Part shown: one piece after another, positions 1 through 64,000 of the stretch
Layout: each line of letters opens with the position of its first letter
Position numbering within the stretch: the first letter of the stretch is position 1
NCBI RefSeq assembly: GCF_036971445.1
Contig: NC_091469.1
Location: 136,028,001-136,092,000, forward strand
Length of the DNA: 64,000 bases
From: Narcine bancroftii
Lineage: Eukaryota
Direction of reading: 5' to 3'
The notes under the pieces: generated by a model
Told to the model about the DNA's origin: nothing
Database searches by the model: none
Seen by the model: only the letters and a program-made list of their open reading frames with translations
Translations under genes and position numbers: made by a program

Positions 1-139
1 TGGATGTGTTCCTCCAGCATTTCTGAGTTTTAACAACAATTATAGTATCTGGCAACTTTTGGGTTTCACGTGGATGTTCTTGATATTGGCATCAACCACA
101 TTGCCAAGATGGCATTTCTCCATTCAACAGGTAAGCAGG

Positions 140-368
140 CATCCCAGCTCAAGGAGTGTTGCAGCACCAGCGATTGGGACCGTGATTCGAATCCCACACT
201 GTCTGTAAAAGAGTTTGTACATTGTCCATGTGTCTGCATGGGTTTTCCCCAGGGGCTCCAGTTTCTACCCACCTTCAAATCATATCGGGGGTTGTGGGTC
301 AATTGGGTGACATGGTATGGTGGGCCGAAAGGACCTGTTACTGTGCTATATGTCTAAATTACAAATTA
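140..368 (+). mobile_element. tRNA-derived SINE (HE1/V-SINE-like)
   Basis: B-box-like GATTCGAATCCC, body 'ctgtctgtaa.gagtttgtac..ctccc.gtgtctgc.tgggttttccc' and tail 'gggccgaaaggacctgttactgtgct'. The same family recurs at ~15325, 21530(-), 27650, 42240, 43400(-) and 61690(-). Confidence 0.75.
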
Positions 369-568
369 TAACAGAGGTTTAGGCACTGTTCCTTATTCTT
401 AGATCTTACTTTCTACCTTTTAAAGCACAGAGCAACTATCCTTCACCCTCTCTCATTGTTGGCTGTCAACCACAGTGAGTTATACATTATATCACTCATA
501 TCCTGACCAGATAACGCGACAATCACTCGCCTTTTATGTGGAATCCCATCAAAAAAACATTTTGAATG

Positions 569-1165
569 GACAGAACAAAGAAGATTTTGCTTCCTGAACA
601 ATTTTGGGTGTATTTTATGGATCTTGGGCTGCTGATCACAAAAAGTCACTTTAAAATATTCCTGTCATGTAGTTTCATTTTGATTTCCTGTCATAGTTTA
701 AGTCTATTTCAAGCTTACAAAACCTAGAAGTGCAACATGTCATTGAAAATATCATTTTCTGCATTAGCACTTGGGCCTCTTCTCTACTGATCTTGGTGCA
801 GTCAGTGACGAACATGGGTGAAAGGTTTCACCAGGACATTGTGACCATGGAAAACTTGTATCAAGGCAACTGGAATCCATCCATCTATTGTTGGACACTG
901 ACATGAGAGGCATCAGATGCAGAGTACAAACAAAAATCAGCAGCAAAACATTTTTACGTTAGTTGAACTCCTGCAATGATTCAGCGATCATGATGTGATT
1001 AAACCTGCTAAATTCAATTAAAAAAAATAATGTCATGTTTCTCCAACTTCTAATGTTATACAGCAAATCTGAAATTATCTTTGTGTTTATCTTGAAGTTG
1101 TCAATCATTATCCCCATTTTTTTCCCCCAGAAACAAATCTTTTGAAAAGAATTTGTTATCAAGTG
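569..1165 (+). mobile_element. Chapaev3-like (CMC superfamily) DNA transposon, internally deleted derivative
   Basis: The 5' part matches the terminus of the copy at 8797-9400 ('tttgggtgtattttatggat'). 735-900 encodes a decayed transposase C-terminus (MSLK...LGAVSDEHG/ERFHQDIVTME..YQGNWNPS..YCWTL). Ends in a TIR-like 'ttgttatcaagtg'. Confidence 0.7.
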
Positions 1166-1169
1166 ATAT

Positions 1170-1648
1170 CAAAGGAGATTCATTATACACTTGCCTGGAT
1201 CAGAGGAATTTAGTTCTGGGGAGACACTGGATAAGCTGAGATAGCGTTCCTGAACAAAGATAGCTGAAGGGAGATCTGATAGTGGTATAAAATATTAATC
1301 TAATATAGTCTTATATTATTACAATATAGATATTAATGTCATGGTCATAAATAGGAAAAATAGCAAGAATTTTTTCCCCACATGGCGATGATTTCTAAAA
1401 CGGGGTGTTGGGTTTGGGTTTTAGTGGAGAGGATAGATATTTAGAAGGAATCAGAGGAGATTTTTTTTTTGCAGAAAGTGGTTTATAACTGCAAGACAAT
1501 CATAATATTTTAGGCACATCTCAAATACTCAAGGCATTGAAAGGTATGATCTTCATTCAGGTAAATTTGAGGAGGATAGCTCAGTACAACAGTCAGCTTG
1601 GAAGTGGTGAGCGAGAGGACCTATTTCTGTGCTGTACGACTCCCTGTA
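1170..1648 (+). mobile_element. CR1/HER1 LINE 3' fragment
   Basis: Decayed ORF2 C-terminus (LKGDLIVVYK-like) followed by the CR1 tail 'ctatttctgtgctgtacgactc'. Confidence 0.7.
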
Positions 1649-2109
1649 TTAGTAAGGTCATGAGGACATAAAAGATCACTGGCTGATACTTTTTTTTTCA
1701 AATATTTTATTTATAATGTTTCAAACTCAAACTGATTCCATTTTCATATATAATTATAGCCATATATAAAATCAATTGTTGAGTTCATTTCCTAGAATTC
1801 TTTCTAGGACTTGGCCTAGATCTACACAAAAGATCTACCTTGCTACATGTCCAGGTCAAGGCTCCCATCATTATGTTGCACCTAAAGCATTGATCTGAAT
1901 TTGCAGGCTTAGCTTTGTTGAATTTCTACGGCATCAAATATAAATGGCAAAGGAAATTGTACTGTACCAGCAGATATCTTGCATTTATAATTGCTGTCAT
2001 GCTGATCCGACACAGGTCTGACCGGCACTGCTCATTAATTGTTATTCCTAAATCTGACTCCCACCTTTATGGAGGCCTAGTTGTGGACATTCCATTTAGA
2101 GCAGGAAAT

Positions 2110-2645
2110 ACATTGCCAAAATAAATTTTTATGCGTTCCCCTTTCGAATCAGGGTCTCCATGTTGCTTCACATTGGTAAGGTCATTGATGGACCTAATTT
2201 GTCCCTCAAGAAAGAACTTCTCTGAAGGTAGCAGAGGAACATCTTATTTGATAAATCGTATTTATATCTAAACGGTTCAAATGATATTAGTTGCCACCGT
2301 TTGTAACAGTTCTCAATTCACTTGATCCCCTTCCAGCACCAGGTATCCATGATCTTGTTATCTATTGTCAATGCGATTAACCTATTCAGAGTCAGGGCCG
2401 ATTTTGGAGACAGTGCCACTTTTACTTCTCTACACTGGTTAATTTTATTCCAAATAATAATTACATGTTTTAATATTGGGCTGTCTTTTTTTTTGCCAGA
2501 TAACAATTTTGTTTTCCATTTATAAATAAAATCCCCTGTCACCTTCTCGCCCACTGTGTGCAGACTAATTTGTACCCAGGATGGTACATACTTCCCCTCA
2601 AATAGAGAGGCAATGTATCTCCTCTGGGCTGTCCGATAGTAACTT
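2110..2645 (-). mobile_element. L1-clade LINE ORF2 fragment
   Basis: The minus-strand ORF 2318-2554 (..KHVIIIWNKIN..MDTWCWKGIK) resembles the post-RT region of fish L1 ORF2. Confidence 0.55.
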
Positions 2646-2929
2646 ATTTTTTTTTAATTTTTATAAAAATCCAACATACCACCACTTCTTTCTACCCGAC
2701 AGGTTGTGCATTTAGCCCCCATCTATTTTCCAAACTTCTCCACCCATACCCTCCTAGGCCCTCACAAACCATTTCTCTTTTTTTTAAAAACAAATATGTC
2801 TATATAATAAACAGTTATATCTATAACTATCCTACAACTATTATTTACATTGCAGTCTTATAAGTTAATCTCTATAAACTGACTGTTTTTTTAAAACAAA
2901 TTGTTGTGCTTCTTTGGCTTCAGATAAAA

Positions 2930-3085
2930 TATAGCGGTATCCCTAGATACAGAGAAAGCATTTGACAGGTTAGAATGGGACTTTTTATACAAAGTGCTGG
3001 AAAAATTGGAGCTGGGGGGCAACATTTCTAAATTGGATAAGGACAATATATCAAGTGCCCAAGGCCACAGTTGTGATCAATTAAC
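2930..3085 (+). mobile_element. L1 reverse-transcriptase fragment
   Basis: Translates AVSLDTEKAFDRLEWDFLYKVLEK, the L1 RT 'SLDAEKAFDRVEW' motif. Confidence 0.75.
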
Positions 3086-3184
3086 ACATTTATCGATAAT
3101 GGGAGATTCCTCCTGCTATCTTGAGCAACCAAGATCATCTGGTTATTACCTCTTTAATAAATGGGCAAAACTGACTTCTGTTCC

Positions 3185-3300
3185 GATGTTACAACAGTGA
3201 TTATATTGCACATCATTGGCCAAAAAATGTCATTTTGTTCCTTTTATGCAGCGCTCCCTCGATGCTATGCTGGAGTGTCAGCCTAGATTATGTTCTTCAG
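3185..3300 (-). mobile_element. Ancient DeuSINE/AmnSINE-like SINE relic
   Basis: 'tgcagcgctccctc..tgctggagtgtcagcctagattatgt' matches the reverse of the Deu-domain SINE head as I recall it. Similar relics lie at ~26860, 52930, 53430 and 60950. Confidence 0.45.
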
Positions 3301-3689
3301 GCATTGGTATCCTTGAGAAAGGGGCTGGCAGTGTGGAATTATAGTACCACAGTATGGTGAGTTTAAAGATCATGCAATTTTCTTTATTTATATTCCACAT
3401 TTAATAAGGCACATGGTTTTATTACAAATTGTTTCAGTTAGTGGAACAAGTCCCTGAAGCAGAATCTATTTTTACTTGTCTAGGAAAGGAGCCATCAAAT
3501 ATAACTCTACTAGCTGTGTTTTTTTCTTTGTACAACATTTCTATTGAATAAATAAATGATGGAGTCCTTTAGCTTACTTTAAAAATGGCTCAAGTCTATT
3601 ACATTATTTTGGGCAATAACACTTCTTTCTATGTGCATTCAGACATCTTGTGGACATCTGATTTTATGAACACTGTTACGAATTTCCTA

Positions 3690-4015
3690 TTTTCAAAACG
3701 ATTACCCTTTTATGTTATTGGCCACAACACCCATACATATTTTTTTCTCTGTCTGGGTGTTCTCCAGCCAGATGGTATTAACACTGACTTTATTGCTTTC
3801 TACTAAACCTGTTTGCCCTTTTTCCCCCTCCTCCCCCTTTCCTGTCTTTCCAGATCTTCCACCCATCCATCCCTCTCCCCCCCTCATTGTTGCGGACCCT
3901 GTCCTCCTTTCTCCACCTATCATCTCCTGCCTTTGCCAACCCCTCCCCTCCCCTCACTTCTGTTCAGATGCCTGCTGGCATTTTCTCATACTTCTCCAGC
4001 ATTTTGTGTTTTTAC
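3690..4015 (+). mobile_element. Penelope-like element 3' fragment
   Basis: Encodes FCLGVLQPDGINTDF (C-terminus of the PLE GIY-YIG ORF), followed by a pyrimidine-rich tail and 'cagatgcctgc' terminal-repeat sequence. Confidence 0.7.
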
Positions 4016-5569
4016 ATGATTTATATCTCATGCACATCAGTTCAGGAACTAAAACCAAAATCAAAAATACATTAACAACATTACAAGTAAACTGAATGGG
4101 GATGGGGATCTAAATAAAACATCAATTTGAAAACAACTGCCTTCCTGTGCTTATAACAAAAACTTGGATTTATATAACCCTTTTTTATATGTCCCAAAAT
4201 GAATACAAAAGTTGGGTGATTTTAAAATGAGCATTGTATTATTAAAACACATTTTTCTTTGCCCAGAGCAGAGATGCTTCATTTACATTCACTGTCCTTA
4301 CAGTGCACAGTGTGGTGTAACATTGTGTCAAATCTGCTGAACTTTTATGTTATCTCTCACTGTATTGATTTGACATTGTGAGGCAGTGTTCAGTACAACA
4401 AAGTGTAGTAAAATCAAATTCAATTCCTTTGTTTTCTGTGTTGAATTGAGATGAAATAAAAATACAGTAGCAAAAAGAAGCAGGTATTTCAGGGAAATTT
4501 AAAGTCACAAATGTTCTCCTAAATGTGTTGTGAACTGTTATGTAATTCATTTCAAATCACTCAAAGGCTTGAGTAGTAAAACATCAGTTTCGATGAATTG
4601 AATCTGGCAATTTATTGCAAATTAGAAATAGGGCTGGTGTTAGCAAAAGCCTTCAGTATCATTGTCCATTGCTAATTCTATCTGACCAGTTGGTTAAATT
4701 CTTATGTGAATCTCTTCTTGTGCTTCAAGCAGTAGGTGTGAAAAACATACTAATCCTTGGGAGAATGTTAGGCGGTTTTGAATAATGAATAACCATGGCT
4801 CGTATTTTTACAATACTCAACTTGGTTATTCTACTACCAGAGAGGGTGTTACATGCTGCTCAGGTGTGCAGGATGTGTGTTCAAAGTTGAGAGTTCAGAC
4901 TGTTATTGGAGCCAAGATCCAGCAGGGTCTGGGTCTGGGATATGGAACGCCATACGTCAGGAATGTAAGTAGAAGAATGGCAGCTGGAGCAGCGACCTAG
5001 AGTTGTCCATTTTCCCAGCTAATTAGCTTCACTGGAAAATGTATTAAATTACTGTGTAACTTCAAAAGAGAGAAATCAAAGTGTGATTGCATATTAATTG
5101 GAATAACATTCAATAATCTGTAAAAATCTGTTAGTCCACCACCAAAAAAAAGTCTGGATGATCCTAGAATATCAGAGTTTCACTCCATCATCCAACTGAC
5201 TGTTCAATTCCATCATTTTCAATTTTTAAAAATTTCCTAAAGAGGAAATAATTATTTTACTCAATGAACAGATGTTTCAAATTATATTTTAATATTCAAC
5301 AGCAAAAATCATAAACAATGTCCAACCTATTCCTAATCATTTTCATTATTAATCAAATGTCTGTGAGCCATTTGTCTCATCTACACACAGGTATCGCCAG
5401 TTGCAGAGTCAATGCTGAGAGAGAGCTCAATGCCAAGAGAACGTCTATTTGCTTGACAATCCTGATACCCCCTGTGTATTCCTCTGAAAGGAATCAATGT
5501 TTTAAAACTGATATTTGGAAACAAAGGGCCCTTCACCATTCAATTAAAGTTGTGTTAACTTGAGACAGC

Positions 5570-6200
5570 ACCATCTGTTCAAAAAGCTCTATCGTCTTTG
5601 TGAGGCATGATTTCCTCTATACACAAAGCCACGCTGAACATGCGTGTAGATCCTGCCTCTCAGAGTGATCTCCCCCCCACCTCCCAACCCCCCATCCCCG
5701 GTAACTTACTCATGTCTGACATTATACAATTAAGCCTCCAGTTCTCTGGCTTGTCCTTACAGCTTTTTTTTTAAATAAAGGAACAATATTCACCACCCTC
5801 AAACATTTCAGCACCTCGTGAGGCAAATATTTCTGCAAGGGCTCCTGCAATTTCTTCCCCAGCTTTCCACAACATCTCGGGATACACTTTATCAGGCCTG
5901 AGTATTTAACTTTACAACTCCAGCCCCTCCATGTCTGCAAGGAGGACTATTGCTCTTTCCTTCCCTGATTTCCATACCTTCTATCTCCATGATCAACACA
6001 AGAAATATTCATTCAGACCTCACCCATCTTCTGGGTCTTTTAGAGCTACTATTATTTCCATAGTTATTAATTTCCCTATAATGTAGTTGTAGAATCCCTT
6101 GAGATTCTCCTTAATCTTTTCCACTAGAACCACCTCATACCCTCACCTTGTCTTTTTTTTTAAATTTCTCTTTGAAGTGAACACTTAGATCTTCTCTGCT
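5570..6200 (-). mobile_element. CR1 LINE RT fragment
   Basis: The minus strand reads ..NIVPLFKK..; 'acaaagccacgctga' is the reverse of the SQHGF motif. Confidence 0.65.
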
Positions 6201-6454
6201 GCTCAAAGCATTCCTATTAATTTTGATTGTCCACAACTACGCAGTCCTAGTAAAATGGTTCTGTTCAGCAGTAGGTTTCAGAATTTGGAACCAATGATGT
6301 GTTTCTAGGGAAGGTGACATGCAAGTTAGAGGGGTGCCTGCAAATGGTGGCATTTCATGAGGGACAAAGCTTTCAAAGTATGTTTTATCAAAGTTCAGAA
6401 AAACAAAAAACTTTTATATCAAGATTAGAATGCATTAATATATTAAAAGCTTAC

Positions 6455-6543
6455 TTTCCACTGTCTTCAAAATTGGTGGACTTAGTTCACAGACTACATC
6501 ACATGTTTAGAGCCACAGGGAAGAATGTTGCATTGATTTTCAT
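6455..6543 (-). other. Candidate non-coding exon (89 nt)
   Basis: Acceptor cttctttccattgtag and donor AAA|gtaagc on the minus strand; all three frames contain stops. Confidence 0.25.
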
Positions 6544-7254
6544 CTACAATGGAAAGAAGTACTGACCAAGTTGCACACAGAGTTTTTTGGAATCCAGATA
6601 AAAACATAGGAAGATAAGAAATAGTAGCAGGATTAGGCCACTTGGGTTCCAAATTTGCTCCGCCAATGATCATGACTGATCTGCCCCAGGCCTCATCTCT
6701 CGCATATCAGTTCCCCTTCGTCCCAATGCATGGTCTTGACCCGAAACATCAAATATCCCTTTGCCCCCATAGACTTGCTGAGTTCGATTTTTGTCCAGAA
6801 TTCAGAACATGGAGTTTTTCTTCTCTCCAAGTGGAGCTCAATTCACAGACCTTTCAAATACTTTTGTTGAAGTTTTGAAGAACAAGGGCTAATATGATTG
6901 AAATATTTACTGCTTTGAGGGGACAAGCCTGTCATCCCAGTATCACCCCACGTTCATTGCATTCCTAAATTCCTAATCAGCTCCATCATTTTGGGAAGGA
7001 TAATCTAAATAGACTATGTCTCACTGAACATCCCCATCCTTGTGACACCAGGTCAGAGACAAACAGAAAATCATTGCAGTCTTTTTGTGTCTTGTGGAAA
7101 GAGAAGGGGACATTTATCCAAGCTGGACCAGCTGTTAGAGGCACTAAGAACAATGTGCCTTTAATCACTACATTCCTGAAACAGCATCTCATTGAATATT
7201 TTGTGAAACCATCTTGTGTGTAGATCTTGCAAGAAGACAGAAGTTCTTTCAAAT

Positions 7255-7845
7255 TCCAGGACAGAAACCCAGCAAATATCTATGGCTAATTGGTGGAAAG
7301 TGTGCTGACCAGTGGCATCAAGGTCTGGTATGGAAACACCAATACTCCTGAGCGTAAAGCCCTCCATACTGCAGTGTGAACACAGCTCAGGATATCACAG
7401 GAAAAACCCTCCCAACTATTGAGTCCATCTGCAGGGAACACTACTGTTGGAGAGAAGCAGCAATCATCAAAGACCCTTACCACCTGGCATATGCTCTTTT
7501 CTCACTACTCCCATCAGGCAAGAGGTATAGGTGCCACGTGACTTGCACCACCAGGTTCAGGAACAGCTGCTCCCCTTCCACCATCAGACCCCTCAACAAT
7601 AAACTCAATCAGGGACTCGTTTAAGGATGTACATTTTTTGATTTTCTTTTTGTTCTCTATGTATTGCAGTTTATTTACATTCATTATCTGCTTACAGTTC
7701 TTTGTGTTTACATGTAAAACTGTGTGTACAGTTTATATTTTGCACTACCAATTAATGGTAATTCTGCCATGCCCACAGGAAATAAAGCAATCTCAGGGTT
7801 GTATGTGGTGTCATGTATGTGCTCTGACAATAAATCTGAAATCTA
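7255..7845 (+). mobile_element. Rex1/Babar LINE 3' fragment
   Basis: ORF 7376-7624 (AAIIKDPYHLAYALFSLLPSGKRYR..TTRFRNS) and the tail 'tctgacaataaatctgaaatct'. Confidence 0.85.
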
Positions 7846-8117
7846 AAAAAATATTTGTGGCACAACATTAAAAAGATAGCAATCAAATGGTACATTCTAC
7901 TTTTGAAAGACAAACAAAAGATCAAGCTGTGCCATGCAATTTATCATTATCATATTGTTTTGACTGATTGTGTGATTGCAGTTTCCAAGAAACAAAAGCT
8001 GAAGTTCATGTTAGAATTATAGAGGGCTGGAGTCTTTTCACCCAACTTGCCTTGCTGGTTAAGTTGTACACCCAAATTAGTCCCATTTGAAGACGTTCAG
8101 CCCATATTCCTCTGAAC

Positions 8118-8484
8118 CAGTGGCTTTCAAACTTTTTCTTACCACTCACATATCACCTTAAGTAATCCCAATGCCATAGATGCCCTGTGATCAGTAAGGG
8201 ATAATTTAAGGTGGTATGTGAGTGGAAAGACAAAAAGTTTGAAAACCACTGATTTAATCGTATCCAATTGACTCGTTATGTGCACGGTTTCATAACTCCA
8301 AAGGAAATGGGCCAATGACAATTTTTCTCAAGCAAAATATTTCAGTAACAATTGGCAGTCATTCTCAATCTTTTCCCCCCACTCACATAACATCTTAAGT
8401 AATCCCTTATCGATCACAGAGCACCTGTGGCATAGGGATTATTTAAGGTGGTACGTGAGTGCAAAAAAGTTTGAAAAACCACTG
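8118..8484 (+). mobile_element. hAT-type MITE with internal repeats
   Basis: Termini cagtggctttcaaac ... gtttgaaaaaccactg. A second copy lies in reverse at 20608-20948. Confidence 0.7.
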
Positions 8485-8796
8485 AAAAATCCTTTCCTGT
8501 CCACGTACCTGTCTGAATGTTTTAAACTTTATAATTGTACCTCCCTTTATTGTGCTCTCTTGACTGCACTCCTTCTGCACTCATTCCTCCGTGTTTAAAA
8601 ATGCCCCTGAACTTCCTTTTGAACCATTCCCCTAAAAAAATATATATATACACCTTCTGGATTTCAGTTCCTCTACCTTGGGAAAAAGAAGGGTTTCCTC
8701 CTGGGGAAAAAAAAGGATTATAATGGATAACTTCAAGCTGAACATAAAGATAATTTTAAATTTGCATATCATGTAGGAAGTTGGAGAAACATTACA

Positions 8797-9400
8797 TTAA
8801 TTTTTATTGACTGCACCTGTTGCACAACAAATGTGAGGAGTCCAGGGCTTGGCTTGATCACCAATTTTACAACCAAAGTAGAGCTCATAGGCTTTCTTAA
8901 TAATTGCAGTCATGTTGCGTCTTTGAGCCTTATGAATACGCGCCACATAGTTCTTGTGAAATTGACAAGACATTTCTGCTACTTTGAATCTTCCTGAAGA
9001 TAATAAACACTATTGTTAAGTACTTCACCATGCTATATTGCCTGAAGAACATGTCCATCAACATGCATTCAATCTATATCAAAGTATCTGTCTAAGTGAG
9101 CTGCCTTTATAGCCTGTCTACATCTATCCTCACTCAGCATGCCCAGGCCCAAAATAGCATTTACATAGCACCTGCGTTGAGTGCATGCCCAGCCATGCTT
9201 GAACTAACCAAAACAACTTGCTTTGTGGGCAACGTATTAGTGGACTTAAAAAATGACGGGAAATCACAAAAATAGGTTACATTGAAAAAAGAAACTGGAC
9301 ATAACAGGAAATTCTGAAGGTGATTTTCATGATTAACAACCCAAAATCCATAAAATACACCCAAAGGTGTACAGAAAGTAAAAATCTTCATTGTCCAGTA
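8797..9400 (-). mobile_element. Chapaev3-like transposon 5' fragment with transposase N-terminus
   Basis: Minus-strand ATG at 8973 reads MSCQFHKNYVARIHKAQRRNMTAIIKKAYELYFGCKIGDQAKPWTPHICC (the YFG.K.GDQ.K.W.PH..C motif). TIR-like end at 9391-9400. Confidence 0.75.
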
Positions 9401-10221
9401 TTATTCATCTTATCTATGCCACTTCTAATCTTATAAACGTTTGTCTGGTCCACCCTCAATTTTCTAAGCTGCAGAAAAATTCCCACCTTTCCCTACACCT
9501 CATTAGAATTCAAGGCCACCAATTCCAGGAAGGTGCTTGTGAATCTAATGTGAATGTTTACACAAGTTGAACTGTGAAAAAAAAATCCCTTGTAAACAGG
9601 CTATTTTCTTAAATGTATTTGAGTCAAGGGCATCACTGATCCCCTTTTAGCTTTAGGAAGGTGGTAATGACTGCCCTTTTGAATAACTGCCGTGTGCATG
9701 GCGTGAGATAAATGCAAGTTCCAGAATCTCCACCGAGTCTGCCTGATCTGCTAAGTGTTCAAGTGCTTCTCCTTTCACAAAACATTTAAGACTCAGCAAT
9801 CAAGAAAACATATATTTTTCCAAGTTAGTATGGAGAACAACTAGGATGCATACTTGGAGGTGAAGGTGTCCCGCAGGCTATTTTCCCAACTTAGAGATTC
9901 CAGAATTTATAACTTTGGTGCCCTTGGTTATCACTCTCCAGCCTTTGATTCCACCTTCACCCTCCCCTCTCCCCATCTGGTTTCATCTGATCTTTTAATT
10001 TCCTTGCCTGCTTCCACCAATGTCTGATCTTCCCCTGACTTCCAACCCTGCTCCTCCCCCTCCCCTCCTGTCTTCTACCCATCTTGCTTTACCTGTTCTC
10101 CTGGATCCTGTTTCACTCCCCCCCCCCCCCCCCTCACTCCTCTTTGTCATTACCTTCTTTATCATTCCCAGACCTGGAGCAGGAACATGATCCAAAACTG
10201 CGACAATTCTTCCTCCCCCCA

Positions 10222-10878
10222 CCCCGCCATCTGATGCTGCTTGACCCACCAAGTACCTCCAGCAGTTTGACCATAGCTGCAGATTGCAAAATCTGCAATC
10301 AATTGTGTCTCCCCTGACTTCTCGGTGGCATGCTAGTGGATTTATTGGATGCCTTCGAAGGTTCCTTGGTCAATTGCTCACATTCCCCCACCATCTGATG
10401 CTGCTTGACCCACCAAGTACCTCCAGTAGTTTGACCATGGCTGCAGATTGCAAAATCTGCAATCAATTGTGTCTCCCCCGACTTCTCGGTGGCATGCTAG
10501 TGGATTTATTGGATGCCTTCCAAGGTTCCTTGGTCAATTGCTCTACATTCCCCCACCATCTGATGCTGCTTGACCCACCAAGTACCTCCAGTAGTTTGAC
10601 CATGGCTGCAGATTGCAAAATCTGCAATCAATTGTGTCTCCCCGACTTCTCGGTGGTATGCTAGTGGATTTATTGGATGCCTTCGAAGGTTCCTTGGTCA
10701 ATTGCTCTGCATTCCCCCACCATCTGATGCTGCTTGACCCACCAAGTACCTCCAGCAGTTTGACCATGGCTGCAGATTGCAAATTCTGCAATCAATTGTG
10801 TCTCCCCCGACTTCTCGGTGGTATGCTAGTGGATTGATTGGATGCCTTCGAAGGTTCCTTGGTCAATTGCTCTACATT
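10222..10878 (+). repeat. Tandem array, 4 x ~164 bp
   Basis: 'catctgatgctgcttgacccaccaagtacc' restarts at 10228, 10392, 10557 and 10721; the units are nearly identical. Confidence 0.95.
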
Positions 10879-10879
10879 A

Positions 10880-11195
10880 GACTGAAAGATGTAGGAGCAG
10901 AAGGCAGCCATTCTGTCCATCAAGCCCACTTCACCATTCCATTATGTGCTGTTCCATTCTCCCACTCAGGGCCAATTCCCTTGTCTTCTTCCTGCAACTG
11001 TTGATACCCTGACTATTCAGGTACTTGTCAATCTCTACCTCAAATGCACTGTACAACTTGTCCTTCTATGATAGCTAATTCCAGAGGTCCACCACTCTCT
11101 GGCTAAATAAATTCCTCCACATGTCTGTTTTAAATGGTTGCCCTTCAATCATGTTGTGCTCTCTTGTCCTAGACTCTCCATCCATGGGAATACAA
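10880..11195 (-). mobile_element. CR1 LINE 3' fragment
   Basis: Reverse of the CR1 tail ('gatgtaggagcagaaggcagccatt', 'ttccagaggtccaccactctctgg'). Confidence 0.7.
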
Positions 11196-11519
11196 CCATG
11201 TTATAACAAGTGCGAGGTGGTTGCAGTGGTGATCGCATAACATTTGTTCTGTAATGGTAACATTGGAGACAGAACATGCTCTATTACATTCCTAGCTTGT
11301 GACCAGATGAGTTTTCAGATGCAAAATTCCTAGGCTCTGACTCAGTTTTATCACCAGCTCACAAGTAATGCAATAATTTGATGTTGCGATTGCTTGAATT
11401 GGCAAAAAGGTGGTGGCATGAACACAGTCCTGATCCATTGTAATCACTTAATAATGCTACCGTATTATAAATTTTTCTTTATATACTTGTATACTTATAT
11501 ATTTATATACTTGTCTGAG

Positions 11520-11940
11520 TGCTCCTGGTACCATGTACCCCAGTTCTGCCTGTCAGATGGTCGGCGACTAAACCGGCTCCCCCACCAGGTTTTCCTGGTG
11601 CAGAGGGTGGCTAGACACCCTACAGGATTAAAAACAGAACCAGGGGTAGATGAACCCTAGGTCAACAGCCATCTAGCAAATACATGCCATGAAGGACAAA
11701 AAGGGCATCCCTTGCATTGAAGCTTGGTCTGACCATTCACTGCAACAGGTCTTCCCCCCGCCATCTTGGACCTCCCCATGCCACTGGATCTGGGAGGGGA
11801 TGTCAAGAGAGTGGGTCTGGACCGGTGCAACCCCTACTCACCTAAATCCATTCACACACACGCTGTTTCTTTCTGAGGAGTGGAGTATCCTCATATCCAA
11901 CCCCATAAACTGACTAAAAGGAACTAATATCATAATTCTA
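11520..11940 (+). mobile_element. Probable RTE-related non-autonomous retroelement
   Basis: GC-richer block resembling an RTE 5'UTR ('ggcgactaaac', 'tgccactggatc..gagagtgggtctgg'). Recognised from memory only. Confidence 0.35.
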
Positions 11941-12544
11941 TGACAGACACGTGCATGTACTTTATGACAAGATCCCATGCTCTAATAATCTGGGTTTTAT
12001 TGATAATTGCATTACACAGGTGAAATTAGCTGAAGTCTGACATGTACCAGTCTTACCTCATCAAAAAAAGTCAAGTGTGGATATTACTCACCTAGAGCAG
12101 GAAGGCATGGCAATGGCACCAAAAATATTAAACCAGCCTCTAATATGGAAGAAGATACTTTTTTTTAATCAAATGAAGATTGAAGTGAGATTCTAAAAGG
12201 GCTAAAAAGAATGATACAGATCCTTAAAAAAAGGTGGATCTTAAAGAAAATATGTAACCTGGTGCATGTGGGATGTAACACAGATTATCAAGAGAAGCAA
12301 AATTGGATATTGCAAAGGTCCCACATATAATCTTCCAGCCGTCTATAGATACAGATGTTATCCCATAGAACTGATAAACTGTAAATTGTAATTCATTGGT
12401 TTGAAATAAGTGAACAAGAATCTATTCATTAATGGTCGACAAATAAATTCAATCTTCATGGTTGGAATGCTTTAGAAACAATAACATGATTAACAGCCAT
12501 TTGGGAATGTTGTGATTGATAAGAGAAAATAAGCAGGGATTCTC

Positions 12545-12650
12545 TTTTCTCTTATTTGGCTTGGCTTCGTGGTCGAAGATTTATGGAGGGGTAATGTCCA
12601 CGTCAGCTGCAGGCTCGTTTGTGGCTGACAAGTCCGATGCGGGACAGGCA
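12545..12650 (-). mobile_element. RTE LINE extreme 3' end
   Basis: Near-identical to part of 34273-34516. Confidence 0.8.
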
Positions 12651-12819
12651 GGTTAGTCAAAGGTAAATTGACGTCTAACTAACCAAAGAAGAGTTGTGTA
12701 ATGATGGATTTGATTAAAAAAAGCAGTTGACATTAAAAAAGCAAAAAGTGAGGCGGAGGACAGTAAGGGTCATATAAAGACTGCATGTAATGACAGAAAA
12801 CAGAGGTTTGTACATGATA

Positions 12820-15315
12820 GAAATGATCTATTTCAATGCAAGGAGCTTAGGGCATGCATTTGCACATGGAATTATGATGTCATTGATATTAGTGAGACTT
12901 GGTTGCAGGAGGGGTAGGCCTGGTAGCTCAATGTTCTGAGGCTCCGATGTTTCAGACGTGATAGAGGGGGAGAGATGAAGGGGAAGGAATGGCATTGCTA
13001 GCCAAGGAAAATATTACAGCTGTACATAGACAGAAGAGCACTGTGGACTCATCTACAGAGGCCATACGATTGGAACTAAAGAACAGGAAAGGTATGAGCA
13101 CACTAATAGGCTTGTATTATGAACCGCCCAATAGCCAAAAGAATTGGAAGTGCAAATCTGTCGGGAGACATCAGACCAATGCAAGGAACAAAGTGGTGGT
13201 AGTAAGAGATTTTAACTTTCAGTATATTGAATGGGTCTCCCATATTGTAAAAGGACTGGATGGTTTGGAGTTTGTCAAATGTGTACAGGAATGTTTTCTA
13301 AATCATTATATAGAGGTACTAGTGAGGGAGGATGCAATACTTGATCTCCTATTAGGGAATCAGGCAGGTCAGGTGGCAGAAGTCTGTTTAGGTGAGTATT
13401 TTAGGTCCAGGAGCAATCATTTCAATAGTTTCAAGTAAATTGTGGATAAGGATAGGCCTGGTTCTAAATGGGAAAAAGACAATTTTGAGGAAATGAGAAA
13501 GGATCTCAGAAGAGCTGTTTTCTGGAAAGGATGTGTCCAGCAAGTGAAAGGCCTTCAAAGGTGAAATATTGAGGGTGCAGAGTTTGAGTTTGCATGTTCC
13601 TATCAGAATTAAAGGCAACATTAACGGGCAGAGGGAACCTTAGGGATATTGGTGATATGATTAAGTAGAAGAGAGAGGTGTATAATTGGAGCAAATCAGG
13701 TACTTGTGGACTATAGAAAATGTAAGAGAAGGAAATCAGGAAGGCAAAAAAGAAGACATCAGGGTCCTTTGGCAGATAATGTGAAAGTAAATCCAAAGAG
13801 TTTCTACAAGTATATTAAGAGTAAGAGGATAACAAGGGACAAAATTGGTCCCTTAGAGGATCGAGGGGGGGGGGGGCAACTATGTGTGGAGCCTCATGAA
13901 ATGGGGGAGATCTTAAATAGATTTTTTTTGGATCAGTATTTACTCAGGAAACTAGGCATAGTGTATATGGATGAAAGGTAAACAAATAGAAATGTCATGA
14001 AAAATATGGAGATTAAGTGAATAAAGGTAGACAAATATGGGCCAGATATGATATTGCCTTGGACCATGAGGGAGACAAGTATTGAAATTGCAGGGCCCCT
14101 GAGAGCTATATTCAAAATATCCTTAGCCATGAGAGAGGTGCTCATGTTGTACCACTGTTTAAGCAAGGTTCCAACAGTAAACTGGGTAACAATAGGCCAG
14201 TGAGCCTGACATCAGTAGTAGGTAACTTAATGGAAGGAGTTCTGAGTGATAGGATATACAGGTATTTGGACAGCCATCGGGTGATTAAGGACAGTTAGTA
14301 TGATTTTGTATGTGGTAGGTCAGGTTCAATGAATCTTGTAGAGTTATTTGAGGAGCAGAATAACCAAGAAGGCAGATGAAGGAAAGGCTGTGGATGTTGT
14401 CTACATGGACAAGGCCTTCGACAAGACACTAGGTATCCATAGAGTGACTGTAAATGGGATTCAAAATTGGCTGAGTGGGGAAAAAAAGAGTGTGGTAGGG
14501 GAGAATGAGCCAGTAAATGGATGATGGAGTTTAATGCGGACAAGTGTGATATATTGCATTTTGGAAGAGAAAATCAAGGAAGGATGTCCACATAAATGGT
14601 AGGGCACTGAGGAGTGCAGAGGAGCAAAGAGACCTGGGGATAGAGGTACATTGTTCCATGAAGCTAGTGTCGCAGGTGGACAGGGCTGTAAAGAAAACTT
14701 TTGGCATCATAGCCTTTATAAATCAAAGTATTGATTATAGGAGTTGGGATGTTATGTTGAAGTTATTTAAGATATTAGTGAGGCCAAATTTGGAATATTG
14801 TGTCCAGTTCTGGTCACCTAGCTACAGGAAGGATATCAATAAGATTGAAAAAGTGCAGGAAAGATTTACTAAGATGTTGTGGGGTCTTCAGGAGTTGAGT
14901 TACAGGAAAAGATTAAACAGATTCGGTCTTTATTCCTTGGAACAAAGAATAAGGGGAGATTTGCTGGAGGTTTCCAAAATTATGAGGGGTATAGACAGAG
15001 TAATTGTGAATAGGCTGTTTGAACTTAGATTATGAGAGATAAATACGAGAGGATGAGTTTAGTATGCAAGGGGAAATGTTTAGGGGGATCTTTTTCATTT
15101 GGAGAATGGTAGGAGTGTGGAATGAGTTGCCAACTGATGTGGTGGGTGCAGACTCTATCTTAAGCTTTAAGAATAAATTGGATAGATCCATGGATAGGAG
15201 AGATCTGGAGAGTTATGGAATGGGAGCAGGTTATCAGGACTAGCTGAACAGTGGTTGGGGCAGACTAGAAGGGCCGAATGGCCTGTCTTCTGCGCTATAG
15301 CATCCTATGATTATA
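12820..15315 (+). mobile_element. CR1/HER1 LINE, long decayed ORF2 (APE + RT)
   Basis: Motifs ISETWL, DFNF, ILDLLL, NPKSFYKYIK and LVRPNLEYCVQFWSP..IEKVQERFTK, plus the tail 'gggccgaatggcctgtcttctgcgctatag'. Many stops and frameshifts. Confidence 0.9.
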
Positions 15316-15324
15316 TGCGGATTA

Positions 15325-15535
15325 GGTCGGCATGATTAGTATAGTGGTTAGCACAACTCTTACAGCACCAACGACCTGGGCTCGAATTCGGTGCTGTATG
15401 CAAGTGTTGGTACTTCCTCTGGGCTCTCCTGTTTCCTCCCACCCTTCAACACGTATGGGGATTGTAGGTTAATGGGCGACACGGGCTCGTGGGCCGGAAG
15501 GGCCTGTTGCCATGCTGTAGATGTAAATAGATAAA
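15325..15535 (+). mobile_element. tRNA-derived SINE
   Basis: A/B-box-like head 'tagtatagtggttagc..gggctcgaattc' and tail 'gggccggaagggcctgttgccatgctgta'. Confidence 0.75.
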
Positions 15536-15823
15536 AACTGAAGGTTGAAGGTGAATGGAACATGAAAAACTGTAGCAACATGGAGAGCAGTGAATAGTGA
15601 AGTTGCCCTCAGGTCTGTATCAGGATCACTTTGCTTCTTAATGGATTTCAACGGAGTATACCAAAGTGCTGGGGAGACTCAGCAGGTCTTGGCACATCAT
15701 GAAAAGCAAAATATTGTCCACATTTGCAGCTTGAGCTCTTCTTCATGTGTGCAAAAAAAACCAGACACAAACCGCTGGAGAATCTCAGGACATCAAACAG
15801 TGTCCTTTATGAAGCAAAGGTAC

Positions 15824-16713
15824 AGTTAAGAGCCCAGAGGACGACCCCCCCCCCCCAAATCCCCAGCAGTAATAGATATGCACCACGACAAAAGGTGACT
15901 TGAACAAAAGTTGCTTTTAATTATCTTTGAACATGAAAATAGAATCAAACTTTAACTTCTCTCTATTGAATCAACTAACCCCCTTCTAATTCTAAGCACA
16001 CGCGAGTGTAATGTGTGCGCGCAAGATCAGCAAAATCCTTTGGTTCGCAGTCCAGTCTCACTGGTTGCAGGCAATTCTTATACTGTTCACAGAAGTTAAC
16101 ATTAATAAAGCTCACCAGGCTTTGGTGCTTAACAGGTAAATGGTTACCACTCAGGAGGGTTCTTGTTGGTTTTCAGAAAGAGAGTTTTTCTTGTTCCGGG
16201 ACATCCACAACTGATTCCTTTTTAATCAGCCACTCCAGTGTCTTGCTGATGAAACTTGTCCCCTTCAGGGTTTTCCAGATAAAACCTCTCTTTCAGGTCA
16301 CCACAGAGTTCTTTTCTGTTTCTCCTATTCCAAGGAAAACACTGGACAGCTAGTCCTCTCCTTTGACCAGGCCGTCTTCCAAAGCTTGCCAGCTTGTCCC
16401 TCTGGAACCAATGTATGTGTCTCTCCTCTCCCTCTCTCACCCCCTTTAACTCTGAGAGCAAAGCTTGTTTGTTTTCTGTTCTCTGCCTGCAAAAATCACA
16501 TGACCCTCCAGACAGTAAGTTCTGTTATCCAGACAAAGCTGCTACTGCCTGTTGTTACATTTGTTGCCTTTTGCAAATGACCATCCATCATGAGTCTGTG
16601 CTCTCTTGCAAAAGCTCCTGCAAAAATTCTGTGTTTTAAAGTGTTTGTGTGTGACCTGCCCTTACAAACCTTTCCCAATTTATCTCCTAAACACCTCTAT
16701 ATACTCTATCACA
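15824..16713 (-). mobile_element. Solo LTR (family A)
   Basis: Reverse-complement homolog of 25327-26417 and 40825-41806. Flanks gtac/gtaa look like a degenerate 4-bp TSD. Confidence 0.8.
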
Positions 16714-17945
16714 GTAAAAATACATAACCAACGTTTCAGGCCTAAGCCCTTTCTCAAGGTATGAGAGAATGCTGACTGGCATCTGAACAAAAGGGTATGG
16801 GGTGTGTGTGGCAAAGGCAGGAAATGGTAGGTGGATGAGGGGAAGAAGGGGACAGCAGCAATGAGGGGGAGGAGGGGTGGCTTGGTTGGTAAGGGGGAGG
16901 GAGGAGAGAACTGGAAAAACAGGAAAGGGGAGAGGGAAGGAAAGGTGAGCAAGTTCAGCAGAAAGCAGAAAAGTCAGTGTTAATGTCATTTAGCTGGAGA
17001 GTGCCAGGATGGAAGCTAAGATGATGTTTCTCTGATCTGCGGGTGGTCTGGGTAGGATAATGCAAATGGCCACGGACAGATGTGTGAGTCTGGGAAGGTG
17101 ACTCAGAATTGAAATTGTTTGGGTACTGGGAGATCACTGTTGTTGCAGGTGGGGAGAACAATGTAAGCGCTCAACAATGTGATCTCCCCATCTGCAACTG
17201 GCCTCTCCGATGAAGAGAATGCCACAAAGGGAGCACCGGATGCAGTAAGTGAGTCCTGAAGATATACAAGTGAAAGGCCAGTTTGGGGCCCCAGGCCATG
17301 CTGAGGATGGAGATTTTACATCTCCTGGTGGGGAGGGAAATAAGTGGGGAGGGATTAGTGCACAAAAGAGTCACAGAGGGAGCCATCCCTGAGGAAGGCC
17401 AAGAGGGAACAACAAGGGAATCACGGAGGGAGAAGTTCCTGCGAAAGGCCAAGTGGGTTTATAAGTAAGGGAAGGGGTGGAGAACAGGCTAGCAGATAAA
17501 TAGTGGATACGGGTGAGAGGGTAAAGAGGAGAAAGGAGCTTAGAGGTGATACAGGAAGGGGGCAATTGGCTGAAAAAAATCTGGTTGGGAAGAGGCTGAG
17601 AGCTGGAGGAAGGGAATCAGAGGGAATGCGTGAAAGCAAAAGACTGGGGAAGTCAATATTAACAGTGTCTACCTGGAGACTGCCGACACATAATATAAAG
17701 GGTTATTTCTCCAATTTACTACTGGCTTCAACCTGGCCTTACACAAAACCATGGACGGACATGTCAGTGTTGCAATGGGGTGTGAAATTGAAGTGGTTTG
17801 CCCCTGGGAAGTCCTTGCTGTTGTAATGGACAGAGTGACTGTGCTCAACGAAGCGATTGCTCAATCTGTGTCCTGTCTCCCTGATGTAGAAGCTGCTGCC
17901 ACAGGAGCACCTGATGGAGCAAATGATCCCTATAGATTCTCAGAT
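16714..17945 (-). mobile_element. Penelope-like element, two tandem 3' fragments with GIY-YIG remnants
   Basis: The minus strand encodes AFRRNFSLRDSLV, FTCISSGLTYCIRCSLCGILFIGE and a second GIICSIRCSCGSSFYIRETGHRLSNRFVEH. Confidence 0.85.
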
Positions 17946-17949
17946 GGTG

Positions 17950-18105
17950 TGGCTTATTCTGCCCGATTCCAGACATTCCTGAAAAAGGGCTGAGGCCCAA
18001 AACATTGACTGCCTTTTGTTTTCCGTGGATGTTCCATGATTTGCTGAGTTTCTCCAGCACTTTGTTCGTGGTGTACTGAACCCCAACAGGTGCGGGTTTG
18101 TTATT
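17950..18105 (+). mobile_element. Inverted Penelope terminal-repeat fragment
   Basis: 'cattcctgaaaaagggctgaggcccaaaacattgactg..gctgagtttctccagcac', in the opposite orientation to the adjacent PLE. Confidence 0.65.
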
Positions 18106-19539
18106 TACCCCCAATATATTTGAATGCTTTGAACAGAAGGTAATACAGTGCACAATTTCCAAACTTACATGTGACATAAAACTTGGGTACAAAATATAAA
18201 GAAGAAAATTATAGGTTTCATGGAGATATGGAATGGAGGGTTGGTGGGAGGGGGGTGGTGGGGTGGGAAGATAGGTAACAGCTTAGATTTAATGACGAGA
18301 AATGTGAAGCATTCTGTTTTGGGCCAGACTTTTGCCTTATCTGACACTAAACCCAGCATTTTTATTTCAGAGTAGCATTTTTTATTCTTGCACTACATAC
18401 AGGTTGATTTGCCTGAATATGAGGCAAAACAAGGTAAACATGACACTAAGTAATTCACTATACTTCAATAAAGAGGCATTTTCAACCCGTGGGCACAATT
18501 CTAATAGGGGTACAAAAACAGGAAGATGTGGGGATGGATGTAAAAGTGGGGAGGATGGGATGAGAAAATGGATGAAAAAAATATTTTGAGTTTGATAAAA
18601 AAAAGAATAGATTTACATCTGAGAACAAGGGATGTTGGAAGGAATCTGAGCACAGATCATAAGGTTATGGGCTGAGTCGAGAAACATTTCTCTGAGGTGG
18701 CAGACTCAAGAAACAGAGGACAGAGTGAAGGCGATGGGCAAAAAAAACCTAAAAATGCCATTAGGTTTTTTTTAAGGCATGTGGTTTGGGTCTAGTATGC
18801 ACTGATGGAGGCAGATGCAATGTAGTAATTTATAAAAGGGCAAGATATGCAGCAGTAAGAAAAGAACTTACAGGGGAAGGCCGGGGGGGGGGGGGGTCAG
18901 ATGAGTTGTTACATAGAGCCAGGAGGCCAATAGACTGAAGACCTCTGTCCATACTCGATCCAAGTCAGTTATTACAAAGTTGGAGCCACTTTTCTCTTAT
19001 GGTTAGCATAGCGACAGCAATCTGGCTCTGTGTAAAGCTTACACATTCTGCATGGGTACAATCCAGATGCTCATGTTTCCTCCCTTGTTCCAAAGATGTA
19101 CAGGATTAGGAAGTTAATTGGTCACATGAGTGTAATTGGGCGGTGAGGAATTGTGGGGTGGAAAGGCCAGCTTCTGTACTGGATCTCCAAATTAAAAAAA
19201 AAAGCAAAATAATTTCAATTTAGGTTTTAGTTTAGTCCAGTTTCAGCAAACAACTAAATCTGGAACAAGAACTCTTCTCTTCTCTAAAGAAGGAACATTG
19301 AGGAAAACCAGCTAATTGTAGATAGATGCAGAAGACATTTGGTTCAGAAAGTCAAGGTAACTACAGGATACCACAGGATAACTTGAATTGAAAGGTGTCC
19401 AGGAAAAAACAGCAAAGATAATGCAATGAAACAGATTCTTTTCTTCATTAAATGAACATAAAACAGTTGATAAGCATTCTTCAATCATACAGCAACAAGC
19501 AATCCTCTACACACAGAAAGCAATTGAAGCTAAGTCAGT

Positions 19540-20005
19540 ACCTCGTATACTCGTGTAAAAGTCGAAACCATGTAAAAGTCAACTCCTTATTTTTGGCCCC
19601 CCAAAAAATCTGGTATTTTCCATACATCTCATGTAAAAGTTGACCCTAGTCTCTCCCCTTGGCCCATTTGCCTGCAGGCCAGAGCTCCTGATGCCTCTTT
19701 CCCAAATCCGTGCCTCTGCAGACCAGAGCTTTGGTAGATGGCTTGGTCAAAGGAGAGGTCTGGCTGTCCATTGGAGCTCCGCCATGCCTAATGCCGATTT
19801 CCTACCAAGTGCCTGCCCATCGGCACACCCGTCACCTCGAATCTGGACTCAACACCGGTCCTGACTCCCATCGGAACTCCTGATGCTACTAATGATGTAG
19901 AAACTTACTCCGGTCAAAATAGTATCAATGTAATAGTCGACCCCACAAATCTAACCTTAAAAATGGTCTACAGAATTCTACTTTTACATGAGTATATATG
20001 TTAAA
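19540..20005. mobile_element. Tc1/mariner (pogo/Tc2-like) MITE
   Basis: Terminal inverted repeats 'cgtatactcgtgtaaaagtcga' ... 'ctacttttacatgagtatatatg'. Confidence 0.7.
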
Positions 20006-20607
20006 TGTATTCAAGAAGTAGTTAGATCATGTTCCAAGGGCTAGAAGGATCAAGGGTTAAGAGGAGAAAACTGAAGATATCCAACTTGGATGATGAGTCG
20101 TAATTATATTAAATTATGCTTTAAGGGTTGACTGGTCTTTTCCTGCTCCTATCTGCAAAGATTCTATTTCCCTGTAAATGTATGGTTGAAACTTAACTGT
20201 GCATCTGAGTAAAATAGATAATGGTCAATTGGATCATAGCCTCTGGGTGACATCTCTTTGTGTTTCCTTTCCATTTTAATCAACCATATAAAGTGCCAGC
20301 ACAACATGATGATTAAGGTCAGAGAACTCTTGTGGAGTAGCTGCTGTTTGGCTCAGATTAATTGCTGGTACAAGTCAGCACGAGACCATCATTTAGATCA
20401 TAATCAACATTGACCTGGGCGTCTTACCGAGAATTCACAAAGACAGAGGGAAATAGAAAAGGGACATTCATGGACTTGTGGGTGCTTTCCTGAGTTTGTA
20501 GCCAAAGGGACATTCAGGGAAGTTAAAGAGAAGAGTCTGCAGATGCTGGGGTTGTAGTGCAGTCCACGCAAATGCTGGAGAAACATAGCAGGGTACAGCA
20601 TCTATAA

Positions 20608-20948
20608 TAGTGATTCACATTCTGCCTTAAGCAATCCCTCTTCCATCGGCGCTCTGTGATTGGTAAGGGATTGCTTAAGGTGGTATACAAGTGGGAAAGG
20701 AAGGTTGAGAACCACTGCTGTAGACCCAATTGTTACTGAAATATTTTGCTTGAGAAAAATTGTCATTGGCCCATTTCCTTTGGAGTTGTGAAACCGTGCA
20801 CATAACGAGTCAATTAGGGACAATTAAAACAGTGGTTTTCAAACCTTTTTCTTTCCACTAACATACCACCCTAAAAATCATAGAGCACTTATGGCATAGG
20901 GATTGCTTAAGGCAGAATGTGACTTTAGGGGCAGTTTGAAAACTACTG
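20608..20948 (-). mobile_element. hAT-type MITE inserted in a Penelope terminal repeat
   Basis: 8-bp TSD atctataa/atctatag (20600-20607, 20949-20956); homologous to 8118-8484. Confidence 0.8.
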
Positions 20949-21178
20949 ATCTATAGGAAATAAAGAATCACCAACATTTCAGGCCCAAACCCTTCATCAA
21001 GGTGCAAGCAAGAAGCAGACAGGTGCCTGAATAAAAATGGGGTAGGGTGGGGGAGTGGGAAAGGAGAGGATAGGAGGGAGAAAGGGGCACAGGGAAGAGA
21101 TCAAGGTAATAGGGAAGTCAAAGTTGGATATGGGCGGGAAAGAAGAAGATTAAAAAAACTTAAGTGGTAGCTCTGCAT

Positions 21179-21402
21179 GGAATAAGAAGGAAAGGGGTGG
21201 GGAGCTGGAATAAGAAGGAAAGGGGTGGGGAGCTGGAATAAGAAGGAAAGGGGTAGGGAGCAGGAATACGAAGGAAAGGGGTGGGGAGCTGGAATTAGAA
21301 GGAAAGGGGTGGGGAGCTGGAATAAGAAAGAAAGAGGCGGGGAGCTGGAATAAGAAGGAAAGGGGCAGGGAGCAGGAATAAGAAGGAAAGGGGTGTGGAG
21401 CT
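21179..21402. repeat. Purine-rich minisatellite, 8 x 28 bp
   Basis: Unit ggaataagaaggaaaggggtggggagct. Confidence 0.95.
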
Positions 21403-21425
21403 GGAGGAAAGGAATTAGAGGGATG

Positions 21426-21427
<2 letters not shown>

Positions 21428-21485
<58 letters not shown>
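21428..21485. repeat. (GA)n microsatellite
   Basis: Read directly from the sequence. Confidence 0.98.
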
Positions 21486-21487
<2 letters not shown>

Positions 21488-22059
21488 CGGGAGGCATCTC
21501 AACAGCATTCACATAGTCTTCTCAAATTAAACAAAAATTAGGCCTACAGTACATAAACGAGCCCTTTCAGCCCACAAACCTGTGCCACCCAATCACACCC
21601 AATTGACCGGAAACCCTCAGTACATTTTGAAGGGTGGGAGGAAATCAGAACCCATGCTGACACATGAAGCATGTACAAACTCCTTACAGACCACACAGGA
21701 TTCGAACTTCATTCCCAAATGCTGGTGCATTGCACTAACCTCTCTGCTTACTGTTCCTCCCAATTTTTTGTTGAACACCTCTCCTGAGTCTCTCTCTTTT
21801 CCTAACCCTCTGACTCCTTTACTTCAACTTTCCACCTCCTTCCAATGCCTCTTCATTCAGAAAGCTCTCCCTTCATCCATCACTTCTCAGATTATTTTCT
21901 CTTTTACCTTCACCTCCCAAGTTTCTCCAGCACATTTGTTTCACATTCAGAGAAGATCATCTTTGAGTTGATGTAAAAGAATAATTGATGAATCTATTAA
22001 TGCAGAGGATTTTCAGATTCATTATACCAGCTGTCCATGGGTAATTTGCCCTATTGTTC

Positions 22060-23435
22060 AAACAGTGCAGAAACATTAACTTTTCCCCATTTGTGCCACA
22101 TACTGGTCATCTGCGGATCATGCACAATGAGCTCTGCTATCCAAGGGTCACCTGCATGGCTCATTTTGTCAAGCCCCACTATTTGCCCTACACAATAGAA
22201 GTCATCAAGGGAAATGAACAGGTCATGCCAAGTCTGCGGTGAGGGCAAGATGCACTTTTTCGCCCCGTGAAAGCGCACCTGATTAAGACATCCAGGCCCT
22301 TTGAATGGCTCAGCATCCATTTTAAGTGTCCTCATCCCTCCCGCATGTGAACATCTACTTTCTCTCAGTCATTGACGGTACTCACGCTTCCCGTTCACCA
22401 TCCTATGCCTAGACATGTCTGCCTCATCAATTATGAAGGCCCTAGACTCTATTTTCACCCTGTTCAAGTATCCCGGCTGTATTCATAGTGACCAGGGCTC
22501 AGCCTTGAGCAACAAGCTGTGTCAATACCTGATGGTGAGCGGTATTGTATCCAGTAGAACTACCAGTTACAACCCCAGGGGGACAGGCAGGTTGATAAAG
22601 AGAATGCCATGACCTGGAAGGATGTCAAACTTGCCCTGAAGCAAAAAGGTCTTCCAGACTCACACTGGCAGGATGACCTCCCCATCGTGCTCCACTCAAT
22701 TTTGTCGGTATTCTGTACTGCGACCAAGGCTACTTCTTATGAGCTCATGTTTACATTCGGCAGAAGGTCGGCATCAGGGACCACTCCCAGACTGGCTCAC
22801 TAGTCCTGATCTGGTCCTTCTCAAGAAGCACGTGAGGAGAAGCAAGACCAGCCCCTGATGGAAAGGGTGAAATTTCTCCAGGCCAACGCCACGTATGCCT
22901 TTGTGGAGCATCCGGATGCCAGGGAGGACACAGTCTCCAGCAAGGGCCTGGCACCCATGGAACAGAGGATATGTTGCTTCAGGGGACCTGGTTCAGGAGG
23001 AGAGTTAACCTCCCTCTATAGTCAAGCCGACACCCCAGCCCACTACCATTCCATCACAGGTGGACCAGGAAACTCAAGGTGACAAGGCGCTCCACCAGGA
23101 TCTCCAGACCTCCAGACTGCCTGAATGTGTAAATAGTATTGTAAATATTTCTCTTCTGTGTCTATTACCAGCATCTGATCCTTGTTTTCTTCATCCACAG
23201 GCCCTTAATTCTGGAGTAAGGGGTGAATGTAGTGAACTAGGATTCACTAGAAGTGTACTGTACAGACGTCTGTTCCCTCCTCCCAGCTCCTCCCGCTGGG
23301 GCCCGTATATAACCCTGGTTCCCTGCCTAAACCCAGAACCCCTCTGAATCCTATTCGGGAACCCTACCTGAGTTGTAAGCTAATAAAAGCATTTGTTCTC
23401 CCTCCAGTCGAGTATGAGCTTTTATCTACACCACA
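22060..23435 (+). mobile_element. Gypsy LTR retrotransposon, 5'-truncated: integrase + PPT + 3' LTR
   Basis: Integrase motifs HNELC.P.V, RPFEWLSI, YPGCIHSDQGS and SRTTSYNPRG; PPT ggagtaaggggtgaa; LTR TG..CA at 23228-23435 with tatataa and aataaa. Confidence 0.9.
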
Positions 23436-24090
23436 ATTAACTTGCAGATGAAAATAGAATATTGGGAGGTATGAGGTGGGAGCTTTAGAAAGGTCATCCA
23501 GATATGAGAGCAGCATGAACGAGAGTTCGACAGTGCATGATGGAGGATTTGATTCCCTTAATGTTATTCCGAACGTCAACAATGATTAACTGTGCTTTTT
23601 CACTTTAGATCCTGAATATCAATGACAGAGACAACTTCTGTTGTCATCAGTTTCACAGATGAAATGATGAACAAAATTTTTAATTTAAGGAAACTCTGGA
23701 AAATGTTTTACATTACTCAGTGAGGGACAGATTAATTATCAAATTTGAAGCAGCCTCTCATTACAGGTTTTCATTGATCAATTGGTACAATTCTGGTGCA
23801 GTCATCTGCCACCCAGTAAAATAAGTAAATAACAGAAAGAAGCAATGAACATTGCATCCAAATCAGCTCAAATCGCTGTAATTTATTCTGGAGCATTTCA
23901 ACTGATATACACGATGAAATACAGCCACTACAGGTTCTATTGAAGATTTTCCAAATATTTACATTAATTATACCAATTTAGCTTCTTTGGTCTGGTTGGT
24001 TGCCTCCCAATTGTGTACATGACACATTTTATAATGGTCTCGTTTCATTCGGAAGACACTTTAGCTCATTATTAATGACTAAAATGTTCA

Positions 24091-24152
24091 TGATTGACAG
24101 CAAGCTGTGTGCGTGCAGGGCAAAAACAAAAAAGGGATTTGCATTTTGATTG
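24091..24152. promoter_or_regulatory. Candidate enhancer core (PBX-MEIS site + octamer)
   Basis: TGATTGACAG at 24091-24100 and ATTTGCAT at 24137-24144, in non-repeat sequence. Confidence 0.3.
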
Positions 24153-25326
24153 GGTCTGAAGAGTGAATACAGGGGAGAAAAAAAAGCTCGAGTTCCCCTT
24201 ATCAGGGACATTGACTGAAAAAATGTCCATGATATCAATATGTATAGATCTTGTCCACAAAACTGACTTACTGCTTAAATTACAAAGCACGCAGTTTTAA
24301 AATGTGTGATCATTCAGTTTTGGGGGAATACTGGCACCAGCAGATGTTCCCTTTGAATTTGGACAAAGATGTTTCAGTTCTTATATTTTTAAATTTTAAT
24401 ACATTTAAAAGCCTTCTCCATCCTTTCCTTGGTAGTATGCAGAACTGCAAGACATTGGTGATTACTACATTTATGGGAAGGGTCAGTAGTGTTTCAGGAT
24501 GTAGAAATCAGAAGACTATAACAAGTTGGGGAGGTCACAACCAGTAGGGTGGCATGAGACCCAAGGAAGAATCATTGAATGTTCTTCAAAGGATCTTTTT
24601 CAGCCTGGGATCTGCTCAGTGACGCTCTTTTTAACTATGCTGAAGGCAACCTCAAGTCGTGTGAAGACTTTTTTTTGGATGAATGGTTGTATCCACAATA
24701 TATGATGGAAAATCAGGTGGCTGTTCAACCTTACCAACTTAATCTGGCTTCTCTGTGCATTAATATATTAGATGGAAGGAGATGGTTGTGGAAATGAGCC
24801 CAAAGAACCAATTAATGCTGCTAATCTCTTTGGGTTTTAATTTCTTTTCCTTTCCCTCCCCATACTACGGTAGCAATTCTTTCAGGAGGTCTTCAGAGAG
24901 GAGTCCATCAGATTTACCACATCTAGCATTTTCCCTCTAGTGGTAAGGAAATTGCAGGGTCTCCCTTTACTATTCACCCTTCCAATCTAAAAGGAAAGCA
25001 ATCGTTGCATACAGGGTAATTGTCCCACAAATGCAACATAAAGGGAATGGGGCAAATAATATTGTTCTGATTAATTATTATAAAAGTGGGCTACTACTGG
25101 AGCCAGAATGATAATGGAGAAGCTTTGTGTTCACATAGCATCTTTTCTGACCCAAGGATTCACTTGGTGAATCATGTGGGAATGGAGGAAGTATAGCAAA
25201 ATATCACTGCACAGCATAAACCAAAACCGGCAGTACAAAACTGATCTAATAATGTCTGGTGATGCACCCAAAAGTGGTAGAGAAACTCAGCAAGTCTTGC
25301 AGCATCAATGGAAAGCAAAAGGAATT

Positions 25327-25684
25327 TGTGACAGAGTATATAGAAAGGTTTTTGGGAGATCAACTCGGAAAGGCTTGTTAGAGTAGGTCACATGCAATCA
25401 CTTTAAAACAGATCTTATTTGAAATACTTGAGCTATGCCGGACATAGTGGCTTCTCACACCTTTTTGCAAGGGTTTTGAAGAGGGCTCAAGAGACTTCAC
25501 TAATGGATTGATGTTTACAACAGAATGCTGTTGTAAGAGATCATGTGGTTTTGCAAGAATAAAGGGAGACCCTGCAATTTCCTTACCACTAGAGGGAAAA
25601 TGCTAGATGTGGTACATCTGATGGACTCCTCTCTGAAGACCTCCTGAAAGTCAAACAGACTTTCTCTCAATCTTGCAGTATGAG

Positions 25685-25773
<89 letters not shown>

Positions 25774-26417
25774 GTGTTTCAGCCAGCAAGAGCTGCTGGA
25801 ACTGAAACAGGAAAAGTTGGCAAGAAACCCCAGTGTGGAAGACTGCCTAGTCACAGCCCTTGTGGTTCATGCAAGAGGAGAGGACTGGCTATCTCATGTT
25901 TCACTTGGAATAAGAGAAACAGAAAGGTACTCTGTGGTGACCTGAAAGAAAGAGGTTATCATCTGGAGAACCCTGACGGGACAAGTTTCATCAGTAAGAC
26001 AATGAGGTGACTGATGGAATGATGGAAGTACATCAGTTTTGGATGTCCTGGAACAACACAACTCTCTCTGAAAGCCAACAAGAACCTTCCTGAGCGGTAA
26101 CCATTTACCTTTTGAGCACCAAAGCCTGGTGAACTTTATAAATGTTAAATTCTGTGCACAGTATAAGAATTACATGCAACCGGTGAACTTGGAGGAATGA
26201 GAAGTGAGATTAGACTGTGAACCAAAGATCTTTTCTGAACATACACACACATTCCATACACATGTGAAGGGCGTTAAGTTAGGTTAAGTAACTTAAGTTA
26301 AAGTTTGATCCTGTTTTCATGTTTAAAGATAATTAAAATCAACTTTTTTTAAAGTAAGCGTTTATCTTGATGATTTTCTGTTGCTGCTGCGTTTTGGGGT
26401 CCTCTGGGCTCATAACA
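25327..26417 (+). mobile_element. Solo LTR (family A)
   Basis: TG...CA termini (tgtgacagag..cataaca) with a 4-bp TSD AATT. Contains a (GA)n tract at 25689-25769 and a 91-bp insertion. Confidence 0.9.
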
Positions 26418-26850
26418 AATTGACGTTTTTGGCCCTGAGTCCTTCCTCGGGAGTTCTGAAAATCAGGCAGATGTCTGAATAAATATGGGGAGGGTGGGGG
26501 AAAGTGTTTGAATGCAGATTAGCAAGTCATAGGTGGACACTTGTGCAAGGGCAAAGAGAAAGAAGTTCAGAAGTGATGGAGGAAGAAGGATTGCTCTCTG
26601 ATGGAAGGGAAGGGGGATGGAAGCTGGAGAGAGAAAGCGAGAGACCAGGAAGAATGTGAACAGAAATTGGGGAAGTCGATATAGATGCCCATCTGGTTGG
26701 AGACTGGTGGGACTGAAGGGTATATTTCTCCAGTTTATGGGTGGCTTCAACTTGGCAGTATAAGACTGTGGACAGATACACTAGTGTAAGAATGAGGTGA
26801 GGAAGTGAAGTGATTGGCCGCAGCATCTGAAAATTTCTTGTTTTGTGATG
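26418..26850 (-). mobile_element. Penelope-like element 3' fragment
   Basis: Terminal-repeat and hammerhead relic, purine tract and the reverse of a 'SLQPDG' motif; continues left of the LTR at ~25260-25326. Confidence 0.65.
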
Positions 26851-28002
26851 TTGTTTCAGGAATATATATCGGCCAGGACACTGAAATAATTCACCTTTTC
26901 CTGCAGAGTAATCTTTTACATTCACCCGTGAGGGCAAGGAAATAGATTATTAGTTTACATTTGACAAAACCATAGTTCCTAACTCCCTGTGGCTATAAAA
27001 TGAACTGATGAAATGAGAGTTTGAATTTTGTCAAACGTCAGACTGTTCTTGCTTTCCAAAATTGGACAAGAACCCAGAAAGTTACCTCTGGGGAAACATT
27101 CAATCTACACAAGGCACATAGGAACCAAATTGTAACCTCTTTTCACTAGCCTAAGGGTTTAAAGATGATTATCAATTACTTATATAATGATGAATAATCC
27201 CAAAGCAATTGTCTAGTTTTCTGATTTCAGACACTCTGCTTTTTATGGCAGAGCATTTCTTTCTCTTAGATCATTTTTTTTCTGTATGCGACAAAATTAT
27301 AGTAAGTTGGTGTTGGAAAGGGTTCATTGATAAAATTGCTGGACTTGTAGCCAGAAATCTAGACTATGGTCCATCAACATGTATGTTAACCTATCATGGA
27401 GGCTGGGTAATTTAAATTTAAGCAACTAAACAAAATCTGGAAATTAAAAAGCTATTATCAGGACCATGGATTGTCACAAAACAAAATACCATTGGTCTTC
27501 ATGATTGGTAGATTTCAGGCTTTTCTCTTTGCGCAACGAATGAGGGGAGGTGAATTAATAGGATTATGTGGGGCTTAGATAGAGTGGACAGCCGGCACAT
27601 TTTTCCTGAGATGACAATAGCAAATGACAGAGGACGTTTGTTTCAGGTGAGTGGGGCAGCACAGTTAGCGTAAAGCTGTAACAGTGCCACCGAACAGGAA
27701 CAGGATTCGATTCCCATGCTGTATGTTTTCCACATGTCTGTGTGGGTTTTCCCCAGTGGCTCCGGTTTCCCCCACCCTTCAAAAAATAAACATACCAACG
27801 TTAAAGGTTAATTGGGTGGCATGTGCTCGTAGGCCGAAAGGGCCTGTTGCTGTACTGGGTTTCTAAATATAAATTTAAAATTTAAATTTGGGGAGACATC
27901 AGAAAGACGTTTTTTTTTACTCAGAGTGGTGGGTGCCAGGAATTCTGGTGATAGAGGCTACTACAATAGGACCATTCAAAAGACATTTACGTGGATATAG
28001 AG

Positions 28003-28974
28003 CAGGGGTGTCAAACTCAAATTCACCGAGGGCCAAAATTAAAAACTTGGACTAAGTTGAGGGCTGAACTAAATATTTATTGAAAATTTTCAACAACATC
28101 TGCATGTTTTCTCTCAACATATGTAATGTTAAACTTTTTCTTATTAAAATAAATGTTTAATAATAGTTTTGGTTAAACTCCTTCCATACGAAGCATTAAC
28201 AAATAAGAAATAAAATATTCAATAAATAATATTTCTCTCTAGCCTTTAAGCCAAGGATCGCACGTTGCCGAGAAGCATGCCAGGGAGCGGAGGTCTGCAG
28301 GGAGCCCTCCCCAGCCCAGCCAGCAAACCCGAGCGGCATCCCCCCCACCCCTCTCCCTCCTCCGCCCCCGCCTCCGCCTGCTGCAACCGCCGCCAACAAC
28401 CCAAGGAGTCCCCCCTGGTCTCACCATCTCACCGGGAATACCATGAGAGCGGTGGAACTCGTCCGCGACCTCCACCCCAGCGGAAAGTCCGACGCCCAGC
28501 AGCACCCGCCCACAGATGAAGCTCAAGGAGACGCGGAGGTGACCCACCACGTCCAGCCACATGGAGCTAGGCGGCGGGTCCGTTGTAGCTAGGCGGTGGG
28601 CCCGTTGTAGCTAGGCGGCGGGTCCGTTGTAGCAAGGCGGCGGGTCCGTTGTAGCAAGGCGGCGGGTCCGTTGTAGCAAGGCGGCGGGTCCGTTGTAGCA
28701 AGGCGGCGGGTCCGTTGTAGCAAGGCGGCGGGTCCGTTGTATCGGCGCCGCTGTGAATATCTAATTAACTTTCCCGTTAACTATATCGGTGTCCTGCTGT
28801 GCCTGCTGTGGAAGTGCTAAAAATTACTATGGTGGTGCCTGCTGCTGTGCATGTGCTATACTTGCGCGGCGGCCAGCGGGCCACCTCTAATATATATTTA
28901 ATATGATCTTGCAGGCCAAATATAATTATATCGTGGGCCAAATTTGGCCCGCGGGCCAGAGTTTGACATGTGTG
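28003..28974. mobile_element. hAT-Charlie-type non-autonomous transposon (972 bp)
   Basis: TIRs caggggtgtcaaactc ... gagtttgacatgtgtg; perfect 8-bp TSD atatagag (27995-28002, 28975-28982); inserted in a CR1 tail. Confidence 0.92.
28565..28740. repeat. 22-bp GC-rich minisatellite x8
   Basis: Unit agc(t/a)aggcggcgggtccgttgt. Confidence 0.97.
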
Positions 28975-30969
28975 ATATAGAGGGTCATGGGTGAGGTAAG
29001 GAAAAATTAGATAGGTTCATAAAAGTTGGTACAACATCATGGGATAAGTTTCTCCTCTGCTGCAATGTTCTTTGTTCTATGAATGGATGCATCAGAATGA
29101 GATTGTAAATGAGGGAGTGGGAGGGGTGAGGCAATAAGCTGGCAGGTTATAGGTTGCTCCAGGTTAGAAGGGGGTTTCGAGCAGATGGATTTGGATGTGC
29201 AGGGAGGGTGGTGATAGAGACAGAGGCAGAAGGTGATAATTGGAGACAAAAATTGGCAAATTATGGAACCTGATCAAAAAAAGTTAAAGAGTGGAACTAG
29301 GTAAGAAAAAGATGCTGGACAGATTGGAACATTGGGGGAAAAGGATCAGGAAATCAGTGGGAAGAGCACATAGGTGATGGACAGATAGACCAATGTTGGG
29401 GAGGTGAAAAACATTTGGTAGCATAGGGCTGAGGGTTGAAAAGAAGACAATTTGGGTAGGTTGTAACAAATCAGGCAGGTGTGGGATTGATATAATTAGA
29501 GAATTCAATATGCAGCTCTACAACCCATTTGTATGAATACATTTTCAGAGTCGGAAATATCACAGATGTTGTCTGACCCATTGAGTTCTTCTGGCAGTTT
29601 GTAAATTAACCAGCTTGCACCATAGTTTATATGACAAAATACACAAGCCAAAGGACAACAGATATTAAAATAAAACATGGCAATTGTTTGTTAGGCAAAT
29701 GGATGTGTGCAGATAATATTAAGCATAACTGTAGCTAATAAAACTCAAATTACTGAGATATGCCTTTATTTCAAATGCCTTCATGGCCAGCTTTATATTT
29801 TGATTACCTTTAAACTTTGGGGCAATTTTCTCATGGAAATCTACTCAGTGGTAATTGTGTTAACATTTATTCCAGGTCAAGCGGTTAAGCAGGAATAATG
29901 ATGTGTCAAAACTGTACTGTAATGTTGTCAATCAAACAATTAACATTTGGTTGAAGAGTCAAGAGAACATATTAGCTGGGCGAAACATGTAAAACGAGAA
30001 GATAAGCTGCTTAGAACCAAAGGTACACACAAGGCAAAATCATTCAGAACAGATATTTTGACAAAATAATATTAGTGCTTTATTCAATGCTACATAAAAA
30101 ACAAGGTAAAATGCTTCAATAATGAGGCAATTGCTTGCTATGAATAGCATAAGCTTCAAAATGAGCAAGGAACAGTCATGGATACTCTATTCACATTGGG
30201 ACTTTTATGAGTATCTAATTGAGTGTACACATTGAATCAGGTATCACCATGGTAGCAAGCATACAATAAGCCCTGTTGAATAGGGTAAAGAGACATATTA
30301 ATTGAAAGTGATTGTGATTTTATTTTGAATTATAGGTCAGCTATTAAGCCGAACATAGTCCCTGAACACATTAATCTGATGCTGAAACTGGAGATTCGAC
30401 AGATCCCTATTGTGGGCAAACAGAATCCCTTCCAAAGAGTACAAGTAAATGAACTTGACCTGTGATGCTGAGGTGGTGAGATGCCTCCAGTATTTACGAG
30501 AACACAAAACACAGGAGGCAAACTTAACTGCTTGAGGGAATAGAATGCCAGGCATTCAGCTTAAACTCTATTATTGACTTTAATTAATTTTGGATGGCAA
30601 ATGATCTTACCATTTATTCTCAATTCACAACATTGTTTAGTTTCAAACCATCCCATTTAAAGCACTTCATTGTCAATCACACTGGAAAAACTCCAATATA
30701 GAATGGCAGAGCACAATTTTTGCAGCTTTGCTAAAGACGTAGCATCAAACAATGGAGACAGATGACACTGTGAAATGCAGTTCTTCTAACTTAGAACAAT
30801 GAAGGCATACAGGTGTTTTTAGACTAATGAGGGTCAGAACAAATAGTGGTCTAAGCACTTCCTCCTGGTATTAGTTTAGAGAATTTGCATGCTAGTGAGG
30901 TCAGTTCACAGGTTACTATCCTACCTGCTCCCAGTTGTAACTAAAGTTAGCATTTTGATATGACGTATC

Positions 30970-31104
30970 TAGGGTTGTAACTCCTTGAACCCTTCAAACC
31001 AGTTCCCGCAACTTCACCACCACAAATTGATGTTGTGAGTAGGGTCAATTTGTGGTGGTGAGGTTGAGGAACAGATTGAAAGTGTTCAAGAAGTTTCAGG
31101 CCTA
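30970..31104. other. Long imperfect hairpin (palindromic MITE relic or pre-miRNA candidate)
   Basis: A 22-bp inner stem (31009-31030 with 31045-31066, one T.G pair), a 14-nt loop, and imperfect pairing out to TA...TA ends. Confidence 0.8.
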
Positions 31105-31555
31105 AAAAAAACCCCATTAAAATACATTTTTAATTAACTATCTTTAATTTATAGTTAAAAAATTAATTATTTTAAAACAAATATTAAAACACAAATTTTA
31201 TTTATGCTAGGAGTAAACAAAACTGAGAAAGAGCATCCACCTCAAACTGATCTTGCTAGCTTGCAAGTTCACAAAACTACAAAAACCCAGAGAAGGAATT
31301 TAGGAGGTTAGAACAAAACTACCAGCTATGGCCTAATGCACAGACACAGCACATGGATTAAATAAGTTATCTTACAACAGTTTTGAAAGCGCAAGCTAAA
31401 TTGGCTGAACCATGATGGCTCCACAGATGCACATTACTATTAAGCCCCCATCCCTTCTGACACACCTCACAATTGGTCCTCCAGCACTGCCCATGGATAA
31501 CAGCCAAGACTGGGCTTAGGGGAAACATAGAGGATAACAATGCGCATGTGCTCAA

Positions 31556-31725
31556 TTTTTATACTCTTGGCCAGGAGCTTGTGCCAGGTATTGAGTCATG
31601 TGATTTCAAGTGAGGAGAATGGCCAATCGAAAGGTGGCTTAGTTTGGGGTATTGAGTTACATGACATCAAATGGGAAGGTGACCAATCAAAGAGCAGTTT
31701 AGTCTGGGGTGAGTCTCATTTTGAT
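31556..31725 (-). promoter_or_regulatory. Candidate Pol II promoter: TATA + tandem CCAAT/AP-1 units
   Basis: TATAAAAA on the minus strand at 31563-31556; ~60-bp repeats start at 31587, 31648 and 31708 with TGAGTCA-like sites, and the two full units carry CCAATC. Confidence 0.35.
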
Positions 31726-33011
31726 TAACAAAGAGAAGTCACATTTGACCAGTGAGTTGACCCTCTTATTTTATAGCTGTCCATGATTGGCCTTCTCTAT
31801 TGTCAGAGTGAGGCCCAATGTAAACTAGAGGAGCAACACCTCATTCTCTGCCTGGGCTGTCTATGGTCTATTGGTGTGAGTATAGAAATTTCTTATGTCA
31901 AATAATGATTTTCCTCTCTCTTCTTCTGCATCCCAACCACCTCCACTAATTCCAAACCCATTCTCATCCTCCCTCTTGGAGTCCTTCTTGCCCTCTCCTC
32001 TCCCTACTGAAATATAATTCCAAATGGACTCCTGTTATATCACCATGCTCTGCTTTTAATGGCCAATACCAGAACACATCTGTTTAAGGTGACTGGAGGA
32101 AAGTTTAGGAGAGAGGTATGTTTTTTTTTGACACAGAGCAGTGGTGGGTGCCTGAAATGGATTACAGGAGTGGTGGTGGTGGTGGACACTGGTACAATAG
32201 ACTTCTGTTAAAGACTTAGATTGGCACATGGATGCAAGAAAAATAGGTTATGAGGTGTAAGGTAGGAGGGGTTAGATTAATGCTGGATAAGGTTTAAATA
32301 GATTGGTACAACATTGAGAGCCGAAGACCCTGTTCTATGTTCTCATCTCCCTGTTTATCAGATTCTACTTCTAATCATCCACTTCAAGCTGTAGGACTCA
32401 TTTTCCTTCAACTAGCCCCTTTATTTTTCTTGCCTCTGTTTCCCTTTGTCTGGCACCTGCTCATCTGCTTTTGTCTGTCAACTATCATCTCTCCCTGGTT
32501 TTCCAATCCCCTGTGAGGCTCTGGTCTCATGCCTCCCACCTTGTTGTCTTTACACTGTCTTCTGTTCCAACCTTCATTAGTCCTGATGAAGAGTTTCAGC
32601 CTGAAGTGTGGTGCAGTCTTTTCTCTCACTGATGCTGCTTGCCCCGCTGAGTTCCTTCATCAGATTGTGTTTAGGGATGGTTGGATGGCTTTCTGTCAAT
32701 CATTCTTTGTTACAGCAATAAGATGTAATTGGGGGGCACGGGGTCATGGAACAAGTTTGCCTGTTAACTGTGGTGTATGTCTAAATTTTTTTAAAAATTG
32801 GAATAAATTGAAACTAAATCTATATACATTGTTTTACAAAATGAATCTCTGTGATTCTTATTCCTTTCTGCCTCCAACTGATTCAGTGAGCTAGTGATGT
32901 TAATAAATGTAGTTTCTCCTAATCTCTCCTAATCCACCTACAGCGTTCCAGAGAACCATGGCAGTCTAATGATTTGGTTCAGGGATGACGGACAGGTTAT
33001 TTTATCTACAG

Positions 33012-34840
33012 CAGGGATGGCCAAGCCATGACTCGTGAGCCACATGCCACTCTGACGTAGAATATGCGGCTTGCGGAAATATGTTGGCTGAGACAGGAAT
33101 TGGAATTGCACTGGGTGAAAACCCTAGAACCAGCAATCTAACATAGAAGGACTGTAGTAGCTCAATAAACTTGTTCACCACAACCTTCTCAACCAAATCA
33201 AAGATGATTTAAGTCCAGTTTTGCCACTAATATTTACCACGTGTATATACAAAATATCTTCCTTAGCAATGTTAAATTCAGTTTTGATCAGCAGCTTACC
33301 TGAAATTAACTGCCAGGGTACAACAACGACTCCACTTTTGTACAATTCCCATGTTACTGCTAAAAAGTGTTGTTACCTTTATATCACAAATAAGCATTAA
33401 AAATATGCGAGACAAAATTATCGTTGCAAAGCAATTACAGCTTGGCACATGCTATTAAAGCCCTCTAAAAAGAAATAAACTGCTGTGGCAATGATGTGCA
33501 TGTTCAGGACATGGGTGAAATAACAAACAACCATGTTTATAAACTGCAGGATAAACATTCATATTTCATCTAGGTTTCCTTCTTTGACAACCAGACTAAC
33601 ATAGAAGGGAAACAAACATCTAAAACAGACCAGCAGACCCAAAAAAAAATAGAACCAAAGTGGGGGCAGTGGCAGGCATTGAATGGTCTGAATGTAAGGT
33701 TCAATGAATGACACAGGGACTATCCGCCAATGGTTTGTAGAGCAGAACCAGTAAAACAAAACATTGATGGGGCTTTGCTTTTAAACTTAACCCACGTTGC
33801 AAGCAGGGCTGTTCCGTAGCTTAATTGATGTCAGAATACTGGAGGCCTAAAGAAGGGGAGACGCTCATTCACTTTGTAGTCAAGTTGGAAGAATCTGGCT
33901 TGCAATCAAATCTTGAGAAGAGACTGTGCACAATTGTTGGGATACTCTTATCAAATAGTAAAACAGACAAGCTTTCTGGCCAACTTGTTACTGGTCTTCT
34001 CTGGTTTCGATATGAAGGATAATAAAATAAGAGATTAGACCGATAATTTGAATAACTATTTTAAGGTTCTTCAGCTGTTAATAAATCAGCAGGTTGATAG
34101 CAGTGGGGAAATGCACAGAATTGAATAATGCAAAGCTGTCACCAGATCAAATATTTGCTTCCTAAAATATTTTTTATTTAATCCAATTTACCTTTTGCAA
34201 AAGACTTTTTACAGTAATATACAGCAATATCAAAATAAACCACTTTGACAGTGGTGTGACCAATGCAAAAATCTTTTTTTTCTTTGGCTTGGCTTCGCGG
34301 ACGAAGATTTATGGAGGGGTAAAATGTCCACGTCAGCTGCAGGCTCGTTTGTGGCTGACAAGTCCGATGCGGGACAGGCAGACACGGTTGCAGCGGTTGC
34401 AAGGGAAAATTGGTGGGTTGGGGTTGGGTGTTGGGTTTTTCCTCTTTTGTCAGTGAGGTGAGCTCTGCGGTCTTCTTCAAAGGAGGTTGCTGCCCGCCGA
34501 ACTGTGAGGCGCCAAGATGCAAAAATAAAATTTAAAAAAATCTACATTTCAAATTAACATACAAGTAGAATTTGAAATGAAACATAGAGCAACAGAATAA
34601 AATGAATCATTGCCCATTCTAGATTTGTCAGTGATACAAAATAATATTGCTCATGTCTGGTCAAAGGAAGGACTTAAGTGGAGCGACATGTACTTCTTAA
34701 TATTTAGATAAAACCTTTATGACAAGATGTGCATAGAAGAGTAATAATGTATAAGTAATATTATTTCATGTCTTATGGCTCTCCAGCATCCGAAGTATAT
34801 TGCATGTGGCTCTTGTGTTAAGCAAGTTTGTCCATCCATG
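33012..34840. mobile_element. hAT-Charlie-like element (decayed)
   Basis: Termini cagggatggccaagc..gagccacatgc and gcatgtggctc..gtttgtccatccatg; no clean TSD. Confidence 0.55.
34273..34516 (-). mobile_element. RTE LINE 5'-truncated insertion
   Basis: The minus strand encodes ..FPCNRCNRVCLSRIGLVSHKRACS* (RTE C-terminal C2HC finger). A-rich tail; 10-bp TSD atgcaaaaat (34263-34272, 34517-34526). Confidence 0.9.
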
Positions 34841-35219
34841 CCAGCACTACGGGGTAGTCAAGATTTGGGACAAACATTTCGAGGCCAAGATCAGGTTGAT
34901 CATAATCAACAGGCGGTGACTTCCATTAGAAGGACCAAGTGACTTCTTTATGCTTCACCTTATTTTGTTCTCATGAATATGATTACACCTGAAATTTCAA
35001 AATGAAGAACCACTGAGTTTTTTCAGCAAATATAAGGTGACATTGGAGATGGTACATATTTTAAACATTACACCAGATTATTTCTGTGAAGAGTTAAAAA
35101 CTCAGTTCAGAGTAAAAACTTTTGGCAAGCTTGTGAATGATATATTGGAAGTGTGAACCAATGTCAGAGAAGACAGCTTGGAAAATATTCTGCAAAATTC
35201 TAAGACTTGATCAGCTTAC

Positions 35220-35372
35220 TGATGGGAGAAAGGGAAGATTGAAAATTCAGTGACTCTGGACTGCTTTTCTGCACTCCCTGAGGACCGAATCCTGAAGGAA
35301 TGGTTTTGAAATGTATCTATTAGGGGAGGAATGATTTGAAGTGCACATATTCTTGTATCTGTGCCAGAGAAG
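35220..35372 (-). other. Candidate exon, 153 nt, frame-preserving
   Basis: Acceptor ttgttttgtttgtacacttcag and donor CA|gtaagc. One open frame: FSGTDTRICALQIIPPLIDTFQNHSFRIRSSGSAEKQSRVTEFSIFPFSH. Product not recognised. Confidence 0.35.
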
Positions 35373-36119
35373 CTGAAGTGTACAAACAAAACAATTAAAT
35401 AGGGAATAAAAAAGTAAATAACCACTCACTTCAAACACCCTTTCCTTTGACCCCTACTCTCACACCACCACCCTTGAAATCTGGGGGCAATAATGTGAAG
35501 TAAATGGCATCATTATTGGTTTAGCTCCCTGAAGAGAAACAAAACTGCTGAATGTTATCTGGAGGACATCACAGGTGCCAATTAAATTAACTTGCTTCGG
35601 TGAATATGACATCTTGCTGACAATGCTTTGAGAAAGCTATAATTTTTTTTCCTCTGTGCTGCAAGTTCAATAGTTTTAATTGCACTGCTAAATCAAAATA
35701 ACCCTGAAACTTCTCTGTCATCTATCCTGTCTCTGCCCAATAGCTTATTTGCTGTTCAAAATGATCAAGAACAGAAATTAAATGCATTTTATAAAATTCT
35801 GGTACAAGTTAAACAAGTCCTATAATTGGACAGCTTGCTCAGAGCTGCGCTAATGACCTGAATAGAGATTTTCAAAAGTTTGGCATAACAATGAAGTTGC
35901 GTCATTCCGTTTAGCATCAAGTACTTGAAGTCATGATTGGCTGCCGTAAACTGGGATCTTCCATTTTCTCTGTTGTTCCGATTATCACTTACATCATGAT
36001 CTCATTGCATCTGTTAGCCTGTGCTTTTCTCCCTGTTCTTAAAGCTGAATAATTTTGCATTGTCTAATTGAGTGGATTCACTTAAAGTTAGCAGACAGAG
36101 TCGAATTAAATGAACAAGG

Positions 36120-37005
36120 GACCCCTCCTTCTTTGAAATGTTTATAAATGTCATGGACAAGGAAGTGAACGGGTGGGTTCGTAAGTTTGCGAATGACACC
36201 AAGGTTGGTGGGCTTGTGGAGAGTTGGAGGGATGCCAGAAGTTGTAGTGGGACATTGATAGGATGCAGAGCTGGGCTGAGATCCGGCAGATGGAGTTTAA
36301 GAACAGTGTGAAGTGGCTCATTTCGGTAGGTCAAATTTGCAGGCAAAATACAATGTAAATGGGATGCGACTCTGAGCAGTGTGGATCAACTGAAAGATCT
36401 TGAGGTCTGTGTCCTCACACAGCTTGATAGTATTGATAAGAAGGCATATTGACCTTCATTAACCATGGGAGCAGTGAAGTAATGTTGCAGCTATATAAGA
36501 CAATAGTTAGACCTCTCTTGGAATATTGTGTTTCATTTCTAGTCACCTCATTACAGGAAGGACTAGCTTCGGAAAGGGTGCAAAAGAGATTGGGAAGGAT
36601 GCTGCCTTGTGAGAATAGGTGGAGTGAACTTGGTCTTTTCTCCTTGGAGTGTTAGAGGATAAGCGGTGACCTGATAGACATGTATAAGATGATGAGACAC
36701 ATTGATCATATTCTCAGGGCTGAAATGGCTAACACAAGCGGGCACATTTTCAAGGTGATTGGGACTGGGGAGAGGAAAAAGGTATGTTTTTCACAACAGA
36801 GAGTGGTGGGTGTATGGAATGCTCTGCTAGCAATGGTGGTGGAAGAAGGGCTTTTAAAGAGACTCTTGCTTAGTACATGGAACTAAAAAAAAATGAAGGG
36901 TTACGTAATAGGGAAATTCTCAGCAGTTTTAAGAGTAGGTTATTAAGTCAACACAACACTGTGGGCTGAAGTGCCTGTATATTGTGCTGTAGATTTCTAT
37001 TTTCT
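36120..37005 (+). mobile_element. CR1 LINE RT to 3' fragment
   Basis: KFANDTKVGG, LYKTIVRPLLEYCV and a CR1 tail. Confidence 0.85.
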
Positions 37006-37451
37006 ATACACCTTTAGAAGTTGAGCCCACAAGGGAAAAGGCAATTCTGTATATGGTGCCAAATGAACCAAACTTGATGAGGTGTTGAAGGTAGAGGAAC
37101 TCAGTGGAGCTACTGATTATAAAATTATAGAGTTCACTCTAGAGAGGGAGAAGCTATAGTCCAATTAAGTAAAGTTAACTGGATAGATATGAGAGAGGAG
37201 GTGGCCAAAGCTGATAGTAGAGGACCCTAGCAATCTCAAAGAAGAAGAAACATTCTAAAGGGTGGGAGATGTAACTGTAGCTGATATGGGAAATCATATA
37301 CAGCATAAAAGCAAAATGGAAACATACCGTATTGCAAAAATTAGTTGGAAACCAGGGGATTAGGTAGCTTTTAATAACCAACAGAAGGAATAACGAAAAT
37401 AGTAAGTCAACAAAAACTGAAATAAGATTGTCAGCTAATATTTAGGGGAAT

Positions 37452-38005
37452 TAGTCAGTCGTCATTATCCCGTCTGCACCTGCTGCAGAATGTTGCAGCA
37501 AAGCTCCTGACAGGAGCCAAGAAGAGGGACCATATTTCTCCTGTTCTGGCCTCCCTTCACTGGTTGCCTGTATGGCACAGGATCGATTTTAAAGTTCTCC
37601 AGTTTGTTTACAAAACCTTTAATGGACTAGCCCCCTCCTATATCACTGATCTCCTAACGCCCTACTCCACTTCAAGACCCGTCAGATCGACCATTTTAGG
37701 GTGCTTGGTTGTTCCGCGCTCAAATCACAAACTCAGGGGAGATCGCACCTTTGCTATTGCAGCCCCAAAACTGTGGAACAACGTTTCTCCCTCCATCAAA
37801 TCTAGGTTAAAGTTGTATTTTTATTCGTAATTGTTTTGAGGAGATTGCTGATTGCTACCATGTTGTATGTACAATTCTGAACCTCGGGTACCCATTTTAT
37901 ACTGCACTTTAAATAGCTGCTTAATTTAAGATGTAACATGATCTGTACAGAACTTTAGTCAATGTGAGTTGTTTTAAATGTGCAATATGAATAAACTAAA
38001 CTAAA
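37452..38005 (+). mobile_element. L2 LINE 3' fragment
   Basis: LLQNVAAKLLTGAKKRDHISPVLASLHWLPVWHRIDFKVL..GLAPSYI..FAIAAPKLWN; tail aataaactaaactaaa. Confidence 0.9.
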
Positions 38006-38189
38006 ATAATCAATAACCTAAAAGAGGACAACAAAGTTTTTTCAGATATATAAAGAGTAAAAGAGAAGCAGGAGTGAAGATCAGACTACTGGAAAACAAT
38101 GAAATGGTGGAAAAATTGAATAGATATTTTGCATTATTTTTCACTGTTAAAGACACCAGAGATGTTCCAGAAATCTGAGAGAATCGGGG

Positions 38190-38835
38190 AAAGAAATAAA
38201 GGAAGAAATTGTTGAGTCCATATTATATAAAAAAAAAGACCTGAATGAAAACTGGAATTGCTTGAAATAGACATTAAAAACTTAGTTAATATTTTCATTT
38301 TAACTACATTAATATGACCTATTAAAGATAATGATAAAGGAAACCTTCTGGAAAAAGTCAATCTCACATACTCGAATAGAGAAAATAAAATTGATTTTAT
38401 ATAAATCTTTAAATTGTTTAGTAATTTTAACCCCTAAGTAGGTGAAATTATCTCTGACAATCTTTACTCGAACTTGAGGGCAGATAGGGATCTGCATATT
38501 AATTAGAAAAAAAGTTCACTTTTATGAAAGTTTAATTTATATCCAGAGAAAGAGCTGAATTGAGAAAACACAGATAACATAGCTGGGTTAGATCTATCGG
38601 GATTTGAAATATAAACTAATAGGTCATCTGCATAAAAAGAAACCTTATGAGTTACTCCATTTCTGACAAACCGTTGAACCTCATGGGCTATTGCCCGAGG
38701 TTCTAAATCTAGATCAAATAGCAAGGAGCTAAGGGGACATCCTTGTCTAGTTCCCCTAAAGAGCCTAACTAAGGAGGATTTGTTATTATTCGTAACCACC
38801 ATATCTAAGGGGGTACTATAAATCAATTTAATCTG
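38190..38835 (-). mobile_element. L1 LINE RT fragment
   Basis: RGTRQGCPLS..HKVSFYADDLLVYIS..FSGYKLN and FTYLGVKIT. Confidence 0.9.
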
Positions 38836-39489
38836 TACTACTTTTGGCCACGGTAAGTACTTGTGTCATTCAGGGCATTAGCAGCTCTGGATGGGCAGCC
38901 GAGACATAGGCATGAGTCGGTGATCAGGGTGTTGGGAATGCAGATGGGAAGGTGGGTGAGACCAGGAGGTAAATCCACGTTCGGGGCCTCGGGGACTTAA
39001 ATGGGTGGGTGGCCAGGATCTAGGCAAGAGTCGGCAGTTGGTGAGTCAGGAGCTCGGATGGGTGGGCAGAGCTAAGAAAAGGGTGGGGGGTAGGGTCGAC
39101 TTTTATAAGTTTACAACTTGTACGTATGCATACCAAATATTTTCAACTGCAAGGCAAGCCCACTAAAACTACCATTGTTAGCACCGGCTCTTACGATTCC
39201 TACCTCAGCAAACATTTTCTCGTGAGCCGCACATTACATGTCAAAGAATCGCATGTGGCCTGTGAACTGGTTTGGCCGCCCCTGCTGTAGGCCCTGGACA
39301 CACACTTTTCTCCTTCCTCCATTCAGAGAAAATGTGAAAACTTGCACCAGCAGGCATAAAGATACATTTTGGAGGTTGGGAGGAAACTGGAGCACCTGTG
39401 GAAAATCCACACAGACATGTGGGAAAATGCTGGATTAAAGCCTGGGTCGCTAGTGCTGTAATAGTGTCACGCTAATCACGCCTATAAAA

Positions 39490-39708
39490 NNNNNNNNNNN
39501 NNNNNNNNNNNNNNNNNNNNNNNNNNNNNNNNNNNNNNNNNNNNNNNNNNNNNNNNNNNNNNNNNNNNNNNNNNNNNNNNNNNNNNNNNNNNNNNNNNNN
39601 NNNNNNNNNNNNNNNNNNNNNNNNNNNNNNNNNNNNNNNNNNNNNNNNNNNNNNNNNNNNNNNNNNNNNNNNNNNNNNNNNNNNNNNNNNNNNNNNNNNN
39701 NNNNNNNN
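39490..39708. other. Assembly gap (219 N)
   Basis: Run of N. Confidence 1.
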
Positions 39709-40824
39709 TATTAGTACTAACCGAACCGCAACGGTAAAGTAAGGTGATGTGCAACAATTCTTAATTGATGAACATAGGATGGTAGAGTGCTGTGGAAACA
39801 TGGAGCTGTGGAAATGTGTGAACTGCAAAGTAAGGTACAGACCCATGGAAGAAAGATGTGGGGCTGTGCATCTTGGTCTGCTCTGGCAATCGGGCATCTT
39901 TTCTGGGGGCTAGGCCTCCAGACTTCAACGTTGTTTACTGCCAATGGCCAAGGTAGAGACGCTGCAGTGTGCTTTGCACAGGTGTGCCAGAGTGGGCTGT
40001 GTCGTGCGCCTGGGCTTGGAGGATCTGGAGGTCTGATTGTCCTGCGCTGGAAGTGTTGGGGAGCCCGGAGGTTCTGGAGGCTGTGCCGTCTTGGAGAACA
40101 GGGATCTATGATGGAAGGTGTGGTTGGTGAGGAGGTCATTGGGTCTCTCTATCACTATGGTGCCGAAGCTTGCGGGCCTGTATGTGAACTGTGTGGCAAT
40201 TCTTCACTTCAAGCTACTAACCTTTTTAAAATCTAAGTCTACAAAAATGTAACTTGGTTCTACTGTGACTACTGTCTAGTATTTCATCTTTTACTATATT
40301 GTTTACACTATATTTTTATTCACTATGTAGCTCTGTGTAGGTGTGTTTCAGGTTCTTGTAATTTTTTTTGTTTTGTCTGGTGTCAGAATGGTGTAATCTT
40401 GTGTTGTCTACGTTGATCTTTGTGTAATCTTGTGATGTATAGGTAGCATTATGGTTTGGGGGAATGTTATTTTGTTTATAACTCTGTACTGTTTTACAGT
40501 CTGGTTTCAAATGACAATAAAGGCCTCATATTTTAAGTTCCCAGACTCCCGGCACTCTGCTTTAATCTCTCCTGCAGACTTCTTAAATTTCACTTGCTAC
40601 CTCAACTTTGCCAACTTTTAATAACCAGTGCAGTTCAAATTCAAATTTATTATAAACTTTTAAAATTATTTTTATTTATTTACAACATGGTAGAAGCTGA
40701 TTCTGGCCATTTAAACTGGTCCCGCCCAATTACACCCAAATTAACCTGTACAAATTTCTCCCAAACATTTTGGAGGGTGGAAGAAAACTGGCGCACCCAA
40801 AGAAAACCAATGCAGACATAGAGA

Positions 40825-41806
40825 TATGTCAGAGTAGATAGATATGTTTTTGGGAGATAAATTGGGAAAATTTTGTTAGAGTAGGTTACATAGAAACACT
40901 TTAAATCAGATCTTATTTGAAATACTGGAGTTCTGTTAATGCTAAACATATCGCGCCTCACAGCTTTTTCAAGAGCTTTGGAGAATGCCCAAGTGACTTC
41001 ACTAATGGATTGTTGTTTACAAAAGGCAACAAATGAAAAATTTTTTTGGAGCCACCTTCTGTCTAGAGTAGAGCTTGTTGTTCTAAGAGAGTCATGCGAT
41101 TTTGCAAGCAGAGAGAGTCAAACAGGCTTTCTCTCAAAGAGATGACTTGAACAGTGTTACAGCCAGCAGAAGCAGCTGGGACTGGAACAGGTCAAGCTGG
41201 CAAGCTTGTGGAAAACCCCATTTGGAAGATGGGTTGTGAGTTATTATTTTAGTCTGGTCAAAGCCCTCGTGGTTCATGCAAGAGGAGAAGACTGCCTGTC
41301 TAATGTTTCATTTGGAATAAAGGAAACAAAAGGAAATCTGTGGTGACCTGAAAGAAAGAGGTTATCATCTGGAGAACCCTGAAGGGACAAGTTTCATCAG
41401 CAAGACACTGGAGTGGCTGATTAAAAAGGAATCAGTTGTGGATGTCCTGGAACAACAAATCTCTCTCTGAAAACTGACAAGGTAACCATTTACCTTTCAA
41501 GCACCAAAGCCTGGTGAACTTTATAAATGTTAAATTCTGTGCACAGTATAAGAATTGCCTGCAACCAGTGAACTTGGAGGTATGAGAAGTGAGATTGGAT
41601 TGTGAACCAAAGAATTTTTCTGAACATACGCATACACATGTGCTTAGAATTAGAAGGGGATTAAGTTAGGCTATTTAAGTCAATAGCGATAAGTTTAATT
41701 ATATTTTCATGTTTAAAGATAATTAAAAGCTACTTTTGTTTAAGTAACCATTGTCTTGGTGAGTATCTATTGCTGCTGGGTTTTGGGGTCCTCTGGGCTC
41801 GTAACA
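40825..41806 (+). mobile_element. Solo LTR (family A)
   Basis: Homologous to 25327-26417; ends ctctgggctcgtaaca; 4-bp TSD GAGA (40821-40824, 41807-41810); splits a minus-strand SINE. Confidence 0.9.
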
Positions 41807-42239
41807 GAGAAAATATATAAACTCTCAACTGAAAGCTCCAGAATCAAGACCGGGTCGCTAGCACTGTCAAAGCATTGCGCTAACTGTCCCATCATATACA
41901 ACCAGATGCAACAGTGTTTCTCTGGACCATGGTGCACATACTATACACCGAACCACGGATGACACACATAGCCAGAGCAGCTGCTGCAACCATGTGCTCT
42001 CGTATTTTTCTTACCTTTTAAAACCTTTTACAACTTAATATACTGAGTCACTTTCATTGCCAACAATTGTACAGTATTTGTGTTTGGTTGAGGATGTATT
42101 TGCTATCAAGTTCAACTTTGAAAAGGAATCCAATAAGTTTTCATGGCCAGCAGCATTTAGATTGAGCCAAATTATCACCTGTGCCTGAGCCATGTTTGTT
42201 CCATGACATAAAAATGTACCAAAGATTTCCTAAGAAATA

Positions 42240-42505
42240 GGGTGGTATGGTCAGCGTAGCTCTTAGCACAACATTGTTACAGGACAAGTGATCAGGACAA
42301 GGGTTCGAATCCCCGGCCGTCTGTAAGGAGTTTGCACTTTCTCCCTGGGTCTGCGTGGGTTTTCCCTGGGGACTCTAGTTTCCTCCTGCCATTCAAAAAC
42401 ATACTGGGGTGGGGGGGTGGGGTTGTAGGTTAATTGGGTGTAATTGGACAGGACAGGCCCGTGGGCCTAAAAGGCCTGCTACCATTCTGTGCGACTAATT
42501 TTTTT
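42240..42505 (+). mobile_element. tRNA-derived SINE
   Basis: Head 'tggtcagcgtagc..gggttcgaatccc' and the family body and tail. Confidence 0.8.
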
Positions 42506-42896
42506 TAAAATGTAACATTTTCTCCAAATTTTGTCCCCTTATCTTGAAATTCAATCATATCGAGGGCCAATATGAAGAGCAGCAAACCATTCTAAATGAA
42601 CTTTTAATTATAATTTTAAGCATAATTTTGTGATGTGTAGGTCAGTTTATTCAGCTTGCTTCACAGTGAAAAGCGATGCCCAGAGTCCTCAATTTTTTTG
42701 AGACCAACCATTGTTTGTGTGGCCTTCCCAGAGGGTGAGAGGCTCGTTACGTTATTTGTATATTTGTTGTTTTATTATTTTATTAGCAGTTTACTAATAT
42801 TTTTACTTTCAGTTTTTATGGTAATTTCATAAACACATCTTTTTTTAAACGACATTTTTAATTTAGACACACTGCACGCTAACAGGTCCTTCCAAT

Positions 42897-43400
42897 TGTT
42901 AGGTCTGCTTTGTTCATGAATGAGTGAGACAAACACCAGGCTGAGTCGAAATCAGGGTTCTTTGTTCTTTATTACCGGATTGTAACACTTGCGACCAACC
43001 AAGTTAGCCGGAGAATGCATTCTGCCGTTATCAGCAAAATGGTGATTTTTTATACCCTTGGATACATGCTTAGAACATCATCATATCATTACTTGTCCAA
43101 TGACTAAAACTGTTGCTATCCTTTCCCTGCTAGCTTCCTGCCTCTCAATCCATCAATGTCTCTCTTAAACTGTTGCTATCCTTTCCCTGCTAGCTTCCTG
43201 CCTCTCAATCCATCAATGTCTCTCTTATCTTGTAAGTACAAGGATGCATTCTGTTACTCCTTAGTACTGGGTGACTCCTTCTCCGGTCCCATCTCATGAT
43301 GTTTTACCTAACAGGAGTACAAGGACACCTCCCCTTCTTGTTACTGCCCTGTACCGGGTAACTCCCTACACATTCCCATCTCATGATGTTTTACCTTACA
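42897..43400 (-). mobile_element. Solo LTR (family B, ~504 bp)
   Basis: TG...CA ends, minus-strand AATAAA near 42970, a perfect internal 60-bp tandem duplication (43107-43226); interrupts a SINE. Confidence 0.7.
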
Positions 43401-43639
43401 CAGCCCAGAGACCATTTTGCCCACTTACCCCAATTTTAAGTCCAATCCCTGTACATTTTGAAAGGTGGGAGGTAATTGGAGCATCCAGAAGAAAACCCAT
43501 GCAGACACGAGGAGAACGCACAAACTCCTTATGGACAGCACGGGATTTGCACCCGGATACTGACACTAATGGAGTTGTGCTAACTCTTATGCTCCCCTTT
43601 ATTCTTTGGATTTGTTGAAGTGTTCATTCTCCATCATTA

Positions 43640-44900
43640 ATCCAAAACCTTGAAGCATACTTTTATAAATTATAGCTCTTCTTTCAACAAAATAGTTCCA
43701 AAGTTGTCTCCAAACTCCTGGATCTTAGCACTCCCTCTGCAACTGGATCCTTGACTTAAATCCGTAACCAGTAAAGATCTGCGACAACCCCTCCCCTACG
43801 AAAATCCTGAAAACTGATGGTCCACAAGCTGTACATTCAGCCTCTCACAGAACATTATATATACGCTCAACTGTGTGATCAAACACTGTTGGACTCACAT
43901 CTCTAATACCACAAGACCTGTCTGCATTATTGAAATGCAATTTAACTTTTTCTTGAACTACTGAATTAGTTAATAAATATACACAATATTTTATATTTCT
44001 CTCCATAACGAGATTTAATGTATATTGGAGTTATTTTTCTCTATAAAATTATTTTGTTTTGAATATTTTATTTATAATTTTGCAAACTCAAACCGTGTCA
44101 ACAATCCATAATAATCCATAATAATAAAAACACACTACATTTTCCAATTATATACAAGCTTCATGTTGAGTCCAATTCCCATCTCATCCATCCCTCCCCT
44201 TATCCCAATTAATGTATCCTGAGACAAAATTAAATAGACAATTATACTGAAAAGAGAGTTTGGCTGCAGCAAGTGAGAATTTCAGGCATATGTACATCAT
44301 ACTTCTGTGTCTGACAATAAACTCCCTATCATTATCAGCAAGATTGTGACTGTTTGATGGCTGGAACTCAAACAATGACAAGAAGGAGATAAAGACTGTT
44401 CAGGCTTGGAATCTAGCCAACAACCATTCCCTGAATGTCAACAAAACAAACTGGCTTGTCCACTTCAGGCAGTGGGATGGAGCACAAGTCTGTATCCATG
44501 GGGCTGAGGTGGAGATTGTAGAGTTCATGCTTAGGCATAAATATCACCAATCTGTTCTGCTCCAACCTCACAGATACTACAGCCAAGAAGGCAAAAAAAA
44601 AGGTGCACCAATGCCAATATATCCTGAGAAGCCTAAAGAAATTCTGCATGTCCCCAATATCTCTTACTGATTTTTATAGCTGCACCAGAGAAAGTGGTGC
44701 AGTTACATGACAGCTTGCAACAGGAACCAGTCTGTCCAGGACTGCAAGAATTGTGAAGTTGCAAATGCCGTTCAGGCCATTAAGCAAACTAACCTCCCTT
44801 CCAATGGTCCACATTTCCTGCTGCCTTCGAAAAATTGCCAACATTTTACAAGACCCATCCCATTCTGGTCTTGGTCTCGTCTCCTCTCTCCCTTGTTTGT
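43640..44900 (+). mobile_element. Decayed Rex1/Babar LINE fragments
   Basis: 'ctctgcaactggatccttgac' (LCNWILD) and further Rex1 ORF remnants, interrupted by AT-rich inserts. Confidence 0.6.
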
Positions 44901-44904
44901 ACAT

Positions 44905-45995
44905 AGACTACTAAAGCACAGTGCAGGTTTGTGCGACATATTTTTCTTATTAAAAAAATGTACTAATCCCTCTCTACACCGCAACCCTTTATTTTTTTAT
45001 TCCATCTATGTGGCTGTCTAAGAATCTCTTAAATGCCCCTAATTTTTCAGACTCCACCATCACCCAGGCAAGGCACCCACAACTCTCTGCATAAAAAAAA
45101 TGTACCCCTGAAGTTTCCTCTAAATTTCCCTCCTTTCACGTTGTCTGCATAATCTATCCTTAAGAATCCTCTCCAATAGTTTGCACACCACTAAGACTCA
45201 CCAGTCTATAATTCCCAGGATTCTCCCTATTACCTTACATAAACAAGGGGACTACATTTGCCTTTCTTCAATGCTCCGGCACCTCCCCTGTGACCAAAGA
45301 AGGCTCAAAGATCATAGCTACTGCCTCAGCTCTCTCTTCTCTTACTTCCCACAACAACCTGGGGTATATCGCATCTGGCCCCAGGGACTTATGAAGCTTA
45401 ATGTTTTTAAGAAGATCCAACACATCCTTAATTTCATCATTATCCAGCACACAAGCCTCATATATTCGGACCTTACCCTGATCAAGGTCCTGTTTCATTG
45501 TGAATACTGAAGCAAAGTATTCATTTAGGATCTCCCCACCATCATCCACCACCAAGCACACGTTGGCTCCTTTATCCTTTAGCTTCATTCTCATCATTTT
45601 TCTGTTCTTCAGGTAAGCATAGAATGCCTTGGAGTTCTCCTTATTCCTATCCATGGTTCCTTTTTCCTACCATCCTTTCCGTGTCCCAGTGGGACAAACC
45701 TATCCTGAACCTAACACAAGAGGTGCCTAAGCTTCTGCCACATTAAATCAGTGCTTTCACCCTTGAACATCTGTTTCCAGTTTACTCTTGATAATTCCTG
45801 CCTCACCCCATCGTAATTGCCCCTTCCCCAATTAAACACTTTCCCATTTTGTTTGCTTTTATCTTGATTCATAGTTATGCTAAAATTCAGGGAGTTGTGG
45901 TCCCTCTCACCAAAAAATCACCTCCACCGAGAGGTCCGCCACCTGTTCAGATTCATTATCCAGAATTAGATGTAGTATGGCCTCTTCTCTTCTTG
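44905..45995 (-). mobile_element. CR1 LINE fragment
   Basis: NSKAFYAYLK..LNEYFASVFT..KSLGPDAIYPRLLWE (ORF 45268-45654). Confidence 0.85.
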
Positions 45996-48395
45996 GCTGT
46001 TACCACCTTTTGTTGTTTTCCTCTTCAGTTTCTTCCTTTTCCTTTTTCCCACTGCCGAGCACGTGCTTTCTTCAGAGGAGCTGGAAATGATGAGGGCACC
46101 AAAGCCCCTGTAGAATGAAACTCTGTATATCTGATGTCATGCGCACACGTGCGCTTTTCCATAAAACTCCCCATCCCCCTACCCCAACACCTGCTTCCCT
46201 GAAATCCCTGCTGTGTTGTATAAGCGACCGCTTCTGCCATTGTTCAGTCCCCACTACAGTAGTTTAAATGCCCCTTTTTTTGTCGTTTTTTTTAGAGAGG
46301 TGCGGTAGCGGCGCTCCCATGTGCTCCTGCACCACTGCACCCCTGGTTACATGACAATAAACTCCAGAAAAGCTGGCAAGCTATATTGTCTGTGCTGCTG
46401 GCATCCAAACAACTGCAACCTTTTTTAAAACCATTGTTCAGCTTGATTCATTATAGTGACTTGACACAATTTCAGCAAACATGTTACAAATATATTTTTC
46501 TTTTGTTAACCTAAATGGATTTCAATAGGCATTTGTCAGAATTTTGTCACTGCACTTTTTTTTAGTTTGACAGACTATTGCCTTGCAGTGAGTGATGCAC
46601 TTTAAAATGTGGTGCCTTGTATCATCCTTCAGCCTGTATTCATTAGGAAACATGACCTATCAAGGTAAGAACCCAAAGACTGCTCAGGAGAAGTTAGTCA
46701 ATTAGTGTATTATTTTGTGGTTTGGTTTGAACAGACATGATTTTTTTTATTACTATGTTAATTAGAAGTTGGATTAATACTGGAAAATGCAAATGTACAG
46801 CTCAAAACATACATGCCAAAATATTGTGAATGCACGTCATTTTACTAGTTTGTTCCTCTTTATTCTTAACATTTTATTTTGCCCTAATCAAAATTAAATC
46901 TCGGAAGTTTGGAGAAAACTACATTTGATAGCACTGAAAATAGGATATGTCTAGCATATCAATGGCGATCAAACTACATCCTTTAGAGAGCCGAACTCTG
47001 CTTCAAAGCAACGAACTGGTAGAGTAACAATATAACATTGGCCTCTCAATGCACTGCAATCAAACCTTTGCAATGGCTTAATGGTCAATGAGATGGTTTC
47101 TAAGGAAGGGGAAGGGAAGGGAGGAAGAAGGAAAGGTAAGTGTCCAAATAACCTTCAAGTCTTGTTGCACTCTATTCTGACGACTTATCTGGGTAGTAAA
47201 TGCAGATCATTTGTAGCATGAATATGGACACAAGCACGTACACGCCCTCGTACAAATGCACACATAAATTTCAGCCGCAATTTGCACTTAATGTAATACA
47301 GTTTTTCAACTCTGAGCAAGTTGGGAAAGAAAAAACTGAGCTGAGATATTTTTTTCATGTCGGTTGCTAAGCAGAGTGTGATGTTTGTCTTTATGCTGCA
47401 CTATTCATGGAGTAATCCATGCCAAATTATCTGCTTGATAAATGGAGAATACAGTAAGTGCTCACGTAAGATACAGGAGCCCATCAAGTCTGGTTTGCCA
47501 TTCTATCGTTAACTGATCCATTCTTCCACTTACCACCATTTTCCTGCCTTTTCCCCTATTACCTTTGATATCCTGACTATTCAGATACCTATTAATGACT
47601 GTCTTAATGACAGCCTCCACAGATGCCTGCCTACCTGCTCCCTGTTCATAACCCTCCAATCCTCTCATGTCCATGCACTTATCCAACCTTCTCGTAAAGG
47701 ACAAAATTGACCCTGCTGCTACCACCTCTCCAAAGGTTCACCGCTCTCTGGTGAAAGAAATTCCACCACATCTCTTTTTTTTAAATTGGCACCCTTCAAT
47801 CCTGAAGTTGTGCCCTCTTGTCGTAGCCTCCCCAACCATGGGAAGTATCTTGCGAATACAGTGATACATCTGCTTTCTCCCACAATCAGGAATATATTTT
47901 CTTTATGGACTGAGCAGTTTTTTACAATTTTTTTTTAAAAAACATCAGTTTGGTCCCCCTTTGGTCTTCTCTTCAATTACGATGAGAGTAGATGAATAGA
48001 GATGGTCTCTTGCATTTCTCCATTACATCAGCTGGGACATTGCACTTCACTGCAGCCACAAGATACCTGCACCCAAATTTGTAAAAAATACAAGGCTATT
48101 CCTGAGGGAAACTGGGAGGCAAGGTTAAACCAACTAATGTTGGAAAATATCTCACCTCTGTATTTTTTTGACTCAGTTTATTTTACAGGAGGAATAAAGT
48201 TAACTGTTATTTTTCATGCTTTACTGATGAGAGGCCATGCCATCACTTCAGGCTACTAATTGCCTGTTAATGGGAGCACATGCAAGCCATTGTAATGAAT
48301 GACAACCTGTTAATTGGCTATTAGCAGGATACCAGGACACACTTCCAGCTTGGTAATGGGCAATCAATGCTATGACAGATTCTCCTTCGTGTTCA

Positions 48396-48923
48396 ATCAC
48401 TTTCAGGTGGAATGCAGATCCGGAGCTGGCTGCTGGTGTCTGCGAAGGGACGTTCAGGTGGCAGCACTGAAGGCGGAGTTCTGCCACCTGAAAGGTCCAC
48501 AGCAGGGAGAGGTGCCACAGAGCAAAGGGCGACTCCTGAGTCGGGGCAGGGGCAGCTACCTGACAGCCCCCCGGCGTGGGACTACAGGGCTGGAGCGGCC
48601 GGTGCAGGAATTTGGGGCCCGAAGTCCAGCGCCAGCCACTCCAGCCCTGACATCCCATGCCGGGGGGCTGTCAGGCGTGGGGAGTTGGGCTATCAGGCGT
48701 GGGGAGTTGGGTCACCGGCTGACTGTCATCAGCTAGCCGTTTTGCCTTGCTGCTTTCAGGTGCCTAGGGGGAGCGCTCCGAAGCGGAGAATATACCTCCC
48801 TGAGGTGGGTTGAGTAAGTGCTCCTCGGGGACAGGTTTTCCGCTCTCAGGTGGCCTCCCAACAGCTACATTCGGGTATTTTAGGCGACTTTACATTCGGG
48901 AATTCTGGCCACCTGAAAGCGGC
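48396..48923. mobile_element. PIF/Harbinger-like MITE
   Basis: Inverted termini cactttcaggtgg ... ccacctgaaagcgg, with internal copies of the same motif; GC- and CpG-rich. Confidence 0.65.
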
Positions 48924-50034
48924 AACACTTTTGAAAGTCTGAACAAAGTTTCTAGTTTCAGATTGAAACAGATTTAAAAAAAAATATGCTTTTATTTCAA
49001 ATACATCATGAATAAGAGAAACATGGCCTTCAAACATGAAGTTCTTACTTGAGTGATCAAACTGCTTGTGAATTCTTCGGGAAAAATATAGTCTGTAAAA
49101 TATTTGAATTAGTTTATTTCTTTGCACAATGATGAGTGGACTGGTTCCCCAGCAAGAAACTCTGGATGAAAAGCACCATTCAGGGCAAACAGTGGTCAAA
49201 ATTATTGGCGCAAAAGATTTGTAATCAAAAAGTAAAAAAAGAAAAGTACTGGAAATCTGTGATGGAAATAAAAAAATGCTGCAGCTTTTTGAGAAGTTGG
49301 GCAGCATCTCTAGAATGGTTATTCTTTTTGGTCGTTTCCTTTCACCTTTCATGGGTTATCACCTGATTCTCTTCATCACACCTTGATGAAGGGCTCAAAC
49401 CCAAAACATTGATTATGTATCTTTATCTTTTGTCTATAAAGTACACTCTTTGACCTGCTGAGTTTCTCCAGCAAATATGTTTTTGCTTATATTTTAACTC
49501 TGTTTCTCTCTCCAAATACAGTCTTCTGGAGGAACTCAGTGGGTTTCTCTAGCTGGTTGTGTTTAGCTGCAGATACCAGCATCTGCAGTCTTCATATGTC
49601 TTCTATTTGTGCTGAGCTTTTCTTCCATTTATTATCATTGTATCTTCACTTAATATACCCATTGTCTGATTTCCTGTCCAGACAGTACGCTCTTCGAAGT
49701 AATACGCAGGATTTAGAAATTGACCAGAGAATTTTTTTGTCCAATAGCATTGAAATGACTGAATCAATTCACTTTGCCCCATTTCCCCATGCAAGACTAC
49801 CCATGCATGGGGAAGCCAGTGGATTCCCATAGCTATCCTGAAGTTATCTCACCACCCCCATGCTTCCTTTAAAAATACCATTCTTCTCCTCCATTTCTTC
49901 CAGATGTATATCTATTCTGACGATGATACCAAGGCCATAAGATGTATTCCTTTCACCTTAACTCTGTTTTTTCATCCATCTTAGCTATCAGCGATCACAG
50001 CTACCTATAGTTTTACATATAAAGCAAATAATTT

Positions 50035-50845
50035 TTAACTATATAACCTTATAACAATTACAGTACAGAAACAGGCCATCTCGGCCCCTCTCGTCCTCAT
50101 TGATTTAAGTGATCTCTTCTCGGTCCACCTACCTGTTCCCTGTCCATAACCTTCCAATCCCCTCACATCCATGTACTTATCCAACCTTCTCATAAATGAC
50201 AAAATTGACCCTGTCGCAACTACCTCTTCCGGAAGGTCATTCCACTCAGCCACCGATCTCTGAGTGAAGAAGTTCCCTCTCATGTTACTTCTAAACTTTT
50301 TCCCCCAACCCTTCATTTATGACCCCTCGTTCCAATCTCACCAACCCTCAAGGGGAAGAGCCTATTCTCATCTACTCTATCTATTCCCTTCATAATTTTA
50401 AATACCTCTATCAAATCCCCCCTCAACCTTCTACACTCCAATGAATAAAGGCCCAGTCTACTCAATCTTGCTTTGTATTCTAGATGTTGCCTGCAATCCA
50501 GGCAATATTTTAGTACATCTCTCTGCACCCTCTCTACCTTATTGATATCCTTCCTATAATTTGGGGACCAAAACTGCATGCAGTATTCCTAATTTTACTT
50601 CACTAATGCCTTGAACAGTCTCAACATCACCTCCCAGCTCCCTTATTCTATGCTTTGATTCATAAAGGCCAGCATACCAAAAGCCTTCTTCATCACCCTA
50701 TCTACATGAGAATCCACTTTCAAAGAATGATGAACCATTATTCCAAGATCCCTCTGTTCCTCTGTATTCCTCAATGCCCTCCCCTTCACTGCATGTCCTG
50801 TTTTGATTATTCTTCCCAAAATGAAACTCCATTTTCACACTTACC
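50035..50845 (-). mobile_element. CR1 LINE 3' fragment
   Basis: QFWSPNYRKDINKVERVQR..LRGDLIEVFKIMKG..FFTQR. Confidence 0.9.
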
Positions 50846-51284
50846 TTCCAGAGTAGCTGTTTACACAGAACTTCCTGTGTTCAGATATTGCCGCATGTTT
50901 AGACAAAGTACCATAGGTGCAGTATTTATGTAGACAGGACGTGAGTCAATGTTGCCCGTGATGTATGATGTACATGCATTACACAGCATCACAGCGTCGA
51001 CATTGTCAGTGATGTCACTCATTTGCGTCCAAAAGAGTAACATGGCTCTAGATCCACAGATCCTTTTAACGCCAATATCATTCCAATGATTCAACACAGT
51101 GGTTGACTGATGCTGGTAAGTAGATGTTACCTTGGTTCACATTTAAATGTGGCGAGCTGAACACGTCATTGCATGTCATTATGTACATCGTATTATTGAG
51201 CCCATTGTTGCGGACTGCCTGCAGTTCAGTTTAGACTGAAATTGTCCAGGGCTGCCACAGGAAAATTTTGGAACAGGAATTAGT

Positions 51285-52250
51285 CACTCAAGTCAAGTCA
51301 CCTTTATTTATCGTTCATACCATGCTTGCACAGTATAGATGAGATAGTGTTTCTCCAGGACCATGGAGCATTTTTACATAAGTATGTTAGAATAAAAGTT
51401 AAACACATTAAAATATTAAAGACCTATACTGTAAAAGTCCACAATACCCTATCCACATATGTTTTGAGAATTCAGGAGCCTGATGGCTTGGGGGGGAAAC
51501 TGTAAAACCTTTGCCCAATCTGGACGTAAAGACCCTCTGGTACTGCAGAACCTCTTACCAGAAGGCATGAGGAGTGTGTGGAGTCTTTCACAATGTTTAT
51601 TGCCTTTAGCCTGCATCGAGTGTGTAGATGTTCTTCATGGTAGGAATTGACCCACCAATGATCTTTTCCGCTGACTTCTGCAGGGTCTTGCGGTCCGAGG
51701 TGGAAGAGTTTCCAAATCAGGCAGTGATACCGTTGCACCGGATGCTCTCCATATATCTTTTGTAGAATGTAATGAGGATGGAGGGTGGGAGATGAACTGT
51801 CCTCAGCCTTCACAAGAAGTAAAGGTGCTGCTGGACTTCCTTGGCTACGGAGCTGGTGTTAAGGGTCCAGATGAGATTCTCCGCTAAGTGCACTCAAATA
51901 AATTTGATACTCTTGACAACCTCAATGGTCGAGCAGAGCGTGATCCCCCGGGCCATCCTGAAGTTGACAACCATCTCTTCTTTTTTAACGTTCAGATACA
52001 GGTTGTTGGCTCTCCAGCAGACCGTTAGTAACTGCACCTCATCTCCACATTGCTGACCCCTCAGTCTTACTAGTCAGGCTCATCAAGGTCATGTCATCAG
52101 TAAACTTGATGATGTGGTTCGAGTTGTGTTTAGCTGCACAGCCGTGGGTCAGCAGAATGAATATCAGTGAATTAAGCATGCAGTCCTGGAGGGCCCCCAT
52201 GCTCAGTGTGATGATTTTGGAAGTGCTGTTACTGATCCAGACTCTGTTCC
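51285..52250 (-). mobile_element. Rex1/Babar LINE 3' fragment
   Basis: Reverse of TGA.QDC.L..KFTDD motifs; tail with aataaa and (ttgac)n. Confidence 0.8.
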
Positions 52251-53714
52251 GAACTTTTTACACAGCCTGCATTGAGGGAATTTCGTGAAAATTTCTCATT
52301 GAGCAGCGGCTGTGTGAAAACCATATTATAGAAATACATGAACTACAGATGACGAAATCTTGAACAATGAGAATCTGGAGTGAGTCAGGCATGTCAGGCA
52401 GCATTCAGGGAGAGAAACCTTATGTGTCAGGAACCTTTATCAAGACTCAAAGGCACTGATCTAAAACACTGACTGACCATTTCTCTCCTACGATGCTGCC
52501 TGACCTGCCGAGTGTCTCCAGATTTTTATTGTCTGCTTGTGAGGTCACACTTTGCCTATTCTGCTTCTCACATTTCTGCTTTCACCGCCACTTCTCCTGG
52601 CAAAACTAAAGATGGATTCCCCTTCTCCTCACCTTCCCACTATCCAGCAACTTTGAAGGGAAAAAACCATCTGCTTCTGGAAACAGCCTGGCCTTCCACC
52701 AGATGGACATTGCAAATGTCACATTGGGCTGATTACCTAAGGTGGGGGGGTGGGGGCAACTATTATCTAATCTATTTTCTGATGCTTCCTGCTTAACACC
52801 TCTGTTTTACCAGTGAAAACTTGTCTCATTGAGTGAAGAATTCATTTGTTGATCGATGTGTTTGTGGTTTCATGACATCAGAAGCATAGAATATTTTTCT
52901 TTTAAATCAACGCAAGTAAATTGCGTGTGAAGAGCAGTCACTGTTGTAATCGACTGTGCTTAGTCAATTTAAGGGTCCAAAAGAACAGTGAGATAAATCA
53001 CCACATAATCACACTCTGTCAGTAACGATTGGAGCATAAATGCCTTGTAGGATGGTGGGTGAATATCTTGGCTTTATATTGTGTTATGGTTCTCTCTGGG
53101 ACGTTGAGAAATTTACCCCTGATCAGTTGCACTAAATGTCCTGTATTACTCGCCAGTAATTTTTACTTCCATAGATTTCAGTGGAAGTGAATTTCAGAGA
53201 CAGAGATGCCCGAGTGCTTGAAACTGAAATGTATCAAATGATTAATGATTCAGTTGTGGCATTCAGAAGGGTATCTGATAGGTACTTGCAAATAAATAAA
53301 GCTAATGCAGAGTGGGACCAGCTAGATTGTCACTGAAAGGAAATAGAGAATAGAGGGCATTGGCTCATTCCATTCTGCTTCTATAGTTCTTCCACATGAG
53401 CTTCGATTTGAGACATAACTTGTTAAAGGACACCATGTCAGACAGGGTGGCAACTCTACTCACTGTACAGAGGTTTATCCTAGTCTCTGGATGGGGTCAA
53501 GGTGCAGCTCTTCTATTTCAATGGGAGAATACTAAATTAAATTAATGTTTTCAATGGTTCCCTTTGCAGGAACAGCAGAATTCTAATTGATGGCTTTTTG
53601 CTGTCATTTGGTAGAGATGCGTGGGAATATTTTGTTTACATTGCTTGAGATACTCCTCCAGTACTTAGACATTGGCACACAGCATTAATTCCAAAGACAC
53701 TAATATAGGATTCA

Positions 53715-54325
53715 TAGAAACATAGAAAACGTATAGCACAATACAGGCTCTCCGGCCCACAAAGTTGTGCCAAAAATGTTCCTACCTTAGAAATTACTAA
53801 ACTTTCCCATATCCCTCTATTTTTTTAAACCTCCATGTACCTATCCGAAAATCTCTTGAAGGACCCTAACATACCACTCTCTGTTTAAAAAAACCGTACC
53901 CTTGACATCTTCTCTATACCCAGTTCCCAGCATCTTAAGCCTGTGTCCTCTTGTGGCAACCATTTCAGATGGGGGAAAAAGCCTCTGACTATCTACACGA
54001 TCAATACCTTTCATCATCTTAAACACCTCTATCAGGTCACCTCTCAACCTCTGCTGCTCCAAAGAGAAAAGGCCGAGTTTACTCAACCTGTTTTCATAAG
54101 GCATGCTTCCTAAACCAGGCAAAATTCTTGTAAATCTCCTCTGCACCCTTTCTATGGCTTCCACATCCTTCCAGTAGTGAGGTAACCAGAACTCCGCACA
54201 GTATTCCAAGTGGGGTCTGATCAGGGTCCTAAAAAGCTGCAACATTACCTCTCGCCTCCTAAATTCAATTAACAGATTAATGAAGGCCCATATACCATAT
54301 GCCTTCTTAACCACAGAATCATTCT
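53715..54325 (-). mobile_element. CR1 LINE 3' fragment
   Basis: LFRTLIRPHLEYCAEFWLP..IERVQRRFTR; tail (catagaaa)2. Confidence 0.9.
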
Positions 54326-55312
54326 GATTCATAACCAACCTATTAAACAGCAATTGTTTAGAACATGGAAGGAAGACAGAGGAGCCAGGAGAGACACATA
54401 CAAACACAGGAAGAACAAGCAAACTCCACACAGAAAACTCCAGAGGTCAGGATTGAACCGGTTGCTGGAGTTGTGAACTAGCAGCTCTATCAGTTGTGTG
54501 ACTGTGCCCCTACTGTAATGAATGAATGAATGAATTTAAAAGAAGACAGCTAAGCTTTGTGAAATATGTGAATGAGAGAGGGGCATTGGAGAAGGAAATG
54601 AAAAGATTAAAAAAATAAGTTCTTTTCCATCATGATGCATTTTGGGGCATCTTCTTCATCCACAGACTTCACCATATTCTGCAGAATGTAACAGTCATAG
54701 AACATGGATTCAATTTGCTATAGTTAAACAAATAGACGTTTCTGTCAAATACAGAATAGAATTTCCACCTGCACAGTGGTGCCATTGTTTTCCAACTAAA
54801 AGAATAGAGTGTCACTATGTCTGTCTTGCTTATTTATTTTGGCAGTTTGGAAGACTCTCACCTTGTTTCCAAAGTATGAAAGTGTTGAGCTATTAACAGT
54901 CAGTTCTTCAAATGAGAAATAAAAGCCCACACCATTATTTTTGTTTTGATAGCCCATATGCTCAATATTCTGGAAGACCTTTGTCCATCTGTTGAAACTT
55001 AACCGAGATGAAATAGTCATTTAATTGTCCTTATATTCATTCCCACTGTGTAAAAATGACATTAATTCAAAATAAATTATCATAGTTACGTGATTTATGT
55101 TTGAGACATTTTATTGGATGCTACATAAATACAATACTTAATTTCAATCATTTGCCTGGTCATCAGCTGAACTATATATCAAATTGTCATTCATAATTAT
55201 CAGACCGCTATGTTGTCCTCACTCATGGTATATGACAAGATACATTTTATTTCAAGGATGCAATCCACAGAATATGCATCATCCTTTTTATGAGCCCTTA
55301 TTTTCCCACATG

Positions 55313-55686
55313 CAGGTAGACCCCGACTTATGACCATAATGGGGACCGAAAGATTGGTTGTAACTCAAGTGGGTCGTAAGTCAGGGAACAGGGACCTCGG
55401 GGTGCTGATGGGGATTGAGTCTTCAGGCTGCCGACAGGAAACGGGGGCTTTGGAATGCAGCGGGGAATGGAGAACAGGGACCTCAGGCTGCCGCGGGGAA
55501 TGGGGACTTTGGCTGCCAATGGAGAATGGGGACTTCGGGCTGCCACTGGGAGTGGAGATCACTTTATATTGTGCTTTCAATACAAAATATGTACTTGTAC
55601 AGTAATTTTAATAAATATTTTTTTTTAAATTGGTCGAATGTCCAGGTGGACGCAACTCGTGTAGGTTGGAAGTCGAGGACTACCTG
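55313..55686. mobile_element. Tigger/pogo-like MITE
   Basis: TIRs caggtagacccc.gacttatgacc ... gtcgaggactacctg followed by TA; internal degenerate repeats. Confidence 0.8.
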
Positions 55687-56368
55687 TATTCTTGTTGAGG
55701 CTTAAATGTTGATTCCCCCTAGAGAAATGTGCAAAGCTGGCCAAGGGTGCATTGAGGTCTACGGCAGATGCCATCTAATAGACTCTACACATAGCCCTGG
55801 AATACCTGGACAGCAAAGATGGAGACATCGACTACAGTTTGGCATTCAACATCACCATCCCCTCAAAATTGATCAGTAAGTTGACCTGTGACTCAACATC
55901 GCATCGCATCTTGGATTTTCAGAACACAATCAGTGAGGATTGGTAAGAACATTTCCTCCACAATCTCCATCAGTACCAGAGCACCATAGGGCTGTGTTCT
56001 TAGCTCCCTGCTCTACTCGCTTCACACCTATGATGTGAGGCTCAGTTCGACAACAACACCATCTACAAATTCGCTGATTATACAATGGTAGTGGGTTGTT
56101 TAAAAGGGGAGATGAGTCAGCACACAGAAAGGAGATGGAAAATTTGCCTGAATGGTGCACCAACAACAACCTCACACTCAATATCACCAAATCCAAGGAG
56201 CCGATTGTTGACTTCAGGAAGGGAAAACTAGGGGCGTGGCAAGATGGCGTAGGGAACAGACGTGCCTTCCAGACCTCTCCTGACTCTGATTTATTGTTTT
56301 GTCTTTAAGTGCCCGTTAAAGTTCTTTTAAAAGTTTATAAATAATAAGAGGTGTTGGATTAGTGCCTA

Positions 56369-57767
56369 ATGGTTTATATGCAAAAAAAAAGGTAAAAGAA
56401 AACATCAACAGACTGTTAAAAAACTATATTTTCCGAAATTGTCTGAGCCTACTTGTTTACAAGAAGCCAGGATTCAGCGTAGAATGGATCCAGAGGAAGA
56501 CGTACAGAGTTCGGCATTGAAACTCCGTTTTAAGCCGGTGAGGCTCTTTGAAGGTCGCATTCAACAGCTTTCAGACCAAAGAGCTGGACGGGTGCCAGTA
56601 TTTCACACAACGGCCACTGTGAGTGCTGTTACTCAGACTTTGACAGTTGAATCAGCTGGGGCACCACCAGCTGGAGTGTTAAAGAGCTGTCATTCGACTG
56701 CTACAGTGGTGGCGCTGCAAAATGCATCTTCAATTACAACAGTTTTTCTAGACATCGATTCAGTGAAGATGATTAAAGAGATTTGGCTTAAAGATAACTC
56801 TGATCTTCAGTCTCCTGGCATTGCTGGGGGGACTTTGAGAGGGATTTTTATATGAAGTCAAACTGCTAGAAAAGATACTAAATTAAGAGAAGGGACAGAA
56901 GATCCCGTGGTCTCTAAGGAACAGCAAGACCCCATTATGCCTGAATCTACTTCTGTTGAAATGTCTGTTAAGGATCCTGAAGATAAGATATATTCAGTAT
57001 CGAGTCACTTAGCTAATTTTATGAACCTGTTTATTTCCAAGATTAATGCGATGGCAGAGGTCATTAATGGAGCTTTTAAGCTTGAAACCATTGAAAGATT
57101 TGAAATGTGTGATCAAGGTTTAGTCGATGCACAGGATCAACTGCAAGATGAAAATAGAATAATTGAAACATTGCAGATCCAAAATAAAAATTTAGCAAAA
57201 AAGGTTGATTATTTGGAGAATCAATCTAGACAGAACAACGTGAAAATTGTTGGTTTGCCAGAAGGCATAGAAGGACCAGATCCAAGAAAATTTTTTACTG
57301 AATGGATTCCATGAGTGTTAGGACAGGATAAATTCCCTGAAGGTTTAATACTGGAACGTGCTTATAGGGTTTTAAGAAGAAAATCTTTTTCAGGACAGAA
57401 TCCAAGATGGATCCATTGTTTAAACTATTGTGACAGAGAGACAATTTTATGTATGGCTATTAGAAATGCCCAGCAAAATAGATCTCCTTTGATGGTTCAG
57501 AATAATCCTGTTTTCTTCTATCAAGATTTGAGTCAAGAAATTATGTTTCAACGACGCAAATTTAATTCTGTGAAAGAACGGTTGTGGAAAAAAAGACATA
57601 AGGGAACATTCAGGTATTCTGCAGTACTGAAGATTTTTTAGGATGGAAATTAGCCAAAGTTCTTTGACAATCCTAAAGAGGTTATGGACTTTGCTTAGTC
57701 TCTACCAATCATTCAGTTTCAGGAACGATGTAGTTCTTCAAGGTCTCCAAAGAAAGTAGAGATGTAA
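56369..57767 (+). pseudogene. L1 ORF1p (coiled coil-RRM-CTD), disabled by in-frame stops
   Basis: ORFs 56439, 56907 and 57315 share one frame. Motifs LENQSRQNNVKIVGLPEGIEG, LERAYR, FFYQDLS and YSAVLKI. Confidence 0.9.
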
Positions 57768-57981
57768 GGTGGGATCCAGATTTTTAAAAGAAATGGAAGC
57801 AATGGTGACCGAAGTGGTAACGTTGATTTAAAAAAATAAATTTTTTATCTTTTTTTTGAGAAATGTTTAAATAGTTTAAATAATGATGATATTTTATTGT
57901 AATTGAGAGGGAATTATGAGGTTTTTTTTCTCTTTCTTTTCTCTTTTTGAGTTTTTTTTCTCTTTTTTCTTTCTTTTTTAA

Positions 57982-58191
57982 GAGGATGATGTCACAGAAG
58001 ATAATAAGTCAAAAATTGAGGATGTTGAATTAGATGAAGAGGAAGATGAGTGGAAAGGTGATAAGAAGAAAAAGAAGAAAATTAAGAACAAATACATTGA
58101 GGGAGAAGAGTTCAATAAAATTAAGTTAATTTCGATAGAGAATTTTGAAGATGTTATAAATGAAGAATATGGAGAATTTTATAAGAGTTTG
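57982..58191 (+). pseudogene. HSP90AA1: Captured HSP90-alpha coding fragment (charged linker to start of middle domain)
   Basis: 70 stop-free codons [70 protein letters not shown]. They align without gaps to HSP90 [62 protein letters not shown] favours alpha over beta (QEEY). Confidence 0.9.
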
Positions 58192-59964
58192 AACTTTTTT
58201 TTCTTTTTTTATATAAGGGGAGGGGAAGGGAATAAAAAGTTTATCTGATTGTTTTTCTAAGGGATGTTTTTGTTCTCTCGATAAATTATAAAGGAAACTT
58301 GGTATTAATGGAAATTCTGTATTTATGTATTATTAATTATGATTTTTTTGTATAACAGATATGTGGTTGATATATGATTTTAATATTTGAACTTAGTTTT
58401 AAAGTGGATTTCATTTGTTAAATACATGTATTATGTTTGATTTAAATATATGTTTAAGGGTATTATTTTAGTATTGATTTTTTTTGTTAGTAAATTAGAT
58501 GATTAATGTTGTGTTATAATTATTGGGGGGGTTAATTTGTGTAGTTTAATGATGTAGTATTCTAATTTTTATTATCTTATTTTTTATTATTTCTTTAAAT
58601 GTAATTTTTATTTTATTCATGTCATAAAATTTTAAATAAAGTTTAAAAAAAAAAGGAAGGGAAAACTAGAGGTGTATGATCCATTAGTCATTGAGGGATC
58701 AGAGGGGAGAGTTCTTGGAAATCCACTATCTATCAAGGATCTTTCCTAGACCCCACACACAAATTGTATCATGAAGAAAGCATGTCAGTGACTTGACTTC
58801 CTTAGAAGTTTGTGGAAGAATGGTATGACATTGGAAACCCTGGCAAATTTCTACAGAGGTGTGGTGGAAAGTTTGCTGTCTGGCTGCATAATGATCTGGC
58901 ATGGAGACACCAATACCCCTGAGTTTAAAACTCTGCAAAAGGTAGTGGACACAGCGCATGGCATCACAGATAAAACTCTCCCATCATAGAAAACATCTAC
59001 AGGGAACACTGCCATCAGAGAGCAACAGGAATCATCAAGGATTCACATCACCCAGCACATGCTCTGTTCTCACTGCTACCATCAGGAAAAAGGTATAAGT
59101 TCCATAATACGCGCACCAACAGATTCAGGTACGTCTGTTATCCCTCCACCATCAGACATCAAACTCAATAAGACACTCACTTTAGGAGTTACTTTTGCAC
59201 TTTATTGATTTTCTCTGTTTTCCACAGTCAATTTGTTTACAAGTGTATGTTGAGTGCAGGTTTTTGCACTACCAATTAGTGGTAATTCTGCCTTGCCACT
59301 AGGGAAAAGAGTCTCAGGATTGTATGTGATGTCATTTATTTATTCTGTCAATAAATCTGAAAATTTGGAATACACCCAATGTCTTTTGTTGTTATTCTCT
59401 GGGATATGGATAAAGATCTAACAGCTCATTAATGTCTGAAGAAGAAGATGCGCCTTGCTTTGATCCTCAAAGCTCATGAGAATGCTTCCTCCACACCACA
59501 GAGTTCATTCTGCCCACAAACTTCACAGATCAGATGGATGAAAGTTTCACGTGCCAGGGATAAGTTGCAAAGTCTTGTATCACCTATGTATTAGGATGTA
59601 AATATGGAGGAGCCTTGATCAGCCTACTTCCTTCCTGGGAAGGAATAGTAAAACACAAAATGCTCAAGGAACTCAGCAGGTCAGCAGTGTCCATAGGAGA
59701 AAAAGAGATTTTACCAATATTTCACTCCTGATGCCTTCGTCAAGGTATGAGCAAGAATCAGGTAGACACTGAATACAAGGTGGGCTGAATGGAGAGTTAA
59801 ACTTGACATCTCAACATAAATTCTGCCTGCTCAATAAAAATTAGAGCAATTTTCCATGACATTAGGGGAAGTAGTTCCCTTGTTTGCAGTTGTAATAATT
59901 TCAAAAAGAGAGTACATTTATCTCATATAGACCTTTATGATAAAGGTTTTCAGATTATATTCTG

Positions 59965-60048
59965 CAAATTTATTTTTGTTATTGGTTTTTATAATACAGT
60001 ACAATGAAGAAAAGGGAACAAAACTGAAAATACAATATCACGTGTGTG

Positions 60049-60133
<85 letters not shown>

Positions 60134-60805
60134 ATCTCAAGATACAACTACAAACAGTATAAAATTGGTCCTCCCTCCACTGCACTGGATGACAACAGAA
60201 ATTATATTAAAAAAAAATATATATATATATCAAAATTCATCTCATCTACTCTATTAAAAAAAAAGAAAACTAACCAAAAAAAGCATCTGAGCAGCTTATC
60301 TTTAGGGTTATGTATATTTTGTAGCTTTTGATTCATATTGTGAATCAAAAAGCAAAGGTAAGACTATATCTCATCTGGAAGAATGAGTACAACTAATCAC
60401 TTTAAAAACTTTTACATCAAATGAAAATAAGGCATAAAAAGTCACCATATATCTTCAAATTTCATCAATGAATCAAAATCATGATATCTATTTTTTTTCT
60501 AAACTTGAACATGATATAATATGAGACAACCATTGAAGGTCTAGACTCTTTCTATTTGAAATCGATGGCTCTTCTAGCTCACAAGGCCACAACCTATTGT
60601 ACAGGTACAGAAAAACTCCCTTTGTCTGGTTCAATAATCCCAAAAAGAGCAGCTAATGGATTTGGTTGTAGCCCCATCTGAAATACATTTGAAATAATAT
60701 TAAAAAATTCTTTCCTATAGATTTCTAAGGTTGGAGAAGACCAAAACATATGTGTCAATGTAGCAATATCAGATTTTCATCTGTCACAAGTAGGGTTAAT
60801 AGTAA
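59965..60805 (-). mobile_element. L1 LINE 3' end (ORF2 zinc knuckle + 3'UTR)
   Basis: The minus strand reads CDR.KSDIATLTHMFWSSP, the L1 CCHC region. Confidence 0.8.
60042..60130. repeat. (TG)n microsatellite
   Basis: Read directly from the sequence. Confidence 0.98.
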
Positions 60806-62314
60806 ATGTATCTTTTAATCAATGTTTTAATCAGAAAATAAAATGTCAAAAGTTTCTGAAAATAATTTTGTGAATCTTCAGGTCAATGCCTTGTTTCATC
60901 ATCTGCAATCTCTGCATCACTATAAAATTATCTGAACGCTCTAATGGGCAGAGTTTTGTCCCTCATCAAAACACACCCAGAGCAGTGCTTTTGTTGACTC
61001 AACACTGTGCACACTTTTAACTTAGATGCCTTATATCGTAAGCGGTTTCTGTTACGTTGATGCTCTGTTAGTGAAATTCAGGCACATGTAATAATGAGCC
61101 AGTGGATGGGGCTGAGGTACATATTTTTCTATTTCAGGATGAGAACACTAACTTAAAGCTGATGCTTTCCCTGGTAGATTTCTGTTGTACATGGAATAAA
61201 AGGATAACTGATGGCTATTTGCTGTCATTTGCTAGAAATTCAAGTGAGTTTGAAATGGCAGTAGAATTTCTACATTATTTTTTAAAAAAATGTGGACTAA
61301 GTATCTCTGACAAGGCGTGTCCTTTCCTATCCATGTCCCCAATTTATTGTCCGCCCTTAATTTCCCCTGGAATGAATGGTTCGCTTGAACATTTCCATGC
61401 AGTTGAGCATCAATCTCATTGCTCTGGGCCTGGATCACCGATAAACAAGAACTGGTATGCACACCAAACTTCTTTATGTAAGACCTTCATGACTGAGATG
61501 GGTTTTACAACAGTCCAATAGCTTTGTGACCCCCCATTACTGATACTAACCTTGATTTCAAATTTATCTGACAAATTAAAATCCTGTTCATCGAGGCGCA
61601 GCTCCAGATCAATTGGCACCTGCATTGCCCAGGCATGGAAGCTACAGGCAAACTGCTGGAAGATAGAATTAATATACTTTTTATCAAATTTCAGATCTTA
61701 TTCGCAGCATGGTAGAAGACGATCGTGGTCATTTGCAGCGGTGCCGCACAATTACATCCACATTCAGGAGGGTGGGAGGAAACTGGATTACCTGTGAAAA
61801 ACCCCATACAAACTTGGGGAGACTCCTTACAGACAGCGCCAGATTCAAACCAGGTTTGCTGGTGCTGCGCTAGTGTTGGGCTAACCATTACATTAACGGA
61901 GCCTCCCAAAGTTGGGTGCCAACTTGTGAGCAAGGATATGGTGGCCTGAATGTCCTGATTCCATGTTGCATGACTTAATGACTTTATACAACCTGTTCAG
62001 TGACTAAACCATCATCATAATGAACCACTGGAAAAATCTCCGATGCACATTATGTAAGATTCTAAGTTTTTTTTCTCCAAACAAGATTGGAAATATAAAT
62101 GCCTGTCTTCATGGGCTAAACATCTTCATGAATCAACCCAACATCACTATTCTGCCTGTGGTCTTTTCCTTCCCAGCCGTGACATTCTAAATTTATATGT
62201 AAGACTGTGCAAAGCTATCACAAGCCCCAAGCATTCCAATTAGATGACACATGACCAGACAACAAATAGCAGGTTGTGCATAAATTAAATAGTTTTGCCA
62301 AAGTTGTTTAAGAA

Positions 62315-63535
62315 AATAGAACATTACAGCACAGTACAGGTCCTTCTGCCCTTGATGTAGAGCCGACCACTATAAACCTAGTCATCAATCTAAATACTCC
62401 CTACCTCACACTCATAGCCCTTTATTTTTCTTGTATCCATGCGCCTGTCCAGGAGTCTATAAAATATCCCTATTGTACCAGCCTCCACCATCACACCAGG
62501 CAACATATTCCAACCACCACTATTTTCTGTGTAAAAAAATGTACTCCTGGCCTCTCTTTGAAATGTTTCTCCCCTCACCTTGTGCAGATGTCCTCTGGTG
62601 CTTGCTACTCTCGCCCCAGAAAAAAAGTGCTGACTCTCCATCCTTTCTCTGCCTCTCCTAATCTTGTAGACCTCTATGAAGTCATCTTTCATCCTCCTTT
62701 GGTCCAGAGAAGCCCTAGCTCTGCTAACCTTGCCTCATAAGGCAACATCCTTGTAAATCTCTACTGCACCCTTTCCATAGTTTCCACATCCTTTCTGTAA
62801 TTAGGTGATAAGAACTAAACACATATTCCAAGTGTGTTCTAACCAGAGTTTTATAGTGCTGCAACATTATCTCATGATTCTTGAACTCATTTCCCCAACT
62901 AATGAAGGCCAGCATATCATCACCTTCTTAACTACCCTATCGACCTATGCAACAATCTTGAATTTGGCCCCAAAATCCCTCTTTTCTTCCACACTATTAA
63001 GAATCCTGCCATTTTTCAAAAATGTATCACTTCACACTTCTCCAGATTGAACTCCATCCACCACTTCTCTGCACAACTCTGCATGCTGTCCATATTCTGC
63101 TGTAACTTATGACAACCTTTTACATTATTCATGGAACCTCCAACATTGTGTCATCTGCAAATTTACTGACTCATCCTTCCACTTCCGTCCAGGTCATTTA
63201 TAAAAATCACAAAGAGCAGGAATCCCAGGACAGATCCCTGTGGAAATCCACTAGTCACTGACCTCCTGGCAGAATACACTTAATTTACTACTACCCTCTG
63301 CTTCCTACAAGCAAGCCAATTCTGAATTCACACAGTTAGGGTTCCATGGATCCCAAACATCATAACATTCTGACTGAGTCTACCACAGTGGACCTTGTCA
63401 AATGCTTTACTAAAATACATGTACACCATACCTACTACTTTACCTTCATCAATTTATTTTGTCACTTAAAAAAACTCCATTAGGATCACATGGCATGACT
63501 TGACCCTGACAAAGCCATGCTGACTATCCCAGAGA
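62315..63535 (-). mobile_element. CR1 LINE RT to 3' fragment
   Basis: Reverse of FSKAFDKV, SKFADDT and YKTLVRTHLEY motifs, plus a CR1 tail. Confidence 0.9.
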
Positions 63536-63539
63536 AGAC

Positions 63540-64000
63540 TGTTATGATGTAATATTTGTAGATGTATTTAGGAGATAAATTGGTAAAATTAGAGTAGGTT
63601 ACATACATACACACACATTTTAAAATGGATCTTATTTTAAATACTGAAGAATTCATATTCAGTGACTTTACAGAAACTATGGAGAATGCTATGCAATTTC
63701 ACTTGTAGGTGCTAATTGAAATGATGTCATGAAATGAATGAACTGGAGACAGATCGTCAGTGTTGAACATTTTTACAAGACTTTTGACCTATCTGCAAAG
63801 TGCCCACTCAAAGGTCAATGAGAGGTTTGTTTACCTACAGGCTCCTATTGTTTACTGGAGAAGGAGGGGGTTTTGGCAAGTGAGAGAGAGAAGGACATGT
63901 GGCTGGAAGCTGGAATCTGAGATAGAGAGGAGTCACAGCTGAAACAAGCAGCAGAAGCTTGTTGGAACTGAAACAACAGCTCCAGAGTGGTAGATGGCTG
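63540..64000 (+). mobile_element. LTR related to family A, running off the window end
   Basis: Starts TG; shares 'ggagataaattgg..tagagtaggttaca', 'gatcttattt.aaatactg' and 'ggaactgaaaca' with 40825-41806. Confidence 0.7.

Follow-up and report, generated by a model that had tools for sequence, protein, structure and literature searches.

A likely HAL1-like, ORF1-only L1 derivative of the electric-ray lineage contains a fragment of host hsp90-alpha

HAL1 (half-L1) elements (Smit 1999; Bao & Jurka 2010, as cited in PMC5753468, PMC5786205 and PMC3627910) are described in these accounts with mammalian origins, and are thought there to use ORF2p in trans. The cause of the odd base composition of LINEs is presented as an open question in the relevant passages of PMC9099904 and PMC7140322. 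Among the literature titles, none dealt with HAL1 in cartilaginous fish or with an hsp90-carrying LINE, and a Repbase or Dfam entry may exist. Here we describe an insertion found in a 64-kb stretch of the Narcine bancroftii genome (the window) (Table 1). We consider it likely to be a HAL1-like, ORF1-only, trans-mobilised L1 derivative of the electric-ray lineage, with a piece of hsp90 mRNA acquired through template switching.

Table 1. Features of the insertion and of the repeat that it interrupts (positions in the window)
Feature	Position	Strand	Remarks
Left part of interrupted, decayed high-copy non-LTR repeat	55700..56215	+	left limit approximate
5' target-site duplication, 16 bp	56216..56231	+	final G possibly from the G-run at the start of the element
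5' UTR / putative internal promoter	56232..56368	+	YY1-like AAGATGGC core at 56241-56248
L1 ORF1 pseudogene, ~465 codons	56369..57767	+	disordered N-terminal extension, coiled coil, RRM, CTD
C-poor spacer	57768..57921	+	first ~60 nt homologous to the ends of ORF1 in older subfamilies with longer tails (P0010, P0288)
T-rich tract, two ~30-nt units	57922..57979	+	possible ORF2-loss junction; skipped in contig matching
Host hsp90-alpha coding fragment, sense, residues 242-311	57980..58192	+	charged linker / start of middle domain; C>T-eroded
3' region with a T-run, rich in T and poor in C (4%)	58193..58644	+	AATAAA at 58635-58640
A tail, 9 A	58645..58653	+	tenth A is the first TSD base; X10 copies end at 58653
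3' target-site duplication	58654..58669	+	exact copy of 56216-56231
Right part of interrupted repeat	58670..59362	+	PF09004 match, E 3e-6

The insertion is real and measures 2,422 bp (56232-58653, plus strand). As originally noted, it is bracketed by an exact 16-bp target-site duplication (TSD), one of five exact non-low-complexity 16-mer pairs lying 0.5-7 kb apart in the whole window, and it ends with a polyadenylation signal and an A tail. In run X10, other copies of the family start at 56231, with foreign flanks before 56231 in three contigs and behind 58653 in two; the 5' and 3' ends of these copies coincide with 56231 and 58653, the two ends being found on separate contigs. Diverged contigs (records 10, 18 and 29) align across 56239-56468. 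Concerning the YY1 motif claimed for the 5' end, the AAGATGGC core is present at 56241, and we presume it to be a YY1 motif. We found no second copy of the element within the window, no related locus in metagenome and viral contigs and no Rfam match for the sequence.

The insertion had also been proposed to split a Rex1 ORF. It does interrupt a high-copy repeat in frame, but this repeat is not an intact ORF, since 6 and 3 stops were counted in the two flanking frames that were read. A 70%-identical copy of the right part lies at 7264-7841 of the window. We tentatively take the interrupted repeat to be Rex1/Babar-like, a name based on the Pfam PF09004 match in the right flank.

ORF1 belongs to the L1 clade, with its coiled coil, RRM and CTD. 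In agreement with the homology proposed earlier, a profile comparison with human ORF1p gave an E value of 7e-35, and the top 11 Foldseek matches were all L1 ORF1p, the fold matching that of human ORF1p. Pfam failed to detect this ORF1, and equally missed a Narcine L1 ORF1 annotated under that name, so that its silence on ORF1 is no evidence. We could also confirm the extended N-terminus: about 160 residues, predicted to be mostly disordered in the relative P0008, whereas most relatives are about 290-300 aa long. By contrast, the single long frame that had been proposed is broken by a frameshift, due to one additional base in the A-run 56382-56390, and by premature stops at five positions: 56853, 57312 (unique to this copy), 57639, 57651 and 57696. 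The natural stop at 57765 is where P0008, whose ORF1 is open up to this point, ends. The stop at 57639 is common to the window and to P0001, P0004 and P0009, which also stop early, lie on contigs other than that of the window and form one clade with it (support 91); according to the predicted structure, this stop takes away the last strand and helix of the CTD. The copy in the window is dead.

By homology search, all 7 matches obtained were gene models of Narcine bancroftii; six models of ORF1, with identities of 88-93%, are spread over five Narcine contigs. In an ORF1 tree that took in 50/160 core sequences, the Narcine sequences formed an 11-row clade (support 98) with ladder-like subfamilies, the older of which are represented by P0003/P0010, P0006/P0012 and P0288. 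All 30 bins were covered in run X1, the element bins reaching 14,000-93,000 versus ~16 for unique flank contigs, where summed contig depth does not equal copy number. The single-contig depth in run X5 was 361 in the middle of ORF1 and 381 on the hsp90 piece, and ~3 for others. Read depth indicates, as an order of magnitude, that the chimera now occupies hundreds of sites or more. What stands of the HAL1-type family originally predicted in a cartilaginous fish is a multi-copy L1-ORF1 family inserting with TSDs, as indicated by the Narcine gene models and the matching copy ends; the non-autonomy of the family is supported indirectly.

The T-rich 3' region of ~0.9 kb noted earlier contains a piece that had been missed, a 213-nt coding fragment of hsp90-alpha. 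It matches Pfam PF00183 above cut-off, and 52/70 residues are identical to Narcine bancroftii HSP90-alpha (P0017), with no indel. When 16 chondrichthyans were compared, the three Narcine-private states in the captured region all fitted the element. In run X6, which we guess to be RNA, depth peaked on the hsp90 bins, and beyond 58192 four contigs departed from the element and continued with the residues that follow in the host protein. The host fragment is present in multiple family copies: the REXO4 models P0014/P0133 have the same 3' junction and the same continuation as the window from 58193 on, and most residue changes of the hsp90 piece recur in this second hsp90-bearing copy, a dispersed one that annotation makes an alternative last (terminal) exon of REXO4. 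An acidic frame at 57982, considered as a C-terminal relic of ORF2, was discarded as its sequence is Hsp90, and so was an inverted hsp90 origin of the T-tract by twin priming (score 10.6 versus a shuffle mean of 10.8). By C>T-tolerant scoring, no further hsp90 or RT/EN relics were found in the spacer and 3' region, where scores of 7-12 were near the shuffle maxima while the true fragment scored 81.8.

Since its ancestor is known, the hsp90 piece records the changes of the master element. Obligatory C -> T was found at 9/11 sites versus G>A at 4/36 (Fisher p 2e-5). CpG decay was rejected as the cause of this C loss: 3/9 of the C>T sites cannot have been CpG, none now precedes G, and G>A gives no mirror. 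The C>T changes of the piece are inherited from the master element, and the non-coding 3' part would have lost most of its sense-strand C before dispersal, as shown for the hsp90 piece. Along the lineage, the ORF1 replacement changes (n=35) included T>C 10 times, C>T 7 times and G>A 5 times, with no excess of the kind expected from a lineage-wide C>T mutator; with only a mild C>T excess at ORF1 synonymous sites, a uniform mutator is not demonstrated. A deaminase acting on RNA or on the non-template strand has about an even chance of having caused the C loss, with selection for a C-poor 3' region as the somewhat less probable alternative.

The master element would be transcribed from its own 5' end and polyadenylated at AATAAA, and ORF2p of an autonomous L1 would copy the transcript by target-primed reverse transcription, with TSDs as the result. 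The master lineage acquired 213 nt of hsp90-alpha coding sequence, in sense orientation and within a U-rich tract, most likely by a double template switch or an RNA-level join with hsp90 mRNA; as the fragment holds no testable exon junction, the source may also have been DNA. The piece is probably neutral cargo today.

As had been claimed, no endonuclease or RT match was found in a six-frame Pfam scan of 57747-58653, and when three distant proteins with an RT were used as queries, neither tblastn nor the C>T-tolerant scan revealed ORF2 relics in this copy. The family could nonetheless be an autonomous L1 (ORF1, T-rich spacer, ORF2 and a 3' UTR with the hsp90 piece), with ORF2 missing from this copy, or from a minority of copies, through a deletion or a template jump between T-rich tracts. 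The two tandem ~30-nt units of this tract could be a deletion junction, and the tract is unbridged: because it was skipped in contig matching, the link between ORF1 and the 3' part is known from one copy. Four loose-end rows at the tract lie outside the contig tally, and in X10 the match of one contig (record 15) breaks off at 57903, with 277 further letters beyond that could be ORF2. The 3' bins of X1 are 2-4 times deeper than its 5' ORF1 bins. However, depth in X5 is about equal on ORF1 and on the hsp90 piece, where a long L1 with the usual 5' truncation should favour the 3' end. Among 5 matches from 5,563 long candidates, a weak test, there was no Narcine model fusing ORF1 and RT, and only 2% of the aligned X1/X5 contigs run into unlike sequence, a count inflated by the flanking repeat. 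Moreover, dispersed copies share the 57639 stop and spread despite the truncation of the CTD, which fits trans-mobilisation. We regard an autonomous family as unlikely. A repair patch or nested retro-fragment that arose once and is confined to this copy would agree with a piece that is short, lacks its own TSD and tail and sits between T-runs, but depth on the piece equals that of its neighbours in the DNA runs X1 and X5, the REXO4 copy has an identical junction, and one contig of X10 differs from 57989-58199 at 3 of 211 positions. This explanation is already largely refuted, and we give it hardly any weight.

Compatible with a HAL1-like element is the idea that the hsp90-alpha piece was selected, antisense piRNAs of the element targeting the mRNA of hsp90-alpha, a chaperone of the piRNA pathway. 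An ORF2-less vertebrate L1 would then have captured part of hsp90-alpha as an anti-silencing device comparable to TART-nxf2 of Drosophila, and a sense-strand C-to-T process would later have erased the match. According to PMC4231750, fetal piRNA biogenesis in the mouse depends on HSP90-alpha, which also keeps L1 protein in check, and the Drosophila telomeric LINE captures reported in PMC13534243, some without ORF2, involve piRNA genes in 8/9. The captured isoform is alpha, and at two places a run of 11 codons (33 nt) has stayed unaltered. Identity to the host is, however, at most 89% and probably lower, and Drosophila captures at 79-82% are reported in PMC13534243 as no longer giving targeting. 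The copy in the element eroded away from the host gene and did not track it. Host escape evolution was considered and rejected: of 10 Narcine-private changes, 3 fall in residues 242-311, and the element shares these 3 (Heterodontus also has 5 of 13 there; both at the protein level); this sharing means that the changes predate capture, leaving no sign of host escape. Because hsp90 mRNA is very abundant, chance capture is likely. Selection of the piece for targeting is quite improbable in our view, and the device with later erasure, as a whole, would be a long shot too. If it were true, the hsp90 piece, whose ancestor is known, could serve as a natural reporter of an undescribed retrotransposon-editing defence in cartilaginous fish, and the C-to-T process on the sense strand would be the opposite of the APOBEC3 signature.

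Returning to the HAL1-like reading, the Narcine element resembles HAL1, as portrayed in the accounts cited above, in having its own 5' end, a poly(A) tail, TSDs and multiple copies and, in the copy described here, an L1-clade ORF1 only. It differs in coming from a cartilaginous fish, whereas the HAL1 origins described there are mammalian; ORF1-only L1 derivatives would thus extend to this group. Its ORF1 has a long disordered N-terminus, its youngest clade shares a CTD-truncating stop, and further peculiarities are the host coding fragment and the strong depletion of C in the 3' part. Like the Drosophila telomeric LINEs with captured genes presented in PMC13534243 (TART-nxf2; piwi and aub captures), it is a multi-copy LINE-derived family (some of those lack ORF2) with a piRNA-linked host fragment, so that the capture of piRNA genes can be examined in a vertebrate as well. 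As described there, the Drosophila elements are of the Jockey clade and telomeric, with documented piRNA targeting, whereas the Narcine element is of the L1 clade and dispersed, and such targeting would be hypothetical; here it is the copy in the element, not the host gene, that diverged. The L1-mRNA and U6-L1 chimeras of Law & Burns (bioRxiv 10.1101/2025.02.02.635956) likewise contain sense host RNA, as from template switching or RNA joining. There, the foreign RNA precedes L1 on its 5' side, and each of the 17 mRNA/lncRNA chimeras occurs as a single insertion or as one of a pair, whereas the Narcine host piece is internal and the chimera is a family. Part of the interior of an essential host gene has thereby been amplified by a LINE-derived family to hundreds of sites. 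Finally, APOBEC editing of LINEs as treated in PMC9099904 shares with our element strand-asymmetric, deamination-type changes, but on the sense strand APOBEC3 leaves G>A, whereas the bias in Narcine is towards C>T on that strand and reaches an extreme in the non-coding 3' part only. With a C loss that neither CpG decay nor APOBEC3-type editing explains, the odd base composition of LINEs becomes testable within one family.

The element is flanked by exact 16-bp repeats, as expected from the original prediction of a perfect target-site duplication (TSD), and this pair is among five exact, non-low-complexity 16-mer pairs lying 0.5-7 kb apart in the whole window. The AATAAA and A-tail predicted for its 3' end were found as well. 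The 5' end opens with a G-run; the excerpt of PMC8535693 describes the YY1 site as conserved in many L1s and adds nothing further on YY1 there. The target site, TC/AGGA, loosely matches the L1 motif TT/AAAA, as given in part of bioRxiv 2025.02.02.635956. The sequence on both sides is part of a very high-copy repeat. Its frame runs on across the empty site, and we found contigs without the element passing straight across it. The predicted splitting of a Rex1 ORF stands as an interruption of the repeat frame, but this repeat has decayed, with 6 and 3 stops in the flanking frames that were translated, and it is putatively Rex1, given a PF09004 match.

Features of the element and of the rest of the window (window coordinates)
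Feature	Position	Observation
Self-complementary stretches	8118-8484, 30970-31104, 48559-48675	possibly MITE-like
Tandem array	10222-10878	about four 164-bp units, 96-97% identity
Decayed LINE-like coding remains	12965-15032, 53841-54446, 62390-62935	partly related to one another; presumably CR1/L2-like
Repeat of 550-680 bp	15825-16362, 25774-26417, 41154-41806	three copies, 75-79% identity
Assembly gap	39490-39708	219 N
Flanking repeats	56216-56231, 58654-58669	exact, 16 bp
Element	56232-58653	2,422 bp
AAGATGGC core	56241	after the G-run; taken by us to be YY1-like
ORF1 pseudogene	56369-57767	extra base in A-run near 56382
Premature ORF1 stops	56853, 57312, 57639, 57651, 57696	all upstream of 57765
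ORF1 stop	57765	where P0008 ends
Match to longer ORF1 tails	57737-57830	P0010, P0288 (older subfamilies)
T-tract	57922-57979	
hsp90 piece	57980-58192	HSP90-coding frame 57982-58191
Match to REXO4 X2/X1	58033-58245	P0014, P0133
AATAAA	58635	followed by nine A

By sequence comparison, the element's frame is an L1 ORF1: human ORF1p was matched at E 0.002 with the single sequence and 7e-35 with a profile, and a structure model of P0008, a close Narcine relative, gave 11 Foldseek matches at E<=0.001, all human ORF1p. In this model, residues 1-158 are mostly disordered and 159-249 form a coiled coil; an RRM and a CTD are also present. Since most relatives have only ~290-300 aa, the predicted N-terminal extension is real; the single long frame is not, being broken by five premature stops and an extra base. 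Stops 56853 and 57312 occur in the window copy alone. Stop 57639 is common to the window, P0001, P0004 and P0009, inside a five-row clade (support 91) whose sister, P0008, does not have it; judged on the P0008 model, the stop deprives the CTD of its final strand and helix. That copies dispersed despite this stop suggests movement in trans. Sequence past the present stop aligns with the longer C-terminal tails of older subfamilies, so ORF1 was shortened stepwise.

All seven matches in one search were Narcine bancroftii models. Six close models are spread over five contigs (P0001, P0002, P0004, P0005, P0008 and P0009; 88-93% where measured); for older subfamilies, identity is 65% and 42%. A tree that took in 50 of 160 core sequences groups the window copy with ten Narcine models in a single ladder-like clade (support 98), nested in a larger clade with ray ORF1s. 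L1 ORF1 sequence also lies in Narcine gene models P0004, P0005, P0007, P0288 and P0287 (GALNT6-like, GPR139, ZBTB11, TEFM and one unnamed), which suggests frequent exonisation or mis-prediction. Separately, three predicted Hemitrygon and Hypanus proteins in one 90% cluster (P0140, P0282, P0283) join a TRIM-like RING/B-box N-terminus to an apparently whole L1 ORF1, possibly a fusion gene common to the two stingray genera.

The 3' region is T-rich as predicted, but it includes a coding frame that had been overlooked, matching Pfam HSP90 above cut-off and human HSP90-alpha at 6e-14. Among the full-length Hsp90 proteins listed, N. bancroftii HSP90-alpha had the best identity (73%): the piece covers residues 242-311, with 52 of 70 identical and no indel. 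A comparison of 16 chondrichthyans showed three states in this region to be private to Narcine HSP90-alpha. The element agrees with two of them directly and with the other by the shorter mutational path, which places the capture in the electric-ray line. In X6, perhaps an RNA run, depth peaked on exactly the hsp90 bins (21,000 and 31,000 vs 3,300 and 4,800 alongside), and four contigs depart at 58192 to read the next five host residues; judged by these residues, they are true hsp90 sequence and fix the 3' junction. A second genomic hsp90-bearing copy lies on a 494-Mb contig, where REXO4 isoforms X1/X2 are annotated as using it for an alternative last exon; it has the same 3' junction and continuation. 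In the annotation of these isoforms, hsp90-derived residues replace the normal C-terminus present in X3/X4. The piece lies between T-runs, without its own TSD or tail. Its sense orientation is more in line with template switching or RNA joining than with twin priming, following part of bioRxiv 2025.02.02.635956, though the piece may have been taken from DNA instead of RNA.

The captured piece also reveals an inherited loss of C. At 11 positions the host residue demands C, and nine are now T, three of which cannot have been CpG; A was kept at 69/73, G at 31/36 and T at 14/14 (C>T vs G>A, Fisher p 2e-5). The REXO4 copy shares most of the residue changes, which therefore arose in the master lineage. 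Among differences private to the window copy, G>A exceeded C>T by about 11 to 6 (hand count, 40 best-supported of 703 difference rows). C content over 57770-58643 is 4.7%; across 1,206 other stretches of equal length, the lowest value for either C or G was 10%. ORF1 synonymous sites have only a mild C-loss bias, and 35 lineage replacements in ORF1 have none. In the parts of the sources available, APOBEC3 causes sense-strand G>A (PMC9099904), and new L1 mutations are reported to be C>T together with G>A (PMC7140322). This loss calls either for deamination of RNA or of the non-template strand or for selection acting on the 3' part; we make no firm choice.

We compared all contigs of four of ten listed runs with the window. 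In X1, unique flank pieces matched without differences at depth ~16, and element bins summed to 14,000-93,000 with no gap; summed bin depth is not copy number, and we read it as nothing more precise than 'hundreds or more'. In X5, which carries another organism label, single contigs reached depth 361 over 56800-57226 (7 differences), 381 over 58051 and 179 over 58210-58456, others being at ~3. In X10, with a third label, three contigs run into different flanking sequence upstream of 56231, and two do so downstream of 58653; therefore other copies end at the same positions. ORF2 is likely missing family-wide. We grade this no higher because the comparison left out the T-tract and four loose-end rows located there, X10 record 15 parts from the window at 57903 with 277 more letters beyond, the 3' bins of X1 are 2-4x deeper than the 5' ORF1 bins, and a long-protein search of 5,563 candidates was a weak test (five matches, the sole Narcine one a ZBTB11 chimera). 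An autonomous L1 parent from which ORF2 was sporadically lost seems unlikely to us.

Still more doubtful is that the hsp90 capture serves as an anti-silencing device. In the available part of PMC13534243, Drosophila telomeric LINEs, some without ORF2, took piRNA genes in 8/9 capture events, and the excerpt of PMC4231750 has mouse HSP90-alpha aiding piRNA biogenesis and restraining L1 protein. However, Drosophila captures whose identity had dropped to 79-82% had ceased to trigger piRNAs (PMC13534243, same part). We hold the idea this low because the piece is at most 89% identical to the host and the captured region of HSP90-alpha has no sign of host escape evolution. A literature search at the level of titles, with Repbase and Dfam outside it, found no description of the family. 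Beyond the observed structure, family, hsp90 capture and inherited C loss, we favour, with reasonable confidence, a HAL1-like element that would be transcribed from its 5' end, would borrow ORF2p in trans and would have acquired hsp90 via template switch. Mammalian HAL1 is described as ORF1-only and of several origins in the parts available of PMC5753468, PMC5786205 and PMC3627910.

What the first reader, a model, noticed from the sequence alone, without database searches (positions are those of the whole stretch)
56853..58650. Strand-specific C-to-T change across the element
Seen: the HSP90 piece has only 7 C in 210 nt. Its changes at conserved residues are C-to-T type on the sense strand (P>S TCA, S>L TTA, L>F TTC, T>I three times, P>L TTA, P>F TTT), and two-fold sites mostly end in T. 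The ORF1 stops are TGA (56853, 57312) and TAG (57639, 57651, 57696), each one C-to-T step from CGA/CAG. Motifs ERAHR>ERAYR and YPA>YSA fit the same pattern, and the 3' tail is nearly C-free. Many sites are non-CpG. Known: APOBEC3 attack on minus-strand cDNA gives sense G-to-A, the opposite polarity. Inference: C-to-U editing of the element RNA or deamination of the sense DNA strand by an AID/APOBEC-family enzyme, or a bias accumulated over retrotransposition cycles. Ancestral codons are inferred from protein conservation.
Basis: partly seen in the sequence, partly recalled or inferred. Interest (0 to 1): 0.75.

Follow-up and report, generated by a model that had tools for sequence, protein, structure and literature searches.

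The report
LINE-1 lineage erases its own cytosines
A jumping-gene family carries a stolen scrap of a host heat-shock gene in which 20 of 23 C letters have turned to T on one strand only, step by step as the family multiplied, likely through damage or miscopying during its RNA copying cycle and not through one attack on this copy.

Summary
The bias is real, but it belongs to the lineage, not to this copy. Window 56232-58653 is an ORF1-only (HAL1-type) deletion derivative of an autonomous L1, carrying 213 nt of a host HSP90AA1-type exon. Against that exon the family has T at 20 of 23 C, but A at only 4 of 51 G; the exon has no CpG. An older sister copy has 13 of 23, so the change was stepwise. 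A released ORF2 piece shows the same (14/20 vs 5/39), and the parent L1 has T:C about 10 at third codon positions, while other L1 lineages here have 1.4-3.5. Changes private to single copies are symmetric; this copy has 10 C>T and 11 G>A, and two of the five stops cited are CpG decay. No sequence context, no hyper-edited copy: an AID/APOBEC burst is not supported. Best reading: weak strand-specific C-to-T pressure in the replication cycle, most likely at the RNA stage; RT miscopying and selection remain open. A sense-strand A>G cluster suggests RNA edits are inherited. One deep branch shows no bias. The scan reached the same C-to-T conclusion earlier on another copy (e1-9145315).

The parts
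56216..56231 (+). 5' target-site duplication (16 bp)
   Evidence: identical 16-mer at 58654-58669
56232..58653 (+). whole ORF1-only L1 derivative (HAL1-type); family copies are about 2.8 kb, this copy has two internal deletions (about 240 bp near 57900, about 120 bp near 58490)
56232..56483 (+). 5' UTR, homologous to that of the autonomous L1
56330..56620 (+). cluster of inherited sense-strand A>G changes (ADAR-like); 8 of them in this copy; no C>T excess here
56484..57767 (+). L1 ORF1, broken in this copy by five stops; open in the older subfamily
   Evidence: identity to ORF1 of the autonomous L1 by alignment; no Pfam ORF1 hit
56853..56855 (+). TGA from CGA, CpG decay, 3 of 30 copies
57312..57314 (+). 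TGA from CGA, CpG decay, 2 of 30 copies
57363..57653 (+). non-CpG C>T fixed or nearly fixed in the young subfamily: 57363 (H>Y), 57408, 57618 (P>S), 57639 and 57651 (TAG)
57696..57698 (+). TAG, non-CpG, 4 of 30 copies
57768..57979 (+). remains of the L1 inter-ORF region, T-rich
57980..58192 (+). captured piece of a host HSP90AA1-type exon (G000:C5:41593676-41593888), ungapped, 82.6% identical, 19 of 23 C read T
58210..58400 (+). piece of L1 ORF2 (about 4943-5134 of the autonomous element), released from coding; C>T 14 of 20, G>A 5 of 39
58401..58653 (+). end of L1 ORF2, 3' UTR, AATAAA (58635-58640) and poly(A) (58645-58654)
58654..58669 (+). 3' target-site duplication

Best explanation
This L1 lineage loses C to T on its sense strand in every sequence context, stepwise in the source copies that keep retrotransposing, likely because cytosines in the single-stranded element RNA are deaminated (or read as U) and reverse transcription fixes the change. 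Shown: strand-specific, non-CpG, context-free C>T in sequence newly brought into the element or newly freed from coding; its stepwise build-up; its presence in shared and not in private changes; its different strength among L1 lineages of one genome. Inferred: that the cause is mutation and not selection; that it happens at the RNA stage; that each cycle adds under about 0.15% per C, so that on the order of a thousand cycles are needed. No enzyme is identified. The window copy is a dead product that then decayed symmetrically.
For: Host exon vs family: C>T 20/23, G>A 4/51, T>C 1/35, no CpG; 12 of the 20 are at codon positions 1-2 and 11 of these 12 are C in the paralogous HSP90 gene too, which fixes the direction. 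Steps: 12/23 on the stem (other sites 10/190), 5 of the 10 left on the branch to the lineage that kept moving (other sites 7/199, p 5e-5; 2 further sites ambiguous), 1 of 10 on the branch to the lone old copy, 1 more between the two recent subfamilies. ORF2 piece 14/20 vs 5/39, 12/20 vs 3/32 at codon positions 1-2. Parent ORF2 third positions T537:C53. Middle-to-young subfamily, non-CpG 9/245 vs 1/374, p 0.0014, including two stops. Tree of 54 copies: internal branches 26 C>T vs 8 G>A on 279 C and 527 G. Private changes symmetric: 61/294 vs 120/556. Six autonomous copies: shared pyrimidine transitions 55/2561 vs purine 24/2839 (p 9e-5), private 111 vs 109. For the RNA stage: A>G at 21 of 106 A in 56330-56620 vs T>C 1/69 there and A>G 5/398 downstream, with ADAR-like neighbours; the same stretch lacks the C>T excess (3/64 vs 31/200 downstream, p 0.03).
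Against: The branch between the old copy and the middle subfamily shows no bias over 5' UTR, ORF1 and spacer (12/206 vs 17/342, p 0.70), although the HSP90 piece lost half its C on the same branch; ORF1 third-position C changed at only 2 of 15 there. The contrast between the two HSP90 branches (5/10 vs 1/10) is not significant alone (p 0.14). Terminal branches still show a 1.5-fold per-site excess (228 vs 282), partly unresolved shared changes. No long hairpin was found to explain the A>G cluster, and the 5' stretch may lack C>T because it is constrained. Lineage-specific strength fits an RT property or selection as well. Ten HSP90 retro-fragments show no excess (4/304 vs 10/326): expected at this rate, but no support either. 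No C-to-U was seen in RNA; no raw reads were available.
Confidence: 0.42

Rival explanations
1. The same cycle-linked pressure, but made by this lineage's ORF2p: A inserted opposite template C in first-strand synthesis, or T opposite G in second-strand synthesis; the ORF1-only family inherits it because it borrows that enzyme.
For: Strength differs among L1 lineages in one host: third-position T:C about 10, 3.5 in a second family (6 loci), about 1.4 in an A-rich piece; RTE-like pieces are C-rich (759 C vs 351 T at four-fold sites). No context and no over-dispersion. G-T wobble in second-strand synthesis would give sense C>T and A>G together (recalled chemistry).
Against: A>G is confined to one 290-nt stretch and not spread with C>T; a roughly 20-fold excess of one change over all others (2.0 vs 0.1 hits per site) is large for a polymerase. 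No error spectrum for such an RT could be read (paper not held).
Confidence: 0.22
2. Selection among source elements for C-poor, U-rich RNA; mutation is unbiased and only C>T variants are recruited.
For: Bias lies in shared and not in private changes, as selection also predicts. Ruggiero and Boissinot argue for selection on LINE composition (PMC7140322, section 13 read).
Against: It would have to favour almost every single C>T, in any context, in a captured exon, in a dead ORF2 piece and at hundreds of synonymous sites, and to let through two nonsense changes and changes in conserved ORF1 motifs, while leaving G alone.
Confidence: 0.18
3. Deamination of the exposed non-template (sense) DNA strand at highly transcribed source loci in the germline, spontaneous or by AID.
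For: Right polarity; would hit only active source copies, so shared and not private changes.
Against: No WRC signal: 7 of 12 early-changed and 3 of 11 late or kept C are in WRC, and 3 WRC sites were among the slowest. Uracil in DNA is repaired (general knowledge). Does not explain the A>G cluster.
Confidence: 0.13
4. One or a few APOBEC-type hyper-editing bursts on the element.
For: Four non-CpG C>T (57408, 57618, 57639, 57651) appear together in all young copies; 6 of 9 fixed changes are in TC (p 0.07).
Against: Intermediates at 13, 19 and 20 of 23; per-copy counts not over-dispersed in 30 + 23 copies; -1 context flat over 28 recurrent sites; this copy is symmetric; only APOBEC2 found clearly; APOBEC1 and APOBEC3 arose later in vertebrates (PMC5889660, passages).
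Confidence: 0.05

Closest known systems
HAL1 (half-L1) non-autonomous elements (Bao and Jurka 2010, not held; known through passages of PMC5753468)
   Same: L1 derivative that keeps ORF1 and both ends, lacks a working ORF2, spreads with poly(A) and target-site duplications
   Different: non-mammalian host, independent origin from a local L1; carries a host exon piece; the youngest subfamily has ORF1 truncated by two fixed stops
Strand-biased base composition of vertebrate LINEs (PMC5381506, PMC7140322, PMC9099904; passages and two sections read)
   Same: lineage-specific, stable, strand-specific composition; T-rich spacer and 3' UTR as described for fish L1; private mutations do not explain it
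   Different: those studies scored singletons only and leaned to selection; here a captured exon and a freed ORF2 piece give the direction of change in the source lineage, and it is one transition, C>T, not a general A or AT bias
APOBEC3A editing of L1 cDNA and G-to-A editing of LINEs (PMC4003774, PMC3880073; passages)
   Same: cytosine deamination tied to retrotransposition, strand-specific
   Different: opposite polarity (39 G-to-A vs 1 C-to-T on the coding strand in PMC4003774), clustered and context-dependent; not seen here
Directional C-to-U pressure on plus-strand RNA of coronaviruses (PMC7831814; abstract start and passages)
   Same: slow directional loss of C on the sense RNA strand over many replication cycles
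   Different: there a U-C context and host APOBECs are proposed; here there is no context, the genome is a retrotransposon and no candidate enzyme is in hand

Membership tests
HAL1 (half-L1) | encodes L1 ORF1 but no ORF2 | tested here: met
   5' 2 kb aligns at about 81% to an autonomous L1 whose ORF2 has Exo_endo_phos and RVT_1; only two ORF2 scraps remain
HAL1 (half-L1) | moves as a family by L1-type insertion (poly(A), target-site duplication, common ends) | tested here: met
   39 other full-length-type copies among 40 scored of 3383 candidates; ends and duplications seen (read by eye, not counted)
HAL1 (half-L1) | ORF1 intact and needed for mobility | tested here: inconclusive
   CAG at both sites in 23 of 24 middle copies, TAG TAG in 29 of 29 young copies: the young subfamily spread with a truncated ORF1
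APOBEC3-type editing of L1 cDNA | sense-strand G-to-A | tested here: not met
   G>A 4/51 vs C>T 20/23
AID/APOBEC hyper-editing in general | -1/-2 context preference (TC, CC or WRC) | tested here: not met
   recurrent C>T by -1 base: T 11/78, A 6/59, G 7/49, C 4/46; WRC 7/12 vs 3/11; weak TC hint 6/9, p 0.07
AID/APOBEC hyper-editing in general | clustered changes in single copies (over-dispersion) | tested here: not met
   variance below mean in 30 young and 23 middle copies; the copies were picked for similarity to the queries, so rare heavily edited copies could be missed
AID/APOBEC hyper-editing in general | an active deaminase in the genome and germline | tested here: inconclusive
   one clear hit, APOBEC2; no SNAD1 hit; three weak pieces under cut-off; AID, expected in jawed vertebrates, was not found, so the search misses split genes
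RNA C-to-U editing | U in RNA where the template locus has C | not testable with these tools
   only assembled contigs of four runs of uncertain kind were offered
CpG methylation decay | changes at CpG, equal C>T and G>A | tested here: not met
   0 CpG in the host piece; met only for stops 56853 and 57312 and for private changes
ADAR A-to-I editing (the 5' A>G cluster) | clustered sense A>G with 5' A/U and 3' non-A neighbours | tested here: met
   21/106 vs 1/69; 5' W 18/67 vs S 3/39, p 0.02; 3' A 4/46 vs 17/60, p 0.01; neighbour rule recalled
ADAR A-to-I editing (the 5' A>G cluster) | double-stranded RNA substrate | tested here: inconclusive
   no long intramolecular duplex, folding z about +2 to -1 over the stretch; an antisense partner was not tested

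The most novel reading that the evidence does not exclude
In this L1 lineage RNA-level base changes are heritable and set the element's composition: an unidentified, context-free C-to-U process on single-stranded element RNA and ADAR A-to-I editing on its paired 5' end are both written into the genome by reverse transcription, giving the first direct record that the strand bias of a LINE comes from mutation in the RNA phase, in a vertebrate group without APOBEC1 or APOBEC3.
Probability: 0.3. Interest if true: 0.85.

Novelty: new variant of a known kind. Interest (0 to 1): 0.62.

Why it matters
Why LINEs keep lineage-specific, strand-specific base compositions is stated as unexplained in a 2022 review (PMC9099904, passages), and the one direct test used private mutations only (PMC7140322). 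A captured host exon with a known ancestor, a freed ORF2 piece and a ladder of subfamilies let one read the direction and order of change in the source lineage, and L1 lineages with weak and strong bias sit in the same genome as controls. That turns mutation versus selection, and RNA versus RT, into experiments with one enzyme and one reporter. The fraction of C lost would also work as a counter of retrotransposition cycles.

Tried and rejected
One-shot editing of this copy: rejected. C-poor donor: rejected, the genome's own gene has 23 C in the piece. CpG decay as the cause: rejected for the HSP90 piece, accepted for two stops. Host-wide editing of all retroelement RNA: not supported, since other L1 lineages and RTE-like elements differ. 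Sequence context (-1, +1, WRC): no robust signal. Folding of the host exon did not predict which C went first. Rfam scan of one autonomous and one ORF1-only copy: 1 match at E 0.49, below threshold. RNA evidence: no RNA holder listed with raw reads; contigs of X1-X4 show the family, the parent-like L1 and the host exon but cannot show editing. Pfam did not name ORF1 or the flanking element (only a weak PF09004 hit, E 0.011), so the labels Rex1-like, RTE-like and CR1-like rest on recalled motifs. A second L1 family's shared-versus-private spectrum was too mixed with divergent copies and flanks to use. Literature: ten searches gave no report of sense-strand C>T pressure in an L1 or of inherited A>G clusters in LINE copies; two searches returned 0 papers; subscription journals are not covered, and two wanted papers were not held. 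No supplements were read; those of PMC7140322 (codon tables) may hold similar third-position values for fish L1.

Full report
What the stretch is. Window 56232-58653 has a 16-bp target-site duplication, AATAAA and poly(A), and sits inside an older repeat. A search of the own 3.3-Gb genome gave 3383 candidates; all 40 scored were this copy or 95-97% identical copies of about 2.8 kb. Searching with a divergent copy gave a ladder: an autonomous 6.1-kb L1 (about 81% identical; ORF2 with Exo_endo_phos and RVT_1), one old ORF1-only copy (L073 = L044, 87.6%), a middle subfamily and the young subfamily of the window. The element is the 5' 2 kb of that L1, then 213 nt of a host exon, then L1 4943-5134 and 5771-6146. 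That is a HAL1-type element (PMC5753468, passages). The host is probably a cartilaginous fish; earlier scan notes say electric ray; I did not test this.

The observation. The host gene at G000:C5 (HSP90AA1-type; name from recalled motifs, Pfam HSP90) aligns without gaps at 82.6%. Of 23 C, 19 read T in the window and 20 in the majority of 29 other copies; G>A 5 and 4 of 51; T>C 1 of 35; the piece has no CpG. Twelve of the 20 are at codon positions 1-2, and 11 of these are C in the paralog too, so the direction is firm. Of the five stops, 56853 and 57312 are CpG decay, 57696 is in 4 of 30 copies, and 57639 and 57651 are in 30 of 30 but CAG in 23 of 24 middle copies, the old copy and 5 of 5 autonomous copies (the exception clusters with the young group).

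Lineage, not copy. The window copy differs from the family by 10 C>T and 11 G>A. Private non-CpG changes in 30 copies are 61 on 294 C and 120 on 556 G, which caps any insertion-time excess at about 0.15% per C. Shared changes are biased: 37/512 vs 29/780 in the two subfamilies (p 0.006); 9/245 vs 1/374 fixed from middle to young; 26 vs 8 on internal branches of a 54-copy tree, after dropping 324 of 2808 columns as low-complexity or gapped (L018 was left out of this alignment because of a large insertion). In the HSP90 piece the loss is stepwise: 12 of 23 on the stem, 5 of 10 (plus 2 ambiguous) towards the lineage that kept moving, 1 of 10 towards the old copy, 1 more later. The freed ORF2 piece repeats it: 14/20 vs 5/39, 12/20 vs 3/32 at codon positions 1-2. 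The parent ORF2 has 537 T and 53 C at third positions, flat along its length and across -1 bases, and its shared variants are mostly pyrimidine transitions (55/2561 vs 24/2839; private 111 vs 109).

Controls. A second L1 family has third-position T:C 3.5 with the same A:G of 2.2 (6 long ORF2 loci of 11 fetched); an A-rich L1 piece has 41 T, 30 C; RTE-like frames are C-rich and CR1-like frames mildly C-poor (labels recalled, copies redundant). The flanks of the insertion have 23-24% C. Ten host-gene retro-fragments from 9 loci show 4/304 C>T and 10/326 G>A. So the strong bias follows one L1 lineage and its dependants.

Against my reading. The branch from the old copy to the middle subfamily is symmetric over 5' UTR, ORF1 and spacer (12/206 vs 17/342); most changes there are in the N-terminal part of ORF1, and ORF1 was then intact, which may mask the bias, but I did not show that. 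Tips keep a 1.5-fold excess. Copies were chosen by similarity, 40 at a time. Several tests rest on 10-25 sites.

Mechanism. APOBEC3A editing of L1 gives the opposite polarity (PMC4003774, passages); G-to-A editing was reported for lizard and not zebrafish LINEs (PMC3880073, passages). Here there is no context, no over-dispersion, and only APOBEC2 was clearly found, by a search that also missed AID. A burst is therefore unlikely. What remains is a weak pressure per cycle. Three steps give this polarity: C-to-U in the RNA, miscopying by ORF2p, and deamination of the non-template DNA strand at source loci. I favour the first because 56330-56620 carries a sense-strand A>G cluster (21 of 106 A in two or more copies; 16 of them A in both outgroups; T>C 1 of 69; 5 of 398 downstream; ADAR-like neighbours), which suggests RNA edits are inherited in this family, and because that stretch lacks the C>T excess, as a paired region would. 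No duplex was found, so this is inference. Together the three mutational steps have about 0.77 of my belief, selection 0.18, a burst 0.05.

What is known. Strand-biased LINE composition is known and its cause is called unexplained (PMC9099904, passages); T-rich spacers and 3' UTRs are described for fish L1 (PMC5381506, passages); the mutation test in PMC7140322 removed shared changes (passages and sections 8 and 13), which is where the bias lies here. Ten searches found no report of sense C>T pressure in an L1 (see Tried and rejected).

Verdict. Real, lineage-level, non-CpG, strand-specific C>T; new variant of a known kind; interest 0.62.

Noticed in passing
window 56330-56620 and the same stretch in L002-L097: Inherited sense-strand A>G cluster, 8 in all young copies, 11-14 in some clades, with ADAR-like neighbours; no hairpin found, an antisense partner is possible.
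   Followed up: partly
window 57639-57653; L001-L030: The most recent, abundant subfamily spread with ORF1 cut by two fixed stops, so it may need neither of its own proteins in full.
   Followed up: partly
L077 element 1680-1825 (deleted in the window copy near 57900): A conserved, C-richer block in the inter-ORF region folds into several hairpins (-57 kcal/mol for 160 nt, no shuffle control); no Rfam match. Its reverse strand holds a hammerhead-core-like motif (recalled), untested.
   Followed up: partly
L103-L111: Nine loci hold 110-200-nt pieces of one 3' exon of the host HSP90 gene, most ending within a few bases of the same place, without poly(A): tailless retro-fragments.
   Followed up: partly
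L158 (G000:C15:52561000-52569400): A second ORF1-only L1 family (ORF1 58-68% identical in protein) with two short ORF2 scraps and a C-poor tail; a copy of the window's family is inserted into it.
   Followed up: partly
window 12500-15500, 43000-46500, 49500-51000, 62000-63500: CR1-like repeats with strong G-over-C skew on their sense strand (about 30% G, 10% C), a milder bias of the same sign.
   Followed up: partly
L172 (G000:C15:189592429-189592554): Weak match under cut-off that resembles an APOBEC4-type exon (recalled motif).
   Followed up: no
window 56484-56850: ORF1 has a long N-terminal part that changes fast between subfamilies, mostly at codon positions 1-2.
   Followed up: no

Follow-up and report, generated by a model that had tools for sequence, protein, structure and literature searches.

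An ORF1-only LINE-1 family of Narcine bancroftii carries a captured hsp90aa1 exon piece that reports a strand-specific, inheritance-linked mutation bias

The window analyzed here, a stretch of 64,000 nucleotides from Narcine bancroftii (assembly GCF_036971445.1, contig NC_091469.1, positions 136,028,001–136,092,000 of the forward strand), contains a retroelement with an HSP90-like coding fragment at the place where the second open reading frame of a LINE-1 (L1) would lie. This raises the questions of where the fragment came from, how it entered a mobile element, and why it is so strongly diverged. An earlier reading of the letters (the sequence-only reading) had described 70 codons without a stop at positions 57982–58191 and assigned them to HSP90-alpha, and both statements were borne out. 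Against solved structures, this segment matched HSP90-alpha chains with an E-value of 5.8e-14 and HSP90-beta with 4.9e-13, it matched the Pfam HSP90 family above the cut-off (PF00183; E = 8.5e-8, 32 bits, cut-off 24.4), and the nearest sequence at the DNA level was the host alpha exon. Positions 57980–58192 aligned with the host hsp90aa1 exon at G000:C5:41593676–41593888 without gaps over 213 nt, with 82.6% identity, whereas a second cytosolic-type HSP90 locus (C15) aligned with gaps and with 75.6% identity. The C5 exon translates into residues identical to those of P0006, the protein listed by NCBI as HSP90-alpha of Narcine bancroftii. Both the piece and P0006 have a linker that is one residue shorter and the D of TEDD, and both carry E at a site that is Q in 12 of 12 other proteins from cartilaginous fish; an old copy of the element shows this host-lineage E directly. 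These shared residues point to the host's own hsp90aa1 as the donor, in a lineage already separate from the other sampled rays. The choice between a host and a foreign donor, which the earlier reading had proposed to check, thus fell to the host, and a foreign donor was ruled out by the identity to the host gene and the P0006-specific residues. The piece starts and ends inside one exon and crosses no intron, and therefore mRNA and DNA templates are indistinguishable. A processed pseudogene of hsp90aa1 was rejected, as the piece has no A tail or duplication of its own and lies within one exon.

The piece is part of a 2.4-kb insertion (56232–58654), with a perfect 15-bp duplication on both sides and AATAAA and an A run at the 3′ end (Table 1). 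The element had been called ORF1-only, with a perfect target-site duplication, and both descriptions were right; remnants of ORF2 were also found 3′ of the HSP90 piece. The copy in the window is a dead element. Its ORF1 is shifted out of frame in an A run close to the start and is interrupted by TGA codons at 56853 and 57312 and by a CAG>TAG stop at 57639 that is present in about 70% of the sampled copies. It also lacks approximately 238 nt of spacer near 57896–57903, where other copies hold a conserved hairpin block, and approximately 98 nt of the tail near 58491. There are 2–7 C per 100 bases over positions 57800–58700 (11 in the pyrimidine tract), compared with approximately 22 in the flanks. 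The poly-pyrimidine tracts that had been noted on both sides of the piece are present, but neither is part of what was captured: the upstream tract is native T-rich L1 spacer and the downstream tract is eroded ORF2 sequence. The element sits within an older LINE-like stretch on the + strand (window 55700–56231 and 58670–59300; reverse-transcriptase-like by eye), and an old copy at locus L134 likewise seems to be embedded in LINE sequence. Elsewhere in the window, positions 10222–10878 hold a tandem array of four 164-nt units that are 96% alike.

Table 1. Features of the element copy and its flanking duplications, in window positions
Feature	Positions	Strand
Left target-site duplication, 15 bp	56217–56231	+
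L1 5′ UTR, common to autonomous L1 (family B) and family C	56232–56368	+
L1 ORF1, broken in this copy	56369–57641	+
End of ORF1 and ORF1–ORF2 spacer, closing with the native L1 pyrimidine tract (57921–57979)	57642–57979	+
Captured host hsp90aa1 piece, 213 nt: charged linker and start of middle domain	57980–58192	+
Chimeric splice-acceptor AG: L1 pyrimidine tract and AG from the HSP90 piece	57981–57982	+
ORF2 remnant (about 5090–5300 of L1 copy L186), C-depleted, its first part decayed to a T run	58193–58404	+
Last ORF2 codons, L1 3′ UTR, AATAAA at 58635, A tail	58399–58654	+
Right target-site duplication, 15 bp	58655–58669	+

An exact pattern of 29 places from the piece had 812 matches in the genome, one of which is the host gene by its letters, and the reversed control pattern had none; the family, designated family A, therefore has at least 811 copies by exact 29-mer matching. 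The best 40 of 1038 candidate hits of the piece were all full length and 99–100% identical, and most of the family A copies fetched were nearly whole, approximately 2.75 kb long, and 1–3% away from the column majority. Near-whole ORF1 frames of 403–409 codons were found in 5 of 74 family A loci. A sister ORF1, P0128 (66% identical), matched human LINE-1 ORF1p structures with an E-value of 6e-5, and a Pfam search gave no L1 ORF1 hit. Through ORF1 relatives we reached family B, an L1 that bears ORF2. Family A is 78–82% identical to ORF2-bearing L1 copies over the 5′ UTR, ORF1, spacer, and tail. Compared with L186 of family B, it matches through the 5′ UTR, ORF1, and the spacer to approximately 40 nt before the ORF2 start. 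Next come the HSP90 piece, the stretch of ORF2 that corresponds to about 5090–5300, the final ORF2 codons, and the 3′ UTR. From this order, the piece replaces approximately 2.85 kb of ORF2, in agreement with the sense orientation at the ORF2 position that had been described. Target-site duplications were found in the window copy and in L134. Family A is probably mobilized in trans by L1 ORF2, as suggested by the tail that it has in common with family B. The dN/dS ratio in the C-terminal half of ORF1 was 0.15 between families A and B, over an interval that includes time before the loss of ORF2. The proposal that an ancestor captured the piece, which then spread with a non-autonomous L1 family, was upheld by the 812 pattern matches and their common element context, and the genome-wide check gave many copies in the same ORF1-to-tail context rather than a single insertion.

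Family C is a second ORF1-only L1 family, without the HSP90 piece. Its loci L189–L191 (G000:C8:179.07 Mb, C11:97.97 Mb, and C15:162.46 Mb) are approximately 2.9 kb long; they have no host piece, and their endonuclease remnant is C-depleted and seems to be duplicated in part. We also observed a chimeric subfamily, in which a family B ORF1 and approximately 650 nt of endonuclease are followed by the 3′ half of family A, HSP90 piece included. An A-type second segment was present in 10 of 25 loci with a B-type ORF1, including L187 and L188, and these B/A chimeras show that the RNAs of these L1s recombine. The RefSeq models P0129, P0134, and P0130 join an ORF1 from these L1 families to, respectively, a protein like GALNT6, one like GPR139, and an unnamed one; the fusions may reflect exonization or may be artefacts of the models.

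The ORF1–ORF2 spacer of all three families contains a conserved 89-nt block (L134:4156–4244 (−), L186:6663–6751 (−), and L189:6266–6354 (−)), in which 62 of 89 columns are invariant and which retains its C. The block persists in the two families without ORF2 and is missing from the window copy at the spacer deletion near 57896–57903. Its hairpins contain one compensatory pair among 26, the fold was no better than that of shuffled sequences (z = −0.77), and there is only a hint that C has survived in the stems. A search of Rfam gave no match in L134 or L186. Fish L1 spacers are described as long and T-rich (PMC5381506).

We consider it fairly probable that the family goes back to a host L1 in which most of ORF2 was replaced by the hsp90aa1 piece in a single double-jump entry, and that the piece has since been a passenger whose C was lost in the copying cycle. 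Reverse transcription would have started on L1 RNA, switched templates to copy 213 nt of the abundant hsp90aa1 mRNA, and then switched back into the L1 spacer. The chimera would have retained the promoter, ORF1, and tail, with an autonomous relative supplying the ORF2 that copied it in trans. Pieces of hsp90aa1 have been inserted singly at six other loci, which shows that the template was abundant. Five of these (L045, L046, L048, L056, and L057) are short pieces of 130–200 nt without an A tail, from nearly the same part of the last hsp90aa1 coding exons, and several of them share one end; L049 is a spliced, 5′-cut processed hsp90aa1 pseudogene with a duplication. For the origin step only, an alternative is DNA repair, in which a break in a genomic L1 would have removed most of ORF2 and been patched with a piece templated by hsp90aa1. 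Such templated insertions are known (PMC5110952), and the five short pieces without an A tail and the lack of clear microhomology at the present junctions fit this origin. However, a double jump would account for the sense orientation and for the L1 sequence that flanks the piece in its proper order, such a jump has been described for a fungal LINE (PMC2104539), and the B/A chimeras show recombination of L1 RNAs, so that repair seems an unlikely origin, although one that deserves attention.

The heavy divergence of the piece had been taken to suggest capture by an ancestor. The ancestral capture stands, but the divergence is not just a matter of age: half of it is a single strand-specific change, C>T. 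In the window copy, 19 of the 23 host C have become T on the sense strand, at all codon positions, whereas only 5 of 51 G have become A (Fisher's exact test, p = 1e-9). CpG decay was rejected as the cause, as 0 of the 19 changed C lie in CpG. The common young type of the family has lost 20 of the 23 host C to T, and an older copy (G000:C1:167067780, L065/L134), 88% identical to the young type, 13 of 23. Twelve C>T columns are common to old and young, six are found only in the young type and one only in the old, and four sites are ambiguous, with the old state taken from one locus and host-side changes left unpolarized; one C/T site is still mixed among the young copies. Two targeted sequence patterns found no further old copies; apart from the host gene and the old copy already known, they matched 10 young copies that have the host letter at a single site. 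A single burst of editing at capture is ruled out by this stepwise loss, with the old copy half-way. The same direction was seen in other reporters, in comparisons that use family B as a stand-in for the parent L1: the ORF2 remnant of family C has C>T at 31 of 42 C and G>A at 8 of 72 G relative to L1 ORF2, and that of family A has 14 of 28 and 5 of 42, respectively. In the control set, the one-off hsp90aa1 insertions at six loci, the counts were 5 of 251 for C>T and 9 of 282 for G>A. L1 ORF2 itself has C at only 4 of 141 fourfold and 11 of 121 twofold pyrimidine sites, and host exon stretches have C at 20 of 75 twofold sites; the composition of L1 ORF2 is already at the end state of C loss. 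Four other pieces in the window (12965–15035 (+), 45268–45666 (−), 53841–54446 (−), and 62390–62734 (−)), which we take to be CR1-like, have C at 60 of 207 twofold sites, compared with 11 of 121 in L1 ORF2, the pieces being decayed. On their sense strand, G exceeds C, more weakly than in the L1 clade.

To separate inherited from private changes, we aligned 64 clean family A copies from the 74 long loci, with duplicates and loci with foreign sequence dropped and CpG and homopolymer columns left out, and counted changes against the column majority or outgroups; the 64 copies are the best hits to three queries and not a random draw from the family. Singletons showed no strand bias: C>T occurred 63 times on 210 C and G>A 111 times on 437 G (p = 0.29), with 102 T>C and 96 A>G. 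Among variants present in at least four copies, which stem from one lineage with mosaic haplotypes, there were 20 C>T, 14 T>C, 2 G>A, and 1 A>G (p = 2e-8 for C>T versus G>A and 1e-3 for T>C versus A>G), that is, 34 C/T changes against 3 G/A changes. Changes that have passed through source elements are thus almost all sense-strand C/T changes, whereas changes that arose in place are symmetric. When two agreeing outgroups were used for the 5′ part, the counts were 14 C>T, 15 T>C, 3 G>A, and 1 A>G, some of them in a poorly aligned pyrimidine tract; in the ORF1 region, with two ambiguous sites omitted, they were 13, 7, 2, and 1, respectively (p = 5e-4). Six linked C>T changes, two of which are ORF1 stops, mark the commonest subfamily; this linked set could be one event, and mosaic intermediates exist. 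In all, four inherited C>T changes create ORF1 stop codons, a pattern that speaks for pressure and not for a benefit; two of the four are carried by about 70% of copies. No hyper-edited copy was found among the 64; C>T changes per copy had a mean of 2.3, a variance of 2.1, and a maximum of 6. Inherited C>T changes showed a slight lean toward a TC context (9 of 14, with 54 of 126 available). An excess of C>T among private variants was absent from singletons and was 0.6 per copy for variants in up to three copies, which are not independent. In family B ORF1 (23 copies), inherited changes comprised 5 C>T versus 4 G>A (p = 0.33; 4 versus 4 by the minority method) and 8 T>C versus 1 A>G. Family C (15 copies) had almost no inherited variants, with 0 to 3 per class, and the 29 copies of a CR1-like control family were only 82–85% alike, too old for this test.

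A passenger that loses C in the copying cycle, the reading preferred above, would fit these patterns if each cycle added a small dose of sense-strand pyrimidine changes between transcription and integration. Per site, C>T would be approximately five times T>C, and both would be far above G/A changes; unconstrained passengers would fall to about 5–10% C, while ORF1 codons and paired hairpin C would persist. The small private excess caps the dose at approximately 0.005 per C per cycle, and at least approximately 400 successive cycles would thus be needed to bring 23 C down to 3. As to the source of the bias, the excess of T>C over A>G leads us tentatively to favor miscopying of pyrimidine templates by the polymerase over deamination of C to U in the RNA; the former is a possibility somewhat short of even, and the latter is rather doubtful.

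The loss may instead have occurred in DNA, if the displaced sense strand of highly transcribed source copies were deaminated, spontaneously or by AID/APOBEC, and only sources transmitted their changes. This predicts sense-strand C>T in inherited but not in private variants, as observed, and the slight TC preference fits it as well. However, it leaves the excess of T>C over A>G (7 versus 1 in ORF1) unexplained, and the lack of a hyper-edited copy among the 64 speaks against it; we regard this route as improbable. A genome search for APOBEC_N gave one locus, presumably APOBEC2-like by its motifs, which is weak evidence from an insensitive search that missed even AID. Selection is another candidate: a C-poor, U-rich RNA might be better transcribed, packaged, or copied, or might escape host defence, and a selective filter would leave private mutations symmetric and inherited ones biased. 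Reviews lean toward selection for L1 composition (PMC9099904, PMC7140322). Nevertheless, selection would require that nearly every C>T in 2.7 kb was favored, including the four that make stop codons; an excess of inherited changes is likewise seen for T>C, and inherited G/A changes are nearly absent (3 versus 34) rather than neutral in number. We consider selection improbable too, and marginally less credible than deamination of DNA.

The sequence-only reading had further connected the piece with the role of HSP90 in silencing and with small RNAs that could cross-target hsp90. PIWI slicing tolerates mismatches, and the longest perfect match to the host is 21 nt (58158–58178), where such targeting would be possible, with windows of 26–30 nt that have 2 mismatches to the host; in addition, the frame of the piece has no stop in 81 of 88 loci and a stop in 7. 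In a neutral simulation that placed the observed letter changes at random (20,000 trials), a run of at least 21 nt occurred in 47% of trials (p = 0.47), the frame stayed open in 71% (p = 0.71), and 21 amino-acid changes were expected against 18 observed (p = 0.21). Since the open frame and the 21-nt match are as in neutral decay, a peptide or piRNA role is unsupported; a coding function was rejected on these values, the match to the host was not above the neutral level and shows no sign of having been preserved, and the proposed link to silencing was not supported. A functional piece, either seeding small RNAs against hsp90aa1 mRNA that weaken silencing or kept as a coding exon as the RefSeq REXO4 models that terminate in it might suggest, is therefore very improbable, as the host piece has no CAA, CAG, or CGA codon that C>T could turn into a stop, C>T steadily erodes the match to the host, family C has spread without the piece, and the piece lies downstream of ORF1 without a start codon.

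The splice acceptor that had been proposed upstream of the piece was partly confirmed: the same AG is used at another copy by RefSeq models, but it is not derived from the tract, since the AG comes from the HSP90 piece itself, and the acceptor is a by-product of the L1/HSP90 junction. In the REXO4 isoform models X1 and X2 (P0122 and P0003), the transcript leaves the exon ending in LVK and, within the intron that follows, enters a family A copy at this AG. The intronic copy is a whole family A element, in which a net 35-nt deletion brings the HSP90 frame into X1/X2; the X3 and X4 models use normal exons. These models support the view that the cryptic acceptor may be usable. Among contigs from four runs of one study that we guessed to be RNA, the 15 listed of 69 contained no joint between the REXO4 donor (G000:C1, about 83763135) and the acceptor (about 83754998), a result that speaks neither for nor against such a joint, and contig depth over the REXO4 element may come from copy number.

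If these readings hold, errors specific to the copying cycle would set the strand composition of L1 and would be invisible to studies based on singletons, the piece would act as a cycle counter over hundreds of successive rounds, and a mobile splice acceptor would add HSP90-like tails to host proteins such as REXO4. A vertebrate LINE derivative that has amplified an internal piece of a host coding exon more than 800-fold, with an acceptor at hand, would also be a route of exon shuffling. That the L1 clade as a whole is under an RNA-virus-like C-to-U pressure in its copying cycle, with the HSP90 piece as reporter, cycle counter, and mobile acceptor, is a broader proposal to which we give almost an even chance. 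Among open-licence papers and preprints (Repbase and Dfam being outside this scope), we found neither this family nor any case in which a captured piece of a gene had served to report mutations, and the finding is of value because the piece is a natural reporter of a mutation bias that is specific to one strand and linked to inheritance.

The capture is real and family-wide, and the element is a variant of HAL1, an ORF1-only L1 derivative of several origins (PMC5753468). Like HAL1, the families described here are non-autonomous, ORF1-only L1 derivatives that arose more than once (families A and C). Family A has an L1-type ORF1 (the ORF1p match of P0128 and the near-whole frames in 5 of 74 loci), has lost ORF2 except for short decayed remnants, and has a parental L1 and an amplified family with an A tail and duplication. 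Unlike HAL1, it occurs in a cartilaginous fish, has a host coding piece in place of ORF2, and has kept ORF2 remnants, and its commonest young subfamily has an ORF1 shortened by C>T stops. The ORF1 of HAL1 was reportedly kept under purifying selection; in family A, the dN/dS ratio of 0.15, which includes time before the loss of ORF2, stands beside the four inherited stops. A known family bearing a host exon is SVA_F1, which carries MAST2 exon 1 (PMC5753468). It resembles family A as a retroelement subfamily that spreads host exon sequence; however, MAST2 was spliced onto the 5′ end of the element and supplies a promoter, whereas the HSP90 piece is internal, is cut within an exon, and shows no function. 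Template jumps are also known from chimeric retrotranscripts such as U6/L1 and the tripartite chimeras of Magnaporthe (PMC4476161, PMC2104539), in which L1-type reverse transcription likewise joins different RNAs. Those chimeras are mostly dead single copies, whereas the family A chimera gave rise to more than 800 copies and also became part of a second chimeric subfamily.

With regard to the mutation bias, APOBEC3 editing is similarly a strand-specific loss of cytosine tied to retrotransposition, but it gives plus-strand G>A (PMC9099904), in clustered, hyper-edited copies, whereas the change here is plus-strand C>T, gradual, and without a hyper-edited copy among 64. An APOBEC3-type hyper-edited element was thus rejected on the plus-strand C>T, the Poisson-like counts per copy, and a TC lean that is only weak. 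According to one review, which leans toward selection, mutation patterns in young copies fail to explain the strand bias of L1 (PMC9099904), and a composition study used singletons and left out shared mutations on purpose (PMC7140322). In family A, a host sequence whose starting state is known reveals in which direction the bias acts and how large it is; the bias is seen only in shared mutations, and these two properties together make it a direct test of mutation against selection. Plus-strand RNA viruses are under C-to-U pressure, and their sense strand is likewise poor in C and rich in U, with C preserved in stems. Unlike these viruses, family A, in which the cause may be a different one, is a genomic retroelement whose captured piece has a known pre-capture sequence as a yardstick.
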